Part shown: one piece after another, positions 1 to 64,000 of the stretch
Position numbering within the stretch: position 1 is the first letter of the stretch
How the letters are laid out: every line of letters starts with the position of its first letter
Source: Lytechinus pictus
Lineage: Eukaryota
Assembly (NCBI RefSeq): GCF_037042905.1
Contig: NC_087248.1
Span: forward strand, 10,292,001-10,356,000
Reading direction: 5' to 3'
DNA length: 64,000 nucleotides
Notes under the pieces: generated by a model
Databases searched by the model: none
The model's input: only the letters and a program-made list of their open reading frames with translations
What the model was told of the DNA's origin: nothing
Made by a program: the position numbers and the translations under genes

Positions 1-1004
1 TAACGAAAGCGTCCCTTCAGTTTGTAAGGGTTTTCTCTTTTCATGTTTTCCTAAGTTAGTACTTTTTAGGACGAACTTTTTATGGCGTATCGATCATATT
101 AAGATAAAAATGGTTGAGAAAGGTGTAGAAAGAGAGTTGGAGCGATCGAGACCGATTTGTAATTGGAATTTGTGAATGATCCTGTTTTTAAACTGTTCAA
201 TGTATTATTTATTTTTAATACACAACTGCCAGTTTCTTACGTCCTCATTACTCTACCCCCCCCCCCAAAAAAAATGGTTTGAAGTGCCAATGTACTCTTT
301 GATGAGATATCAAAAAATAAAACCACGATTCACAGAGGCTATACATGTAGATAACACCGAGCTCTGATCTTTTCAAGTTTATCACTTTCGAAGCTCTTGA
401 AAATAACGATCGTTTAGACATTTTATTCTTATAACACTCATATTTAACAATCCACTAATTTAAAGACCTATTGCTCATGTCACAAGTGCTCGAAGGACAG
501 GCAGACACGCATGTCCATTGTACTCAACAAGTGTACAACTTGGCTGTCTGATCATCAATGCACAATACGTAATATCTTGCCAACTTTGAAATGTACAACT
601 TAATTATAAGAGGAAATAGTGGTAAATAAAGGGGTTGAGTCAAAGATGTCAGTGATTTAGCCGTCCCAATGACATTTATATTCTGAAAGGTCACCACGGT
701 CAAAGCAGGTTGAAAGTTTTGTTTTCTTTTACTTTTTGTCACTCGGAAAATGTCCAAAAATTCGTGATCGGTAATTATCCATTTGTTCCCACCTTAATTC
801 TAATCCCAATACATGTTAAATTGCTCACTGAAACTCTAACAGGGCAAGTATGATTGTACCATGATTTTGTAGATAGTTTTTCTGTCCCGCCGAGAGCAGT
901 TGGATTAACGGATTTTCCCACGATTATTGTGTATTGACCATTAAATAGTCAAACTTCTTAAATGATCCCGAATCACCTTTGACTTACCAATATACATGTA
1001 GAAT

Positions 1005-3027
1005 ATGATGGAGATTTATGCATCATCGCGGCATTTATTCTTGCTTGTTTGCGTCATCGGTAAGTTTTGATTTTGTTTCTCTTCTTTTCTTTCAGTCTTA
1101 GGCAATTGAATTCTATGATCTGTTCAAGTTGTTTCATGCATTCGATTGGGGGCAGCTCCGTCACTATTAGTTGACTATCAACGGGGTCGCACTATAATAG
1201 GCTACTATTGCAGCTCCTTTCAAACTCACCCCATGATTTTCTTTAGGGATAGAAGGGGGAAACGTACGTAGTAAATACAAGAAAAGGTTTTTTTAGCGAA
1301 ATAAGTAGGAAGAATTATGATGTCACCATTATAATTAGGTCTAATAAGCCTTCTAGGCTATCCCCATTCACAGTAAAACAAAATCATATAAAATTGAGTT
1401 GTTTATCAACTGATAAGTTTAGATTCTAAACAAACAAGTTTTAACAATTTTTTCATTAATGATTTTTGTGTGTGCTTAATTGCTGTGTAAAACTGGACTT
1501 ATAAAGAACCATAACAATAAACCAGTTATAGTTTTACATATTATATGAAATGCAATTATTACTTTTCTTTTGGTATATTTCGTTTTCCTACACACATGTA
1601 TGCTTCAATTTCTTCTTCGTTTCTTTCTTTCATTTCCCTTACCTTTCTCCGATCACCAAGCTTACTGTTCTTTCTCTGTTAAGCTTTTTCTGTCTTTTGT
1701 TGTCTTACCTATTCCCACTTTGTATCTTTCTTCCCATCTCTTCTTTCTGTCAACTCATTCAAGCCTTTTCATTCCCACTTCTCCCCCCATGATTTATCCT
1801 TTTCTAAACATCTCTCCCTCTCTTACTCTCTCCCTGTTTTCCTTTCTCTTATCCCATATATTTCATCCCTCTCCTTCATTTCTATGTTTCTATCTCTCTT
1901 GCTCTCTTTCTTTATGCCATTCTTTCAACCGTTAGTCTGTTAAAAGTTGTACTTAGTCTTAAGATGTAGTTATTTCATATTATTATGTAATTGAATGGTG
2001 AAAATAATGTGTAATCAAATTTGTAACATTACAATTGTAAACTTCATGTAATTCAGCCTTTGGGCTGCGATGTGTTGTTTTTGCCAATAAATACCATTTT
2101 ACTACTACTACTACTACTACTACTACAGAACGGAATTTATACAGATATTTTCTATTTTCTATTAGCAGTGTACGTTTATTTTTTTTCATTAAAAGATTAC
2201 AAATATAAGTAAAGCACAGATTGGGGGCATTTGAATACTATGGTGCCTCCCTTATTTCAACTTCATCAATCTCACAGATTAACAAAATTTCTACTACATC
2301 AAATAAGGAATTCTCTAGATTATGTACCCTTCTCCTCCTCCCCCCTCCTTGTAGTCTTCCACATTTGCCGTCACAAATACTCTCATTATCCGATTGGGTG
2401 CTAACTTCCCATTGGCTAGTTATTCTTGTTCTTCTTCTTTTTTTTACTAACAATAAACTTAATTCACATTTTCATCTTTATCTAGGGTCAATGGGGACAA
2501 CCCTGGCAGCACACCGGCCTTTACGCATGGTGGTGAAAGAATTCAGAATTCCGTTAAACCAAAACGCCGCCGACCTAGGCACAGCTGATCAGAGTGTACA
2601 ATCACAGAACGGGGCGTCAGTTGGCAGTTCCACGTCGACCAGTGCAGAAAGCGAAGAGAGTCAACAGCCAAGCGACGCAGCGTCAGCCGCGAATAACGCT
2701 GTCGGAACTCCGGCTGACGCGGCTAATCGTCTTAACCCAATCAAACGGATCATACCGGATCATTATGGGCCTTCTGTTGGTGATCCATACAGGAAATCAG
2801 CCCAGGATAATCACTGGCATTTTAGGAGCTCGACGACATTGGCGGTAGCTGCCCTTGGAGTTGCTCTGGTAGCGCTTATTGCATCACTCGGGGTTGGAGC
2901 CGCCATAATGTCCCAGAAGAACAGACAGGAGGCCGCAACGGGATTCCTCAGGACCGAGGGATACGTCGAAATGCTTGAAATACCAACTTATGATGAACAA
3001 GAGTTATGTCGTAACGTCAATTCATAG
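1005..3027 (+). CDS. Two-exon orphan type I membrane protein (~198 aa): signal peptide, Ser/Ala-rich ectodomain, one TM helix, short cytoplasmic tail
   Basis: Exon 1 1005-1059 (MMEIYASSRHLFLLVCVI-G, donor G|GTAAG) joins in phase 1 to exon 2 2486-3027 (pyrimidine tract + TAG acceptor), giving MMEIYASSRHLFLLVCVIGSMGTTLA-AHRP...; hydrophobic TLAVAALGVALVALIASLGVGAAIM; exon 2 is GC-richer than its flanks. Confidence 0.75.
1550..1935. repeat. Pyrimidine-rich (CT/TTC) low-complexity tract
   Basis: Composition; explains the F/L/S-rich spurious ORFs. Confidence 0.7.
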
Positions 3028-3949
3028 CCGACATTGAGATTGTGCATATATGTGGAACACTTGCAGTGTGGTGTTACTGGTCAGTGAAAGCGGTGTATGG
3101 AACCATGTGCGGCAAATTTATGGCATTGTTCTAGAGGACAGGGGTGGGGATGAGATGAATCTCACCCAATGGCTGCTGTAAAAACTTCTAAATCCGAGGG
3201 ACCCCCCCCCCCCCCCCCCCCCGCCGAGGATCGGTGACCATGCGTGGAACCAACGGATATACCGTATAACCTGTTGATAGTTAAAATAACGTTGTTTTAG
3301 TCTTTTTTTTTACATTCCCTGTGTACGTCGAAACTGATACGTCAAAAGCTTTCTCATAAAAATTGACGCAAGAAAGCTAGCTAGACGTCCTTGAAGGGTT
3401 TGTTTCATCAGTTGATGATCATTAATCGGACATTTGGCTAAGCTTCTGAAATCGGAGCAACTTGTTCGCTTACAGTAAATTTGTCATGCAGTGAAATCAC
3501 TGATTAATGACCTCCATGAAGGTTCACCAGGATAACAAATTGTGACGAAACAGATTGATTATTGAGGTAAACAGATATTAATCATGCATAGGGGGTATCC
3601 AGGAATTCCTTTAAAATAAAGAGGTATGGAAACATCTGACTATTTTTATATTTATTTTTTAATTTACCCCAACCATGACGATTGGAATATTGAAAATGTA
3701 GATGAAAAGAACATAACTAAAAAGACTAATACTTTTCTGACAAACTAAGAATGACAACACTTCTCATTGCAAATAGGGCATTTGTCTCATCTAGCCAACG
3801 CCTCCGTAGACGCTATATCTGCACCCACCTCTCCAGAACAACCATCGAGGATGAGAGTTTTAAAGAAAATGATATGTATAAATGAATGGAATATTGGGGG
3901 CGATCTTTCTCGTAAATGAGGCAGACATTAGGCCACGTGCACATAGAAT

Positions 3950-4548
3950 TTGCTATGTTAATATTATCTGTTTCAATAAACAATGAATCTGATAGTAAAA
4001 AATTACATATCTGGAATATTGATAAGCAGTATATGCAAAAAACAGTTAGATATACAGGGTCCACAGTATGGAACTCATTACCAACTTCGATTACGGAGAA
4101 TGTCTTTTTGAATACTTTCAAAAAAAATCTTAAAGTTTATTTGTTGTCATATTAATTTTATTTAAATTTAGATTTTAGCCTATATTAATTTTGAATTCTA
4201 CCTGAGAGAGAGATGGGGGTAGGGGGGGGGGGTGGGACAGGCGGTAGGTGGGGATAGGGGGGTGGGGATATGGGGACAAGACGTTGAATCCAAATACATG
4301 CGCCATCTAATATTGTTATCATTATTATATTTGTATTCTGTTAACTTTTGGACTCCTGCCATTTACAAGCTTTTTAAGAAAGCTTTCTACAGGTGTTCCA
4401 TTTTCCATTTATTTCTATCACTTACAATATTAATTTACTATGCTTATGTATTTGATCTATTTTTGTATATACATGTGTATTTCAAATGTACATATTTTGT
4501 TGTTTTTTAATGGAAAATAATAAATAAATTGAATTGAATTGAATTGAT
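3950..4548 (+). mobile_element. Decayed 3' end of a CR1/L2-group LINE
   Basis: ORF remnant ...TVRYTGSTVWNSLP...NTFKKNLKVYLL typical of the L2/CR1 ORF2 C-terminus, then AATAAA and a (TTGAA)n tail at ~4518-4548. Confidence 0.6.
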
Positions 4549-4849
4549 AATGGAAAGACGCGCAGGTGGCGAGGGGGCGCTCTAAAAATCTATTCGCAGT
4601 TTTTCATGGGGAAAAAATAGATGTAAAATAATATTTGATGTACATAATGTATGTAAACATTATTGAAAAAAAACTTCCACAAATGAAAGTACAATATGTA
4701 TGCAATGATGACCAAACTGACATGATTGTTAATATTTGATTCTTTTGTCTTGAATGTCTTTAGCCTCAATTTGAATAGACTTCTTTATCCATTCGTGCCT
4801 TTTGTTGTACACAATGTTGATTAAACTGTTGAAGTAATGATGATAATAC

Positions 4850-5082
4850 AGCATTTATGAGGCGCCGATTATCTAGTTGCCTAATGAATGACGCACTTTA
4901 CAGTATATTACTCCGGCCCTAGCTCCAGCTGCTAAATGAAATCCAAGGAATTAATCCTTCCGGGTTCCTGGGCTGATTGTAGCACAATATGGGTTTCTTA
5001 CACACAAACCATGCCTGGGATTCGAACCCACGTCCCTCTGACTGAAAGACGAGAGTCATAACCACTAGACCACGACGCTCCA
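4850..5082 (-). mobile_element. tRNA-derived SINE
   Basis: Minus strand starts GGAGCGTCGTGGTCTAGTGGTT (A box) ... GGGTTCGAATCCC (B box) with a non-tRNA tail. Confidence 0.65.
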
Positions 5083-5969
5083 AAAGTAAGAGGAAAAGTC
5101 AGGCCTATTAATTGGAGAAAGTCTACCCAAGAGTCAACTTGGATTTGATCAATTCAGATTAATGAGGGAAGCATATTAATGAATCTTTTGTATGTATATC
5201 TTGTGACGTCACTCCCCATCATGCCATGTAATAAAAATTCTATCCCATGGGATCTGACGATAAATTGATTACACAGGAAAATCATTTTCAAATGAAAAGA
5301 AATGGGAAATAAATTTTTATTATCTCATGACAAATAGGGGAATGTATAACGTCATTATATCCTGCAATCCTTTCGCTGAATCTTCACTATGCTTTCTAAA
5401 TGTTTTTTTTTCTTAACCAGTTTTTCGGTAGGTTGAATTTCTCCTTCAATGATAAAACAATGATGACAAAATACATTCTGAAATTATTACAGCAAACAAA
5501 GAAATATTCGTTTGATTGATAGGTGTGTTTTTTGTTCGATAAGCTGAAAACAAGTATATAAATAATTATTGTTAGCGGGCATAAATATTCACATTTTAAT
5601 GAGAACGTACCCTATAACAATCAACACTATAAGAGCACCAACATTTATTCTATATATTACTGTTAAAAATCCATTTAACCGCTAAGATTAGATAGGTCTA
5701 AATTTTATTGAAAAATAATGATAATAAAATACATTTTTTTTTCTGATTCCTTCGTTTTGAATGTTTGAATTTATTGACTGATCAGTGCCATGCACGCATG
5801 CTATTCATACTTGATGTACCACACAATTCAATGAGAAAGATTTCCGCCTTGAAACGATGTTGGATCGTTTCCTGTTAATTAGGCTAGAGGTCAATGCACC
5901 TGGCATGGACGTGAATATTCGCATGACATTAATGAATCATGAAATAACAGTGGATCGATTGATAGATAT

Positions 5970-6577
5970 CCCTATGTCCTACTGGAATAAACCCTTTGTG
6001 TGCCACAGTGTGTTCACAGAGTGAAACACAATGTGAAATCACCTTCACACTGTTAATTTGAATTTGAGCATTTCAACACACTTTCACTCCATACACACAT
6101 CCCTACTAGACAGAACACAGTGCCCCACAGTGTGTGCCACAGTGTGAAATCACCTTCACATTGTTAAATTTGAGCATTTCAACACACCTTCACTCCGTAC
6201 ACACATCCCTACTAGACAGAACACAGTGCCCCACAGTGTGTGCCACAGTGTGAAATCACCTTCACATTGTTAAATTTGAGCATTTCAACACACCTTCACT
6301 CCGTACACACATCCCTACTAGACAGAACACAGTGCCCCACAGTGTGTGCCACAGTGTGAAATCACCTTCACACTGTTAAATTGGAGCATTTCGACAGTGT
6401 GAATCACATATTCACATACAGTCGACCATGTGAACACGCTGTGAACAAAGATTGTCGAGGTGTCCACAATGTGAAATATCTCCACACTGTTGAATTTGAG
6501 CATTGTAATAGTGTGAATAATATTTTCACATAGTCCACCTTGTGATCACACGATGTGAAACTGTTCTTTCTAGCGGG
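5970..6577. repeat. Composite repeat with an internal ~106 bp tandem array (copy 1 of family)
   Basis: Unit CACAGTGTGAAATCACCTTCACATTGTTAAATTTGAGCATTTCAACACACCTTCACTCC...CCCTACTAGACAGAACACAG repeated ~4x; unique 3' part shared with 16560-16761. Confidence 0.85.
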
Positions 6578-6829
6578 TTTTTTTTTAAAATCATATCCTT
6601 TATCATTATCCGTTTATATATGTGTGGGGTGTGTATGTGTGAGGATGGGAGGTCGTTTGTGTGTGTGTATTCATGTAGATACATCGATAGATGGACAAAC
6701 AAAATATAGCAATGGGATTCGTGTTTATGTAGCACTTATAAACACGGAACGGAGCGACGTCTCCAAGAGCTTGACAATTAATTACGGCGGCGTCATCGAA
6801 TTATTGCTTGCTTGCACATATAATGTATG

Positions 6830-7050
6830 TACTTTCCCCACTCCCCGGGGAGGATTCCAACAAGAGTTTCCAAGCTGAGTCTCAATTTTCTAGGCATGCC
6901 TGTACCACATATGCTTTCGCATTCTACATGGTACCGAGCGTTTAACGTAGGTGATGAATTAAAGACGCTATGCCTCCCGGTTGGACTCGAACACACAACC
7001 CTTTATTTACAAGGCCAGAGTCAGAACCACTAAACCACAACGCTTCCGCA
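6830..7050 (-). mobile_element. Degenerate tRNA-derived SINE
   Basis: Minus strand GGAAGCGTTGTGGTTTAGTGGTT ... GTTCGAGTCC (A/B boxes). Confidence 0.5.
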
Positions 7051-7812
7051 CATACAATCTATACGCGATTACAGTAAAAACAATTAGTGGGAGGGGCAGG
7101 GGGCGTGTTATCAAATATAGATACTTCAATAACATACTAGTTCTTTTTCGGCAAATCCCCCAAAACCTCCTCATTCATTTCATTGGAACTACGCCTGGAA
7201 CTGTTATGTAATCCAGTGTATATGTTCCAAAAGTATTACATAATATGTCTCACCACGTCATTGAATGTGAAGTCATCACAATCATTTTCTGGTCGACAAT
7301 ATCAGGAGCCGATGTTGAAGAAATGGGCAGCGAGTTGGCCGCGGCTCCACTCGGATATACAGTTCTTATTTTCACAATTCAGGGGCCAGCAAATTATAAT
7401 CCGCCCTCATTGGGTAGCTATAAGGACTGGCCGTGAGGGGGGGGGGGGTGGGGGATATGGCATTCCACCCCAGCATAGACTGCAGGCACAGACCCTGATT
7501 GGAACTTTGATCAATAAGTGTGCCTCCACGCAAAGACTAGCACATAAAAAACTTGCTGTTCCTGAGCGAGAGAGCCTTCAGTACACAAGGCATGAGTAGG
7601 CTGCACATTCAGACCCTTAACTCGAGTGAAGGGTTTGCCCAGCAGACTAGCATAGACTGGCGAGCTAAACAGACGTAAAGAAATTAAATAAAGCTAGCAA
7701 TAAAGGGAGAAATGGGTGAATAACCAATCCAACGATATCTGTCGCACACTTTACAAATTTTGTACAATGTCATCGGATATTACTGACCAAAATATGTCGC
7801 AAAGTTTACAAT

Positions 7813-9008
7813 CAGTGGCGTACCGTGGGCCACGGCATTGGGGGGGGGGGGGGCACCAGCAAAAATTTCGAGTCAGTTAGGGAGCGCGCGAAGCGCGCTC
7901 AGTAGCCAGGTATACTGACCTAATAGAGACATTTTAAGGACATGCAGTGCCATTAAACGGATATGTATCTCACTGATTAAAAAATGCGAGCGCGAAGCGC
8001 GAGCTGAAAATTTTTTATATTCAGACCTAAAAAGGGACATTATAAGCATTTTTTTTTTGTAATCATGATATGTACCTGCCTCGCTAGACAAACAATGCGA
8101 GCGCGAAGCGCGAGCTGAAATTTTTTTATATATTGACCCCAAACAGGGAATATATTTTAGGAATCCATTAAGAGTATACATATTTCAGCATAGTCATCTA
8201 ATGCTAGTACCATCCTTTGCTGATTTTGTTAGAATTACATCTAAACAAATTTAGCACTTTTTGTAGACATGGTAATCATGATTGTCATACCCATCTAACT
8301 AATCAAATGCGACCGCGAAGCGCGAGCTGAAAATGTAGAAAATTCAGACCTGAAGAGGAGCATTCTAAGGCTTGTTTGCATGAATTCACTAAGACCGTAC
8401 GTATTACACTAACCAAATGATGCGAGCGCGAAGCGTGAGCTGAACATTTTTGATATTGAGATCAGAAAAATTGACATTTTAAGGACTGATTTTAGGAATT
8501 CATGAAGAGCAGACATCTCACCAATCAACTAATACGAACGTTAGCACGGACAGGAAATGTTTTATACTAAGACCTTAAATAGGGCAATCACTTTAAGTAG
8601 TCATGAAAAAGAAGCAAATGTGTCACTACACAAAATAATAATAACTCGAATTACGAGGAAATATATTTGGTGTACAGTATATTGATTTGAAAACGGGGGT
8701 TTTAGTACAACAGGATTATATATCTCGTTTAAAAGTCTCTGCGAGCACCAGGAACAATATAGACATAGGCCCTGAGCAAATAATGTTTCATAAAGTTATG
8801 AAAAAATGCTTCTTATGTAATATAACATGATTATCATATAATATAACATTTATAATGAACATAATTTCTTCTTTCCCCACTACGTTTCTCTTCCTTTCTC
8901 CCTCTTTTTCTCCTTTTCCCCGTTTTTTTTTTTTTTTTTTTTTTTTTTTTGGCCAGCCGATGGGGGGGGCACGTGCCCCCCCCATGCCCCCCCGTAGTTA
9001 CGCCACTG
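7813..9008. mobile_element. Non-autonomous hAT-type transposon (MITE)
   Basis: TIRs CAGTGGCGTA...TACGCCACTG; 8-bp TSD TTTACAAT (7805-7812 / 9009-9016); internal GCGAGCGCGAAGCGCGAGC hairpin repeats; paralog at 45989-46940. Confidence 0.92.
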
Positions 9009-9208
9009 TTTACAATAAAAGAAATCCATCGAAGCCGTTTGCCATTTGAGTCAAAGGTCGGGGTATCATGTCTAACATTCGACGTTTTTTTACAGGTAAG
9101 GTCACTTAGGCCTATATAGGCAGTATTCAAGAATACCCGGTGGCTTAAAAATAAATCAGTAATTTTTTTATAATAAATTATGAGTAGGGCATGTCGTTTG
9201 TTTTTTAA

Positions 9209-12167
9209 TCAATTAGCGTTCTGGATAACAAATGTTTTCCATGGGTTCATAAATTGAACAGTCCCGTCATCTGCTAGGTGGCAACATTCCGGTGATTTCA
9301 AATAAGAGATGACGTCATCACAGAGCTGCGCAGGTGCAGTGTGTAATTGCCCTCGGCAGATGACTCGTCGAAGACGGAGCTGATGTCGGCCGATGATGAC
9401 TGCGCATGGACGTCGTAGGGGAGACCAAGGGTCTTTAACGATCGTTCAACGTCGGAGCTGTTCACAACTGTGATGTGAGGGTTGTGTTCGATAATGACCG
9501 GGAAATTTTTGATGAATTTCGTGTTGCTGGATTGGTCTGAAAGAAAGTAAATATAAATGTATAATGGCCTCCATCACTTTCAAGCTCCAAGCTTAAGATG
9601 GAGGTCTCCCACATTTCTATATATATATGTTCAGTAATTAAAGAAAATGTATATATAGATATAATTTCACAGTACAATTGATATTTTATAATGATTTATG
9701 TGCATTATTCATTATGTTTAAAAAATATTTGCCTATTATGTAATATTGAAAAAAATATTATACTTGTATATTCTTTGTTTTTGTTTTGAAATGTGGAAAT
9801 AAAATAAATCAAATCAAATCAAACAGTAAAAATCAATACAGCGGAGGGAAAGATTAAAACGATAATGCTATAAACATTATTTAAACCCCAAAAATACCAA
9901 GAATAGGTATTACGGCATATTGCACAATGGCAATGAAGTTTAATACAATATACGTCCATGTCGTATTTTTTTTGTTCGAAATGGTTAATGGTAATATGAT
10001 CGACTTATTCGATTTGGTCGTGGCAATTTTTTTATAGGGACTGTATTGTATGACTTTGGACCTAGCTAAGTGTCAATTTGCCTGTCCCTATTTCTATTTT
10101 TGTTTTGCATTTTTACTTCTTATTTTATTCTCTTTATTTCTTATCTATCTGGCCGGGTATATTTCATAAAGCTTGTTATAATATCAAATTTGCAATAAGA
10201 GTTTAAAGCTCGATTTGAATGGCTGATAGCAAGTTTGTTATGGAAAATGTTGATGTTTTTTTTTAGCAAATCATGAAACCGGATCCTACATATTGTTTTC
10301 CCCTCATATCATTTTCGGGTTGTTTTCGAGATCTTCTTTTCATTATTATTGGCGGGGTCAATATATTTTGGTGCCTGCATGGTTTATTAGATAATTATTT
10401 GCAATTAAATAATATGCAACAACAATCAAAATTCTTGATTGTATATAGTTTACCAGTTGTGACGGCTATCATCAACACGCCCCCGTCATCGAGTAAGTCA
10501 TAAAAGAATCGTATAGTGTCTTCCATGTCACTGGCGTAATACAATGAATGCACCGCGCTGATGAAATGAAAGTTGTTTGGCTGCTTGCCCCCTTTCTGTT
10601 CTTCACGATCTTTCTGAAACGTCTGCATCGTCTGCTCCTTCCAGTCAAACTGAATATCTGGAGAGAAAAAGAGAAATTTATGCAGAGATCGGCGGCACCA
10701 GGGGGGGGGGGGGGGCATGTGGTATAACCCCCCTTGCTAACCAGAAATTTTGAAAAATTATGAAAAGATTGTAAGGTAGTCCGCCCTTTATCTCATTTTT
10801 TTTTCTCTTTTTCACTCCTCTTGTCCCCTTCCCTCCACTATTTAATTGCTGCCGTCACTCAATTGGAATTAAAGTAAACTTGTAAACAATAGAATAAAAG
10901 AGCAAGCAATAATGTAAGTAATAGTAACGTGAAATTGTGACACCGAAGAATATGGCGAATTTTATAGTAAAATATAAGAATGATAATCGACAGATCCTTT
11001 TGTGGCAATTTAGATCGATGAATAAGTAATTACAGTTGTGTAGGGAAATAAATAGTGACGAATAAGAAGAAGGGGGAGGAGGAGGCGGAGGAATATAAGA
11101 AGAAGAAGAAAACGGAAAAGAAGAAGTAGGTAATACTACTATTATATATATATATATTGGTGGTGGTGGTGGTTGTAGTAGTAGTAGTGTTGGTAGCAGT
11201 AGCATGGACTTAAAGAGGGAAAAACTTCGGAACTATACCTTTGACCGCATCTTCCGTTAAAAGAAGAGATTGGTAACGCTCGATGAAAGATTTCACTGGT
11301 TCAACAACGGTATGATGGATGCGTTTGTAACGCATCGAGATTTGCCGGAGCAGCGAACTTTCAAATTCACCTACAAACAGAATTGTTATTGTTGTTACTT
11401 GTAATAATTGTATTGATATCATTACATGCTAATTGTGATCAAATATGATGGTAGAATTTTCATTTTATAAAAATTCTGAATATCGAAAAGTCTTTTATAT
11501 ATATTTGTGTTTTATTGGTGAATAAAATCAATCTCAAGTCGATCATGATATTGACGAGAGATCCCTAATTAGAAACAATCATATAATAGAATATCAACAA
11601 CAAAATAATATTCTTAAAGGGGGTAGTAGAATGTCGAAAAGTAAGAAATACATCAGAAATAAATAAAGAATAGTAAATGCATTAGGGCCTACAAAGAATA
11701 TCATGCGTCCCCCCACTTTTTTTCTCCTTAAAGAGCACTTGACACTTTTGGTGTGTCAGTTTGATGGAATTATAGCATAATCATAGCATAATCAGTTCCT
11801 TATGAATTTAATTTTTTGGTAAATTTACTAAAATTATACAATCTTGTAGATTGCGTCGTCAGCAAAATACGTGGTGGTTTGCATGCATAAAACGACCAAC
11901 ATCATGGGGGTCGGGTCCCACTTTTGGCTCGACAGATTTAATGTTAAAAATGCACCAGTACATTAACTCACCCGTTCCGCTACCTATACCGAGTGAGAAC
12001 AATGCATTGCCAGATTTATTCAGAATTTTCGATTGCATTTTATCAATGACGAGTCTAGGAAAGACTTGTTCTGCCCAGGCTCTATCTACTTCTGTTTTTC
12101 TGCATTTTCGACAGAAGAGTTGAAAGATTTTCTTGTAGTAGTCGCCGTTCGTTGTTATGCTTCTCAT
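9209..12167 (-). pseudogene. Histamine N-methyltransferase-like class I SAM methyltransferase with a frameshifted last exon
   Basis: Coding exons 12167-11972, 11370-11239, 10657-10454 and 9536-9209, all GT-AG phase 1; motifs LGIGSGTGE, TVVEP, FHFISAVHSLYY, LDDGG; frame breaks at ~9340 (stop 9298-9300) while the HNMT-like tail TAPAQLCDDVISYLKSPECC...FVIQNAN* continues in another frame to 9209. Confidence 0.8.
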
Positions 12168-12785
12168 TTTCTCCCAGTTCTAAAAGTGAAAATAAAAATG
12201 AAATGAATACATAAATAAGATAGATAGTGGATAATATAAAGGGGGTGCAACATCTCATGCAATTCTACAACTATTGTGCAATCAGAAAGTCATGAACCTA
12301 TTGATCCAAATGGAAATGAAATGTCGGTTACAGCAAACTGGTCTGAGGTATACTTTTGCGTCTGTTGATTCAAATCAAATAGACTTTCATTACATTATGA
12401 TGGCATTCTATTCACCCATCATGCCCATGGTAACCACTAGCGCACACAGGAGGAATGGGGGTAGGGCGCCAGCCCCCCGGAAAAGAAATCAAATTTTCAT
12501 TGTATATATATATATATATATATACATATATATTAGTGATATTTGAATTTTCATGAATTTCATTATTTTTCCCCTGGATTTCCTTTCTACTAAAATCAAG
12601 TAACACATTCAAAAGTGAAAAATCTACCGAAGTAGGTATAATGGATGGTGGATTTACGATACTTTCTCACATTGCATTTTAATGTGTAGGAAAATGCACC
12701 TGCTAGTACTAGGAAGTGACATAGACATGGGAAGAAGTTCGCATTTCCTGGGTTTCATTTGAATTAATAAGTAATTCTTCTTACC

Positions 12786-12950
12786 TACGTGTTACTTCTT
12801 CCCGAAACTAGGGCACAATTCTGGGGTTTTAAATTTTGTAACAGCAGCTCAACAGAATTGTACAGCCTTAGTTTGGCAGAGAATATTGAGACGATAATGA
12901 CAAGTCTTCTTAACGTGAATGCTCTCCTGCCCATGCTCAATATGCTATAG
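12786..12950 (-). other. Probable upstream 5' UTR exon of the HNMT-like gene
   Basis: Strong donor TAG|GTAAGA at ~12785 and acceptor TTTTAG at ~12180 just before the ATG at 12167. Confidence 0.4.
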
Positions 12951-12978
12951 GCCTATACATCGTTATAGGTGGTATGTC

Positions 12979-13006
12979 AGAACTTTGCCCCCGCGGTCAA
13001 AGGTCA
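12979..13006. promoter_or_regulatory. Pair of nuclear-receptor DR1-type sites
   Basis: CGGTCA-A-AGGTCA (12994-13006, +) and GGGGCA-A-AGTTCT (-, 12979-12991) back to back, just upstream of the putative first exon. Confidence 0.45.
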
Positions 13007-13657
13007 AGTTCGACGACGTTATCGGGTGAGAGGCTCACAAGGAGAGGCCAAAGAATAAATGCAAAATAAGTATTTGATCCGATCACCGCACTTGATGAAT
13101 AGTTTGTTATTCATTAATGTACATCTTGACCATTGCATTTTTTTTTAGATTTCACAATGTGCTCATTCCACAACAGGAATATCAATATAAATTGTAACTC
13201 TCGTCTGTCATGCCTATATAGTGCCTTTTATCCACGAGGCTGCAGAAAAGTGGACTTTCCTACTTCAATATGTTATATTCCTTTTGTTTTGTTTCAATAG
13301 TTGAAAGATATTTACTGTGAATGACGTCCTTTTTACCGTTTTATCAGCTTCTATAATTATTTTCATATATAGTGTCCGGAATAAAATCCTTTTCATTAAT
13401 CAATTACATACTCATAACTCTATATTGCACTTTTAAAGATCAATTTTCTTCCGACACATTACACCGAAGCTCCTTCTCAATATTTTTTTAATAGAGAATA
13501 TTAACATCTTGTTCAGCATGATGATGAATATCATACACACCTAAGTCTTCCAACAACCTCTTTGGCAAAGTATATCAACATTCACATTTATATACATTCT
13601 CTAGACTGCTACACAATTATATGATAACCAAATTACGTTTTGCATGGTAATACTTAA

Positions 13658-14278
13658 AGGAGAATGAAACCTTTAGAACAAGATAGCTTGTGTGAAAACA
13701 GAAAAATCAAAGAAACAGATCAATGAAAGTTTGAGAAGAATCAGACAAATAATGAGAAAGTTATGAGCATTTGAATATTGCGATCACTAATGCTATGGAG
13801 ATCCTCACATTGGCAATGCGACAAAGATGTGTGATGTCACTTGTGAACAAGTCTCCCCAGTACATTAGTACATATTTCACTTAAATTGCCTCTTTTTTCA
13901 CATCTATCAGTAGATCATGTATTCTTTCTATAGGAGGGCATGTAATACAGATTTTTAAAGAATACATCATGGATAAAGAGTTTGTATCACCATAAGAAAA
14001 AACAAAAAGAGACATTTTGGGGGAATTTTATAGTCCATCAAAGGGAAAGTTGTTCACATGTGACATCACCATAGAGATGTATACTAATTAGCGTTATTAG
14101 TATATATCTCTATGGACATCACACATCCTTGTCGCATTGCCAATATGAGGATCTCCATAGCATTAGTGATTGCAATATTCTAATTGTTTGTTCGATTTTT
14201 CTCAAACTTTCGTTGATCTGTTTCTTTGATTTTTCTGTTTCGACACAAGCCTACTTATTCCAAAGGTTTCATTCCCCT
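13658..14278. mobile_element. Kolobok-type MITE (TTAA TSD)
   Basis: TTAA|AGGAGAATGAAACCTTT ... AAAGGTTTCATTCCCCT|TTAA with long imperfect TIRs; related remnant at ~28720-29350. Confidence 0.85.
14070..14114. mobile_element. 45-bp hairpin mini-transposon with 8-bp TSD, nested in the Kolobok-type MITE
   Basis: GACATCAC|CATAGAGATGTATACTAAT-TAGCGTT-ATTAGTATATATCTCTATG|GACATCAC. Confidence 0.85.
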
Positions 14279-15802
14279 TTAACTCAATAATCAAATGAAA
14301 ATTATCACGACTATAAAATACTGACATTTAGTCTTGTTTGATACAAGAAATCGAATCACAAACAAATCAGACCAAATATTATTCAGCAAATATATGCATT
14401 CAAAAATATGAATATATAGATTGTGAAAATATGAAATATAAAATATCTTATATAAAACATAATCCACATGCCATTGCAACACATTCCGTAAATGTGTTGA
14501 TGTTATGTTTGGAACGTGGGCTTTGTATAAATTACTTATCAGTTTAACTACTGGACAGGTGAAAATATGAAAGATACAAAAGACGTAAATAGTTGTGCTT
14601 TAGTGTTCTTCTGGGTTGGTAAACCCATAACCATAATCAAAAATAAAAACAGTCCATCCTTGGCAAAGGGTGATTATGATGATCAATTTTGATTGAAAAC
14701 CAATTAAAAAGAATCAGATGGAAAAAGACTTATTTTTGACACAGAAGCATATATAGGTTCTAAACATCCACCTTCACATTCGAATGAACCCAATTTGAGA
14801 AAAGTATAGCGCCCTCTTAGACATGACGTGTGCATTAATAGAGAAGATTTACCACGAACGAATCATCTTGCGCGTTATTATTTTACCTTTACAACGAACA
14901 ATAAAAAAAACATATTGATTATATAAACAATTATTTATTTATTTATTATTCATTTATTTATTGGTATATATGCACATAAAAATTGACCAGCAGCACATGC
15001 TGAAAGGGTCAATTTACAAAAATTCATGAAGTACAAATATACAGATATAACAATATACAGATATAACAAAGCAAATTAACAAAAACGTAATTACAGAATC
15101 AATACTTTTGAATCATTTTTGTTTGTTAATTCAACTTTTAAATCAATTGCTTGATTAATACTTTTTGTATCTACTTATTAATCAATTCATTTAATTATTT
15201 ATTTGATAACCCAATCACTTATGTATTCATTAATTTGTATAAAATTTATAGGATTTCTATGTAAATCCGTATACGAGTACTGTACAAAATACCTTGTTTT
15301 GTATCCCAATTGTACAGTAATGGAATTAACGAAAGATTAATCAAATTATAAATGTGATGTAAAAGCTGCATTTTTTACGGTTAAACCATTGACGTTACAG
15401 TGGAAAATCGCGCCCACCAAATTGCCAGGAATTTACCCTTAAAGTCAATAAGGGAAATTTCTGGGCAGCTTTCTGCGCGACTTCCCAACGTAACTTTAAC
15501 AAAGTAGTGTACAATTTTAATTTCTATTATAGATTTTTAGCATTTCCACCGTAAAATTTGGTCTTTCTTAAATTCATCGCATTCCAGGAGCATTCGAAAA
15601 AAAAAACTATTGTAAAACAGTAGAATTAGATTTATTTTTTATTATATTTTTCTTAGATAATTGCACACGTTAGTAGCAATAATGCATATATCATTTTAAA
15701 ATTTCTTTGATGCAAGAGCAATGATAATCTCCGAACTTCCATATAGGGTAATAAGTCGCCATAGACCACTCGGCCATGGCATCGGTCAGGCACTCATGCA
15801 TG

Positions 15803-16761
15803 AGCACACCCTCACTCCATACACACATCCCGACTGGAAAAAACACAGTGTCTCGCAGTGTATGCCTTAGTATGTTCACAGTGTGGAACACATTGTAAAT
15901 TCACCTTCACATTGTTGAATTTGAGCATTTCAGCACACTTTAACTCCATACACATATCCCAACTGGACAGAACACAGTGTGGGCCACAGTATGTTCACAA
16001 TGTGGAACACAATGTGAAATCGCCTTCACATTGTTAAATTTGGGCATCCCCACATACTTTCACTCCATACACATATCCCTATTGAAGAGAACACAGTGTT
16101 CCACAGTGTGTCCACAGTGGGGTTACAGTATGTCCACAGTGTGGAACACAATGTGAAATCACCTTCACATTGTTAAATTTGAGCATCCCCACATACTTTC
16201 ACCCCATACACATATCCTTATTGAAGAGAGCACGCTGTCCAACAAGGTGTCCACAGTATGTCCACAGTGTGGAACACAATGTGAAATCACCTTCACATTG
16301 TTAAATTTCAGCACTCCAACACACCTTCACTCCATACACATATCCCTATTGAAGAGAACACGCTGTCCAACAGTGTGTCCACAATATGTTCACAGTGTGG
16401 AACACAATGTGAAATCACCTTCACATTGTTAAATTTCAGCACTCCAACACACTTTCACTCCATACACTTATCCCTATTAGACAGAACCCAGTGTCCTACA
16501 GTGTGTGACACAGTATGTTCACAGTGTGGAACACATTACGAAATCATCTTCACACTGTTAAATTTGAGCAATTCAACAGTGTGAATCACATATTCACGTA
16601 GTCGACCATGTGCACACGATGTGAACAGTCTCACTGTCGAGGTGTCCACAGTGTGAAAATATCTCCATTGTTGAATTTAGACATTTTAACAGTGTGTATA
16701 ACATTTCTACATAGTCCACCATGTAAACACACTGTGTGACACTGTGTTTTTTCGAGCAGGG
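15803..16761. repeat. Composite repeat with an internal ~120-130 bp tandem array (copy 2 of family)
   Basis: About 6 units homologous to 5970-6577; CCCGACTGGAAAAAACACAGTGTC (~15829) is inverted relative to GACACTGTGTTTTTTCGAGCAGGG (~16738-16761). Confidence 0.85.
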
Positions 16762-17370
16762 ATATGTACGCTAGTAAAAATAAAGAAAAAAATGATAAAA
16801 CCCGAATCCATTTGATAAATAATACCTTTCTTGATTTGATTCTAGTCTTGTATTTTCCACTTTTTTCATTGTGTCTTCGAATGTTTTTAATAAATGATTG
16901 AAAATATGTTAGTGGTGTTAACAAAAAATATATGTCCTTTTTTCAAAAATTATTCATGTAAGTTCAGTGATCAAGGTAAAGAACTATTATGGGAACCTAT
17001 TTTGATAGACACAAAGTAGGAGTTTTGACCAGAAAGGTATAAATATTATGTTATTCACAATGTCACATTGGAGCTATTTTAATCACGCGTCTACATTGAA
17101 TAAATAATTAGCATCTATTTTTGGATCCTTCTTTGATTGCGATTCTTCAGATATAGTAACTTAATCCGATAGGTATACCAATTCTGAACTATTTCCGTCC
17201 TTAATGGCATGTGATATCAAATTCCGTGTTTACCTATACTGGAAAAACAACATTAAATCCTCCAAATTTGGATTGACACAATGTCACACAACTTAGATAA
17301 TACAGATCGTCATGGTAAAAAAAAATCCTTGTTAAATTATAATGTCGACAGTCGCCTCATCGAACAACTG

Positions 17371-17560
17371 GGCGACGCGACATTTGCTCTGGTGACGACT
17401 GCTCCGGGCTTTATTTCGTCGAAGATATTAGGTTTAGCGTAAGGGTAGCAATGGGGTTTTATGTTATAGCAAAGGGTTAGGTTTAGGGTAGGGTCATTCC
17501 CATTTAGTGTTTGAAAATTTACAGCGGAACAATTATCGCCGGAGAAAATGTCATGGAACC
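17371..17560. mobile_element. Small degenerate MITE with a GGTTAG-rich core
   Basis: GACATTTGCTCTGGTGAC ... ATCGCCGGAGAAAATGTC imperfect inverted ends. Confidence 0.45.
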
Positions 17561-19957
17561 GATTGAACCCAAAAACTGTAATGAGCAGTCATTCCAGGTG
17601 AAAATGAAAATGATGTCACATGTATTTGAGAAGAATTTCTCTATTTTGACCTCTACGTGGTGTTTCGCTATATACCCTTCATAAATAAATCCGATACTCA
17701 GTTGGCCTCTATTGTCTTAATACAAGTATCTGTTGTTTTTTGTTGTTTTTTCTACGCTGGTATGCCGGTTACACTGTGTGTACTCTAGATAAACAAATAA
17801 ACAAATTATTAGTCTTCAGAAGCAATCTTGTATAGTAATAAATTGTTGTTTTTCTAAATGTCACGTTTTTATTCGCTTATTTACTCTTTATCGTATTACA
17901 AATTCAGATTTCTTTCCCCCACCCTTTTCTCCTGAAGTTTTCGTTATAGACAAGTTATCCTTTTTATTCTCTAAAAAAATAATGAAGGAATTTTTTAGGC
18001 TCGCTTACTACGCTTGCTCGCTGCATTTCTTTGAAATAACACACACCTTGCAGGACGTTTTGACCATCATTCTGTCTTGCAACCACTGAAACTTTGCTCG
18101 CTCGTTTCGCTCGGTCGCATTTGGACATTAACTGTAATTCAGTAGTTAGTATAACAACAAAACTATTACAATATCCATCGAAAAAATTCGGAATAGACCT
18201 TCAACTGACATCACCAAAAGTGATGGATGGTAGTATTATGAACACGGTTAAAATTATACCCCCGTTTAAATAGCCCTTGTTGTGATGATAAGATACACAT
18301 CACTTGAAAGACGTTGTTGATCATTATTCTGTCCTATTCTGTCCTATTCTAATTAAAATTTGCTCGCTCGATTCGCTCGCTCGCAGTAGAACATATGTAA
18401 CTGTATTTCAGTTGTATATATCTGAACAAAACCTTTACAATATAGCCATGGAAAAATGGTGATATGCCTTGAATTGAAAGATGGTAGGATTTTGTACACC
18501 CCCCCTGCTTGGATCGGATTTACGCCATTGTATAGATGTTTTCATTGCCGATATTATGATTCACCTCTGAATTTACATGAAAACAAAATAATGTTTAATA
18601 TGCGTTTTACCAAGATACCAGAGATAATATCATTACACTGCGCTAAAATTTGATTTGATTTGCTCAATGACTAAGTACAATAATAAGTTGGAAAACAGGT
18701 TTCTGCAAAAAGAAACAAAAGTGGTGAAACCTAAATTGAAATGGGGCTTGTATTTCTTAGGTCCCTGAAAAGATACGAATGATATGATTATTTCATTTTT
18801 ATCATTAAATAAAATACACAATTAGCCCAATACTGTTGAGACCAACTATATAGCAAATTTCATGTCTCAGGGACATTGTATCATGAAACCGACTATAATT
18901 GGTTCTTCGACTTTACTTGCAGTAGGTCTATCACTTGCTCTACTCTGTCTACTGTAATTACTTAATCGCATTATTCCTCAATCTAGTATTTTGTTTGAGA
19001 ACTTAACGATTACAAGACTCTTAGCACAAACAATACCTTGGATTGTAAACCCGTGCATACACCAATGATGATATGATATTTCGCTATGAACATTCGAATT
19101 CAGGGTCCATTGTACTGTTCAAAAATTGATTTAACTGAATTTATTTTTCCCATGATGTACGACTTAGTTTACAACAACTTTCCCTTCTTAAGATTTGAAG
19201 TGTCAATTCAGTGTCAGACATGCGCATACGGTCACAACAGTTACCAGACGTACAAGAATGATTTGTTTGTTTTGCCACACTGCGGAAACAGCAATGTAAA
19301 ACCTACATGGTGTATATTTAAAACTTGATGGTGTAGGCTTGCCATGACACTGATTGCTTATATAAACACCGTAGTTTTAATGGGTGGGTACAGGGCTGGT
19401 GCTGGTATAGAAGAAAAAATTGACGAGCAATAGAAAAGGTTTTTCATTCCAAAATGAAAGGGATTTTGGTTTCATTTCTTCTGTTTAGCGTACCTACCTG
19501 ATTTCAATGGGGTACGTGCTGCGTAAGGTGTATAAAATACGCAGCACCCCTATGCAAATCTTGGGGTGCTTCAGCACCCTCTATTCCCAGAGCCATGGAA
19601 GGATAGCCTGCCTACATGTAGTGATAGCATGGAAATTACCACCACCCCCCTCCATCCTCTCATCGAAAAATCAAAAAGTGAAAATGGAAAGATGGTTAAA
19701 GAAAATTAAATCGGAGGTAAACATGAAGAATGGCTTGGTTGTCAATAACGGGGGGGGTGGAGATGGGGAGATAGATCCCCCAATATATATTGGCCTGTAT
19801 GTACCCCTCCCCCTCCCGATAATTTACAGTAGAACATTATACTATTTATGATGAATTATACGGCAAGTAAGATCATGGTTATAAGGGAGGTGTAGAAGAT
19901 GTGACGATCATGATGGTGGTAGGTTAGTGATAATTATCGTATATATATATATATATA

Positions 19958-20783
19958 CAGTGCGTCCCAGAAAAAACGAAACCGAGATTAAGCGATGATT
20001 TATCATAACTTAATCACAAATACAATAGACAAATGACCTACCAATGTAAAGCTTAGAATCTCCTCTTTCATCTGATATTACTTAGAGTATTCCTTATTCA
20101 CGCATGAGTGAGCAAAACACTTTGAAGAAAGGATGCCAAAAACTCATTTGGCGGGGGGTATCTGAATTTCAAAAAGAAAATCACATGCCTAAAAAGTTCA
20201 ATATCTGCTCTTTTATTTGATACCTTAATCACAAAAAATGGTCAAGAAGTAAAAAAGTTATGTTCCCTCGATACAATGCTTGTATTTCCAAAATTTCATT
20301 AAATAAACGTGTTTTCACCGGTTTCCCACAGAACCTATCGCGAGCTTAACAAAGACTTGATGCATTGCTGATCGTCAACAAAACGGAGTGTCAAGTGAGT
20401 TTGAACGCTAGCCTGTATAGAGCCTCTTCATTTTATGGAATTATTGAATTTCAAGCCTTATTTCAAATAACCAGAACTTTGTTATTTCTCAGTTGACCAT
20501 TTTCGGTAATTGAGGTATCAAATTAAAGAGCAGATATTTAACTTCTTAGAAATGTGGTTTTCTTTTTGAAACCCAGAGATACAGCCCGCCAAATGACTTT
20601 TTGGTATCCCATCTTCAAATTGTTTTTGCTCACTCATGCATGAATGAGAAATAAACTAAGTAATTTTAGATGAAAGAAGAGATTCTAAGCTTTACAATGG
20701 TAGGTCATTTGTCTATTGTATTTGTGATTAAGTTATGATAAATCATCGATAAATCTCGGTTTCGTTTTTTGTGGGACGCACTG
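19958..20783. mobile_element. Tc1/mariner-type foldback MITE inserted in a (TA)n tract
   Basis: TA|CAGTGCGTCCCAGAAAAAACGAAACCGAGATT ... AATCTCGGTTTCGTTTTTTGTGGGACGCACTG|TA; TIRs extend ~270 bp; a solo end recurs at ~42405-42433. Confidence 0.9.
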
Positions 20784-20856
20784 TATATATATATATATAT
20801 TCAAACAACAAGCAAACACATAGTTACCAAGATTCATTATAGCATTTTCATTTATC

Positions 20857-20982
20857 TCAATGCAGGATAAAAGAACTATGTCGATTAAACTCCTTGCTCA
20901 TGGGCATAGGTGCCATGGCCGGGGATCGAATCCCGGACTTCTAAATGGCTATCAGCGGCGCCTAGGACCACTCGGCCACTGC
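20857..20982 (-). mobile_element. tRNA-derived SINE (same family as 56744-56900)
   Basis: Minus strand GTGGCCGAGTGGTCCTAGGCGCC ... GGGATTCGATCCCCGGC ... GGCACCTATGCCCATGAGCAAGG. Confidence 0.7.
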
Positions 20983-21404
20983 ATTTTCACGTTTATAATT
21001 ATAACTATCGATTTTTTTTCTCTTGCATTTTTTTTAATCTTTATTGTAATTGAAAGAAACAATTCCTTTCAGAAACTTTTCAAAAAAGATGAATGGAGCA
21101 AGAAAAGAATTCCAGGATGAAATAAATCAAAATCTTATGTTTATGTTTTTTTCATTAATTTCATTAATTTCTTTACCCTCCCCTCAACCAAGCGAATCGG
21201 TGTGTGCCTTGTTTATTTTACCACCAATTTGTTGAATATCAGTTCATTTTCGTAAGTATTCTTTATTCTGGTTTATGTTGTAAACAAAGTCTAGGAAATC
21301 CAAAATACATAAATGAGATTTTTTAAATCCCTCACATAAAACGATATTTGCATCATACAGTCATCTCCCAACCATGAATACCGATCGACACCCATAGAAA
21401 GGGT

Positions 21405-21774
21405 ATGAGCGGACTAGAGGGGCGTGGTCGTTAACGTCAACCACCAACCTCGCTTCCTGCTTCCTCCTCATTGGTGGAAATGCCGAGTCACGTGCCCCCT
21501 CGGGCACGTTGCAGAGAGACTTGCAATCAAACGTAAACCAAGAAAAAACAATCGAATGCGTCGTTCGTGACTTGCGCTTGATTTTTTAAAGCTGTTTTTA
21601 AACGCAAGACCCCTGGACTAGCGTTGTGACGTTGGAAATATTCTGTAGAAACTTTCGATGAAAACATCTATATGGTGACTGGTTCTTCTGCTCAGAATCT
21701 ATTCCAGACGGCATGATGAGGTGATACTCAACCCGAGCTCCTAGTCCACCATCAAACAGACATAAGACGTAAGT
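21405..21774 (+). promoter_or_regulatory. CpG-richer promoter-like segment and candidate first exon
   Basis: GGGGCGTGG (GC box), ATTGG and CACGTG within 80 bp; donor-like GTAAGT at 21769. Confidence 0.35.
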
Positions 21775-23665
21775 TGATCCAGACCGTGTTTTCAATCTTC
21801 ATGTTATAACTAATACAAATTCGCAATGCTAACTCTGTTAATACATTTAAAGTTATGCTTAAAACTCATCTTTTTAAATCTTAAATTGATCATATCATAT
21901 GTTTATTGGCCCATTGATGGTATTTCTTTATTCATGATCTGGCGAGAAAAAGTTGTAAATTGTAATATTAGTTTTGATACACTTTGTTGTGCAAAGTATT
22001 TCTATTTCTATTTCCTCTATACTTCATTTTCCTTTCTTTTAACCGCTTAGAGGCAATTTGCGAATTTGCGGTATATAAAATTGTTATTATCATTATTTAC
22101 CTTACATGATAATAATATGATGCTCGTAACTTTCCGATCTTATCATGCTTATATCGAATTTAGGACTTGCAGTTCGCCCCACCATCACTGTTTTGCTCAA
22201 TACTTTTTATAGTTTGCTTTATTAACGCTTACTATGTATATTTCCAAACTATGTTGCATATTGATCTGAGCTTTGATGATAAGGAATTCAGGATTTTGAT
22301 ATTGTTATTTTACAGTCTATTTCATTTTTCGTATTATAATTATCATTCACGTTATCATTAGTATTGTTTAAACGTATTTTCTTTAGCTTCCAAAATTAAA
22401 TCGATCGGTCAGAAAAGAAGTAGTAGGAGAAGTAGTAGTCTGCTATAATCGACAGATCACCTCTTGTTTTGTATTTCAGAATGTTATTTATCACTATGAG
22501 GTTGTTTGTTTTTATTCACGATAAAAACTACATAAATATAAAACGAAATATGCATTTTATGAACAAAAATAATATGTAACAATACCTCCACAAAGTAATG
22601 AATGTAAACAAATATAGAAAATAAATCGTATATAGAGATACACCGTTAAAGATTGCTTCCCCCTCCCCGAGGTCTCGGGAATTGCTATTACAGTTTCTAT
22701 GACAATAATAAATTAATGTAAAATAAATTAAATAGTTAGGATGTATGAACTTACGATGCAAGGTCAGATATCACCCTCATCTTGCACAGCTCCGGTTATT
22801 TCTATTTCTCTTTTTATAAGTTGAAAAGTAATCTGTTTAGTTTTTGGATGGAAAGGGGTAAATTGTACAATTTTCCAAAACGATATTGAAATGTCCGTTT
22901 ATAGTTTTTAGTGTTAGGTTTAGGCAAGATAGTTTGATTCACTTTCCTTGTAGGGTAACTCAGTGCCTCAAAATATTTTTTCTTCAAATTGGCATGAGAA
23001 ATATAAAATATTTTATAGAATAGACATTACTGTATATGGAAAATTGATGTTGCTAAAAAGTAATTCCTGTCTTAAAATATAAAGAATTTCATGCACTCTT
23101 CTGTGATCTGATACTTTGATTTTGAATATTAAAATTGTCCTTAATGTATGGTTTTGCAGTTTTTGTAAAATGCCAAGACAAGATTCAGTCGCCGATAAAA
23201 GATTCAAACTTAACTTATTAAAAAAAAAACTGATAGTCCACCAAGAAAACTGATTATCTTACAAACTTTTGTGAAAAGGTCTTATCAATTACTATTCCTT
23301 TTTAGATTAAAAACAATAGTAATCCCAACATGACCAGGGTAATTTATAGATTTAACCTGTTCAATATGGATATCCTGAATTTTTAGGTTTAATAAGTAAT
23401 CTTCGAATAAACGGTGTGCATTGCCCTATATTCCGTATAAATGTAATATGTGAAAGAATATTTTGTGACTAAATGTACTGAAAGCGTTGCTTAAGTAAAA
23501 AAGTATTCCAAATTACATGCTCTATGTTAGCCATCGCTTTTGTAATTTTGTCGTAAATATTTACTAACGCTAAGCCTTTGAAATGTTTCTTTCTAAAACC
23601 GTATTGATTTGGAATCAATAAATTACGCAATTTTAAAAAATTGTATAATCTTGTATATATACATG

Positions 23666-23698
<33 letters not shown>

Positions 23699-23828
23699 CA
23701 TTGTCATTGTCAGCTTGTCATTGTTCGAAACCCACCTTCACCCGACAAAGGAAATTATAATTGGTATAGTGTCGAAAATTTGTCTATCTGACGGTCAATC
23801 GGATCGGGGTCGCCCTAGCCACTAACCC

Positions 23829-23900
23829 GTCTCTGTGGTCTAGTGGTTAAGGCACCGGCGTTCAAAGCTGGGGGCCCGGGTTCGATTCCCGGCAGAGACA
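23829..23900 (+). tRNA. tRNA-like gene, anticodon TCA (opal-suppressor-like), copy 1
   Basis: Acceptor GTCTCTG/CAGAGAC+A73; D stem GTCT/AGGC; anticodon stem CCGGC/GCTGG with loop GT-TCA-AA; 4-nt variable loop; T arm CCGGG-TTCGATT-CCCGG; T-run terminator follows. Confidence 0.7.
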
Positions 23901-24233
23901 TTTTTTCGGCATCACCAATTTTTCCAAAGGGTAGATAGCTCTGGGGAACCTTGATTTAAGCTACGCCTACCATTGTTCTCTTCATCCATTTCTTTACAAT
24001 ATTTAAATAAAAAGAGTTGCCAAAGCTGTTGTACATGTATAACTTTACACATTTGTATACGTTCCCCCTACGTGTACTGTATCAAAGCAATAGCTTTGAT
24101 CCAGCTGAAGCATGGCGGCTTGTCATTGTTCGAAACCCACCTTCACCCGACAAAGGAAATTATAATTGGTATAGTGTCGAAAATTTGTCTATCTGACGGT
24201 CAATCGGATCAGGGTCGCCCTAGCCACTAACCC

Positions 24234-24305
24234 GTCTCTGTGGTCTAGTGGTTAAGGCACCGGCGTTCAAAGCTGGGGGCCCGGGTTCGATTCCCGGCAG
24301 AGACA
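24234..24305 (+). tRNA. tRNA-like gene, anticodon TCA, copy 2
   Basis: Identical to copy 1. Confidence 0.7.
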
Positions 24306-24640
24306 TTTTTTCGGCATCACCAATTTTTCCAAAGGGTAGATAGCTCTGGGGAACCTTGATTTATGAGCTACGCCTACCATTGTTCTCTTCATCCATTTCT
24401 TTACAATATTTAAATAAAAAGAGTTGCCAAAGCTGTTGTACATGTATAACTTTACACATTTGTATACGTTCCCCCTACGTGTACTGTATCAAAGCAATAG
24501 CTTTGATCCAGCTGAAGCATGGCGGCTTGTCATTGTTCGAAACCCACCTTCACCCGACAAAGGAAATTATAATTGGTATAGTGTCGAAAATTTGTCTATC
24601 TGACGGTCAATCGGATCGGGGTCGCCCTAGCCACTAACCC

Positions 24641-24712
24641 GTCTCTGTGGTCTAGTGGTTAAGGCACCAGCGTTCAAAGCTGGGGGCCCGGGTTCGATTC
24701 CCGGCAGAGACA
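24641..24712 (+). tRNA. tRNA-like gene, anticodon TCA, copy 3
   Basis: As copy 1 but anticodon stem CCAGC/GCTGG (G-U replaced by A-U). Confidence 0.7.
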
Positions 24713-25045
24713 TTTTTTCGGCATCACCAATTTTTCCAAAGGGTAGATAGCTCTGGGGAACCTTGATTTAAGCTACGCCTACCATTGTTCTCTTCATCCA
24801 TTTCTTTACAATATTTAAATAAAAAGAGTTGCCAAAGCTGTTGTACATTTATAACTTTACACATTTGTATACGTTCCCCCTACGTGTACTGTATCAAAGC
24901 AATAGCTTTGATCCAGCTGAAGCATGGCGGCTTGTCATTGTTCGAAACCCACCTTCACCCGACAAAGGAAATTATAATTGGTATAGTGTCGAAAATTTGT
25001 CTATCTGACGGTCAATCGGATCGGGGTCGCCCTAGCCACTAACCC

Positions 25046-25117
25046 GTCTCTGTGGTCTAGTGGTTAAGGCACCGGCGTTCAAAGCTGGGGGCCCGGGTTC
25101 GATTCCCGGCAGAGACA
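25046..25117 (+). tRNA. tRNA-like gene, anticodon TCA, copy 4
   Basis: Identical to copy 1; T-run one nt longer. Confidence 0.7.
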
Positions 25118-25451
25118 TTTTTTTCGGCATCACCAATTTTTCCAAAGGGTAGATAGCTCTGGGGAACCTTGATTTAAGCTACGCCTACCATTGTTCTCTT
25201 CATCCATTTCTTTACAATATTTAAATAAAAAGAGTTGCCAAAGCTGTTGTACATGTATAACTTTACACATTTGTATACGTTCCCCCTACGTGTACTGTAT
25301 CAAAGCAATAGCTTTGATCCAGCTGAAGCATGGCGGCTTGTCATTGTTCGAAACCCACCTTCACCCGACAAAGGAAATTATAATTGGTATAGTGTCGAAA
25401 ATTTGTCTATCTGACGGTCAATCGGATCGGGGTCGCCCTAGCCACTAACCC

Positions 25452-25523
25452 GTCTCTGTGGTCTAGTGGTTAAGGCACCGGCGTTCAAAGCTGGGGGCCC
25501 GGGTTCGATTCCCGGCAGAGACA
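25452..25523 (+). tRNA. tRNA-like gene, anticodon TCA, copy 5
   Basis: Identical to copy 1. Confidence 0.7.
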
Positions 25524-25601
25524 TTTTTTCGGCATCACCAATTTTTCCAAAGGGTAGATAGCTCTGGGGAACCTTGATTTAAGCTACGCCTACCATTGTT
25601 C

Positions 25602-25808
25602 NNNNNNNNNNNNNNNNNNNNNNNNNNNNNNNNNNNNNNNNNNNNNNNNNNNNNNNNNNNNNNNNNNNNNNNNNNNNNNNNNNNNNNNNNNNNNNNNNNN
25701 NNNNNNNNNNNNNNNNNNNNNNNNNNNNNNNNNNNNNNNNNNNNNNNNNNNNNNNNNNNNNNNNNNNNNNNNNNNNNNNNNNNNNNNNNNNNNNNNNNNN
25801 NNNNNNNN
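25602..25808. other. Assembly gap
   Basis: Run of N. Confidence 1.
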
Positions 25809-25959
25809 GCGCGAGCTAAGAAAATAATATTCTAACCTGAAAACTTAATATACTTCGTCGTCATATTCATCTCAATATGTTTTCGCTCGATAGGTTATTT
25901 CACTCACTGCACCATGGCATCAATTGGAACGTTTATTCTCTCTGTCTTCCTAATGACAG

Positions 25960-26198
25960 CACTGATACATCCTTTACGTAAGCGAAACACTACTAAATAC
26001 TTGTAGCCAATTAAGCTGTAAGCTGTTCTTCCAGCGGGCCCTGCATAACATGTTATGATTGACCTTTCTCCATTCTTATGCGTCGAGCGTCCGACAAAAA
26101 TAAAATCATTTTTTTAAAGTCTTTGGTATGACTCGGCCGGTAATTGAACCCAGGACCTCTCGTTCATGAGGCGGGCGCTCTACCACTGAGCCACCAAT
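25960..26198 (-). mobile_element. tRNA-derived SINE
   Basis: Minus strand GGTGGCTCAGTGGTAGAGCG ... GGGTTCAATTACCGGCCGAGTCATACCAAAGACTTTAAAA. Confidence 0.65.
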
Positions 26199-27003
26199 AC
26201 CTTTCTTTATTGTCAAAATGTTAAGCAAGATCATTACTATGTTTATTACACAGTTCGTATAACATTCACCCGGAGAAAAAAAAGCACTTCGCAGCATCCT
26301 GGTGCACATTTCGCACAAGAGTATAGACCCTTAATTAGTTTAGCAATTGCCACAAATCCCATGCAATTCTTATTCTATATGTAGCCAAATTGAATAGATG
26401 TATCGTTATTTTTACTCTTACTGATAAAATATAATTGATTTTTTTAAATATAAAGTATTGAAATAGCTTTGCGCACGATTTCTATCGAAAAATTATTTTA
26501 AAAACAATGAAGTCGAAGCCCAAGGAAATACTTCTGAAACTTAAATTCATACTTGTGCGGGATGTGCAACGCATCACCCATTGGTGAAAGAAGAAAATCC
26601 CCGAAAATGTATTTCAGAAATAGGCCGAACACGTTAAAGATGATTTGATACTGTTAATGTCAAAGATTTTGAAAGAATCGTGCGATCAATGCAAACACAT
26701 TTTCAGTCCCAGAATCAATCATACATCTTGCAGTTAATTGCAAATTAGCGATTGATCGCTGATCTGTTTCATGAAACAATAATTATTAGGAGTGTAAAGT
26801 GATTTTCTACAGTGCAAATTTATCTAGAAGGGCATATCCTATATGAAATTGCCACAGAATTTTGCGATTGATAATGCAAATATTTTCTTGCAACACCTGC
26901 AACTTGCAACACCAGTCACAAGTACCTATTGTGAAACAACCTCAGTTGCATGTGACAGCCACTTATAATTACTCGCTGTGTGTTGTTTCCTCTTTATACG
27001 CAG

Positions 27004-27920
27004 TCGGTACTCTATTAAGAGCTGCGGCCTGCGAAGGCAAAGTTCTACATATAGAGTGTCCAAATAGGATCTTTATACATTGGGCATATTATGACAGAAG
27101 AAATGAATACAAATGCAGAGTTGAAGGAATACATTCTTGGATGAGTGATGATTATGGAATTTGCCACGAAAGGACTGGCATTGCATCACGTGTCGTCAGA
27201 GCCCGTTGCCATGAGAAACAATCGTGTTTTGTGCCTGCCATCAATCCTGTCTTTGGTGACCCTTGTCTTGATACAATCAAGTACTTAAAGGACAAGTCCA
27301 CCCCAACAAAAAATTGATTTGAATAAATAGAGAAAAATCCAACAAGCAAAACACTGAAAAATTTCATCAAAATCGGATGTAAAATAAGAAAGTTATGACA
27401 TTTTAAAGTTTTGCTTAATTTCACAAAACAGTTATATGCACATCCTGGTCGGTATGCAAATTGGCAGACTGATGACGTCACACACTCACTATTTCTTTTG
27501 TATTTTATTATATGAAATATGAAATATTCTAATTTTCTCCTCCTTGTCAAGTGAAACAAAGTTTTATTTCTCCCTGAACATGTGGAATTACCATTATTTT
27601 AACAGTATGTGGTTAAGTTAAGTTGGTCCTTATTGTCAAATCTGTAAAAATTGAAATATTGTATTATTCAAACAATAAAAAACAAAAAAAATTGTGAGTG
27701 ATGGACATCATCGACTCTCTCATTTGCATATCGCTGAGTTGTGCATTTAACTGTTATGTGAAAAATAAGCGAAACTTGAAAATGTCATAACTTTCTTATT
27801 TTACATCCGATTTCGATGAAATTTGCAGCGTTATGTTTGTTTGATTTTTCTCTATCGATTCTAATCAACAATTTTCTGGGGTGGACTTGACCTTTAAGGG
27901 TCTATTATCGCTGTGTGTAA
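27004..27920 (+). pseudogene. SUEL / rhamnose-binding (Gal_Lectin) domain terminal exon disrupted by a MITE
   Basis: Acceptor CAG at 27001-27003; ACEGKVLHIECP...AYYDR...C...VVRARCHEKQSC.VPAINPVFGDPCLDTIKYL; removing 27289-27897 restores KYLRVYYRCV* (stop 27918-27920). Confidence 0.85.
27289..27893. mobile_element. Kolobok-type MITE (TTAA TSD) inserted in the lectin exon
   Basis: TTAA|AGGACAAGTCCACCCCA ... TGGGGTGGACTTGACCT|TTAA; near-identical copy at 41008-41595. Confidence 0.92.
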
Positions 27921-29008
27921 ATCAGCTGGCGAATTTAGGAAAATCACCCCGAAAGAGAGCCCGTAATCGAGACTTGGGGGTGATGCAGTATAGTTGAGCC
28001 ACTTTTCTTTAAATATTAATCGGGGCCATGCATTTCCAAGTAAAACCTTTCATTGTTTGTTTAAATTAGAATTATCTCAATTTGGGGTTTATTTACTTAG
28101 GTGATAGCTTAGCTATGAAACATCAGTATAAGCGCTCTATCAATGTTATGGTTATAGTGCATGGTTATGTATTCTATTATATATAGGTAGTTGTCTGGTT
28201 TCATTTCAGAATATAGTAGACGATATTTTCAAAAATAGAATATTTGTGCCTTAGAGTCTAAAATCAGGAGGGATCAGTTGAACATACTCACTGCTGAAGG
28301 GAAAGTCCACCTTGACAATAACGTTTTAATCCAGAAAAAAAATAATGGTGAAGGTTTGATGAAAATCCATCATCCTCATCAAAGAATAACAATTTATGAC
28401 TTCCTTTTTTTTGTCTTATGCGAGCAGTTCAAAATTAGTTGATACTATTTAATGGAATGTGATGAATTTAAATATTTTTCTCATAAAAATAGGTATGAAC
28501 TGACGTGCCTGATGATGTATCCATCGCACAGATTAAATCCCTTTAATTTTTTTTTGTGAACACGAAATTTGGAGGATCTGATCGTTTGTAGCGTCGTAAA
28601 TTACAAACTTTAAAAAGTTATAACCTTGTAATTCTTAGACGGATTTTCACCAAACTTTCTTAATGATTTTTCTGCTTTCATTAAAACCAACTTATTGGAA
28701 GCGTGAATTTCCCATTCGATGAGAGTAAAACCACACGGGGACAAGTTAGCTTGTGTGAGAAGAAAAGTCAAAGAAACAAAATAATGAAAATTGGAGAAAT
28801 AATTAACATTGGAAAGTTATGAGCATTTTAAATGTTAAGATAACTAATGATGTTATCACACCAATCCTGTGCAATTGCCTTGTTAAAGTTCTAAATATTT
28901 TACTTAAAAATGTCACTTTTATCAAGTCCGTATGCCTGCATAACTCAAGAGGAACGGGTTATCATGGGATGGTAGTGATTTCTATCATGAGCAAAGAGTT
29001 TGTGCTGT

Positions 29009-29141
29009 NNNNNNNNNNNNNNNNNNNNNNNNNNNNNNNNNNNNNNNNNNNNNNNNNNNNNNNNNNNNNNNNNNNNNNNNNNNNNNNNNNNNNNNNNNNN
29101 NNNNNNNNNNNNNNNNNNNNNNNNNNNNNNNNNNNNNNNNN
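29009..29141. other. Assembly gap
   Basis: Run of N. Confidence 1.
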
Positions 29142-30084
29142 TATTTTCAGTGTCCAAAGGGAATAGTTGTACTTGTGTGAACTTGTGTGAACCCCGGTCA
29201 CATTGCAAATTGGAGGGTCTCCAAAATCATTAGTCATGTTAGTGATTTTGACATTCAAATGCTCATTTTTTCCTAATTGTTCTCAAAACTTTATTGATAT
29301 GTTTCTTTGATTTTTCATACCAGCAAACTTGTTCCAATCGTTTCATTCCCCATATTTTCTGTTGTATCTTATTCTTTCTTCGTGGTGCCCCGCCCTCGCC
29401 CCCATACCTTTTTGTTCAGTTATTTTTGTCATCCATGATGATGCATTTATCACTCCCTAATCTCCTATTTACGTTCATTCATAATTATTTGCATTCTGTT
29501 CGAGCGATATCCTTATTCAACATGTTCAAGCCTCGCTTTTGAGCTGGTAAATTTTTCATTTCTCTTCTGTTTTTAAGCATACATACCGCTGTTCATACTT
29601 TTAAGAATGGTTAATTTACCCATGGAAATAATGATTACAGTTTATTGTATTTTGTTTGTGTTATTATTACTAATTCGAAATTGTAAGCTCTGCCGTTATT
29701 TTTGTTGATTTTGTTTGTAATTGATTTGTGTCTCTGATTTGTTTGTTAAGAAATGGTTATAGAGGTGAAATAAATCAATAAATTTAATTTGATTAAATCT
29801 TATTCAAGAGCCTCCCCGGGAGAGTTTTAGCCATCATGTAAATAAGAAGAGGGAAAGGTTTGTTGTTTGTTTGTTGATAACTTTTTTTATAAACCAATCA
29901 ATAAAATAATAATAAACACATTTCTAATGCGCAAAGAAGAAATGCTCAAGGCGCCTGACAATTGAATATCAACTCAGCATTATGACAGTAAATAAGAAAG
30001 AAAATATTAAATCATATTGTATAAATGAAAATTACACTGTAAATCTTTTGGAGAGGGGGTTTACTAGGGTATTGAGGGGCATTA

Positions 30085-30215
30085 TGAGACCTAAGATATG
30101 TTTTCAGGTTTCTTTGGAATGACTGAAGAGAAGATGAGATTTGAACTATGGGGGGAAGAGAGTTCCAGAGACGGAGTGCAGGAGCAAATAATGCCCTGTC
30201 TACATGGTCAATCGG
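30085..30215 (-). mobile_element. Short L2-type LINE 3' remnant
   Basis: DRALFAPALRLWNSLP...SSLQSFQRNLKTYL resembles the L2 ORF2 C-terminus. Confidence 0.5.
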
Positions 30216-30969
30216 CACGAGTAGTAGAAGAGGGATGAATGTATTTTTGGGGGGGTTTGAACGTACAATTATTGTGATCAACACATCCATACATTTGACA
30301 ATTCTTAACGAAAATGAAATAAAACAATGTCATGAATAAATTCTAAATCAATTCAATTTGTTCTCAAAATATCTGATATACATTTTTTCTATATTCTTTT
30401 CTCTTACATTTATACACATACATAATCTATATGTCTAATTGAAAAACAGTACAACCTAAAATCAAACAAATTATTCACCATTTCTTGATGGTTGTATCAC
30501 ACACAAAAAAAATCTTGAAATTATTGAAATGCACTAATAAGATTTATGAGAGAATACTAAATATTCATAATCCTCGGACACACTCACATCCCACCCCCAC
30601 CACACTCAACACAGATTCACGCACAAACACAACCCCCTTCACACACACACCCTTACACCCCCCCCACACACACACACGTACATACATCCACCAAATCAAA
30701 TGCATTTCATCTGTCCGCATAAGTGTCATGGCAGCCGTCATAAAAATAAGTGCATGTCTAAGTTTAGTCAAAGAAACAAATGGATTCGGAATGCCTCGTC
30801 GTCATGAAGTGTGAAAATTTTCCCACTTCCTCAGGTGACCGGATAATTTTCCACGTGCCTCTGCTATTCTTTTTTCCTCCTTTTCATTTTCAAGATTTTT
30901 TTCCTAATCTCTTGTGGCTCTGAAGTACGATCGATCACACACGACTTCAGTCGTAAAATTCGGGATTTC

Positions 30970-31150
30970 CGTTTTCAGAGTTTGCAATGATAGTCGTGAA
31001 TTTTGCGACTTTCGTTGCAAACTTTGCACTTTCAGTCATAAAGTTGGCGATTTTCGTTGCAAAGTTTGCAATAATAATCGTGAATTTCACGATATTCGTT
31101 GCAAACTTTGCAAGTTTAGTCGTGAAGTTCGTGACTTTCATTGCAAACTA
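30970..31150. repeat. Degenerate minisatellite built on TTCGTTGCAAACTTTGCA
   Basis: About 5 imperfect repeats visible. Confidence 0.6.
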
Positions 31151-31520
31151 AAATTGGTAAATATTTCTTTTCTGCAATAGTTTCGTTTTCAATGCTATTT
31201 CTGTCAATGTTCTGGGAAGTTTATAATGTGGCCTGTGATGGCCTAGAATCCTTTAATAAAGTACCCTTTGTCCAGATAATCATGATCCCATTTTATTTTA
31301 TCCTATCTCTCCCTTAACCAGACTTAAACAAAATCTGGACTGTTTAATCCTTATTTGCTCTTTATATTTCTCTTTCCTTTTCTAACGTTTACGTTACTGA
31401 TAATCCACCCTTATCATCCTCTGTAATATATGCATATGATTTTAAAAAACTACAGCAACATTTTCAAGGCTTGCTCACTACGCTCACTCGCATTTCCCCA
31501 AAAAATTACACACCCTTTAA

Positions 31521-34203
31521 AGGGATGCTCTGGGCTGAAAATATTTATATCTAAATAAATAGAGTAAAATTCACAGAGCAAATTGCTGAACATTTCATCA
31601 AAATCGGATAACAAATAACGATTTGAATGTTAATGTTAAGTAATATTTTGTGAAAACAGTGATATGCACATCGTCATGAATATTCATTAGGTGGGCTGAT
31701 GATGTCACATCCCCACCTTCCCTTTTCTTATGTTATTACGTGAAGTCATAATTGTTTCAGTATTTAATACATATGTGAATGATATGTCTCCCTCATAATG
31801 AAATAAGTTGCTGCAATGAATGTCTAATGCACTTAATCAGTTTTCAATCCAATGTTTTAAATTTTAGAAGGAAAATGATTTGAATAAACCTAATTTCATG
31901 TAATAAAATACAAAAGAAAAACTTGGGATATGACATCAATTTGCCGGAATAATGCAAAATTTTAAAATGTCGTAACTTTGTTCAAGTTCAAGTTTAATTT
32001 ATTAAAAAACCAGACATACATGTATAAGTACAAATCAATGAACAGATAATACAAAAGGATAAATAACATAATATGAAAGGTTTTCGAGGACCCCTAAAAA
32101 GCAGAGCTTGTGAGTAAAGGGCCCTACAATAAATGAGATGTAAACAGTGAAGGAACATACTGTACATAATAAGAATAAAATACAGAAATGTACAGAAAAA
32201 AAGAGATAAACAAAACAAATATGCAACACACACACACACGACTAGGCTGGCTAGCTACGTGATAACTCGTAGTTTTATAAAAACAACATTTTCTATACTA
32301 GATTTAACCCAGATTATCAAAGAGATATCTTTTACATTGTACTTTAAACCGATAAAGAGTTGTACAGTTCCTAATATCAGCAGGTAACCGGTTCCACTCT
32401 CAAGATGTTATGAAATAATTCAAGGAAACATTAGTTCTTACATAAAGTCGGTGGATAAACGATTAAATGCAACTAACTCATGAAGTGGAAGCAACTTTAA
32501 CTGAAGGAATAAGGGTTTACTAGGATGTCTGAAAGTTGAATGGGTGATAAGCCTCAAAATTTTCTTCTGTAAAACTTTTAGTTTGTCAATGTAAGTCTTA
32601 AAAGTATTGCCCCATGCAACATTGCAGTAGGTCAGGTAGGGAAGCACAATGCTGGTATATAAAGTTTTTAAAATAGCCTCAGGTAAAACACATCTTAATC
32701 TACATATAACACCAACACCTCGAGAAACCTTTGTACACACTGATTCTAAGTGGGGTTTCCAAGTCAAATGCTCATCGATAATTACTCCTAGAAATTGAAC
32801 ATGCTTACTACGAGCAACATTGTGGCCTCCAACATCAAGATTATCCACAGTTTCTGGAATAATTTTGCCTCTTGAACGAAAAATAATACATTTAGTTTTT
32901 TTTTACATTCGGCAAAAGTTTATTACAACAGAACCAAGCTAGTAACTTTTTTATTTCTATATTCGCGACCGACATAAGAGTAACAACGTTTTTATGAGAC
33001 AATAATAAACTAGTGTCATCAGCAAAAAAGAATAAAAAAATATATTTGATGAGTTAATGATATCATTGATATAGATTAAAAATAATAAAGGACCGAGTAC
33101 CGAACCCTGGGGCACACCGTATTGAATATTACCAGATTGTGATTTTACACCATTACCATGACATATTGAGTACGATCATGAAGGTAGCTATGGAACCAAG
33201 CCAATGCTACTCCGCGTACTCCATATTGCTCAAGTTTACTGAGAAGGATGGCATGGTCAATCGTATCAAATGCCTTGGACAAATCAAGGAAAACTCCAAG
33301 GCAAAAAAATAACATTATCAAATGATTCTATAATACTATTTAATAAGTTGAAAACACTCATGCTTGTAGAGAAGTGTTTACGGAAACCAAATTTCTGAGG
33401 GATCAAAATGTTTCTTCTCAATAAAAACTAATTTAACCGCTTGTAGACAATTTTCTCCAAGATCTTAGAAAATATTGGCAAAAGAGCTATAGGTCTGCAA
33501 TTTACAATATTCTTCTTGTCATCTTTCTTGAAAACAGGAACAACCTTAGCTACCTTTAACTTCGATGGAACTATTCCAAGAGATAAAGAGTTATTAAGAA
33601 TAACACATAATGGTTCAGCAAAGTAATGAATACATTCCTTAACAACGCTAGGGGCTATATCATCAGAACCACCTGACTTTGATGACTTAAGTGATGAAAC
33701 AAAATTAATTATTTCGGAAACAGAAGTTGGTCTAAGAAACAGAGAAAAATTATCAAAGTTTGGCTTTAAATATTCATGAAAAGACTGAGGCACTGTTGGA
33801 ATTTCTGTACTTAATTTTGCAGGCAATCCAATGAAATACTTGTTAAAACATTCAGCTTTATGCTTACTTGACACTAGAAATGATCCCTCATGGAACATCT
33901 CTGGGGGATCAATTGCTTCTTATCCCTGCCCAATAATTCATTGATGTGTGACCAAGTTTTCCTAATATCCCCTTTAACACTTTGAAAAAGGTAGTCATAC
34001 AATTTTTGTTTTGCTAAGCGAAGCGTTGTAACAAGAACATTTTTGTATTTGGCATATTTTCTTTTATTTGTACTACTTGGCGTTTTGACATATTTGGAAT
34101 ATAAGTGATGTTTGCGATCAAATTGATCAAATTTTCAGGGTTTTGTTTGTCTGATTTTTCTTTATCTGTTTAAATCATATTATTCTCAGCCTGGAGTATC
34201 CCT
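31521..34203. mobile_element. Kolobok-type MITE split by a LINE insertion
   Basis: TTAA|AGGGATGCTCTGGGCTGA ... TCAGCCTGGAGTATCCCT|TTAA; halves ~31521-31980 and ~34120-34203. Confidence 0.8.
31981..34118 (-). mobile_element. 5'-truncated, frameshifted L2/CR1-group (Crack/Daphne-like) LINE reverse transcriptase
   Basis: Motifs on minus strand: [77 protein letters not shown]; AATAAA + (AACTTG)n tail at ~31981-32005. Confidence 0.92.
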
Positions 34204-34659
34204 TTAAATGGGGATTTTTGGTCATCATTCTGTCCTCCAACTATTGGATATGTTCTCGATCGCGTCTTTAATTCATTTCTTTATCTTACAAATCCATTAT
34301 AATATACATGTATACCCATCCAAAAACCGTGATAGGTAAGATGGTAGTATTCTGTTTACGGTATATATACATATATACATTGTCCGTGATGATTGTGGTA
34401 TACACACCACTTAAAAGAGGTTTTTAACACCATTCTCTCTTCTATATAGCTTATATATATACGCTTGTTCGAATCTAACAAATCCATTATAATATAGCCA
34501 TCGAAAAATATTGTTGTAGGTCTTTAACTAAAATATGGTAGCAATATGTACACATACTTCCGTATACATAGCCCTTGGTGTGGGGGCGTCCCCAAAATTT
34601 TTAATTATCAGGTCAATATATTGCTATCACCCCCCCCCCCACACACATACACACACACA

Positions 34660-34690
<31 letters not shown>

Positions 34691-35523
34691 CCTCACACAC
34701 TATTCGGACCAGATTTCTGCCAGTGTACCATTCTTTCTTCCCCCCTTTCTTCCTCCTTTCTTTTTCCGTTTCCCCTATTTGTTTCACTAATTTGGAAGTT
34801 ATAGGGGCGTGATCGCCATCTACTCTAACACCCGTAGTGCCGCCCGTAACACAGAGTATACAGTTCTGGTCTTTATCACGAAGATGCTTCATGTAGTTTG
34901 TTAGTTGAAGTATGCAAATAGCCAAATATAATCAGGACGTATTGGGCTCTATACATTCTAAAACAAACACCGAGCCTTCTCCTCGACTAAGTTATGTAAC
35001 CTACCCTGCAATCTGGGTATTAAAAACCTGCTATCATTTCAGCAAACTGATTGTTCAGGTTGACATTCAGGACCTTCGGAACACAGAACCGAGACGTAGG
35101 ACGACGCCATAACCGTTTTTTTCCATACTTCAGTGAGGAAAAGTGTAGGCCATCATTCATATTTCCTTACTCATTTCATGGAGTTTTATGCCAAAGGCTT
35201 ACAAAGAGTCATCAAGATGATATGTGCCTATAACTCAGAGAGATAGCTATACACAAAACAGAAGAAGCTTTTTTTGTTATTTCGCTGTCAAGCAACCACC
35301 AATTCCTGTGCACATTTTCAAGTCGCCCTTCGTCAAGACACTCTTAGAAGCTTTCACATCAGCAAGCTAGGCTGCTCATGAAAATTCGCCTGAATCCCAA
35401 CTCTTGTAGCAAGATACGGAGTAATTCGCAGAGGTAGAGGGTTGTTTGTTTATGAAATATATACTTCCAATTTCATAAATATTCTCTTAGAAGAAAAGTA
35501 GACCAGTTACAATCAGAGAAACA

Positions 35524-38500
35524 ATGGCATTACTGACTGACTCATACGGAGTCCTCTTGGCCACCATAAGCCTTGTTCTGACGCTGGTATGGTACTTTAA
35601 GAGCTCAAGCTTTCGGAGATTTCGTCATCTACCACCAGGCCCCCTCGGGTATCCCATCGTCGGCATGTTACCCTACCTCGACGAGAAATATCCTTCTGTT
35701 GGTATCACAAAACTGTCCAAGAGATATGGGCCGATCTTCGGGGGTTTTCTGGGCAGCTACCGAGCGGTGTTCCTGAACGATTACGAGACGATAAAAGAAG
35801 CTTTCTCAAGAACTGACGATATCTTCAGTGATCGGCCGAGGATTTCGGCATTCGAACTTTACAGCGACGGGCAAGGTAAGAGGCAATTCTTTTAGTTGTC
35901 AGAATTTTTACCCCCCCCCCCCTGCTCGACGATGTTTTACAGGTATGCCATTCGTAAGAAGATACAAGAAAGAACTTTTAATCGATTCGGGTACTCCTTT
36001 TTTTTAAGAAGTTAAATTTTCAAATACCATAATTTTGTTATTTTCTATCCGATTTTCTATCAAAAATTAATATATCATTTGATTGATATGATTTTCGTTT
36101 CATGTTAAATGTTAAAAAGAAAAGTCGTGTCCAACACGGTCCGTATAAAGATTTTTCTCATCATAAATATTACCATTATCATTATGTTCATTAGTGTCTC
36201 TACCATGACAATGTAGGGTTTACGATTTAATGTCACTAATTGCGAAGTTTAATGCACTATATGTTTTTACACCCGACCCGTCGGTTTATAATTAAAATTA
36301 GCATTATCTTGTAAATGTGTTAGTGCCGAAAAAATACAACACTTTAAAATCATGCATGTTGCCGTGCATACTTAAAGTTATCAACAAAGAATGCCGGGAG
36401 CAGTGGCAACGCCAGTGTTTCTTTTCAGGTGGGGTGTTACGGCACATTTTGGTAAATTACCAACATTCAATTTTCAATTCATTTCTGGTTTTATTGTAAA
36501 AAAGGTACATAACAAATATCACAATTCTAGTGCTAGACAAATAATCAACAAATAAAGCCAGAAAAAATCATTTTGGACAATCTCAAAAAAGATTAAAATG
36601 ATTGAAATTATAACATTGTAAAACTATCATTGTCAAAATGCAACATGTGCAATTTACCTAAATTTGCTTTTCAATTATTATGATACGACATATTTTGGTA
36701 ACTGCATATTTTGGTAACCAACATGTCACGAATGTGTAAAACACATTTTGGTAATTTCTTGATCATCTAAATAGTCGGCTCTCACCAAATGCAATTAGAC
36801 TGCCAATGCAAAATATACTTTAACGACGCAAGGAGGTAAGCTATTATCAGTCTATTTTCTAAAACCACACCGGCTGAACCCACTTGGTTAAAAGTTAATT
36901 GTATCTAATCAACACTTGGGGCCCGTTTCATAAAGGACTTGCTACTGTTGTGACTTTGCCATTATGGCAACTACTATGGTAACCTTGATTTTGATTGGCT
37001 GCTGAGCCCTGTAACCATGGTAGTTGCCATAGCGACAAGTAACAGCAGTCGTACCTCTTTATGAAAAGGGCCCCTGGTCTAAGCTGAATGGTCTAATACC
37101 CATTGCCAATAAATTATCTCAAACCACTTCGTCTTTTCATCTATTCGCTCTACAGAGTATTAATTTTGTTCCGTCTATGCCAAGTTTGTCAAATGTCTCA
37201 TTGTTCGAAGTTTTCATGAAAGAGGCCACAAATTGCCAAGTTAGCATAGCTGTAAATGTGTATTGAATGGGCCCCAGTATGCATTTCTTTTGGTATGAAA
37301 ATCATGTAGTTAAGTCGTATTGTAAATACGCTGTAACTATATATGTGAACCCACCATATTCCGTTATTCCTCTCCCAGTTTATTGATCCTGGGGCGGTGG
37401 AGCGAACTTGAAAGTAGGGGCTCAAGAAAAAAGCACCTTTTCTTTCGAAAAGGGCACTATCTTAAAACAAAGAAAAAGTGGCCTTAAAAAAACCCTGATT
37501 AAAATCGTACAGATTGAGAGATGGGGTGGTGGGCAAGTTTCTGGAACGGAAGGAAAAAAAATGAAGAAGAAAAATTTAAAAAAGATAATGAAATGAAAGG
37601 AAAGGGTAAAAGTGTGCACATCATGTCAGAATTTGTCACTAAATCAAATTGTTCTAAAAAGGTCATTAATTGGCACGTAGCAACCTGGATGTGCATATAA
37701 CTGTGTCATTGTATTATTAAGCGAAGGTGATAACTTTTTTAAAAACTTTATATCAGATTTTAATGAATTTTCATTGTAATACTTGTCTGATTTTTTCTTT
37801 TTATTCAAACCATTTTTTTTTTTGGGGGGGTGGACTTCCTCTTACGCTCTTTGTACAGAAAGGTTTTTTGACACGGTAAATCGAAATCACAAAATTTGCG
37901 TCACATTATTTTGGGTACCCATGATTTACGCGGGTTAAGATAAATTGTTGGACTCCATAGCTTAATTGATAACACTTTACTTGCAAAGCCACTGCATTTC
38001 ACTTTACATTTATCCCTAAAATTTTCCACACAGGAGTTGCATGCTGCTACATTGAAAACCATTGGAAAGAACAACGTCGGTTCACACTTCGCGCCCTGCG
38101 GAACTACGGCATGGGTCGTCTCCAGGGCTCCCTACGAGACGCCATCGATGTCGAGATTTCAATCATGATGAAGGAATTCTCCAAGATCAAGAAACCTTTT
38201 AATCCATTCATCTACATCATGTCGACTGTCTGTGACATCACCTGTAAGATGGTTTTCGGTCGGCGATTCGAGTACGACGATGACAAGTTTACCGATTTCC
38301 TTCACAAGCTTGACAGGATATTTGAAATGACTGGCGTAGCAGGTGCGTACATTGGCCGGGATATTGACTAGGGCATGATTATAGCAAGGAGGTATACATC
38401 CTTGGTATTAGTGACCATGCATTGGTGGTGCAGTGAAAGGGGTAGTGTGTCCGCCCCGACGAGTTCAAGTAATAAAATAGACGAAAGATCTGCATATGAG

Positions 38501-41500
38501 TGGGGGGGGGGTTGAGAAAATATGAGAGAATATGTGAAATTGCTGGGTTGATGCCCTTCGCTTTTTCATGAAATATATATATATATATATATATAAAACA
38601 CATAGTATTAGATTTTTTTCCGAATTTAATTTCTCTTATTTTTTTCAGGAGTGACAAATTACCTAAGCTGGATGAAGTACGTCCCTTTCAGCGGGTACCA
38701 TGAACTGGGGAACGCCGTCAAACAACTGGAGAATGGTCTCTTCACCGGAGAATGCGAAGAACATCAAAGAACCTTCGATCCAAGCAGGGATCCCCGTGAT
38801 CTTATCGATGCCTTCCTCCTTGAGATGCACAAGAAAGAAGAGGAGAGGGCGAATAATAACGGAGAGCTTCTGGCTCCGACGGGTTTCAGCCGGGAACAGT
38901 TACTGCATTTCATAGGGGATATTTTTGCAGCGGGGACAGATACGACAGGTACGCCTTGGTTCCTCTCCATGGCCCTGGGAAGCGGGGGTGCTGGGGGTGT
39001 TGCGTGTACTATTCACACCAAGCACCCCCGCTTCCCTGGAGATGGGTTAAGTATGCTTAATAGGATATGTTTAATTAAAATCAGCTTCATTCTTATTGTA
39101 TCGAAACCCTTTTTTTTCTTGTTGAATTTCTCGTGACCAAACTTCATTTTGTAGTGAAAGCTTTTTTTCGATCTTACATCTCCATTATTCGTTTCATGTT
39201 GATAATTATTCGTCATATGGTATGACCTCGTACTATTTACTTTTTCTATTTGTAAATAAGAGCAGGGGATTTAGTATCAGTGGCGGTGTCACACATTTTA
39301 TGTGCACGTGAATATTTTTTAGAACAAACTTTTCTTCTCCTTTGTATTGATCATTGGTTTAATTATTATGTATGGGGGATCTTACTGGTCAATTCCGCCC
39401 AACTAAGCTACTATAGCAATAATTTTATTAGTATATCTAGAAAAAAAAATAAAAAGCCCAAATTTGAAAATTCCCAGACGTAGGATGTAAAATAAGAAAG
39501 TTTGTTTAATTGACAATCTGTAAACTGCACAACATCTTTTGTATGATATCGTATGACACTATTGTAACACATCATTAGATTAATTGTAGCATGGTATTGT
39601 TCTGTTCTATCGCCCATATATTCTGAAACCCTGTCCATCAAAGACAATGTAGGTATAACTCTAAGCTAAAATTAGGCGTATGTGAAGCTACAAATTTCAA
39701 GTTCAGAAATCATGATTGATAAAAGCATCTGATTGGATACATTGAACCTCTACTATTGGTGGAGGGGTCACGATTGGTTATTCATAATTAAACTAAGACT
39801 TTAGGTTATAGGGTTTGAATTAACCCCGAGTTCAGAATACGGGGATTTGGGTATACATTGTATTTAAATGAAAAGTTTACTTGATATCTTTAAAAAATAT
39901 ATGAAGAAAAAACATTTACTTTCGATTTTAATGATAGTTATAGATACATAAGTGCGTATCACATTGTCGTGGAAGCAACTGAAGTAAAATAATTGTAATA
40001 TCATATTTCCCATTAAAAATGATATCTGATTTTGGTGAAAATATAGTTATTTAACCTGATTTGTTTCTGTCTAAACAAATCAACTTGTTGGTATCCTTTA
40101 ACTTAAATTTATTCTAATAATATTGTGAATAATGCATGTTATAATCCTACGTACTAACACCATTCTTTTGTTTGTATATGCAACGCAGCTTCGTCTTTGA
40201 AATGGACTTTCCTTCATCTGATCAAATATGAAGATGAGCAACGTAAGATGCAAGAAGAAATTGATCGTGTTGTAGGACGGGACAGATTACCAACCCTAGA
40301 AGATAGACCAAGTCTACCGTACACCCAGGCATTCTTAACAGAAAGTTTGCGACGCGGAAGCCCTGGACCACTAGGTAACGTTCGTTTCACATATTTTTAT
40401 TCGCTATATTGGTACTAGTATGCCCTAGTAGTAGAAGTGGTAGTAGCAGTATAGTAGAAGTATTAGTAGTAGAAGTGCATAGTAGTAGTAGTAGTAAAAG
40501 TATGGTAGAAATAGTAGTGGTAGAAATAGTAGAAGTAGTAGTAGTAGTAGTAGTGGTAAAAGTATGGTAGAAATAAAACTGGTAGAAATAGTAGAAGTAG
40601 TAGTAGAAGTAATAGTAAAAGTATGGTATAAATAGTAGTAGTAGCAGTAGTAGTAGCAGCAGCAGCAGCTGCTACTTCTAAAAATATTTTTTGTCTATCC
40701 GAAATAATGTGTAAATATGTATAGGCAAATATTGTCCTTATATTGTCCGATCGCATAATGAATGTCAATGACGTGTATCATATTACTGAGGGCATATTCC
40801 CGCAGAAATTGCAAAAATTCTTCAAACATAAAAAACGACAATCCAAGATTTTATTTGAAAAAATATACATGTATACATGATTTTAAATCATGAATATTCA
40901 TGTGTGATTATTTGGTTTTGATAGGGATTGGTTTATCTTTTTAGAACTATAGAGGTCAGAAAGTTTTGCTGTGCGATTTTGATATTAGAGGCAGAGAACA
41001 TGTTTAAAGGACAAGTCCACCCCAACGAAAAGTTGATTTGAAAAAAGGAGAAAAATCCACCAAGCAAAACACTGAAAATTTCATCAGAATCGGATGTAAA
41101 ATAAGAAAGTTATGACATTTTAAAGTTTCGCTTAATTTCACAAAACAGTTATATGCACACTCTGGTCGGTATGCAAATGAGGAGACTGATGACCTCACCC
41201 ACTCACTATTTTTTGTATTTTATTATATGAAATATTCTAATTTTCTCCTCGTCAAGTCAAACAAAGTTTTATTTCTCCCTGAACTGTGGAATTACCATTA
41301 TTTTAACAGTTTATGGTTAAATTAAGTTGGTCCTTATTGTCAAATCTGTAAAAATTGAAATATTGTATTATTCAAACAATAAAAAACAAAAGAAATAGTG
41401 AGTGAGGGACATCATCGATTCTCTCATTTGCATATCGCTGAGTTGTGCATTTAACTGTTTTGTGGAAAAAAACGAAACTTAAAAATGTCATAACTTTCTT

Positions 41501-42647
41501 ATTTTACATCCGATTTCGATGAAATTTGCAGCGTTTTGTTTGTTTGATTTTCTCTATTTATTCAAATCAACAATTTTCTCGGGTGGACTGGACCTTTAAG
41601 TTAAGATATGCTATTCTCAGTGTAAAAAAAGATACTGTTAAATTTATATTAATTAATATCACTCCGCAAAGTTGTCAGATATTGGTTTATTAAATCAACC
41701 TTATCATCAGCATAACGGCTATATTCTGACGAAGACTTAGTGTAGAAAAAGCAGATAAATTAATTTATTTATTCACTGTACACATGTATAAGGAAAATAT
41801 CGACAATCATATGGCCTTAAAATACCGTTAGGAAATAATAAACATAATTTCAGTCATATAATTTGCGTTCTATTAATTTTTAAGTGTTACTTTAATGGAA
41901 AACGTCAACATTTTGTGCGTATTTCAATGTTGAGATGAAATGAAATGGTGATAGCACCTATCCCTAGGGGACGCATAAAGAAATTCTTATCTTTCTATCT
42001 CCTTATGATAGGTGTGCCGCATGGGTCTAAAGAAGATGCGAAATTTCGTGGCTTCGACATCCCCAAAGGGACCGTGGTCATCGCGAACCTTCAAGCTGTG
42101 CTCCATGATCCAAATGTGTTCCCAGAACCACAAAAATTCAACCCATCCCGTTACCTAGACGACCAAGGCCAGCTGAAGACGTCGCTAGTGGAACGGGCAC
42201 GTTCTCAGTTTGGAATAGGTGAAGTACTTGCCTGTTATGTAATAGATCGAAGTTATTCCAATGTATGCTACTTGTTTGTTTTTATTGATATGCTTGATTT
42301 TTTTCTATGTTCCAATCGATTTTCACCCCCCCCCCCTTACCATCAGTATCAAATTCATTGTAAACATATGTATGTTTGATAATTGTGAAACTTATCTCTG
42401 AAAACGGGTTTCCATTTTTGTGGGACGCACTGTATATTGATAAGTTAATACCTTCTCATGTCTTCCAGGGCGTAGACATTGCGTTGGATCGGACATGGCC
42501 ATGATGGAACGGTTTATATTGGTGTCCAACCTTACCCATCGCTTCAACGCCAGGGCGCCACAAGGACCAGACTCGGTAAGCCTTGAGCCAAGGAGCGGAC
42601 TGACCTACATCCCCATGCCATTTGAGATAGAACTTACACAGCGATAG
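35524..42647 (+). CDS. Cytochrome P450, clan 2 (CYP2-like), six coding exons, ~510 aa
   Basis: Exons 35524-35875, 38034-38342, 38649-38948, 40189-40374, 42012-42218 and 42469-42647 sum to 1533 nt with an open frame; TM anchor + PPGP, WKEQR, AGTDT, ESLR, FNPSRY, heme motif FGIGRRHCVG. Confidence 0.93.
36918..37074. mobile_element. Short palindromic MITE (PIF/Harbinger-like) in CYP intron 1
   Basis: GGGGCCCGTTTCATAAAG...TATGGCAACTACTATGG / CCATGGTAGTTGCCATA...CTTTATGAAAAGGGCCCC. Confidence 0.65.
40425..40672. repeat. (TAG)n/(CAG)n microsatellite
   Basis: Direct reading. Confidence 0.85.
41008..41595. mobile_element. Kolobok-type MITE (TTAA TSD) in CYP intron 4
   Basis: TTAA|AGGACAAGTCCACCCC ... 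GGGGTGGACTGGACCT|TTAA. Confidence 0.9.
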
Positions 42648-43703
42648 TCTCAACTCTAGATAAACAGAGACTCCGACTCTTTCGCTTTCGACGGGTTCTT
42701 GGGGTTGGAGTCTCTATTATCATCTACGGCTTTTCTCCCCAAAATGTGTCGGCATTTGTCATCGATGTGCCCTAATGAATTTAAAACGTCATTCGGTGAT
42801 CACGGCAAGGGTCAGGAAGACAGCTTGTTGAATGGGAGGGAGGGATGAGATAGGGGATGAGAAAATAAGAGACTTCGCCAACCACAATGGACTGTTACTA
42901 TCAGAATTTATGTACAAATAAACCGATACAGAGTGACACGCGACCTAAATTTCTCCCTTAGTTCATGTTGATGGTTATTTTCTAGAGGTTTAATATTTTT
43001 CCTCCTGATTATCATTATCATAGAAGTCTTCATTTAGAGAGAAGACGAAAACGGAAAATAACATGATAAAGATTAATGAGTTCGTCGTGTTTTCTTTTAA
43101 TTTTGAAATTATTTTTACAGAGGGATTTCAAAAGTTTATCACTATGATCAATGCTAGTTTCTGACGAAGGAATAATGCTATATAAAACCATTCTTCACAA
43201 TTGTAGCAATCCAGACTGCATTTTAATGCCAATTAGGCCTAATAAAATTAATTACCAGACTGTATATTCTAAAATATATTCACCTTTGGTCATAAAGGTA
43301 TAAATACTCTCTAGATGTACATGGTTGTATCTGATCTAACTTTACTTGCTTTTTCATATCGTACTTTGTATATTTATCAATGTGTATTGTCTAATTGATT
43401 ATTTTTCTTATTTTGTTAAAAGAAATCAATCAACTTTATCATCAATTGTGCATTATTGAATTATCGCTGATGTAGTTTACGGTAGACCATGTGGAGTGTT
43501 ATAGAAACAGTGGATATAATAAGAAAAAGGAAATGGATAGGCGAGAAAGTGGAGATTTGAGAGTAGAGTATTCTTTCTTGAATAGTCGTAAAAAGAACTG
43601 TAAACCAGAAGAGATTGATGAGTTGAAACACAGCTTGAGTAGCAGGGTGGATGAGGAGATGCTGGCTTGAGTCGGCGAGTAGAGATGATGAGTAGAAGCA
43701 GTA

Positions 43704-43746
43704 GACTGGACGTTTCGGGCAGGTTGACTGTCCGTCTTCAGGAGTG
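43704..43746 (-). ncRNA. Minimal type I hammerhead ribozyme motif, probably from a Penelope-like remnant (~43460-43760)
   Basis: Minus strand ACTC-CTGAAGA-C-GGACAG-TCAAC-CTGCCC-GAAA-CG-TC-CAGT. Confidence 0.6.
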
Positions 43747-43786
43747 AATTGAATTATCGAATTAATCAAATGTACTTGTAAACCTG

Positions 43787-44243
43787 GGTTACACTTCGTA
43801 ATTCCGAAGGTTCTTTATTCCGAAGGTTCGTAATTCCGAAACACGTAAATTGCCTATACCTCGATGTTCGTTAATCCGAAAACGTAAAAGGGTTCATTAA
43901 TCCGAACATTTGTGGCGTTATTCCGAAAGTTCGTTATTTCGAAGGTTCGATAATCCGAAAACGAAATAAGGTTCGATGTTCCGAAGGTTCGTCAATCCGA
44001 AAACGAAATAAGGTCCGTTGTTCCGAAGGTTCGTTAATCCGAAAACGAAATAAGGATCGTTTTTCCGAAGGTTCGTTAGTCCGAAAACGAAATAAGGTTC
44101 GTTAATCATTAGTTTTCGGACTAACGAAACTTCGGAATTACGAACCTCACTTCGTTTTCGGACTAACGAACCTCCGGAATTACGAACCTTCGGAATATCT
44201 GAACCTTCGGAATAACAAAGCTTCGGAATTACGAATGTATGCG
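43787..44243. mobile_element. Foldback MITE with internal CCGAAGGTTCG repeats and 9-bp TSD (Mutator-like)
   Basis: TSD GTAAACCTG (43778-43786 / 44244-44252); TTCGTAATTCCGAAG ... CTTCGGAATTACGAA inverted ends. Confidence 0.75.
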
Positions 44244-45549
44244 GTAAACCTGTTTACTTTGAACTCGCCTCGCGGTTCTTCTGTTGAAATATAATGTAAT
44301 ATAATGCCTCATAAAATATTGAAAAATCCACCAGTAATCAAATTCATGCCACAATATCTCATAAGAAACAAAACGAATACACTTTGTTTCCAAGCACTAG
44401 TGCTCGTAATCGAGCTGTTTCTTGGGGAAAATTGTGGCATCATGATTATAATTGCTGGCGGATTTTTAAATATTTCATGAGGCATATATAACAAGACTAT
44501 AACACTTCTCTAAATGTTGCAATCTGGATGAGAATCCGGGATCAATACGACATGTTTGAATGGTTGCGGTCTATTAATTATGTTTTTTATATGTCTGTGA
44601 TATAATAACAATAATAACAACTGTAAAACACACGGTAGCCACTCAAGCTATCACTTAAATTCCATCAGTAGGCCTATACATCCTGCCTAACATAGCACTT
44701 TCAACAAAAGAATGACGAGGTGAGTTGAAACTAAAACGTTTGACAAGTATACTTTTGATTAATTGATAATGCAAAATTGTAGATAAAGTTGATTGACTTC
44801 TTTTAACAAAAAAAAATCACAGTTAGTTCAGTAGGGGAGACCGGGGACAATATTGTAACTCATTCCAAGCAGAAAATAAGGTACAAAGACAAGCTGTGAA
44901 CAGAGCATGCGCATTTCACCGCTCCACATGCTGTTTGGGTGTAAGCAAATTTAAAGGTTCGTGGAGCTTTCTACAGCAAATTCATCGTGTTTAGGGCAGG
45001 AAAGTCACATCTCACATTGACATTACCTTGTGTTTTTTTTTGTTCAGGACAAATATGTATGCCTAATTGAGCTATAGCTAAACATCTTTTTATATGTTTA
45101 GAAAATATGTTCTTAGACCTGTATTTGGGCTAATCTTTCAACGACAAATGCTAAAAAGGTAAAATGAAAAAAAAAAAAAATTCCAAATGTGGCTGCCCTC
45201 CTCGGGGGCAGATGCATGTTACAATTGCCCCTAGCACTTTATAAACTCTTGAAAATAAAGTTCAGAAAAGAGAATTGCATAATTTTGAACATATCTGTCA
45301 ATCATGTAATTTGTTTACAAAGAAAAAGTAGCTTTAGAAATAAGATCTACATAACTTTGAACATGTTTGTCAAATTTGTTTGTTACAGAGCAAAATATGG
45401 ATTTTTTCCAATAAAATTTGCGTATTATTTGTTTCACTGTAATCAGAGCCTTCAGTGTTTTTTACTCAGAACAAAACGCTTAAACAACAAAGAAATGCTG
45501 TGGAAATAAAATAATAGATTTTAAAAGGAGCGTAGCTCTCAAACATTAA

Positions 45550-45745
45550 AGGTAGAATAGACTCACACTTTTCGTCAGTGCCAATCATGTGACCAAAAAA
45601 GAGAATTCAAAATCCGTTCTTGAAACAGTCGTACAAAACACCTAAAGCACTTTTTTTTCACGACTCTTTCAGAAACGGATTTTAAGTTCCGGCTCTTCTT
45701 TTTTTGTCACATCATGGGCACTGGCAAAGAGTTTGACTTTACCTT
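45550..45745. mobile_element. Short degenerate palindromic MITE
   Basis: CAGTGCC..TGTGACCAAAAAAGAG..AAAATCCGTT..GAAACAGTCGT mirrored by ACGACTCTTTC..AACGGATTTT..TTTTTGTCACA..GGCACTG. Confidence 0.55.
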
Positions 45746-45881
45746 CCATTTTTGAAAGCTACGCTTCTTTTAAAATGTATGATTTTATTTTTAATATATC
45801 TCCAAGCGGTGAACCTATATCCCCCCATCCACTTGAATAATATGACGTCATGGATTTAGGCCCATGTATATGTATTCGTGT

Positions 45882-47370
45882 CACTGGCGTAAATCCGTGT
45901 TGATGGGTGGGGGGGATGACTGAAATATTTTGGCATTTTTTTGCAATCATGTTTTTAGATATGCAAGGAATTGTCATTGATATGTCCACAGTGGCGTACC
46001 GTGGGTCACGGCATTGGGGGGGCACCAGCAAATTTTTTGAATCACTGAGTGAGTGCGCTAGTGAGCGCGCGAAGCGCGCTCAGTTGCCAGTTTATACTGA
46101 CCTAATAGAGACATTTTAAGGACAATGTCATTAAACGGATATGTATCTCACTGATCAAATAATGCGAGCGCGAAGCGCGAGCTGAAATTGTTTATATTCA
46201 CACCTAAAAAGGGACATTATAATCAAATTTGTGTAATTATGATAGGTACCTGTCTCGCTAAACAATGCGAGCGCGAAGCGCGAGCTGAAAATTTAGATAA
46301 TTCAGACCTGAAGTGGGGCATTCTAAGGTTTCTTTGTAGGAATTAACTAGGACCATACGTATTTTATTAACCAAGTGATGCGAGCGCGAAGCGCGAGCTG
46401 AAAATTTTTGATATTCAGATCAGAAGAAGGGACATTTTAAGGACTGATTTTGGGAATTCATGAAGAGCAGACATATCTCACCAATCCACTAATGCGAACG
46501 TAAACACGGACAGGAAATGTTTTATATATACGAAGACCTTAACATGGGGCAATCACTTTTTGAGACATGAAAAAGAAGCATATATGTCACTACATAAAAC
46601 AATGATAACTCAAGTGCTAGGAAATATATTTGGTTTGTATTGACTTGAAAACGGGATGTTTTAGTACAACAGGATTATATATCTCGTTAAACAGACAGTG
46701 CGAGCACCAGGAACAATGAAGACGTAGGCCCTGGGCAAATCATAAAGTTATGATAAAAATGCTTCTTATGTAATGTAACATAACATAATTATGATATAAT
46801 ATATTATAATGAATAATATTTTCTTCTTTCACTATGTTTTTCTTCCTTTCTCCCTCTTTTCCCCCTTTCCCCGTTTTTTTTTTTTTTTGGTCAGCCGATG
46901 GGGGGATGTGCCCCCCATGCCCCCCGTAGTTACGCCACTGTATGTCCATATGGCAAATACCCCTCCAATATTATTTTCTTTTTTACCCCATGATGGTTTA
47001 ATGGTTTTATTAGAGATTACATTCATATTTTTTTGACATTCCATCTTAATCCCTTCCCAAAGACCCTAACATTGATGAATTGGAAGAAACGGGGGTTTGT
47101 CTTCAATATTATAATAAGGACATAAGTATTTTGTTTGGAAATGGTGAACTGGCTCTTTATTTGCATTTTATGATTAAATAATATTGTTTTATTTGTTAAG
47201 CGGTATTTTAGGAAGAATTTTCACCAATAAAACAATTATCTCTTGTGATTTTTTTTTCATTTCTTTCGTAAAAAGTGGGGGTGTTTGTACAGGCCATCCC
47301 CCCCCCCCTCCTCGAAAAGTGGGGGGATATATCCCCCCCCCCATCCCCCCCCCCGGGATTTACGCCAGTG
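45882..47370. mobile_element. hAT-type MITE (outer element)
   Basis: CACTGGCGTAAATCC ... GGATTTACGCCAGTG; 8-bp TSD ATTCGTGT (45874-45881 / 47371-47378). Confidence 0.9.
45989..46940. mobile_element. hAT-type MITE (inner element, family of 7813-9008)
   Basis: CAGTGGCGTA ... TACGCCACTG; 8-bp TSD TATGTCCA. Confidence 0.92.
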
Positions 47371-47430
47371 ATTCGTGTGTTTACTGAATAATCTCGTGAA
47401 AAACACGCACACTGTCAGTTCCTGGATGTA

Positions 47431-47506
47431 CCACTAGAGGGAGCACACTCGTTTGATCAGATATAATTATGCAAATCATACTTTATTGTTCATAGTGGGG
47501 AATTCC
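47431..47506 (+). promoter_or_regulatory. TRIM proximal promoter motifs: CTCF-like, octamer, NF-kB-like
   Basis: CCACTAGAGGGAGC (47431-47444), ATGCAAAT (47469-47476), GGGGAATTCC (47497-47506). Confidence 0.5.
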
Positions 47507-47666
47507 AAAGTTGTATTGATAATGGGAGTGGACATTTCCAACACGATTGTTTTGGGGTTATGTAGGACATATGCCGCCATTTTCTTCTCATCTGACATTT
47601 TGCATTATACTATTCGTGGTATTCTTTAAGCTATATAGTTGAAGAGAATTTCCACATGCTATTAAA

Positions 47667-50650
47667 ATGGCGGCAAAGGCTGTGGAAAAACTCAATCGCG
47701 AATTGGACTGTGCTGTTTGCATAAACACCTTAAAGAATCCTAAATCCTTATCTTGTGGACATTCTTTTTGCGAAGAATGCCTGAAACAATGTGGTCAAGT
47801 TCGCCCGGGTGCGATCAAGTGCCCCATGTGCAGAGAAACAATTACCCTTCCAGTGGATGGTGTGTCAGGTCTGAAGTCAGATCCACTGATCAGCAGGGTC
47901 ATCGAAGTTCTAGAGGCTAAGAAGAACTCGACCGAAATAGCCTGCGACGCCTGTGGGGACAGCGATTTGATTCTGACAACGTATTGTAGAGATTGTCTCA
48001 ATTTCATCTGCGACTCATGTGCATCTTCTCATTCAAGAATGAAAATATTAATGAAAGATCACCGCCCAGTACCCCTGGAGAAAATCGTCAACGGTTCGGT
48101 AAAAATCAAATGGATCGAAGAGGGTATGTGGAGAAAGGAAAACGAGTGCGACGAACACATAGGTGAGGTACGGAGATTCTTCTGCAGGACATGTAAGAAA
48201 CGCATCTGCAGAGACTGCATTGTTCTTGACCACACCAGACCTGACCATGACTGCACAACAGTGCAAAATATGTTCCTGGAAACACAGGAGAAAATGAAAG
48301 ATCGTCTGGAGAGTTGTCAAAGAAAGCAAGAATCTGTTCAGGCCATGCTCAGTGACGTGGAGAAAAAGGAAACAGAGATAAACCAGCAGATCCATACCCT
48401 CAGAGAAAATATTCGGGACCTCAAAGCAAAGGCTGTAGTGAATATGAACAGAACTGAAGAGGAGCTCCTTCAGAATGTTGAAGCATTCAAGGGAAAGCTC
48501 AATCTCAAACTGAAAGCTTTCAAGGGCAATTTGAAAACATCTACAGAAATACTGACAAGTTTACAAATAAAAGCTAATGACATCATTTCAGCAAAGCAGG
48601 TGACCGACCTCTCGAGGGGCCCTTTCTTGCCCGAGGATGTTCTTAAAGAACTCGAAGAGGAGATTGCGTCAGAAGTCACTATGACAATTTTTAGGGATCT
48701 CCTGGCTTTAAAAGGTACCCTGGTTCAAGGTCCTAATTTTCCGACACCAGTATCGCCGTTTGCGGTGTTGTTATTGCCGCCCATTTGGCAAGAGAGACGG
48801 ATGTTTCCTATTCCTAATAAAGACATAGTGAAAATCTCATGTGACGGAAATTCTCTATACGTTGCCTGCAAGAATGGTATTTACAAGAAACTGTTGTCTC
48901 GCGAAGCTGAATCGTCAACCTGGATGAAGCTAAACCAAGAAGTCATCAAACAGGTGGTAGATATGGCTATATCAGTGGAAAACAGGACACTATCTGTCCT
49001 TGTTGAGACAATCGCAGGTGATACGAAATTCTTCCGATTGCAGCTGGATGCATTTTCCAAATCCAATCAAGTCTTCCTCAGTGCAAGTTCGTCGATATCA
49101 GTCTCGTCATGTCAACTCAACAATAACGCCCGGATTGCTGTTGGTTTCCAATCTCGTGTGGTCATTACTGACAACAATCCTATGGACGATCAAGTTCATA
49201 GCGAACCAGAAAATCCTGCTCGTTCGCCATTTGGGAAACATGCAAACACGAATTTTGCTTCATTCAACTTCCAGATCCCTAGCATGGACAGGTCGCAATC
49301 TCCCTTTGGCGAAGCTCGGAGTTCACCTAAATTTCGTCAACCAAGTACAACCAAAAGTTCTTCAAATTTTTCATTTAGTCAACCTGGTCATGTTGGTCAA
49401 GGTACTAAGAGTTCATATGTACTCCCTACGTTCGGTCGAGTAAATACAGGTAGGCATATTACATTCTCAGTCATGCACTTGTAAATTTGTACTTGCAAGT
49501 TGTAAATAAAAGAATGAGTTGATTCTTTCATAAAGAATATATTTGTCTAAAATAACAGTTTCATTTGAATCAAAATCTAGAATCAAAATCTCATTTAGAG
49601 AGATGAGATGTAGGCCTGATAGTCTATCATAGTCACGAGCGGTATGTCTTTTGTTTACTAGCCATATCAGGCAAAGTAAATAAACCTTAATTATTTTTTT
49701 TTCATAATTCAAAGGTTGGCCTGATGTTGATGAAAAAACATAAAGCATAAAGTTTGATGGAGTTTCTTCTATAGTTTATGTGACTCATTAAGGAGGAATC
49801 GGAGAAGGGCATATTAATTGTTCCGTAGTTTGTGATTACAAATTGTTGTACCATATTCCAAGCATATTCTGCTTTATTATCCTCACTATTTTATTTCATA
49901 TTTATATTTCATAATTGAAATGAATAGTCAAGTGTTAATAAAATATCCCTTGCAATTTAATAGTTAGCGTAAGCATTTATTAGTCAACACCCCCACCCCC
50001 CCCCCCCCCGTTCCATTATCATAGGGTTCAAGTTATCTCCCACCGATTCAGGAACGAAACACAAAACGGCTTCACAGGAAATAGAGAGCAAAGCAGGTTC
50101 TGGATCATCCATTCTTACGACGTCAATTACTGTCTATCAGGGTCGCTCTAAGAAACAGGTCAAAGGTTTCTCGTTCGGCAGCACTCTACTTCCTTTGGCA
50201 GATCAAGAGTTCGATAATTTCAAGGTGCCTATTGAGAGGGTTAAAAGTCTTGCAGCCACCAAGTCAGGTCAGTTGGTGTTCCTCCGAGGGGATAAGAAAG
50301 CCGTCATCATCACTTATTACAATGGTACAATACAGCAAGAAATCAAGGAACCGGGAAGGATGTACCTGTCCATCTCCTGCACAGAGAGTGACGCCCTCTA
50401 CGTTCTATCCGCCAGCTGGGGCAGCCACACCATTACGCTCACTAAGCATTCCCTGAATGATGGTCGTGTTCTTGAGTACATCATCGACGAGCTCGATGTA
50501 TCAGCAGATTTCAAGTCAGAAGACTGGCCAGTAATTGCTAACCATGGAAATGACCTCGTGGTCATCAATATAGGCAAGGTGATTCGTGTCTTTTCAGCAA
50601 AAGGGGATATAGTAGATGGCGATGACGGATATCCAATCGAGGGTAACTAA
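47667..50650 (+). CDS. TRIM E3 ubiquitin ligase (RING, two B-boxes, coiled coil, degenerate NHL/beta-propeller-like C-terminus), ~802 aa
   Basis: Exon 1 47667-49449 (CAVC...CGHSFCEEC...CPMC; CDAC...C..C..FIC..C...H; C.EH...FFC..C...IC..C....H), donor G|GTAGG; exon 2 50025-50650 in phase 1 stays open into the 50195-50650 ORF. Confidence 0.9.
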
Positions 50651-51284
50651 CCTGCACGAATCGCAAACCTTATGAAATTGCAACGTCCGAAATGTCATGG
50701 ATGTGGAGATTATATTATTATTATCATAATTATTAGTTTATCTCGGATTCAACGTAGACATATATGTCCGTCATGTCTATCGCTCCATACCTACATAAAA
50801 TGATGTAAATGAATAACTCATTTGGTTAATTGATTCAATAATTTTGTATGTAATACAATCAATAAATCTTCAAACAGACAAGTAAAAGACTTAATTTTCG
50901 CCTATATTTTTTCTGCGTAAATTTCTGCTGCTTTAAAGGTGCTTTATATTCAAATCATGCATATAAGAATATTCTAGAGTTTAAGTTGAAAGTAACCAAA
51001 ATTTATTGCAGTGCAAGATGTTAAACATGATGGAGAAAATAAGTTTGTAGCATTACCAAAATTAGTCAGACTGTCATTGTTAAGAGAGAAATGTTCTTAT
51101 GGATAAAAATGTCAGACTTCAACGACTTTTTCTGCACTAGATCGTGAGTACATCATCTGATTTTGGGTTGCAACTTTTTATATTTCAGTTAAAGACTCAG
51201 TCTGGCCATTTTATACAGTATCTACCCAAATAAAACTTATTTAAATTACTCTTTAAGCATGTTAAGTTTGAAGGCCTCATCAAT

Positions 51285-51456
51285 TCTTACTGATTTCTAT
51301 ATTCATTTATGTTAATGTATAAATGTAAATATGCACATGATTAATTGTTGTTGTGAATGTTGTCTATTATTCTTACTGATTTCTATATTCATTTATGTTA
51401 ATGTATAAATGTAAATATACACATGTTTAATTGTCGTTGTGGTTGTTGTCTATTAT
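51285..51456. repeat. ~86 bp tandem duplication
   Basis: TTCTTACTGATTTCTATATTCATTTATGTTAATGTATAAATGTAAATAT... occurs twice. Confidence 0.85.
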
Positions 51457-52126
51457 GGATTTTGCTTATTACGTTTGTATCATTTTTTTTCATCGGGTGG
51501 CAAATAGAATCCTCCATTTTACTTTAATAATCAGCCTATAATGCAAATGATATAATAGTTTTATTGGGTGTGCAAAATAAAACACAATATTCTGAATAAC
51601 ATGAAGAAGACGATGAAGATCAATACCATAGTTATTGTCGAGAGAAATGATACTTTTACATAATATTCAATCATTTAACCGCCAGGGTTGAATATCTAAA
51701 ACGATCTATGCTTTCAAGTAGACATTTCCTTTATAAAATTATGCCCTTATACTTGTAACTGTTAAAAAATAGTTATAGACCTATACGGCATGTTCGGTGT
51801 GTAGGAAAAAAATCATGTATTCTGAATAAATATAAGGAAAGCAATAAAGGTCATTATCATGATCATTGTACAATAGAAAATTTAGCAAGTATACAAAATT
51901 ATTGTTTATCTTAACTTGCATTATGTATCATTTATTCTTGGTCATTATTATGCACATTTTTTATCTTAGAAAAGATATGCGATATAATCTTTTTGTTATA
52001 GGATTATCATGAAAACTGGTATATCGCGTGTACTTTCTCTTCATGCTGAAACTGGAATTTAAAGCCATACAATGATCAATGTATTTTGCAAACTTCTGTT
52101 GGATGAAATTGCAGTACTAGTGGACT

Positions 52127-52391
52127 CAGTAGCGTACCTACGGGGGGGGCACTCTGCCCCCCCCCCTGACGAGCCACAACCCATACAAAAGACATATACC
52201 TGCCCCCCCTGACGAGCTTAAAATACCTTTTTTGCCCCCCCTGACGAGCTTGAAGACCTTTATTGCCCCCCCCCCTGATGAACTTGAATTGAAGACCTTT
52301 TTTTTTTTTTTTTGCTTGTCAATTTTTTTGGCGGCCGATTTTGCCCCCCCCCCCCCCCCCCCCGCTGTGGAAAATCCTAGGTACGCCAGTG
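52127..52391. mobile_element. hAT-type MITE
   Basis: CAGTAGCGTACCTA ... TAGGTACGCCAGTG; 8-bp TSD AGTGGACT; internal GCCCCCCCTGACGAG repeats. Confidence 0.88.
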
Positions 52392-54090
52392 AGTGGACTG
52401 CAATTTCATCTAAAACCATGGTTTGAATCAGTGACTGGGGTGGTTGGTATTCCTCAAAATGTCCAAACTACATTCCACTGCATGTCCTTTCCAGGTTGGT
52501 GAAGTGGGGGAAGGGAACTTTTCTTCACCAATGATTTGGTCCCCCTTGTAAAAAAAAACCACAAACAAACTGAGAATTGATTTAACTTTGAGAGACATGT
52601 ATAGGTTTAAAATGTACACCAAAAGAAGTCATCACTAAGAAAATCCGATAACAATGTATTAATTGAATTAAGTTCCCCTTTTTCTTTCCGTTTCCGTAAT
52701 ACGGGGAGGGGTTTCCGCGGTCTCAACAACCCCCCCCCCCCCCCTCTTGTACGGCTTTGCGATGTCTTTATGCGATTCGCATAAACTATTTAATGCTTGG
52801 TTTATTATGAAAGTTGAAGACTAATGCCAACTAGGAGCAGTTAAAGGTGCGATTTTGTACCCACTTTATACCTTTCAGAAAGTAAAGCACCTTAAAATAG
52901 CAGCTTTGCAGCATTTTCACTCCTCAAATGTTGAAATGTTTCTCCCATTCACTCTTAGCTCCCAAAAATATTCAGTCATAGCAAAAATCTTGCAGGTCGT
53001 TATATAAATTTTGCTCGCGCTTTTTGCAAACAGTGGTTGTTGATTGAGATAAATAAATGATCTGTTTAATAGAATAACATGGGGCTTAAAAATCAAGTGC
53101 TGAAGTCAATATGCACAAATTGGTCTCGCTATTCAAGTTTTCATTAATCGTTTTACGCGTCCTGCATGTTCATGAATACAAAAAGTGATGAAAATAGACC
53201 CCAAAAAATCATCTCGCGCCAATTGTTTAGTTAGATAGATATCCATCCTGTTCGTGGTTACAACAATTAGTGCTTATATAGAACATCAAGTTATCATCTC
53301 ACGATATAAAACAATCAGCTCGTGCTTTACTTTCGCATTGTTTGATGTGATATCATCTTCAAATGTCAGTAGGGCCTATTTAGCTCGCGCTTGATTTTGT
53401 GAAACGTTAAAAAAAGTGTCCGCCTTTGCCCCCCCCCCCCCCTAGTTCAAAAATCCTGGTGCCGCCACTGATCTTTCATATTTCAAAGAAATACGAATGT
53501 CACACTGGGAGCAGTGAACGATGCAGTTACATACATATTTTGTACCTTTCAGAAAGGGGAGCACCTTTAAACGAGGAACTTTGCACATTTCATTTCAAGA
53601 CGTACAAGTTTATTTTACACCTATATTGTGCTCCATGTGTGACATATATAGAGAGATAAATCATGTCCTTTAAAATAATTATTATGCTATACATTTAGTG
53701 TCAGTGTGATGTTCCTCTGACAAGCGGATATGCTTTTGTTTTTCTTACTAAAAGAGCGTTACCGGTAGAATACTAGTATAATAGTTGAATATTTTATTCA
53801 AATCTTAATCATTTTCTTAAAAATTGTGTGAAGAAAAATGTGACATCATATTATTTTGGGTTTCTTTTATGTCATGAACAGGCATTTTCAATGTCTAAAT
53901 CAATACTATTACGTCAAGGGATTTTGGTGATCATGTGAAAAGTATTTAAGATAACTCTTTCACAAAAATAAGAAATGTTTTATTGTTGGTTGTAAAAAAA
54001 ATGTTGTTTTTTACCCATTTTAAGTATATATTAATACTTCTTTCCTCATGCATGGTAATACAATAACTTGTACTAAGTTCTATGATTTAA

Positions 54091-54670
54091 AGGTCAAGTC
54101 CACCCAAGTAAAATGATGATTTGAATAAATAGAGAAAAATCAAACTATATAGTATAACGCTGACAATTTCATTAAAATCGGATGTGAAATAAGAAAGTTA
54201 TGAAATTTCAAAATTCCGCTTATTTTTACAAAACATTAATATGCACAACTCGGTGACATGCAAATGAGACGGTCGATGAAGTCCCTCATTCACTATTTCT
54301 TTTGTTTTCAATTGTTTGAATTATACAATATTAAATTTTTTACAGATTTGACAATAAGGACCATTTTTATTGAACTATATAGTATTGAACAATGCTAATT
54401 CCACATGTTCATGGAGGAAATACCCGTTGTTTTACTTGACAATGAGGAGAAAACCAGAATATTTCATAATCCATAATGAAATACAAAAGAAATAGTGAGT
54501 GGATGACGTCATCAGTCTCCTCATTTGCATATACCGACCAGGATGTGAATATAACTGTTTTGTGAAATTAAAGCGAAACTTTAAAATGTCATAACTTTCT
54601 TATTTCCAGTGTTATGCTTGTTGGATTTTTCTCTATTTATTCAAATCAACTTTTTGTTGGGGTGGACCCT
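54091..54670. mobile_element. Kolobok-type MITE, older copy
   Basis: TTAA|AGGTCAAGTCCACCC ... GGGGTGGACCCT|TTAA; homologous to 27289-27893 in opposite orientation. Confidence 0.8.
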
Positions 54671-55057
54671 TTAAGTCCTTTTAGCAACTTTCTCCCAATT
54701 GTTTTAGCCTATGATGTTAAAATAATTGTTTCATTATTCTCTGATTTTGTTTTGTGTCTGTTTGATTGTTTTACTCTTACTGGTTTAACGTTTTGTTTTA
54801 TATTATTGCATTGTAAATGGAGGGCAGGCCCTATATACTGCACACCGTGTTATACAGTGTGTTCACTTGCAAGTGCATTGATCACTGTGCAAATTCAATT
54901 CATGATTTCATGTTGTTTCCACCCTTTGAATAACGTATGAGACACTGTTATTTTCAGTGGGTGGTTACAGTGTGTGTAACCATGGTGTAACCGTTTGTAA
55001 CAGAAAGAAATAAAAGCTATATTGGAATGGATTGAAAAGAAGGAGTGCGCATGGTTA

Positions 55058-56170
55058 AAGTCCACCGAGGCATGTTTATGACAGAGCTATATTTTCAAAC
55101 ATTGATTCTGTATATAAACACCACATGCGACCGAGGAGCTTCCCCGTAATCACATCTTGCAATTAATACAAATTCAATAATTTCGAGAAAATATACCGTA
55201 CTTTATGTTGTTTAATTCTATTGAATTTGTATTATAGAGATGTGATTACGGGGAGCTTCTTTAATGTGCTGTTGTACAGAATCAAAGTTTTCAAAATTCA
55301 TAGCTCACATAATAGCCTATATGCATTCATAATCAAACACATCTATACCCTGCTATATGGGAAGAAATATACATATAATAATTCATTCCTTTTGAATCAT
55401 CTCAAAAAATAAATATAGAATTCAACCTATCTGATTACAATTTCTCTACAAGTGTGTGTTTGTTTTGTTTGGGGGCTTATTGTGGTTAGTCTACACGTAT
55501 AACGCGTTCGTGTGAAATTGCACTGATCCGATTGCGCAATGTGAGAGGAAGGATGTACCCAAGGATGTACCTAATTAACCCCAAGATCGACGATTGCAAA
55601 AAGTCCACCAAGGCATGTTTATTTATGACAGAGCTATATTTTCAAACATTGATTCTGTACATTAACACCACATGCGATCGAGAGGCTTCCCCGTAATCAC
55701 ATCTTGCAATGAATACAAATTCAATAATTTCGAGAAAATAATATACTTTATGTTGTTTAATTCTATTGAATTTGTATTATAGAGATGTGATTACGGGGAG
55801 CTTCTTTAATGAGGTGTTGTACAGAATCAAAGTTTTCAAAGTTCATAGCTCACATAAGCCTAATCATAATTATTTGCTATGCATTCATAATCAAACACAT
55901 TTATTTCATATACCCTGCTATATGGGAAGAAATACATATATAATAATTCATTCCTTTTGAATCATCACAAAAAAAAATAATAATGTTCAACCTATCTGAT
56001 AACAGTTTCTCTACAAGTGTTTTTTTTTTTTTTTTGGGGGGGGGGCGGGTACTTAATTAGATAGTCTACACATAACTATCGCGTTCGTGTGAAGTGTGGT
56101 CGGAGTTGCACTCTCCAAGATTGCGCAATGTGAGAGGAAGGATGTTCCTAACCCCAAGACGATTGCAAAA
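55058..56170. repeat. Tandem duplication (~545-570 bp x2), each unit with a ~250 bp imperfect hairpin
   Basis: AAAGTCCACC.AGGCATGTTTAT starts at ~55058 and ~55600; CCCGTAATCACATCT..AATACAAATTCAATA / TATTGAATTTGTATT..AGATGTGATTACGGG. Confidence 0.85.
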
Positions 56171-56743
56171 TGATCAACAGACTGATATGACTTAAAGCCC
56201 GCGTCAAAAATATCGTTTTGTCATTTTTTTTCATAACTACACTCTTGTAATTACTCGAAGAAAATTGATTTGAGTAAATATAGAGAAAATAAAATCTATA
56301 GGAGGCATAATATTGGAAAATCTCATCAAAATCAGATGTAAAATAACTGAAAACAATAAAGTTGTGACAAAATAGCCTACACAGTGAAAATGCTGGTAAA
56401 AGAATTATTCAACGTTGTTTACTGCCATGAATAGTTCAGTTATTAAACATTTAGTTCAGTTATTAAACATTTTAAACAACCATACTTACTTTATTATATA
56501 TATAATCACCCACTCACTAAGAGTCCATTTTTTGTACATGCAATAATTAAGTCAAGTTCACCCCAGAAGAAAGTTGGTTTTAGAGAAAAATCAAAGAAGC
56601 ATAACACTGAAATTTTAATCAATTTCAGATGTAAAAAGGAAAATGTTTCGACATTTTGAAGTTCAGCTTATTTTTCACAAAACAGTTATAATATGCACAC
56701 CTCAGTGATATGCAAATGAGAGAATCGATAATGTCCCTCACTC

Positions 56744-56900
56744 ACCGTGGCCGAGTGGTCTAAGGCGCCTGGCTATACATGGAAAGTCCGGGGTTCGATC
56801 CCCGGCTGCGGCACCTATGCCCGTGAGCAAGGCATGTAATCTACAATGTTCTTTTATCCTGCTTTCAAATAAATGGAAATGCTATATGCATTATTGGTAA
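56744..56900 (+). mobile_element. tRNA-derived SINE inserted in a Kolobok-type MITE remnant (~56550-57310)
   Basis: GTGGCCGAGTGGTCTAAGGCGCC ... GGGTTCGATCCCCGGC ... CCCGTGAGCAAGGCA. Confidence 0.75.
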
Positions 56901-57530
56901 CTAGGTGTGCACTTGTTTGTTAAAAAAATAATAATAAAAAAAACTCTCTATTTATTTTGTGTTTTATTGTTTGAATAATACATTTTTTCCCCAGGGGAGG
57001 GGCAGGCAAATTTGCTAGTACATTATTTCCAAACACCCCCCCCCCCCCCCCTAAACGACGAGTTTTAGAGTGCAAAATAACCAACAAGTTTTTCGTTGGC
57101 TTCATTTACACATTTTGGCCCCTTAACAAGTTGTCGCCAGAATATGACCTCTAAAAAAATTCTTAGAACAAAACAAAATTGGTCACGCATAGCTGTACGG
57201 CAATTTGACTCCCCCCGGGCAATTTTTACTGATTTGAAAATATAAGGACCTCCTTGTATTTGAACCACAGAACATTGGTAATTCCACATGTTCAGGGAGG
57301 AATAAACGTTTGTGTGAATGTTAGCCCCTGCAAAACTTTTTTTTTCTTTCTTTCTCTCTCTCTCTCTCTCTCTTCAATTCTTTAATTTAGTCTTCCGTTT
57401 TTTTCTTTCTTTATTCTTTCTTTCGATCTTTTCCTTCTTTTTTTTCTTTCTTTCAATATTCTTTCTTTGATTCTCAGTTCTTTCTTTGTTTCTTTAACTA
57501 GCTTTCTTTCTTTCTTAATTCTTTAATTTA

Positions 57531-57727
57531 NNNNNNNNNNNNNNNNNNNNNNNNNNNNNNNNNNNNNNNNNNNNNNNNNNNNNNNNNNNNNNNNNNNNNN
57601 NNNNNNNNNNNNNNNNNNNNNNNNNNNNNNNNNNNNNNNNNNNNNNNNNNNNNNNNNNNNNNNNNNNNNNNNNNNNNNNNNNNNNNNNNNNNNNNNNNNN
57701 NNNNNNNNNNNNNNNNNNNNNNNNNNN
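57531..57727. other. Assembly gap
   Basis: Run of N. Confidence 1.
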
Positions 57728-57825
57728 CTTTCTTTCTCTCCCATATCCTCCATTTTGCCAAATGGTACCGGTATATGAATTTGCCGACTGCCCATGCCAG
57801 AATGTTGGGGGTGTGGTGTCTAAAT

Positions 57826-58382
57826 CCCGGGGGGGCCACTTCCTTTCACGAATGGATACCATGCGCGACCATGGGGTCTCGAAAAGCACCCTAAACACGT
57901 AATTTCCATATTCTGAAAATGCACCCCTTAACAAGTATTGGCGTGTGAAACCCTACCCTTAACAAGTATTGGAAACAAAACGACACTCTTGGCAAATATT
58001 CCCTGAAATGAACCCCTAAACAAGCAGGAATGTTTTATTGTTACGGGTCCCTTCGGTCGTCGGCTTTACCTTATTTGGTTTAGTACGACCCCACCTTCTA
58101 CACCTTGCGCAAATCGGACTCTAAACACGAAGTGTTGGGGCAAAATGGACATCCTTTATAAAACATTTTAATTTTGTTTTATCATTCCCGCAAATTCGAC
58201 CCTAAACACGTGGCGAAATAGACACCCTTTTTTCATTATTTTTGTGTTTTTGACACCCTAGCTTATCACGTTACGTACGTAACGTGCCCTATCGTGAAAA
58301 GGACATCCTTTTTACGTGTTTTTTTGGTCGCGCATGGTATCCACTCGTCAATGTAAGTGGCCCCCCCCCCCCCCCCCCCGGG
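57826..58382. mobile_element. Non-autonomous DNA element with CCCGGGGG termini and 8-bp TSD
   Basis: GTCTAAAT|CCCGGGGGG..GCCACTT ... AAGTGGCCCC..CCCGGG|GTCTAAAT; internal ACCCTAAACACG repeats. Confidence 0.85.
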
Positions 58383-58772
58383 GTCTAAATGCCAGTGTTT
58401 GGGATGTCAAATCATCAAAAGCTTTTACCGGTAGGTTACTCTTGTCGGAAATAATAAGCACCGAAAAGCTTAGCCGTCAGCAGGACAAATGAAAATGTAC
58501 CTGTGCAACCACCACGAGAATGGCGCACCACGCCGCACGCGTACGCACGTACCATACACATCAAGGAAATATAAGATATCATGCATTTAGCACAGTATCG
58601 GCTGCTGGCGCGGGTGGCACTGTACGCACGTGTAGCAGGCAGGATCTCCTCGCCTCTTACCGGTACCCCATCAATTCGCACGGGACACTGTCGGCTGATT
58701 TTGTCTGAGAATTCCGCTAAACGACGTAGCCTTCCGAAGGAGCGCAGCGGGCAGACTAGAATACGAGTCTAG

Positions 58773-58946
<174 letters not shown>

Positions 58947-59150
58947 TAGGGCTAAGTTCGTGCAGGCTCACGTACGTGCAGTCGCCGCTGGCTAACGTCA
59001 GCTTAATGGACGACGCCATATTGCCAGATTCAGGCAGATTTGGCCCGCGCCATCTCCGGCTACACGTACGTGCAGTCGCCGCTGGCTAACGTCAGCTTAA
59101 TGGACGACGCCATATTGCCAGATTCAGGCAGATTTGGCCCGCGCCCTCTC

Positions 59151-62100
59151 CGGCTAAAGCTCGAACGCCATTCACCCATACACTAATTCCCCTTGATTAC
59201 CGTTGTTAAAAACCTCTGTCATATCTTTTCCAGCATTTTTATGAATTAGCGATTGATGTTTTTCCGTTTATCAGATATCCTTCATTATACACATATTTTT
59301 TTCATATTTATAACATTTTTATTTTAATCACAATTTTAGTCCAAACGCGGGTCAGTTTTTGTTAACCCACGTTGTTTGTGCATGCCCACGTATAGCCTTA
59401 CGCGTATTGAAAGGAATGATGTTGGGTCGAAAAACAGAATTGTTATTGTTTGTTCCTTGTTTGTTGGGGATGAAACTATGATGGCGACCAGTCACGTTTG
59501 ACTGTACCGCCAAATAGTTAAGATTAATTAATTAAGGTCAAGGTGAGATAAGAGAAATGAGCAAGGGGCATTGTGGTGGGGGAGGGGGAGAGGGAGAGGG
59601 GGGGGGGGGTTACGAGGGCCGAGTGGGGATACAGTTTCATCATGCAGTACAGGGCGTCGATGAACACTTTTATTTTTTTCTCCAAAATATGGAAAGTGAC
59701 AGAATAATCAGAAAAAGGTTGATTGGTTCTGATTTTGAAAAAAAAACAGAATTTATCAAGATTGCTGTTATTCTTCATGGTTGTAGAATTTAATTTAGTT
59801 TCTCTGATAAGTATAATTCTTTCAAACAACTCAAATTTTGATTAATCGTATTTCATTTATTTCACTCTTTTCTTTCGCCTCGTTTTTTTTTCTTCCAAAA
59901 AACCAGGGAGCTGAAAAATATGAGAGCTAGAACCTAAAGATATGGGGTAGCTATGACGTTGGAGGGGGCGCAGCCTCATGCACTTGCAGATCCAAATCAA
60001 TTTTCACAGGGGACACTTAGAGTAGCCCCTATTTCTTTAATATTATTTTTACAAGCAAAAAGAAGTCAATGAAGACATCAGGCCACCGACAGCTGCCTCG
60101 TCAAAGGGGGGGGGGGGCGGTCGATTATTTTGAGTATTTTTTTTTTCATTTTGTCCTCAATAAGGGGGGGGGGTTCAATTAATTCTATATACACTTCTAT
60201 TGTCTTTATATATGGGGGGGGGGGGTCTGCTACTGAGCATGTTTTTAAAAGGGCTTAATAAGGGGCTTAATACAACAGAAATTGTACGATTTAATACAAT
60301 AAAATGTATCATCGAGGTTAATACTAAATTAATACATAATTAATAATTGTTTTAATTGAAAATGAAAATAATAAAGGCACCCATAGATCTTAACATCTCA
60401 TAAATACAGGCCTAAACCTGTATTGGAAGTTGAACAGGCATAAAGTATAAATGTTTAGCTATATAGCTGATGCTTTGATCCCGCAACCAAATAATGTTAT
60501 CATAAACTAGTAGATGTTATATCAGTCATGTCAGTGGCGTAACAAGTGAAAATAATTGAGGGTACTACGATATGGCGTATCAGGCAAAATTTATAAAATA
60601 TATAGTTGCAAGCAAGCGACATAAGCATAATTTTGACTTTTGGTTACAAAAATCCAATTGAACAATTTCGCAAGATTCTCTTACCTTTTCCTTTTTTTTC
60701 TTGTTCGTGAATTGGGGACCCACCCCCCCCCCCCCCCATACAGCACCACTCTTTGTTGTCACTGTCTAAAATTTGATTTAAACTTTGAGAATTTGAATTT
60801 CTTATCTAAGTAATCCAAAGGGATAAGACAAATATATTTGCAGATTACTTATTTCAAAGTATTTTTATACCTATAACTCCCCAACTCTGCTCTAGCTGCA
60901 CTGCACGTTGCCTAACGGCCTTCCACCAAAGGGCCAGGCCGACTCGCCCCGTGAGCAAGTGACCGCGTTCGCGTAAGTTCACCCGAAGCCATGACTAAAT
61001 TCTGACCATAAACATCACCTAACTAATCACTCTCTGACAATATTTCAAAGTATCTTTTATTACAGTCGATCCTTTGGGCCATTAAACGATAATATTTCCA
61101 ATGTTATCATGACAAACAATTTTAATGAGATAGTGGCATTGTAGAAAAAACAAATTTATAAGCACGAAATGGCACCAGATAAATCATCAAACATACAGCG
61201 CAGCGTTCGGGACTGGTGAGTGGTACGGCTCTCTTGGAGTTTTCGCCCCGACGAATTCGGCGAAAACGCTACCATTGCGCCGTGCGAATGTTCAATCTGC
61301 GGCTCTCAATCAGAGACTTGAATGTCTCTTTTTGCATTATCGAAAATGTATCATAGACTTTGTTTGATTTGTTTACAAGTAAGTTGCATATCCGTCGTGA
61401 TAATTAGGAAAATCCATGATGTCTTCTTCTAATTCTGTAAAAATTACCTCTTCAAAGTGCCTGTGTCAGAAAATTGCCGGAAATCGTAAAAACTTGCCTA
61501 AAATGTCTCTTTTTGAAAGTTCATCCATGGTCTGGAAAAAAATGTTATAATTTATGTAGACGTATACCGTAAACAAATACATCCTCGATCACTGAAATGA
61601 AGTGTTTGCTAAGCTTTTATATCTCAGACCGCGTTACCATGGCAACTTGGGAAAACCTTTATTTTTTACTAATAAAATTCTGGTTTTAAGGGTCATTTTA
61701 GAGACATAAAACTAACCATATTTTGAAGTATTGGGTTTAAATTTCACATAAAACTGAATTATCTATGTTTATACTTTCGTATATGAATATTCATATTTCT
61801 TGTAGAATCCTAGTTTTTGATTGGTCAATGTTTCAGTCATGGATAATAACTGAGCGTTAAAAAATCTGAAAATGCGCATTTTATCGGCAACCAACAAGCA
61901 AGATGGCGGAACACATTAAGTTGGCGCTATGCACGTACGTGGCTAACGCTCGGCTAAAGCTCGAACGCCATTCACCCATACACTAATTCCCCTTGATTAC
62001 CGTTGTTAAAAACCTCTGTCAAATCTTTTCCAGCATTTTTATGAATTAGCGATTGATGTTTTTCCGTTTATCAGATATCCTTCATTATACACATATTTTT

Positions 62101-64000
62101 TTCATATTTATAACATTTTTATTTTAATCACAATTTTAGTCCAAACGCGGGTCAGTTTTTGTTAACCCACGTTGTTTGTGCATGCCCACGTATAACCCAG
62201 AGAGCTCCGGCCCGGGCCGGAGCTCTCTGGGTTAGCCCACGTATAGCCTTACGCGTATTGAAAGGAATGATGTTGGGTCGAAAAACAGAATTGTTATTGT
62301 TTGTTCCTTGTTTGTTGGGGATGAAACTATGATGGCGACCAGTCACGTTTGACTGTACCGCCAAATAGTTAAGATTAATTAATTAAGGTCAAGGTGAGAT
62401 AAGAGAAATGAGCAAGGGGCATTGTGGTGGGGGAGGGGGAGAGGGGGGGGGGGTTACGAGGGCCGAGTGGGGATACAGTTTCATCATGCAGTACAGGGCG
62501 TCGATGAACACTTTTATTTTTTTCTCCAAAATATGGAAAGTGACAGAATAATCAGAAAAAGGTTGATTGGTTCTGATTTTGAAAAAAAAACAGAATTTAT
62601 CAAGATTGCTGTTATTCTTCATGGTTGTAGAATTTAATTTAGTTTCTCTGATAAGTATAATTCTTTCAAACAACTCAAATTTTGATTAATCGTATTTCAT
62701 TTATTTCACTCTTTTCTTTCGCCTCGTTTTTTTTTCTTCCAAAAAACCAGGGAGCTGAAAAATATGAGAGCTAGAACCTAAAGATATGGGGTAGCTATGA
62801 CGTTGGAGGGGGCGCAGCCTCATGCACTTGCAGATCCAAATCAATTTTCACAGGGGACACTTAGAGTAGCCCCTATTTCTTTAATATTATTTTTACAAGC
62901 AAAAAGAAGTCAATGAAGACATCAGGCCACCGACAGCTGCCTCGTCAAAGGGGGGGGGGGGCGGTCGATTATTTTGAGTATTTTTTTTTTCATTTTGTCC
63001 TCAATAAGGGGGGGGGGTTCAATTAATTCTATATACACTTCTATTGTCTTTATATATGGGGGGGGGGGTCTGCTACTGAGCATGTTTTTAAAAGGGCTTA
63101 ATAAGGGGCTTAATACAACAGAAATTGTACGATTTAATACAATAAAATGTATCATCGAGGTTAATACTAAATTAATACATAATTAATAATTGTTTTAATT
63201 GAAAATGAAAATAATAAAGGCACCCATAGATCTTAACATCTCATAAATACAGGCCTAAACCTGTATTGGAAGTTGAACAGGCATAAAGTATAAATGTTTA
63301 GCTATATAGCTGATGCTTTGATCCCGCAACCAAATAATGTTATCATAAACTAGTAGATGTTATATCAGTCATGTCAGTGGCGTAACAAGTGAAAATAATT
63401 GAGGGTACTACGATATGGCGTATCAGGCAAAATTTATAAAATATATAGTTGCAAGCAAGCGACATAAGCATAATTTTGACTTTTGGTTACAAAAATCCAA
63501 TTGAACAATTTCGCAAGATTCTCTTACCTTTTCCTTTTTTTTCTTGTTCGTGAATTGGGGACCCACCCCCCCCCCCCCATACAGCACCACTCTTTGTTGT
63601 CACTGTCTAAAATTTGATTTAAACTTTGAGAATTTGAATTTCTTATCTAAGTAATCCAAAGGGATAAGACAAAAATATTTGCAGATTACTTATTTCAAAG
63701 TATTTTTATACCTATAACTCCCCAACTCTGCTCTAGCTGCACTGCACGTTGCCTAACGGCCTTCCACCAAAGGGCCAGGCCGACTCGCCCCGTGAGCAAG
63801 TGACCGCGTTCGCGTAAGTTCACCCGAAGCCATGACTAAATTCTGACCATAAACATCACCTAACTAATCACTCTCTGACAATATTTCAAAGTATCTTTTA
63901 TTACAGTCGATCCTTTGGGCCATTAAACGATAATATTTCCAATGTTATCATGACAAACAATTTTAATGAGATAGTGGCATTGTAGAAAAAACAAATTTAT
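59151..64000. repeat. ~2.8 kb near-identical tandem duplication in TFB1M intron 1
   Basis: CGGCTAAAGCTCGAACGCC at 59151 and 61952; the copies stay collinear to the window end and differ mainly in G-run lengths and a 51-bp insertion. Confidence 0.95.
62193..62234. mobile_element. 42-bp perfect palindrome insertion with 9-bp TSD
   Basis: GCCCACGTA|TAACCCAGAGAGCTCCGGCCC-GGGCCGGAGCTCTCTGGGTTA|GCCCACGTA; empty site with a single GCCCACGTA at 59384-59392. Confidence 0.92.

What the first reader, a model, noticed from the sequence alone, without database searches (positions are those of the whole stretch)
23829..25523. Tandem array of short-arm tRNA genes with a UCA (opal stop-reading) anticodon
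Seen: five 72-nt copies fold into a complete cloverleaf (7/4/5/5 bp stems) with U8, A14, G18G19, U33, purine 37, TTCGA and A73, intact A and B boxes and an immediate T-run terminator. The centre of the 7-nt anticodon loop is TCA. Known: the normal nuclear UCA tRNA is tRNA-Sec, which has a long variable arm and an extended acceptor/T helix; this one has a 4-nt variable loop and D/T arms resembling tRNA-Glu. SINE heads usually lose the acceptor stem and lack a terminator right after position 73, unlike these. Inference: an amplified opal-suppressor-type tRNA, or a mobile repeat carrying its own UGA-readthrough tRNA or tRNA-shaped processing signal. Caveat: G32 is non-canonical, so it may only be a structural mimic.
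Basis: partly seen in the sequence, partly recalled or inferred. Interest (0 to 1): 0.9.

Follow-up and report, generated by a model that had tools for sequence, protein, structure and literature searches.

The report
tRNA-shaped module of a genome-wide repeat
The five "opal-suppressor tRNA genes" are real, perfectly folded tRNA-like sequences, but they are copies of a young 405-base repeat present about two thousand times in this genome inside (TA)n microsatellites, and I found no sign that they decode UGA.

Summary
There are five 72-nt cloverleaves with anticodon TCA at exactly the stated coordinates. They score 60.9-65.3 bits on Rfam's tRNA model, and each is followed by a T6-7 run.

They are not a private gene array. 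The 405-bp unit occurs on nearly all chromosomes, with at least 1,815 exact hits to the anticodon-arm/T-arm core. It forms tandem and head-to-head arrays that sit in (TA)n microsatellites.

- Array structure: the tRNA-sense 3' ends fall at two fixed places in the unit, while the 5' ends are scattered. No target-site duplications are seen.
- Decay of copies: substitutions hit stems and loops equally and mostly break base pairs, so copies decay neutrally.
- Origin of the module: it is a Glu/Gly(UCC)-like chimera. An older, more diverged lineage carries TCC, so UCA looks like one C36>A change inherited by the amplified lineage.
- Not tRNA-Sec: the defining features of tRNA-Sec are absent.
- Expression: two poly-A-type RNA-seq runs show only flat read-through signal on both strands. 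No CCA-ended retro-copies exist. Small RNAs were not assayed.

Verdict: this is a new variant of the known class of tRNA-derived repeats. Suppressor function is unsupported but not excluded. First-stage readers of this scan flagged the same element at about a dozen other places in this genome.

The parts
23654..23698 (.). (TA)n microsatellite that the left (variable, 5') edge of the array abuts
   Evidence: TRF period 2, 22.5 copies; sequence read
23699..23712 (+). 14-nt junction filler (cattgtcattgtca), a stuttered partial copy of the unit sequence that follows it
   Evidence: sequence; the BLAST alignment of the unit starts at 23713, which is unit position 290
23713..25601 (+). Array of the 405-bp repeat unit: one partial unit (unit positions 290-405), four full units and 150 nt of a sixth, cut by the N stretch
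   Evidence: 99.1-100% identity between units
23829..23900 (+). tRNA-like module 1 (anticodon TCA), T6 at 23901-23906
24234..24305 (+). tRNA-like module 2, followed by T6
24641..24712 (+). tRNA-like module 3 (G29>A, 65.3 bits), followed by T6
25046..25117 (+). tRNA-like module 4, followed by T7
25452..25523 (+). tRNA-like module 5, followed by T6
25602..25808 (.). N stretch (gap or masked) that hides the right, 3' end of the array; not filled

Best explanation
The five genes are members of a young, high-copy 405-bp repeat family, not a dedicated tRNA gene cluster. SHOWN: Each unit holds one complete class-I tRNA-like module with an A box, a B box and its own T-run, plus a 333-nt spacer. The family has at least 1,815 modules with an intact anticodon-arm/T-arm core; by my estimate the total is 2,500-3,000, about 1 Mb of DNA. 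The units lie on nearly all chromosomes as tandem arrays and head-to-head pairs embedded in (TA)n microsatellites. The arrays are polar: the end downstream of the tRNA stops at one of two fixed unit positions (about 176-181 or about 223-231), next to (TA)n, while the upstream end is anywhere in the unit. No target-site duplications are seen. Centre junctions of head-to-head pairs differ at every locus and show short overlaps. Individual copies accumulate substitutions without regard to the cloverleaf. INFERRED (about 70%): the module descends from a Glu/Gly(UCC)-type tRNA; the ancestral loop was UUCCAAG, as in this genome's Gly-TCC genes, and one C36>A change in the lineage that later amplified produced UCA. 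INFERRED (about 50%): the family spreads at DNA level by copying between (TA)n tracts. A break in one fragile (TA)n is repaired from another (TA)n locus that already holds the repeat; synthesis enters from the fixed outer ends, aborts at variable points, and the ends are joined by microhomology. INFERRED: the modules look competent for RNA polymerase III transcription; their most likely role, if any, is as a Pol III/TFIIIC-binding part of the repeat, not as a decoder of UGA.
For: Dispersal and copy number: the spacer alone hits over 40 places on more than 20 contigs at 94-100% identity; the pattern GGCACCGGC-N7-GCTGGGGGCCCGGGTT has 1,815 exact hits against 0 for the reversed control; 844 hits carry both flank anchors. 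Architecture: in 67 arms from 40 loci, 61 of the 3' ends fall in unit positions 175-187 or 215-234, while the 5' ends are spread from 1 to 333; all 33 inspected outer ends run into TA-rich microsatellite sequence, 28 abutting (TA)n directly and 5 abutting (CA)n followed by (TA)n; five arms with a unique 5' flank show no duplication; head-to-head pairs have different centre junctions at every locus. Neutral decay: of 72 full modules, 47% are identical to the consensus; there are 52 locus-unique changes, 0.74 per stem position against 0.70 per other position; 24 stem changes break a pair and 7 keep one; diversity across loci is 0.020 for the tRNA against 0.023-0.051 for spacer segments, not a decisive difference. 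Origin: the D arm is 14/14 identical to the genome's Glu genes, and the T arm is identical to both Glu and Gly-TCC genes; the loop plus the first stem bases, TTCCAAGC, of the older copies equals the Gly-TCC genes; at position 36, with 16 exact flanking bases, the variants are C 31, T 10 and G 6, so the transversion to C is three to five times too frequent for random mutation; the TCC copies are dispersed singletons with about 3.5% further changes, against about 1.3% in the TCA copies; no other tRNA in the genome shares the acceptor stem. Not tRNA-Sec: 7/5 acceptor/T helix, 4-nt variable loop, A73; best Rfam family RF00005.
Against: The covariance score of 60.9-65.3 bits (Rfam RF00005, gathering score 29), the perfect stems, the intact A/B boxes and the terminator are those of a working Pol III tRNA gene, so transcription cannot be dismissed. 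All seven acceptor pairs and the anticodon stem differ from Glu and Gly genes yet pair perfectly, which implies past selection for the fold or a chimeric origin. No high-frequency subfamily variant (15% or more) lies inside the tRNA, while 12 lie in the spacer; about 2 would be expected in the tRNA, P about 0.12. This hints that the amplifying lineage keeps the tRNA intact. Some diverged copies carry TCA, so the direction TCC>TCA is likely but not proven. The copying-between-microsatellites mechanism is inferred from anatomy only; no empty sites were examined. A TA-targeting transposon family occupies the same (TA)n tracts, so transposase-mediated insertion is possible.
Confidence: 0.8

Rival explanations
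1. A working opal-suppressor tRNA family. Some copies are transcribed by Pol III, processed, CCA-added and charged. TrpRS is a possible charging enzyme, because the module offers A73, G1-C72 and C35-A36; that link is from my own knowledge of identity elements. The tRNA would then read UGA, giving constitutive or regulated read-through.
For: Full cloverleaf, 60.9-65.3 bits, A and B boxes, and a T-run directly after position 73. About half of the sampled copies are identical to the consensus. TCA is the consensus in contigs from two other species labels as well (runs X10 and X14).
Against: About two thousand copies decay neutrally, and stem changes mostly break pairs. TCA is one step from the TCC of an older lineage. 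G32 is non-canonical; position 32 is almost always a pyrimidine in elongator tRNAs (my own knowledge). The acceptor stem matches no cognate tRNA in the genome. RNA-seq shows flat, two-stranded, low signal with no ends at the tRNA borders. The CCA-ended form has left one genomic hit, which is chance level. Thousands of active suppressor genes would be expected to be harmful in an animal using the standard code (inference).
Confidence: 0.05
2. A non-autonomous cut-and-paste (class II) element, a foldback element or MITE whose long inverted arms contain the tRNA. It would be mobilised by a TA-targeting transposase, with internal deletions arising from interrupted gap repair.
For: Head-to-head arms occur in roughly half of the loci. 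Both outer ends are flanked by TA repeats. A Tc1-like family with CAGTGCG tips sits in (TA)n in just the same way, including in this window. The outer ends are conserved while the centres vary.
Against: The two tips of a pair are not inverted copies of each other: one arm ends about 50 nt further along the unit than the other in 13 of about 16 pairs. The tips show no similarity to the CAGTG type. Many loci are single arms with a random inner end joined to unique DNA. No transposase-bearing copy was seen in 40 loci.
Confidence: 0.22
3. RNA-mediated spread. Long transcripts of arrays ending in a (UA)n tail would be reverse-transcribed at nicked (TA)n targets by a LINE enzyme. This would give a fixed 3' end, 5' truncation, and inverted arms by twin priming on the palindromic target.
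For: Strong polarity, with fixed 3' ends and scattered 5' ends. Microhomology at inversion junctions. The repeat is present in RNA-seq reads on both strands.
Against: No target-site duplications in the five testable arms. A T6 Pol III terminator lies directly after the tRNA, so a SINE-type Pol III transcript could not include the body. Many arms start upstream of the tRNA, which a Pol III start cannot give. The geometry expected of twin priming is met in only about 4 of 14 pairs (my reading). No partner LINE with this tail was found, though none was searched for systematically.
Confidence: 0.1
4. The module has a non-decoding host or element function. It could act as a TFIIIC/Pol III-bound boundary or insulator, or as an RNase P/Z processing signal that cuts longer repeat transcripts. 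The anticodon would be irrelevant.
For: Perfect B box GGTTCGATTCC and Glu-type A box. No subfamily-level variant lies inside the tRNA, in contrast to the spacer. There is a weak Rfam resemblance to mascRNA-type tRNA-like processing elements, 29 bits, below threshold.
Against: No pile-up of read starts or ends at the tRNA borders in RNA-seq. Single copies decay neutrally. The difference in conservation is not significant.
Confidence: 0.15

Closest known systems
tRNA-derived repetitive elements that tRNA finders report as genes (young tRNA-SINE heads; 'possible suppressor' calls), as discussed for tRNAscan-SE 2.0's high-confidence filter (PMC8450103)
   Same: High copy number, retained internal Pol III promoter, tRNA-like score, and an anticodon not used in normal decoding. 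It would fail the filter's rules on expected anticodon and on more than 40 hits per anticodon (rules read).
   Different: SINE heads usually lose the cloverleaf. This module keeps every stem, has its own terminator directly after position 73, lacks target-site duplications, and lives in tandem and head-to-head arrays rather than as single retroposed copies.
SINE-derived satellites (squamate sSats, PMC10702118) and satellite-like arrays carried by mobile elements in bivalves (tandem-repeat-containing MITEs, PMC3879986; Helentron-borne arrays, PMC7492417)
   Same: Short tandem arrays of a unit a few hundred bp long, scattered over many loci instead of forming one heterochromatic block, with microsatellites at the borders.
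   Different: Here the whole tRNA is kept in the unit. No flanking left or right element sequences or Helitron-type ends were seen; arrays abut (TA)n directly. Many loci are head-to-head pairs. For the two bivalve papers I used only titles and abstracts as listed.
Helenus TRIMs: non-autonomous LTR retrotransposons with a tRNA-like sequence in the LTR (PMC10886601)
   Same: [quoted passage not shown] Their 5S-bearing relative Cassandra also forms tandem arrays (title listed).
   Different: No LTR pair with fixed TG..CA ends, no PBS/PPT layout, and no 4-5 bp duplications. Helenus is not reported from echinoderms.
Tandem tRNA gene arrays of Entamoeba (PMC2652664)
   Same: tRNA genes in tandem array units, separated by microsatellite-like short repeats, making up a sizeable genome fraction.
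   Different: Those are the organism's working tRNA genes of all isotypes. Here a single odd isoacceptor-like sequence sits on a dispersed repeat, while the normal Glu and Gly genes lie elsewhere.
tRNA-Sec (the normal UCA tRNA)
   Same: Anticodon UCA only.
   Different: Lacks the long variable arm, the 13-bp acceptor/T helix, the 6-bp D stem and G73. ARAGORN's 'SeC' label rests on the anticodon alone.

Membership tests
tRNA-Sec | UCA anticodon | tested here: met
tRNA-Sec | Long variable arm and 9/4 or 8/5 acceptor/T helix (13 bp), extended D stem, G73 | tested here: not met
   7/5 helix, 4-nt variable loop, 4-bp D stem, A73; best Rfam family of the tRNA clan is RF00005, not the Sec model
Canonical cytosolic elongator tRNA gene | Cloverleaf with conserved tertiary positions, A and B boxes, T-run terminator | tested here: met
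Canonical cytosolic elongator tRNA gene | Anticodon of the normal decoding set, and isotype features consistent with it | tested here: not met
   UCA; the arms are a Glu/Gly mixture; the acceptor stem is shared with no other tRNA in the genome
Canonical cytosolic elongator tRNA gene | Copies kept intact by purifying selection | tested here: not met
   Stem and loop positions mutate equally; 24 of 31 stem changes break pairs
Canonical cytosolic elongator tRNA gene | Mature, CCA-ended, charged RNA | tested here: inconclusive
tRNA-derived SINE | tRNA-related head with internal Pol III promoter | tested here: met
tRNA-derived SINE | Head, body and tail transcribed as one Pol III unit, with no terminator between head and body | tested here: not met
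   T6-7 directly after the discriminator in all five window copies
tRNA-derived SINE | Target-site duplications flanking single dispersed insertions | tested here: not met
   None in five testable arms; arrays and inverted pairs instead of single copies
Foldback / TIR class II element | Inverted arms | tested here: met
   Head-to-head pairs in about half of 40 loci
Foldback / TIR class II element | Matching inverted tips and a fixed-length duplication | tested here: not met
   Tips offset by about 50 nt in 13 of about 16 pairs; a duplication is not readable inside (TA)n and is absent where one flank is unique
Helitron / Helentron-borne array | 5' TC.. and 3' hairpin plus CTRR ends, or Helentron termini, around the array | tested here: not met
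   Ends read ..CTTTACAAT and ..CACATTT with no G+C-rich hairpin (read by eye)
Helenus TRIM | Two LTRs with a tRNA-like part, PBS, PPT and a 4-5 bp duplication | tested here: not met
   No fixed 5' end and no duplications; family definition

The most novel reading that the evidence does not exclude
A fraction of the roughly two thousand Pol III-competent modules is transcribed and matured into a UCA tRNA that is charged. The animal would then carry, and tolerate or regulate, a repeat-borne opal suppressor. That would be a mobile element able to alter stop-codon reading, or a first step toward UGA reassignment in an animal nucleus. A less dramatic novel reading is more likely, at about 0.4-0.5: a Pol III gene-bearing repeat that 'homes' between (TA)n microsatellites by break repair rather than by any transposase.
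Probability: 0.04. Interest if true: 0.85.

Novelty: new variant of a known kind. Interest (0 to 1): 0.33.

Why it matters
For annotation, about two thousand "tRNA-Sec/suppressor" calls in this genome should be masked as one repeat family, not counted as genes.

For repeat biology, the family is an unusually clean case. A complete Pol III gene with its own terminator rides on a repeat that lives only in (TA)n tracts. Its polarity, head-to-head pairs and lack of duplications point to copying between fragile microsatellites. If confirmed, that would show how microsatellites can act as landing pads and donors for sequence spread.

For translation biology, it is a natural test of how a genome tolerates thousands of potential suppressor genes. 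That question only becomes interesting if small-RNA data show expression.

Tried and rejected
- Whole-genome DNA search with the 72-nt tRNA: it found nothing because the tool skips very common words. I replaced it with pattern searches.
- First pattern search: my first pattern had the loop one base too long and found a single insertion variant. I corrected it.
- JGI metagenome scan for the module: 0 hits.
- Search for a founder tRNA: no ordinary tRNA has the same acceptor stem. All 11 hits were variants of the repeat.
- tRNA-Sec reading: rejected on structure.
- LTR/TRIM (Helenus) reading: rejected, because there are no fixed 5' ends and no duplications.
- Helitron reading: rejected on the end sequences.
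- Twin-priming geometry: it fits only about 4 of 14 pairs.
- Stronger conservation of the tRNA than the spacer: the result depends on how loci were sampled. Diversity was 0.011 against 0.024-0.07 in loci chosen by a tRNA pattern, and 0.028 against 0.014-0.022 in loci chosen by spacer similarity. I treat it as not shown.
- RNA evidence: two raw RNA-seq runs give flat coverage on both strands. About 1.3e-4 of reads map, against about 1e-3 of the genome, with no start or end pile-ups. This is uninformative for a 72-nt RNA.
- Second run search with the tRNA alone: it listed only runs of unknown type, and no read-laying run was left.
The TCC lineage is therefore known only from 57-nt and 17-nt pattern matches.
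- Literature searches: I found no description of this family.
- Organism: names are coded. The only clue is that the nearest clusters to a neighbouring TRIM-like ORF are from echinoderms.
Full report
1. THE OBSERVATION

Rfam's general tRNA model matches all five over its full length. Four score 60.9 bits, and the third scores 65.3 bits because its G29>A turns a G-U pair into A-U. The gathering score is 29.

Read against standard numbering, the sequence has these features:
- Stems of 7/4/5/5 bp with only standard pairs.
- U8, A14 and G18G19.
- Anticodon loop G32-U33-U34-C35-A36-A37-A38.
- A 4-nt variable loop.
- T loop TTCGATT and discriminator A.
- T6 (once T7) starting at the next base.

The copies sit in a 405-bp tandem unit at 99% identity over 23713-25601. 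On the left the array abuts a (TA)22 tract. On the right it runs into an N stretch, which I did not try to fill.

2. IT IS A GENOME-WIDE REPEAT

The 333-nt spacer alone finds full-length matches at 94-100% identity on more than 20 contigs. Only 40 of over 1,000 candidates were scored.

A pattern that fixes 25 bases of the anticodon and T arms and leaves the 7-nt loop free has 1,815 exact hits, against 0 for the reversed control. Nearly all read GTTCAAA. Anchoring on the two flanks of the tRNA instead gives 844 hits. Allowing for 1-2% divergence, I estimate 2,500-3,000 modules, about 1 Mb. That figure is my estimate, not a count.

Arrays range from one partial unit to 36 or more units, for example C2:8.866-8.880 Mb. 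First-stage readers of this scan flagged the same element at about a dozen other places in this genome, with no follow-up on record.

3. ANATOMY OF THE LOCI

I fetched 40 loci and mapped the unit onto them. Unit position 1 is the first base of the tRNA.

- 3' ends are fixed. Of 67 arms, 61 end downstream of the tRNA in one of two narrow places: unit positions 175-187 (..CTTTACAAT) or 215-234 (..CACATTT).
- Outer ends meet microsatellites. All 33 outer ends I inspected by eye run into TA-rich microsatellite sequence. Of these, 28 abut (TA)n directly and 5 abut (CA)n followed by (TA)n.
- 5' ends are scattered. Upstream ends are spread over the whole unit, from 1 to 333, and many cut the tRNA itself. 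About two thirds of the single-arm 5' ends inspected by eye touch (TA)n. By the stricter automatic test, 18 of all 67 arms have a 5' end touching (TA)4 or longer.
- No duplications. Five arms whose upstream end joins unique DNA show no target-site duplication.
- Head-to-head pairs. About half of the loci are pairs with the tRNAs pointing outward. The centre junction differs at every locus and often has 1-12 nt of overlap.
- Pairs are asymmetric. In 13 of about 16 pairs, one arm ends at about 231 and the other at about 181.
- The window's array is a single arm. Its variable upstream end lies at unit position 290, next to (TA)n.

4. WHAT THE tRNA MODULE IS

The genome's ordinary genes can be read from pattern hits: about 50 Glu genes (CTC and TTC) and a cluster of about 30 Gly-TCC genes on C13.

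- Positions 8-21 of the module are 14/14 identical to the Glu genes.
- Its T arm is identical to both the Glu and the Gly-TCC genes.
- Over positions 8-65 it is 70-75% identical to each, by my hand count.
- Its acceptor stem is found in no other tRNA of the genome.
- Its anticodon stem is different but fully paired.

It is therefore an intact chimera or derivative of the Glu/Gly(UCC) type, not a decayed pseudogene.

About 25 dispersed copies of the same module carry GTTCCAAGCTGG, that is anticodon TCC. The loop and first stem bases, TTCCAAGC, match the Gly-TCC genes. These copies have about 3.5% further changes, against about 1.3% in flank-anchored TCA copies.

With 16 exact flanking bases, position 36 reads C in 31 copies, T in 10 and G in 6. 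Random mutation from A would favour G, so the excess of C marks a lineage. One TCC copy is preceded by the family's spacer (compare C3:80751560 with C3:80751685).

The simplest reading is that TCC is older and a single C36>A change was inherited by the lineage that amplified. Some diverged copies also carry TCA, so I put this at about 70%.

5. ARE THE COPIES UNDER SELECTION?

Among 72 full modules in 40 loci, 34 equal the consensus. The 52 locus-unique changes fall on stem positions (0.74 per position) and other positions (0.70) alike. Of 31 stem changes, 24 break the pair and 7 keep one.

The anticodon loop varies like the rest. Variants seen are GATCAAA, GTTCATA, GTTCTAA, GTTCAAT and ATTCAAA. 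Diversity between loci is 0.020 in the tRNA and 0.023-0.051 in spacer segments, and the sign of the difference depends on how loci were chosen.

No variant at 15% or more lies in the tRNA while 12 lie in the spacer, against about 2 expected. This is a hint, not a proof, that the amplifying lineage keeps the module intact. Single copies are not maintained.

6. EXPRESSION

Two raw RNA-seq runs of the same species label cover the unit evenly on both strands. About 1.3e-4 of reads map, below the repeat's roughly 1e-3 share of the genome. Most mapped reads are 90-99% alike, which means they come from older copies. There are no pile-ups of starts or ends at the tRNA borders. That is what intronic and read-through transcription gives, and such libraries cannot see a 72-nt tRNA.

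Contigs from runs with two other species labels carry the unit at about 99% identity with TCA (X10 and X14), so the family is shared by close relatives.

The mature 3' end plus CCA, read as a primer-binding site or a retro-copy, occurs once in the genome, which is chance level. Expression as a tRNA is neither shown nor excluded.

7. HOW IT MOST LIKELY SPREADS (INFERENCE)

The evidence against three named mechanisms:
- Polarity, the lack of duplications, microhomology at the junctions and strict residence in (TA)n argue against a SINE. The Pol III terminator after the tRNA and the arms that start upstream of the tRNA also exclude a Pol III retroposon.
- The end sequences argue against a Helitron.
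- The absence of fixed 5' ends argues against an LTR element.

The model that explains most features is DNA-level copying between (TA)n tracts:
(a) Long (TA)n tracts are fragile and self-complementary (established knowledge).
(b) A break in one tract can pair with the (TA)n flanking an existing insert.
(c) Synthesis enters from the fixed outer ends.
(d) If synthesis aborts, the two nascent ends are joined by microhomology.

This gives variable inner ends, new centre junctions, inherited asymmetric outer ends and single arms. I put it at about 50%.

A TA-targeting transposase is the main rival. A Tc1-like family with CAGTGCG tips occupies (TA)n in the same way, including at 19958-20783 of this window, and shares tracts with the tRNA arrays in 6 of 40 loci. 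However, the tips of the tRNA repeat are not inverted copies of one another.

8. COMPARISON WITH WHAT IS KNOWN

tRNA-derived repeats that score as tRNA genes are familiar, and tRNAscan-SE 2 filters them by anticodon, isotype consistency and copy number. The following are also described:
- SINE-derived satellites.
- Arrays carried by MITEs or Helentrons (titles and abstracts).
- tRNA-bearing TRIMs.
- Entamoeba's tRNA arrays.

This family differs from each. It has a complete cloverleaf with its own terminator, (TA)n residence, head-to-head pairs and no duplications. It is not tRNA-Sec. I found no paper describing it, but Repbase-type libraries could not be searched.

9. VERDICT

- The reading as a working opal suppressor is unsupported, at about 5%.
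- Novelty: a new variant of a known kind.
- Interest is moderate to low for translation biology and moderate for repeat biology.

Noticed in passing
window 19958-20783 (solo tip at 42422-42432); also L031:3645-4463, L035:681-2476, L049:299-1283: TA-flanked inverted-repeat element of about 0.8-1.8 kb with Tc1-like tips CAGTGCGTCCC...GGGACGCACTG. It sits inside (TA)n tracts on both sides. In 6 of 40 loci it shares the same (TA)n tract with a tRNA-repeat array.
   Followed up: partly
L015, L017, L018, L019, L025, L028, L035, L039, L040, L047, L049 versus L016, L014: In head-to-head pairs, the arm ending at unit position about 231 lies on the low-coordinate side in 11-12 of 14 loci. Random insertion orientation predicts 50:50. 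The sample is small and I have no explanation.
   Followed up: no
window 26129-26200 (-): Weak tRNA-like sequence (ARAGORN Met/cat, Rfam 33.8 bits) of a different type (GGCTCAGTGGTAGAGC...GGTTCAATT). It is probably the head of another tRNA-derived repeat or a pseudogene.
   Followed up: no
window 23901-24233 (spacer of the unit): The spacer folds somewhat better than shuffles (-84.9 kcal/mol, z = -3.2) and contains short hairpins such as CAAAGCAATAGCTTTG. No Rfam family matches it. Another first-reader note proposes a structured RNA here. I did not test covariation.
   Followed up: partly
window 47667-49484 (+) and 38651-39136 (+): An intact intronless 605-aa RING plus B-box (TRIM-like) ORF ending in TAA, whose nearest Atlas clusters are from echinoderms and molluscs. 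Also a cytochrome P450 exon-like ORF.
   Followed up: partly
RNA runs X23 and X24 laid on window 23713-24117: The two RNA samples of the same species label differ strongly in variant frequencies of the repeat. For example, 23896 A>G is about 50% in one and 6% in the other, and 23913, 23966 and 24050 behave likewise. Different subfamilies or individuals are therefore represented.
   Followed up: no
G000 C1:2838295, 2842517, 2846729: Three identical copies of a strongly diverged module (about 7 changes, TCA kept) spaced 4.2 kb apart. An old copy appears to have been caught in a larger tandem duplication.
   Followed up: no
G000 C16:2592761-2598840 and C17:25857114-25881053; C13:22080297-22158142: The genome's ordinary Glu-TTC, Glu-CTC and Gly-TCC genes are themselves clustered: about 0.4-kb spacing for Glu-TTC, and about 30 Gly-TCC genes within 80 kb.
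   Followed up: no

What the first reader, a model, noticed from the sequence alone, without database searches (positions are those of the whole stretch)
23925..24125. Spacer of the tRNA array looks like a structured RNA with a possible loop-loop pseudoknot
Seen downstream of each tRNA: hairpin GGTAG-A-TAGCT...AGCTA-CGC-CTACC whose loop holds GGGGAAC; hairpin GTATACGT-TCCCCCT-ACGTGTAC containing the complementary GTTCCCC; then CTG-T-ATCAAAGC-AATA-GCTTTGAT-C-CAG. Upstream of the tRNA is CGACA...TGTCG-AAA. Known: tandem few-hundred-bp repeats with Pol III boxes plus ribozymes exist (Schistosoma Sm-alpha, retrozymes). I found no canonical hammerhead core here. Inference: the unit may be a retrozyme-like or Penelope-mobilised RNA using an undescribed fold, or using the tRNA as its cleavage signal.
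Basis: inference. Interest (0 to 1): 0.7.

Follow-up and report, generated by a model that had tools for sequence, protein, structure and literature searches.

The report
tRNA-carrying Penelope-style repeat, no ribozyme
The "spacer" between the tRNA genes is the body of a short jumping element that has inserted over a thousand times into (TA)n repeats of this animal genome in the manner of Penelope-like retroelements. Its small hairpins look incidental, and its one strong fold is a long hairpin made by an old back-to-front copy of the tRNA.

Summary
The three hairpins and the GGGGAAC/GTTCCCC match are in the sequence as described. They do not exceed chance, and I found no compensatory change in 74 distinct copies.

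The perfect 8-bp hairpin 2 and the perfect loop-loop match belong only to a young minor lineage (74 exact copies). The widespread form has a 6-bp stem. No known ribozyme or hammerhead core is present.

The 405-bp unit is a mobile element. About 1,000 to 2,000 copies lie on all large contigs, always in (TA)n. They have three fixed 3' ends, variable 5' truncation, partial tandems, head-to-head inverted copies and an extra "tail" on one side. This is the insertion signature of Penelope-like elements.

New here: the 80 bases upstream of each tRNA are a decayed inverted copy of the tRNA's 3' part plus its trailer. Together with the tRNA they form a 72-bp hairpin (-88 kcal/mol, z -7.9) that is much stronger on the sense strand.

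The autonomous partner, transcription and processing remain untested.

The scan had already met this family on other DNA of the same genome. Verdict: an ordinary-to-moderately interesting retroelement variant; the pseudoknot/ribozyme reading is not supported.

The parts
23654..23698 (.). (TA)n microsatellite abutting the 5' end of the array (insertion target)
   Evidence: At 36 of 36 other array ends examined, the element runs into (TA)n.
23713..25601 (+). Array of 4.7 units of 405 bp. It starts 5'-truncated at unit position q218. Its 3' end lies under the N-run and was not examined.
23829..23900 (+). tRNA-like gene, anticodon UCA, 72 nt. Further copies at 24234-24305, 24641-24712, 25046-25117 and 25452-25523.
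   Evidence: ARAGORN. Rfam tRNA 60.9-65.3 bits against a gathering score of 29.
23901..23906 (+). T6 run directly after the tRNA (Pol III terminator-like). A second T5 lies at q19-23.
23930..23971 (+). Hairpin 1 (5+5 bp, loop with GGGGAAC), inside the 3' module q1-q109
   Evidence: -10.9 kcal/mol, matched by 74 of 200 shuffles. 2,021 anchored copies genome-wide, with only pair-breaking or wobble variants.
24005..24062 (+). Zone of the alternative 3' ends: copies elsewhere end in (TA)n at q105-115, q141, q151 or q158-162
24055..24077 (+). Hairpin 2, young A-type form (8 bp, loop TCCCCCT)
   Evidence: -8.8 kcal/mol against -2.8 for the widespread B-type form. 74 exact A-type copies. B-type dominates the 1,057 anchored copies.
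24077..24104 (+). Hairpin 3 (3+8 bp, loop AATA), the most stable and best kept of the three
   Evidence: (-12.9 kcal/mol).
24154..24233 (+). Decayed inverted copy of the tRNA's 3' part plus the first ~26 bases of its trailer.
   Evidence: Local alignment score 30 against 13.7 +/- 2.2 in 1,000 shuffles, maximum 23. Repeat pairs I4, I8 and I9.
24145..24340 (+). Long imperfect hairpin (72 bp, 7 of them G-U) formed by the inverted copy with the tRNA and its trailer. Only the anticodon arm stays a separate branch.
   Evidence: -88.4 kcal/mol, z -7.85, centroid equals MFE. Opposite strand -64.9, z -3.8. Four other copies give -84 to -92 against -59 to -71.
25602..25808 (.). N-run that cuts off the array; left untouched
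   Evidence: The row of a fetched locus that reaches into this stretch was left out of all analyses.

Best explanation
The 333-bp "spacer" plus the tRNA gene is one 405-bp unit of a non-autonomous retroelement family. It has roughly 1,000 to 2,000 copies in this 812-Mb animal genome. It is inserted the way Penelope-like elements (PLEs) insert.

Shown:
- Copies sit in (TA)n microsatellites.
- 3' ends fall at a few fixed TA-like sites, within q105-115, q141, q151 and q158-162.
- 5' ends are truncated at many positions.
- Insertions are partial tandems, often with a head-to-head inverted copy. One outer end is usually about 30-55 bp longer than the other (the "tail").

Inferred mechanism: a transcript longer than one unit, probably not made by Pol III because T6 and T5 follow the tRNA, is reverse-transcribed by a PLE enzyme supplied in trans. 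The nicked (TA)n target primes on UAUA-like sites at q100-160. Early stops and template switches then give truncated, tandem and inverted copies.

The three small hairpins and the loop-loop match are most likely incidental. The only strong fold is a 72-bp sense-strand hairpin, made because the 80 bases upstream of the tRNA are an old inverted copy of the tRNA's 3' part and trailer. This is best read as a fossil head-to-head insertion that became part of the unit. No ribozyme is present.
For: Dispersal:
- 189 or more matches at 90-100% identity on at least 20 contigs.
- Exhaustive pattern counts: 2,021 copies of the hairpin-1 module, 1,057 of the middle region, 936 of the leader/tRNA junction.

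Insertion anatomy:
- 36 of 36 3' ends merge into (TA)n or (CA)n(TA)n at q105-115, q141, q151 or q158-162.
- 18 single-orientation 5' ends lie at 18 different positions, and 11 of them abut (TA)n.
- There is a further 5' hot spot at q72 joined to (TA)n.
- In 9 of 10 head-to-head pairs, one outer end is short (q105-109) and the other long (q141-162).
- These features are the ones listed for PLEs, including the (TA)n preference of Naiads, the one-sided tail, and multicopy head-to-tail non-autonomous derivatives (PMC8557442).
- Two 5'-truncated PLE copies (RT plus C-terminal GIY-YIG) abut the same (TA)n tracts as arrays, in L026 and L047.

No ribozyme.

No covariation: 0 compensatory changes in 74 distinct rows for every proposed helix and for the MFE pairs.

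Hairpin 2 and the pseudoknot partner are perfect only in a 74-copy lineage.

Inverted duplication and long hairpin.
Against: - No autonomous PLE sharing the 3' module was found. The five GIY-YIG hits on the stretch of C1 and C2 covered by the listed hairpin-1 matches have no such match within 2 kb. A scan for the q76-90 segment without hairpin 1's 3' arm upstream of it gave only truncated or rearranged copies.
- No transcript data were available, so the RNA intermediate is inferred from anatomy alone.
- The strand asymmetry of the long hairpin (23 kcal/mol) hints that it may be kept as RNA rather than being a mere fossil. So does the fact that four of the five variants in it seen in three or more distinct copy sequences (three of them confirmed at 2-4 loci) are A-to-G changes that turn A-U into G-U.
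- Stem variants of hairpin 3 look rarer than loop variants in the 100 rows listed.
Confidence: 0.72

Rival explanations
1. The long sense-strand hairpin (inverted pseudo-tRNA paired with the tRNA and trailer) is a selected RNA structure of the element. It could be the feature the reverse transcriptase recognises, or a processing or silencing substrate. It would take the place that the hammerhead holds in PLEs and retrozymes.
For: - z -7.85, and the centroid equals the MFE.
- It is 23 kcal/mol stronger on the sense strand, with 7 G-U pairs.
- It is kept at -84 to -92 kcal/mol in four other copies, including a 94%-identical one.
- Four of five recurrent variants are pair-preserving A-to-G changes.
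Against: - All copies compared are at least 94% alike, so conservation is trivial.
- There are no double compensatory changes.
- The A-to-G excess over T-to-C is small: 7 to 1 inside the hairpin and 4 to 4 outside (counted by eye), and about 10 to 6 in 100 listed genome rows (counted by eye).
- A recent inverted duplication gives a hairpin without any selection.
Confidence: 0.15
2. The tRNA acts as a processing signal. RNase P and RNase Z would cut multi-unit transcripts at each tRNA and release unit-length RNA, possibly circularised. This would be a protein-dependent analogue of retrozyme self-cleavage.
For: - The cloverleaf is intact and scores 60.9-65.3 bits.
- The tandem layout is like that of retrozymes (PMC7229834).
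- The spacer's 5' end pairs with sequence near its 3' end (q3-25 with q255-283), which would bring the cut ends close.
Against: - Cutting at both tRNA ends removes the tRNA from the template, yet every copy carries it.
- 5' ends of insertions do not cluster at the tRNA boundaries.
- In read-through RNA the tRNA is predicted to be locked in the long hairpin.
- RNase P/Z products (5'-phosphate, 3'-OH) are not the ends that RtcB joins in retrozymes (my knowledge).
Confidence: 0.08
3. One reading: the spacer RNA folds into hairpins 1-3 with a loop-loop pseudoknot and is a new self-cleaving or otherwise catalytic fold.
For: - The motifs exist.
- The changes from the widespread B-type form to the window's A-type form both lengthen the hairpin-2 stem and perfect the 7-nt complementarity.
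Against: - Local stabilities and 7-mer complementarity are at chance level.
- The MFE and centroid folds do not use hairpins 1 or 3.
- There is no covariation.
- Most of the family spread with a 6-bp, -2.8 kcal/mol hairpin 2 and an imperfect partner.
- Divergent copies carry an uncompensated C-A mismatch in hairpin 1.
- There is no known ribozyme signature.
Confidence: 0.03
4. A DNA-level mechanism (Helitron-like rolling circle, or reintegration of extrachromosomal circles by TA microhomology) spreads the tandem repeat, with no RNA intermediate.
For: - Both junction types use TA microhomology.
- The copies are tandem, and no poly(A) is present.
Against: - The ends are strongly asymmetric: a few fixed 3' ends against many 5' ends.
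- Head-to-head copies with a one-sided tail are a PLE hallmark.
- No Helitron-style termini were evident at the junctions read.
Confidence: 0.05

Closest known systems
Non-autonomous derivatives of Penelope-like elements (e.g. MRC1 of Chlamys; Naiad-type insertions), Craig et al. 2021, PMC8557442
   Same: 5' truncation, partial tandems (pseudo-LTR), multicopy head-to-tail insertions, an adjacent inverted 5'-truncated copy, an extension on one side only, (TA)n target preference, and no canonical hammerhead.
   Different: This element carries a complete tRNA-like gene with its own terminator and an inverted pseudo-copy of it. The tail is about 30-55 bp rather than 30-40. No autonomous partner with a shared 3' end was found. 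The two PLE copies seen beside arrays have a C-terminal endonuclease, not the N-terminal one of Naiads.
Metazoan non-LTR retrozymes (Cervera & de la Pena 2020, PMC7229834; Li et al. 2026 preprint 10.64898/2026.07.22.740005)
   Same: Short (170-400 bp) non-coding units in tandem, dispersed, thought to depend on PLEs.
   Different: The defining type I hammerhead is absent. Circular RNA was not tested. A tRNA gene is present instead.
Schistosoma Sm-alpha repeats
   Same: A tandem unit of a few hundred bp with Pol III-type boxes, linked to PLEs.
   Different: Sm-alpha has an active hammerhead and a degenerate tRNA-like head (my knowledge). Here the cloverleaf is complete and no hammerhead exists.
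TRIMp3 elements (Cassandra, Helenus, Ajax; Kojima 2024, PMC10886601)
   Same: Non-autonomous retroelements, not SINEs, that carry a small-RNA gene (5S or tRNA-like) in their repeated ends. Predicted suppressor-type tRNAs arise from such copies.
   Different: Those are LTR elements with a PBS/PPT and 4-5 bp target duplications. This family has PLE-type junctions in (TA)n.
tRNA-derived SINEs
   Same: A tRNA-derived module with intact A and B boxes, a short non-coding body and thousands of copies.
   Different: T6 directly follows the tRNA. Insertions do not start at the tRNA 5' end. Units are tandem and inverted, and the tail is (TA)n target sequence rather than a LINE-type tail.

Membership tests
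PLE-type (Penelope-like) insertion / PLE-dependent non-autonomous element | Frequent 5' truncation with fixed 3' ends | tested here: met
   36 3' ends fall in a few classes. 18 single-orientation 5' ends lie at 18 positions.
PLE-type (Penelope-like) insertion / PLE-dependent non-autonomous element | Partial tandems (pseudo-LTR) and an adjacent inverted 5'-truncated copy | tested here: met
   Typical insertion is a partial unit, then one or more full units, then a partial unit. At least 10 head-to-head pairs.
PLE-type (Penelope-like) insertion / PLE-dependent non-autonomous element | Short extension ("tail") at one end only | tested here: met
   In 9 of 10 inverted pairs one outer end is at q105-109 and the other at q141-162. 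The length is about 30-55 bp, against the published 30-40.
PLE-type (Penelope-like) insertion / PLE-dependent non-autonomous element | Microsatellite, here (TA)n, target bias | tested here: met
PLE-type (Penelope-like) insertion / PLE-dependent non-autonomous element | An autonomous PLE (RT plus GIY-YIG) in the genome that shares the 3' end | tested here: inconclusive
   PLEs are present (59 GIY-YIG matches), and two copies share (TA)n tracts with arrays. No shared 3' sequence was found.
Non-LTR retrozyme | Type I or minimal hammerhead ribozyme in each unit | tested here: not met
   No Rfam hammerhead at E up to 10. No CUGANGA or UUGANAA on either strand of a dimer.
Non-LTR retrozyme | Unit-length circular RNA | not testable with these tools
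   No RNA data were on hand.
tRNA-derived SINE | Pol III transcript running from the tRNA head through the body to the tail | tested here: not met
   T6 at q1-6 and T5 at q19-23 follow the tRNA. 5' ends are not at the tRNA start.
   0 compensatory changes. The inner pairs of hairpin 2 and the perfect GTTCCCC are absent from the widespread form. There is an uncompensated mismatch in hairpin 1 of divergent copies. Power is low because copies are at least 90% alike.
Host tRNA gene cluster | Few loci, spacers unrelated to mobile DNA | tested here: not met
   936 to 2,021 anchored copies on all large contigs, with junctions in (TA)n.

The most novel reading that the evidence does not exclude
This is a PLE-dependent, retrozyme-like element that has replaced the hammerhead with a tRNA module. 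The sense-strand 72-bp hairpin (pseudo-tRNA paired with tRNA) would be a selected RNA switch. In read-through template RNA it hides the tRNA from RNase P/Z. It may also serve as the recognition or processing structure, with A-to-G footprints of dsRNA editing. Pol III transcripts of the same DNA would give a free UGA-reading tRNA.
Probability: 0.12. Interest if true: 0.7.

Novelty: new variant of a known kind. Interest (0 to 1): 0.38.

Why it matters
For the finding as written, it matters little. The proposed new ribozyme or pseudoknot is not supported, and the hairpins should not be annotated as a structured RNA.

For transposon biology the family is a useful case:
- It is a very young, abundant element with PLE-type insertions. 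It lacks a hammerhead and carries an intact tRNA gene plus a fossil of its own head-to-head insertion.
- It offers hundreds of nearly identical junctions for working out how PLE enzymes prime on (TA)n and how they make tandem, inverted and "tailed" copies. That mechanism is still unknown (PMC8557442).
- It is also a warning for tRNA annotation. About a thousand or more "opal suppressor" tRNA genes in this genome are repeat modules.

Tried and rejected
- **Rfam.** Permissive thresholds over 3.6 kb covering several tandem units gave only tRNA, plus chance or tRNA-shaped sub-threshold hits.
- **Hammerhead cores.** I searched for the canonical core and the U3-A8 variant on both strands of a dimer and found none.
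- **Coding potential.** The longest ATG ORF in a dimer is 53 aa.
- **Cross-species or transcript copies via pseudo-ORFs.** Six exact look-ups found nothing. One word-based protein search found no candidate. This says nothing about absence, since such ORFs are unlikely to have been called.
- **Autonomous partner.**
  - tblastx of the L026 PLE fragment against all held DNA found only L047.
  - The visible start of the L047 PLE 3' UTR is CT-rich and shows no match to the unit.
- **Origin of the middle region.** A test of whether q111-253 derives from the tRNA or the 3' module was not significant.
- **412-bp subfamily.** A pattern with the CTGAAGCATGG anchor gave no match, because that subfamily appears to carry a variant there (CTGAGGCATGG in the related copy L025:2712-3063).
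  - I did not use the count of structure pairs, to avoid typing a 427-character structure string. The same counts were made in scripts.
  - The constraint fold with an enforced cloverleaf did not apply the constraint, so I discarded it.
  - I did not read or use the letters under the window's N-run. One fetched locus reaches into it, and that row was excluded.

Full report
**1. What is at the coordinates**

Window 23713-25601 holds 4.7 head-to-tail copies of a 405-bp unit at 99% identity. The array is cut off by an N-run at 25602-25808, which I left alone.

Each unit has these parts:
- a 72-nt tRNA-like gene with anticodon UCA (ARAGORN; Rfam tRNA 60.9-65.3 bits against a threshold of 29);
- a T6 run directly after it;
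- a 333-bp "spacer".

I number the unit from the first base after tRNA copy 1 (q1 = window 23901).

- hairpin 1 at 23930-23971, with GGGGAAC in its loop;
- hairpin 2 at 24055-24077, with GTTCCCC half in the stem and half in the loop;
- hairpin 3 at 24077-24104;
- CGACA/TGTCG-AAA at 24148-24182.

**2. Are the hairpins more than chance?**

Against 200 dinucleotide shuffles of the spacer:
- the best 48-nt local fold (hairpins 2+3, -17.6 kcal/mol) is matched by 13 shuffles;
- hairpin 1 (-10.9) is matched by 74;
- the sum of the three best local folds is matched by 17.

The spacer holds five 7-mer self-complementarities, where 4.1 are expected. The GGGGAAC/GTTCCCC match is therefore unremarkable.

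The MFE and centroid folds of the spacer keep hairpin 2 but use neither hairpin 1 nor hairpin 3.

Rfam at E up to 10 over several tandem units finds no ribozyme. Neither the hammerhead core CUGANGA nor its U3-A8 variant occurs on either strand of a dimer.

**3. The unit is a dispersed mobile element**

The window's genome is 812 Mb. Earlier notes of this scan call it a sea urchin; I did not test that.

It holds at least 189 matches to the unit at 90-100% identity on at least 20 contigs. Exhaustive pattern scans give these counts:
- 2,021 copies of the hairpin-1 module;
- 1,057 copies of the middle region;
- 936 copies of the leader/tRNA junction.

The excess of 3' parts is what 5' truncation predicts.

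I read the junctions at about 30 loci:
- All 36 3' ends run into (TA)n, some into (CA)n(TA)n. They lie at q105-115, q141, q151 or q158-162, each a TA-like microhomology site.
- 18 single-orientation 5' ends lie at 18 different positions, and 11 of them abut (TA)n. A later scan showed a 5' hot spot at q72 joined to (TA)n.
- A typical insertion is a partial unit, then one or more full units, then a partial unit.
- At least ten loci are head-to-head pairs. In nine of the ten, one outer end is short (q105-109) and the other long (q141-162).
- The window's own array starts at q218, 14 bp after a (TA)22 tract.

**4. Comparison with what is known**

Craig et al. 2021 (PMC8557442) describe PLE insertions as follows:
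- strongly 5'-truncated;
- organised in partial tandems (pseudo-LTRs);
- often with an inverted 5'-truncated copy next to the 5' end;
- with a 30-40-bp tail at one end only;
- for Naiads, preferentially in (TA)n and without a canonical hammerhead.

They also describe non-autonomous derivatives that make multicopy head-to-tail insertions.

All of these features that I could test are met here. The exception is that I could not find an autonomous partner sharing the 3' end:
- PLEs are present (59 GIY-YIG matches).
- Neither shows sequence in common with the unit.

The element is not a retrozyme by definition, because it has no hammerhead. It is not a SINE either: T6 and T5 follow the tRNA, and insertions do not start at the tRNA.

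In the held literature I found no description of a PLE-type element carrying a tRNA gene. The nearest analogues are:
- Sm-alpha;
- the TRIMp3 LTR elements with small-RNA genes in their repeats (PMC10886601).

**5.

In 74 distinct rows from about 27 loci there is no compensatory change in hairpins 1-3, in the CGACA/TGTCG stem, in the proposed loop-loop helix, or in any MFE pair. Variants break pairs or make wobbles. Power is low because the copies are at least 90% alike.

The genome-wide scans add more.
- The window's form of hairpin 2 (A-type: 8 bp, -8.8 kcal/mol, perfect GTTCCCC) has only 74 exact copies.
- The form seen at most loci, and in the more divergent copies, reads GTATACTTTCTCCCATACGTGTAC (B-type). 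It has a 6-bp stem, -2.8 kcal/mol and an imperfect partner.
- An intermediate C-type form also exists.

So most of the family spread without the features the model rests on. The young lineage did gain both a longer stem and perfect complementarity, which is at most a weak hint.

- Divergent copies of hairpin 1 carry an uncompensated C-A mismatch (GGGCAG... with CTACC).
- Hairpin 3 is the best kept. In the 100 rows listed, loop variants outnumber stem variants per base (counted by eye). I treat this as a lead only.

**6. What the strong structure signal really is**

The spacer's MFE z-score of -3.2 is the same on both strands. It comes from pairing of q3-25 with q255-283.

Following this up, the 80 bases upstream of each tRNA (24154-24233) align to the reverse complement of the tRNA's 3' part plus the first ~26 bases of its trailer. 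The score is 30, against 13.7 +/- 2.2 and a maximum of 23 in 1,000 shuffles (repeat pairs I4, I8 and I9). The middle region q111-253 shows no such relation.

The unit therefore contains a decayed head-to-head junction of the same kind that present-day insertions make.

As RNA, window 24145-24340 folds into one long imperfect hairpin:
- 72 bp, 7 of them G-U;
- -88.4 kcal/mol, z -7.85;
- centroid equal to the MFE, which makes up 8.5% of the ensemble.

In this fold only the anticodon arm survives as a branch, so the cloverleaf is not formed.

The opposite strand reaches only -64.9 kcal/mol (z -3.8). Four other copies show the same asymmetry.

Four of the five variants in this hairpin seen in three or more distinct copy sequences are A-to-G changes that turn A-U into G-U. 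Three of these sites are confirmed at 2-4 separate loci. A-to-G exceeds T-to-C by 7 to 1 inside the hairpin and 4 to 4 outside it (by eye). In 100 listed genome rows the ratio is about 10 to 6 (by eye). None of this is significant.

These observations fit either mild selection for the sense-strand fold or editing of a double-stranded template. They are my main unexplained observation.

**7. Most likely mechanism**

Shown: the insertion anatomy, the absence of known ribozymes, the non-conservation of the proposed fold, and the inverted duplication.

Inferred:
- The template is a transcript longer than one unit. Pol III starting at the tRNA would stop at T6.
- A PLE enzyme supplied in trans nicks (TA)n.
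- The target end primes on UAUA-like sites at q100-160.
- Early stops and template switches give the truncated, tandem, inverted and tailed copies.

The tRNA gene can still be transcribed on its own by Pol III. Whether that product does anything is outside this finding.

**8. Verdict**

The Penelope-type reading is supported. The ribozyme/pseudoknot reading is not.

The scan has already reported this family from other stretches of the same genome, and my analysis agrees with those notes. It adds four things:
- the subfamily history of hairpin 2;
- the statistics for the hairpins;
- the one-sided tail regularity;
- the inverted pseudo-tRNA hairpin.

Noticed in passing
L026:1-1290 (- strand) and L047:3530-5206 (+ strand): Two different 5'-truncated Penelope-like copies (RT motifs plus C-terminal GIY-YIG; about 44% identity to each other over the best tblastx segment). 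Each starts right at a (TA)n tract that also holds the 3' end of a tRNA-repeat array, in the same orientation as the array.
   Followed up: partly
window 24145-24340 and the same region in L025, L041, L046, L050: The long hairpin is 20-29 kcal/mol more stable on the tRNA-sense strand. Recurrent variants in it are mostly A-to-G (A-U to G-U). This could be a footprint of dsRNA editing of the template or of selection; the numbers are too small to tell.
   Followed up: partly
genome-wide, unit position q72: At least 20 loci have copies 5'-truncated exactly at q72-75 (ATTG) and joined to (TA)n. The 5' junctions therefore also use TA microhomology.
   Followed up: partly
3' flanks in L023, L025, L034, L035, L039, L041, L042, L045: Several other repeat families recur directly beyond the (TA)n tracts, for example one beginning ...GGTTTAGTAAATGCCGTA and one beginning ...AGTAAGTCCCCCC. 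(TA)n microsatellites therefore seem to be shared landing sites for several elements in this genome.
   Followed up: no
window 26129-26200 (- strand): A weak tRNA-Met-like sequence (Rfam 33.8 bits, just over threshold) about 300 bp beyond the N-run. It may be a tRNA-derived repeat head rather than a gene.
   Followed up: no
window 6027-6559 and 15869-16578: Two related tandem arrays with periods of 106-128 bp, rich in CACAGTGTG-type motifs. They are unrelated to the tRNA repeat.
   Followed up: no
window 24267-24274 vs 24092-24099 and 24021-24031: The heptamer CAAAGCT, or its complement, occurs in the tRNA anticodon arm, at q121-128 and in both arms of hairpin 3. Tested as a possible shared origin, it was not significant.
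   Followed up: yes
window 25602-25808: A locus fetched automatically from the genome (L003) appears to carry letters where the window shows N. I did not read them or use them.
   Followed up: no

Follow-up and report, generated by a model that had tools for sequence, protein, structure and literature searches.

Elements of the P superfamily carry a THAP-type transposase and make target-site duplications (TSDs) of 7–8 bp; Merlin TSDs measure 8–9 bp. Work ascribed to Beall & Rio 1997 and Staveley et al. 1995 is said to have found that P-element excision footprints keep part of both termini, and the 'nearly precise excision' of Tn10, reportedly described by Ross, Swan & Kleckner 1979 and Foster et al. 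1981, leaves a remnant of roughly 50 bp between 9-bp TSDs. Cleavage of the P element is staggered by 17 nt (PMC7776569). Abortive gap repair combined with MMEJ/NHEJ yields deletion derivatives and MITEs, as in the birth of MITEs from Ozma in Aedes, with small overlaps and filler marking the junctions made by end joining (PMC3814204). MULE/Phantom/Foldback elements are recognised by a 9-bp TSD combined with a foldback build (PMC3169594). In Muta1, the ends are cleaved flush, hairpins form on the flanking DNA and more than 90% of excisions are precise, with subterminal repeats strengthening both transposase binding and cleavage (PMC5499845).

We analysed a window of 64,000 nucleotides, the whole stretch of Lytechinus pictus DNA presented here, in which the first-pass annotation had described a loopless palindrome inserted with a 9-bp TSD. 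The segment at 62193–62234 is its own reverse complement (42 bp, 21+21, spacer 0); every other perfect palindrome in the window is a (TA)n microsatellite. It is bordered on the left (62184–62192) and on the right (62235–62243) by the 9-bp TSD GCCCACGTA. The third and last GCCCACGTA in the window, at 59384–59392, is single and scar-free and represents the empty paralogous site, which public contigs of X15, X16 and X17 bridge. The positions thus confirm the reported arrangement of one GCCCACGTA in copy 1 of a duplication and two around the spacerless palindrome in copy 2. Within the 42-mer, the 12-nt family terminus TAACCCAGAGAG (AGAGAG type) occupies 62193–62204 on the forward strand and is followed at 62205–62213 by 9 out of 11 stem bases, CTCCGGCCC (CCGG type); the identical 12-nt terminus lies on the opposite strand at 62223–62234. 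The palindrome consists of the outermost 22 nt of each family end, overlapping at a CG at 62213–62214, with termini identical to those of the 614-bp copies described below. No mismatch is present in the two 12-nt termini or in the TSD.

Self-alignment extended 4 kb past the window revealed a 2.8-kb tandem duplication with the insertion in copy 2. Copy 1 (59151–61942) is non-coding and is separated by an 8-bp junction, CTAACGCT (61943–61950), from copy 2, which spans 61951–64783 (61951–64000 within the window, the end lying 783 bp past it; L052). The copies differ by the 51-bp insertion (42 + 9), by three substitutions (59222, 60833 and 61810) and by indels of 7, 1 and 2 bp. Three substitutions over 2.8 kb bear out the earlier description of the insertion as very recent. 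Scans of the duplicated unit for open reading frames and Rfam matches gave no credible ORF of at least 90 aa and no Rfam match. At all three substitution sites, four out of four public runs carried the copy-2 letters, so the letters of copy 1 may be confined to the assembled animal or haplotype. The 8-bp junction lies within an 11-mer, CGGCTAACGCT, that precedes the duplicated unit in public contigs. The right half of copy 1 (60200–61940, equivalent to 63040–64783 in copy 2) is a high-copy repeat, since public-contig depth there was 10–20 times that of the flanks; the repeat stops precisely at the duplication boundary, and contigs continue from 61943 into other sequence. Immediately to the left of the duplication is a 94-bp tandem repeat (58965–59156), and 55057–56040 holds an older tandem duplication (about 545 bp, 88% identity). 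The window contains N runs at 25602–25808, 29009–29141 and 57531–57727.

The first-pass annotation had proposed a genome search for the terminus, and this search recovered about 1000 matches per strand. Allowing up to two mismatches, we found 1042 forward and 1011 reverse matches to the 18-nt terminus in the 812-Mb genome, compared with 2 and 5 for a reversed control. These counts, together with an expectation of about 1e-8 perfect 42-bp palindromes per 64 kb, ruled out a chance palindrome. Exact terminus matches were mostly pairs 614 bp apart, that is, foldback MITEs whose arms are 97.8% complementary across 276 bp and whose copies diverge from one another by 0.8–12%. A second full-length size of roughly 528 bp has the same termini and 9-bp TSDs. 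Each family end begins with a 12-nt terminus (TAACCCAGRGAG) and continues with an 11-bp stem (CTCCSGCCCGC or variants), a loop of 3 nt, the complement of the stem and, finally, CCCAG; among subfamilies whose interiors are unrelated, only these terminal 40 nt or so are shared. The TAACCCAGRGAGCTC family is a non-coding cut-and-paste foldback MITE family with 9-bp TSDs. The 42-mer carries its 15–16-nt terminus, TAACCCAGRGAGCTC(C), inverted and exact at both ends, together with the 9-bp TSD of the family. By contrast, the full subterminal stem-loop (11-bp stem, 3-nt loop) is absent: nine stem bases are left per side, with two closing pairs lost along with the loop. Judged by its sequence, the 42-mer is a truncated derivative of the TAACCCAGRGAGCTC family and not a full member.

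Several features of the full-length elements are described here in their own right. The stem variant CCCGTCCGC occurred at 41 out of 403 full-length CCCG-type ends, at one end each, corresponding to about 20% of those elements. In about 40 elements, each of roughly 528 bp, it marks only one of the two ends (one such element pairs G000:C2:35109153 with 35109632), a stable left/right asymmetry despite otherwise like arms. Two 614-bp copies, L004 (G000:C1:24684977) and L009 (C2:27274089), have a common TSD, GTGTTGGTG, and common flanks; both are nested in another repeat and abut another TAACCCAGG-type terminus, possibly a favoured insertion target. Direct CCCAGRRGC repeats that resemble CCCAGRGAGC in the terminus lie immediately inward of the end hairpin (for example, L004:1537-1550); CCCAGRRGC could be a second transposase-binding motif. 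A terminus pair 2.3 kb apart on C16 proved to be nested MITEs only.

Besides the full-length elements, the genome contains about 90 mini forms of 24 to 64 bp. A search for both exact termini at most 30 nt apart returned 60 elements of 37–60 bp, with none in the control. Among the 50 forms listed, 23 were of 49 bp, eight of 45 bp, three of 46 bp, three of 44 bp and one of 42 bp, the remaining sizes being represented once or twice. The 49-mers are laid out as terminus, stem, loop, stem and terminus. The class of 61–91 bp is nearly empty (eight members, four of them special cases), so the size distribution of the mini forms is a distinct peak rather than the end of a continuum. We found further loopless perfect palindromes of 44 bp (L047), 46 bp (L048 and L049) and 64 bp (C14:25021475). 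A genome search for 24-bp palindromes returned 26 copies (24 of AGGGAG type, one of AGAGAG type and one hybrid), with none in the control. The survey of lengths and TSD sizes that had been suggested for the family gave a peak at 37–60 bp plus the 24-mers, with perfect 9-bp TSDs in 14 out of 20 mini forms whose flanks were read and in all 8 full-length copies read.

Some mini forms are clustered. Two 49-bp forms lie 36 bp apart at G000:C15:31103857-31103990, and their loops, ACA and GTA, are those that distinguish the opposite ends of a single full-length subfamily. On G000:C5, a 61-bp form (42883023-42883083) and a 46-bp form (42883588-42883633, L048) of different subtypes, 505 bp apart, provide a second case. 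Three forms of 75–81 bp, at G000:C13:13469229, 13471985 and 13474744, have family ends joined by 18–24 G; their spacing of about 2757 bp places them within a tandem array.

We split each mini form into a prefix from the left and a suffix from the right, both taken from the end type to which the form belongs. The 42-mer resolved into 22+22 nt with a 2-nt CG overlap (end positions 21–22); both termini and the TSD are kept, with CG as microhomology at the junction, as in a remnant of excision or gap repair. The overlap was 2–5 nt in the 45-mers and the 37-mer and comprised the whole stem-loop in the 49-mers; across the sister forms, junctions had overlaps of 2–6 nt or filler, which in a 60-mer (L023) was 16 nt long. 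Because the top strand of the left end equals the bottom strand of the right end, single strands from the two ends can pair only at self-complementary motifs, and the product of such pairing is symmetrical, a loopless perfect palindrome. The self-complementary GAGCTC at end positions 10–15 predicted a 24-bp palindrome, a size that the first search pattern (37–60 bp) could not detect; the later search found the 26 copies given above. Abundance tracked overlap length: 25 nt for the 49-mers (at least 23), 6 nt for the 24-mers (26), 4 nt for the 44/46-mers (3), and 2 nt for the 42-mer and the 64-mer (one each). A CG junction is also present at C13:3740826, next to an AGGGAG-type terminus and with the other terminus lost; its occurrence in a second subtype indicates that this junction has formed at least twice. 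Among the forms listed, the CCGG and GGCC motifs had given no products of 32 or 36 bp, which is a gap in the model.

Taking these results together, the 42-mer is very probably a microhomology-joined deletion derivative of the TAACCCAGRGAGCTC family; that it shrank at this very site, as the whole statement has it, is somewhat more probable than the reverse. A larger member, most likely of the 614-bp AGAGAG/CCGG subfamily, would have inserted at GCCCACGTA in copy 2 after the duplication. A double-strand-break process would then have left about 22 nt of each end, either through excision followed by interrupted gap repair from the sister or homologue or through breakage of the long foldback itself. 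Single strands presumably paired at CG, and fill-in and ligation would have produced the loopless palindrome between intact TSDs, a by-product formed once and not propagated as a 42-mer. Of the two origins offered by the first-pass annotation, the evidence favours the collapsed footprint of a larger element, given that the 614-bp and roughly 528-bp MITEs share the termini and 9-bp TSDs and that the ends are joined at CG. The unusual mobilisation route that had been invoked is not needed, as microhomology joining of identical ends accounts for the loopless symmetry. We infer the larger insert and its later shrinkage from termini, TSD length, empty site, junction structure and sister series that are themselves directly observed; at the insertion site, we saw no larger element, and the only other state known is the empty one.

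The alternative with the most in its favour is that the 42-mer was made by end joining at a donor site and was then cut out and pasted into GCCCACGTA by a transposase. We consider this unlikely, although it has the merit that one event gives both the filled site and a clean empty paralogue three substitutions away. The perfection of the 12-nt termini and TSD agrees with it, as does the conservation across subfamilies of the terminal 40 bp or so alone, which points to cis-signals near the tips. Timing favours it too. If equally mobile, short forms would make up roughly 6–10% of new insertions, and the insertion falls within less than about 0.1% divergence, leaving little time for shrinkage in place, so that an origin in situ wins only if short forms are at least 10–100 times less mobile. 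Such a handicap is plausible by analogy with Muta1, in which subterminal repeats assist binding and cleavage (PMC5499845); the conserved stem-loop has lost its loop and two closing pairs in the 42-mer. By the same analogy, if the family is MULE-like, flush cleavage of the Muta1 type with more than 90% precise excision would not alone leave scars that retain the ends.

The mini forms as a population argue against arrival as a 42-mer. Allowing up to three mismatches, we found no second intact 42-mer genome-wide; singletons are, however, equally expected of a mini-element that moves by non-replicative cut-and-paste, with no gain in copies. A MITE in the strict sense, with the same short form at independent sites and with different TSDs, was not found: the 42-mer is unique, C13:3740826 is of another subtype and has one end, and no idiosyncratic short form occurred at two independent sites. 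The three 45-mers examined (of six identical ones listed) have a common TSD, GACTGTCGG, and common flanks, and were thus copied passively with their host repeat. In a second host-repeat group, 86–92% identical, one ancestral insertion is now 49, 47 and 49 bp long with a flipped loop, which indicates that mini forms persist for a long time in place while the hairpin tip erodes in situ. The variant CCCGTCCGC was present in 5 out of about 23 independent mini forms of the same type, compared with about 20% of full-length elements; the mini forms therefore sample the full-length population, as recurrent by-products would, and a clonal short lineage was rejected. The 24-mers, too small for a plausible transposase site beyond the tip, match the 49-mers in number, which suggests that how readily mini forms arise, rather than how mobile they are, determines their abundance, although the 24-mers may include host-repeat copies. 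We found no sign of a self-propagating short lineage, and the singleton status of the 42-mer, the mirroring of the full-length population and the frequency of the 24-mers all speak against the active ultra-short element that had been proposed.

It is doubtful that the 42-mer, or the 49-mers, are still substrates of the family transposase. If they were, with the 42-mer pasted in here as a 42-bp unit after the duplication, hardly any eukaryotic cut-and-paste element with a documented empty site would be shorter, and a Foldback/MULE-like or Merlin-like enzyme would need no more than 21–22 bp per end, with an incomplete stem-loop, for synapsis, cleavage and integration.

A quite improbable route is that a 49-bp mini form inserted and then lost its 7-bp hairpin tip (GC-GTA-GC) in place by breakage at the palindrome centre and rejoining. 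Among the mini forms the 49-mer is the most frequent, and the overlap of its two 37-nt ends leaves both of them complete; the 49/47/49-bp copies of one insertion attest to tip erosion and loop flipping in place, and loop-less 46-mers and a 44-mer exist. However, this route requires two events within about 0.1% divergence and a 7-bp loss without a flanking direct repeat; an AGAGAG/CCGG-type 49-mer was absent among the 50 forms listed, and the CG overlap gives the same junction in one step.

The insertion is seen in the assembly; confirmation was sought in four public runs, which are Logan de Bruijn contigs. Among the public contigs listed for these runs, none bridges 62193–62234 and none the junction between copies 1 and 2. 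An assembly artefact, in which a longer or absent foldback insert was misassembled as 42 bp or two haplotypes were placed in tandem, would fit these gaps and the copy-2 letters in all four runs, but it is very improbable, given that perfect palindromes are expected to break de Bruijn contigs anyway, that dozens of intact 614-bp foldbacks of the same family are resolved in the same assembly, that mini forms inherited through old host-repeat copies are biological, that the duplication junction reuses an 11-mer found in public contigs, as a real rearrangement would, and that the insertion would remain real, young and polymorphic even if the copies were alleles. Two further mechanisms were rejected: a fixed staggered cut as the sole cause, since retained lengths vary from 15 to 37 nt, and a hairpin-capped break with replication, since the flanks are direct and not inverted repeats.

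The first-pass annotation had linked the 9-bp TSD to Mutator-like transposases. The TSD length and the foldback build fit that assignment, but no transposase could be tied to these ends, and Merlin TSDs are also 8–9 bp long. A MULE-like superfamily is the leading assignment: both the 42-mer and the family copies have the 9-bp TSD that is the Mutator/MULE norm (range 8–10 bp; PMC3169594). The genome contains 17 matches to PF10551 (MULE) and 53 to PF12762 (IS1595/Merlin). The family terminus was absent from 12 MULE loci with 1.5-kb flanks on each side and from a 10-kb locus (L077), and a delimited MULE copy had other ends; it was likewise absent from 12 Merlin loci with 1.5-kb flanks, and the delimited copies L067 and L068 had unrelated ends. 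The transposase-coding element with this terminus that the first-pass annotation had envisaged was thus not found in 24 loci with 1.5-kb flanks plus one 10-kb locus, and there was no transposase-like ORF within 1.5 kb of six unpaired termini. The P superfamily fits poorly: the TSD is 9 bp throughout, compared with its norm of 7–8 bp.

Taken alone, the 42-mer has little weight, being one more transposon scar in non-coding DNA. The roughly 90 mini forms, whose sizes are predicted by the self-complementarity of the ends, form a natural catalogue of repair junctions for the mending of donor sites in the germline, and the pairing of identical ends explains loopless perfect palindromes without special hairpin chemistry. 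For annotation, short perfect palindromes with flanking direct repeats in this genome are likely to be transposon remnants, and not regulatory hairpins or new kinds of element.

Compared with known systems, the family resembles Merlin (IS1595-related and abundant in this genome, with 53 domain matches) in TSD length (8–9 bp); however, the terminus was carried by none of the 12 Merlin loci, and the ends of delimited Merlin copies are unrelated. With Foldback/Mutator elements (Phantom-type; FB of Drosophila, Tm1 of Meloidogyne and Muta1 of Aedes; PMC3169594, PMC5499845), it shares 9-bp TSDs, long foldback arms and many non-coding, MITE-like members. By contrast, each end here has one stem-loop instead of an array of subterminal repeats, a MULE/FLYWCH transposase was not found within the termini, and excision of Muta1 is mostly precise. 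Like P-element footprints, the mini forms are short, palindrome-like scars running from terminus to terminus between TSDs, the 24-mers (15+15 nt with a 6-nt overlap) coming closest; unlike in P elements, the TSD is 9 bp and not 7–8 bp, and retained lengths reach 22–37 nt, so that a fixed stagger alone is insufficient. Tn10 offers a likeness in the transposase-independent, foldback-stimulated deletion of nearly everything between short repeats in long inverted repeats. The 49-mers fit this model well, as the hairpins of the two ends contain 11-bp direct repeats between which such forms can arise, but Tn10 is bacterial, and with a junction homology of 2 nt, repeat slippage fails to explain the 42-mer.

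The products of abortive gap repair show both differences and likenesses. The remnants here measure 24–64 bp, compared with hundreds of base pairs there, and both breakpoints lie inside the inverted repeat, so that only self-complementary motifs serve and perfect palindromes result; amplification into a MITE family, as in the Ozma type of MITE birth, was not seen. In both cases, however, one parent family gives many different products, and as in Ds derived from Ac, deleted MuDR and P elements and the Ozma MITEs, the termini and TSD are kept and the interior is lost, with microhomology or filler at the join. The 42-mer is thus very probably the outcome of ordinary repair chemistry acting on an abundant foldback family, and not a new kind of mobile element.
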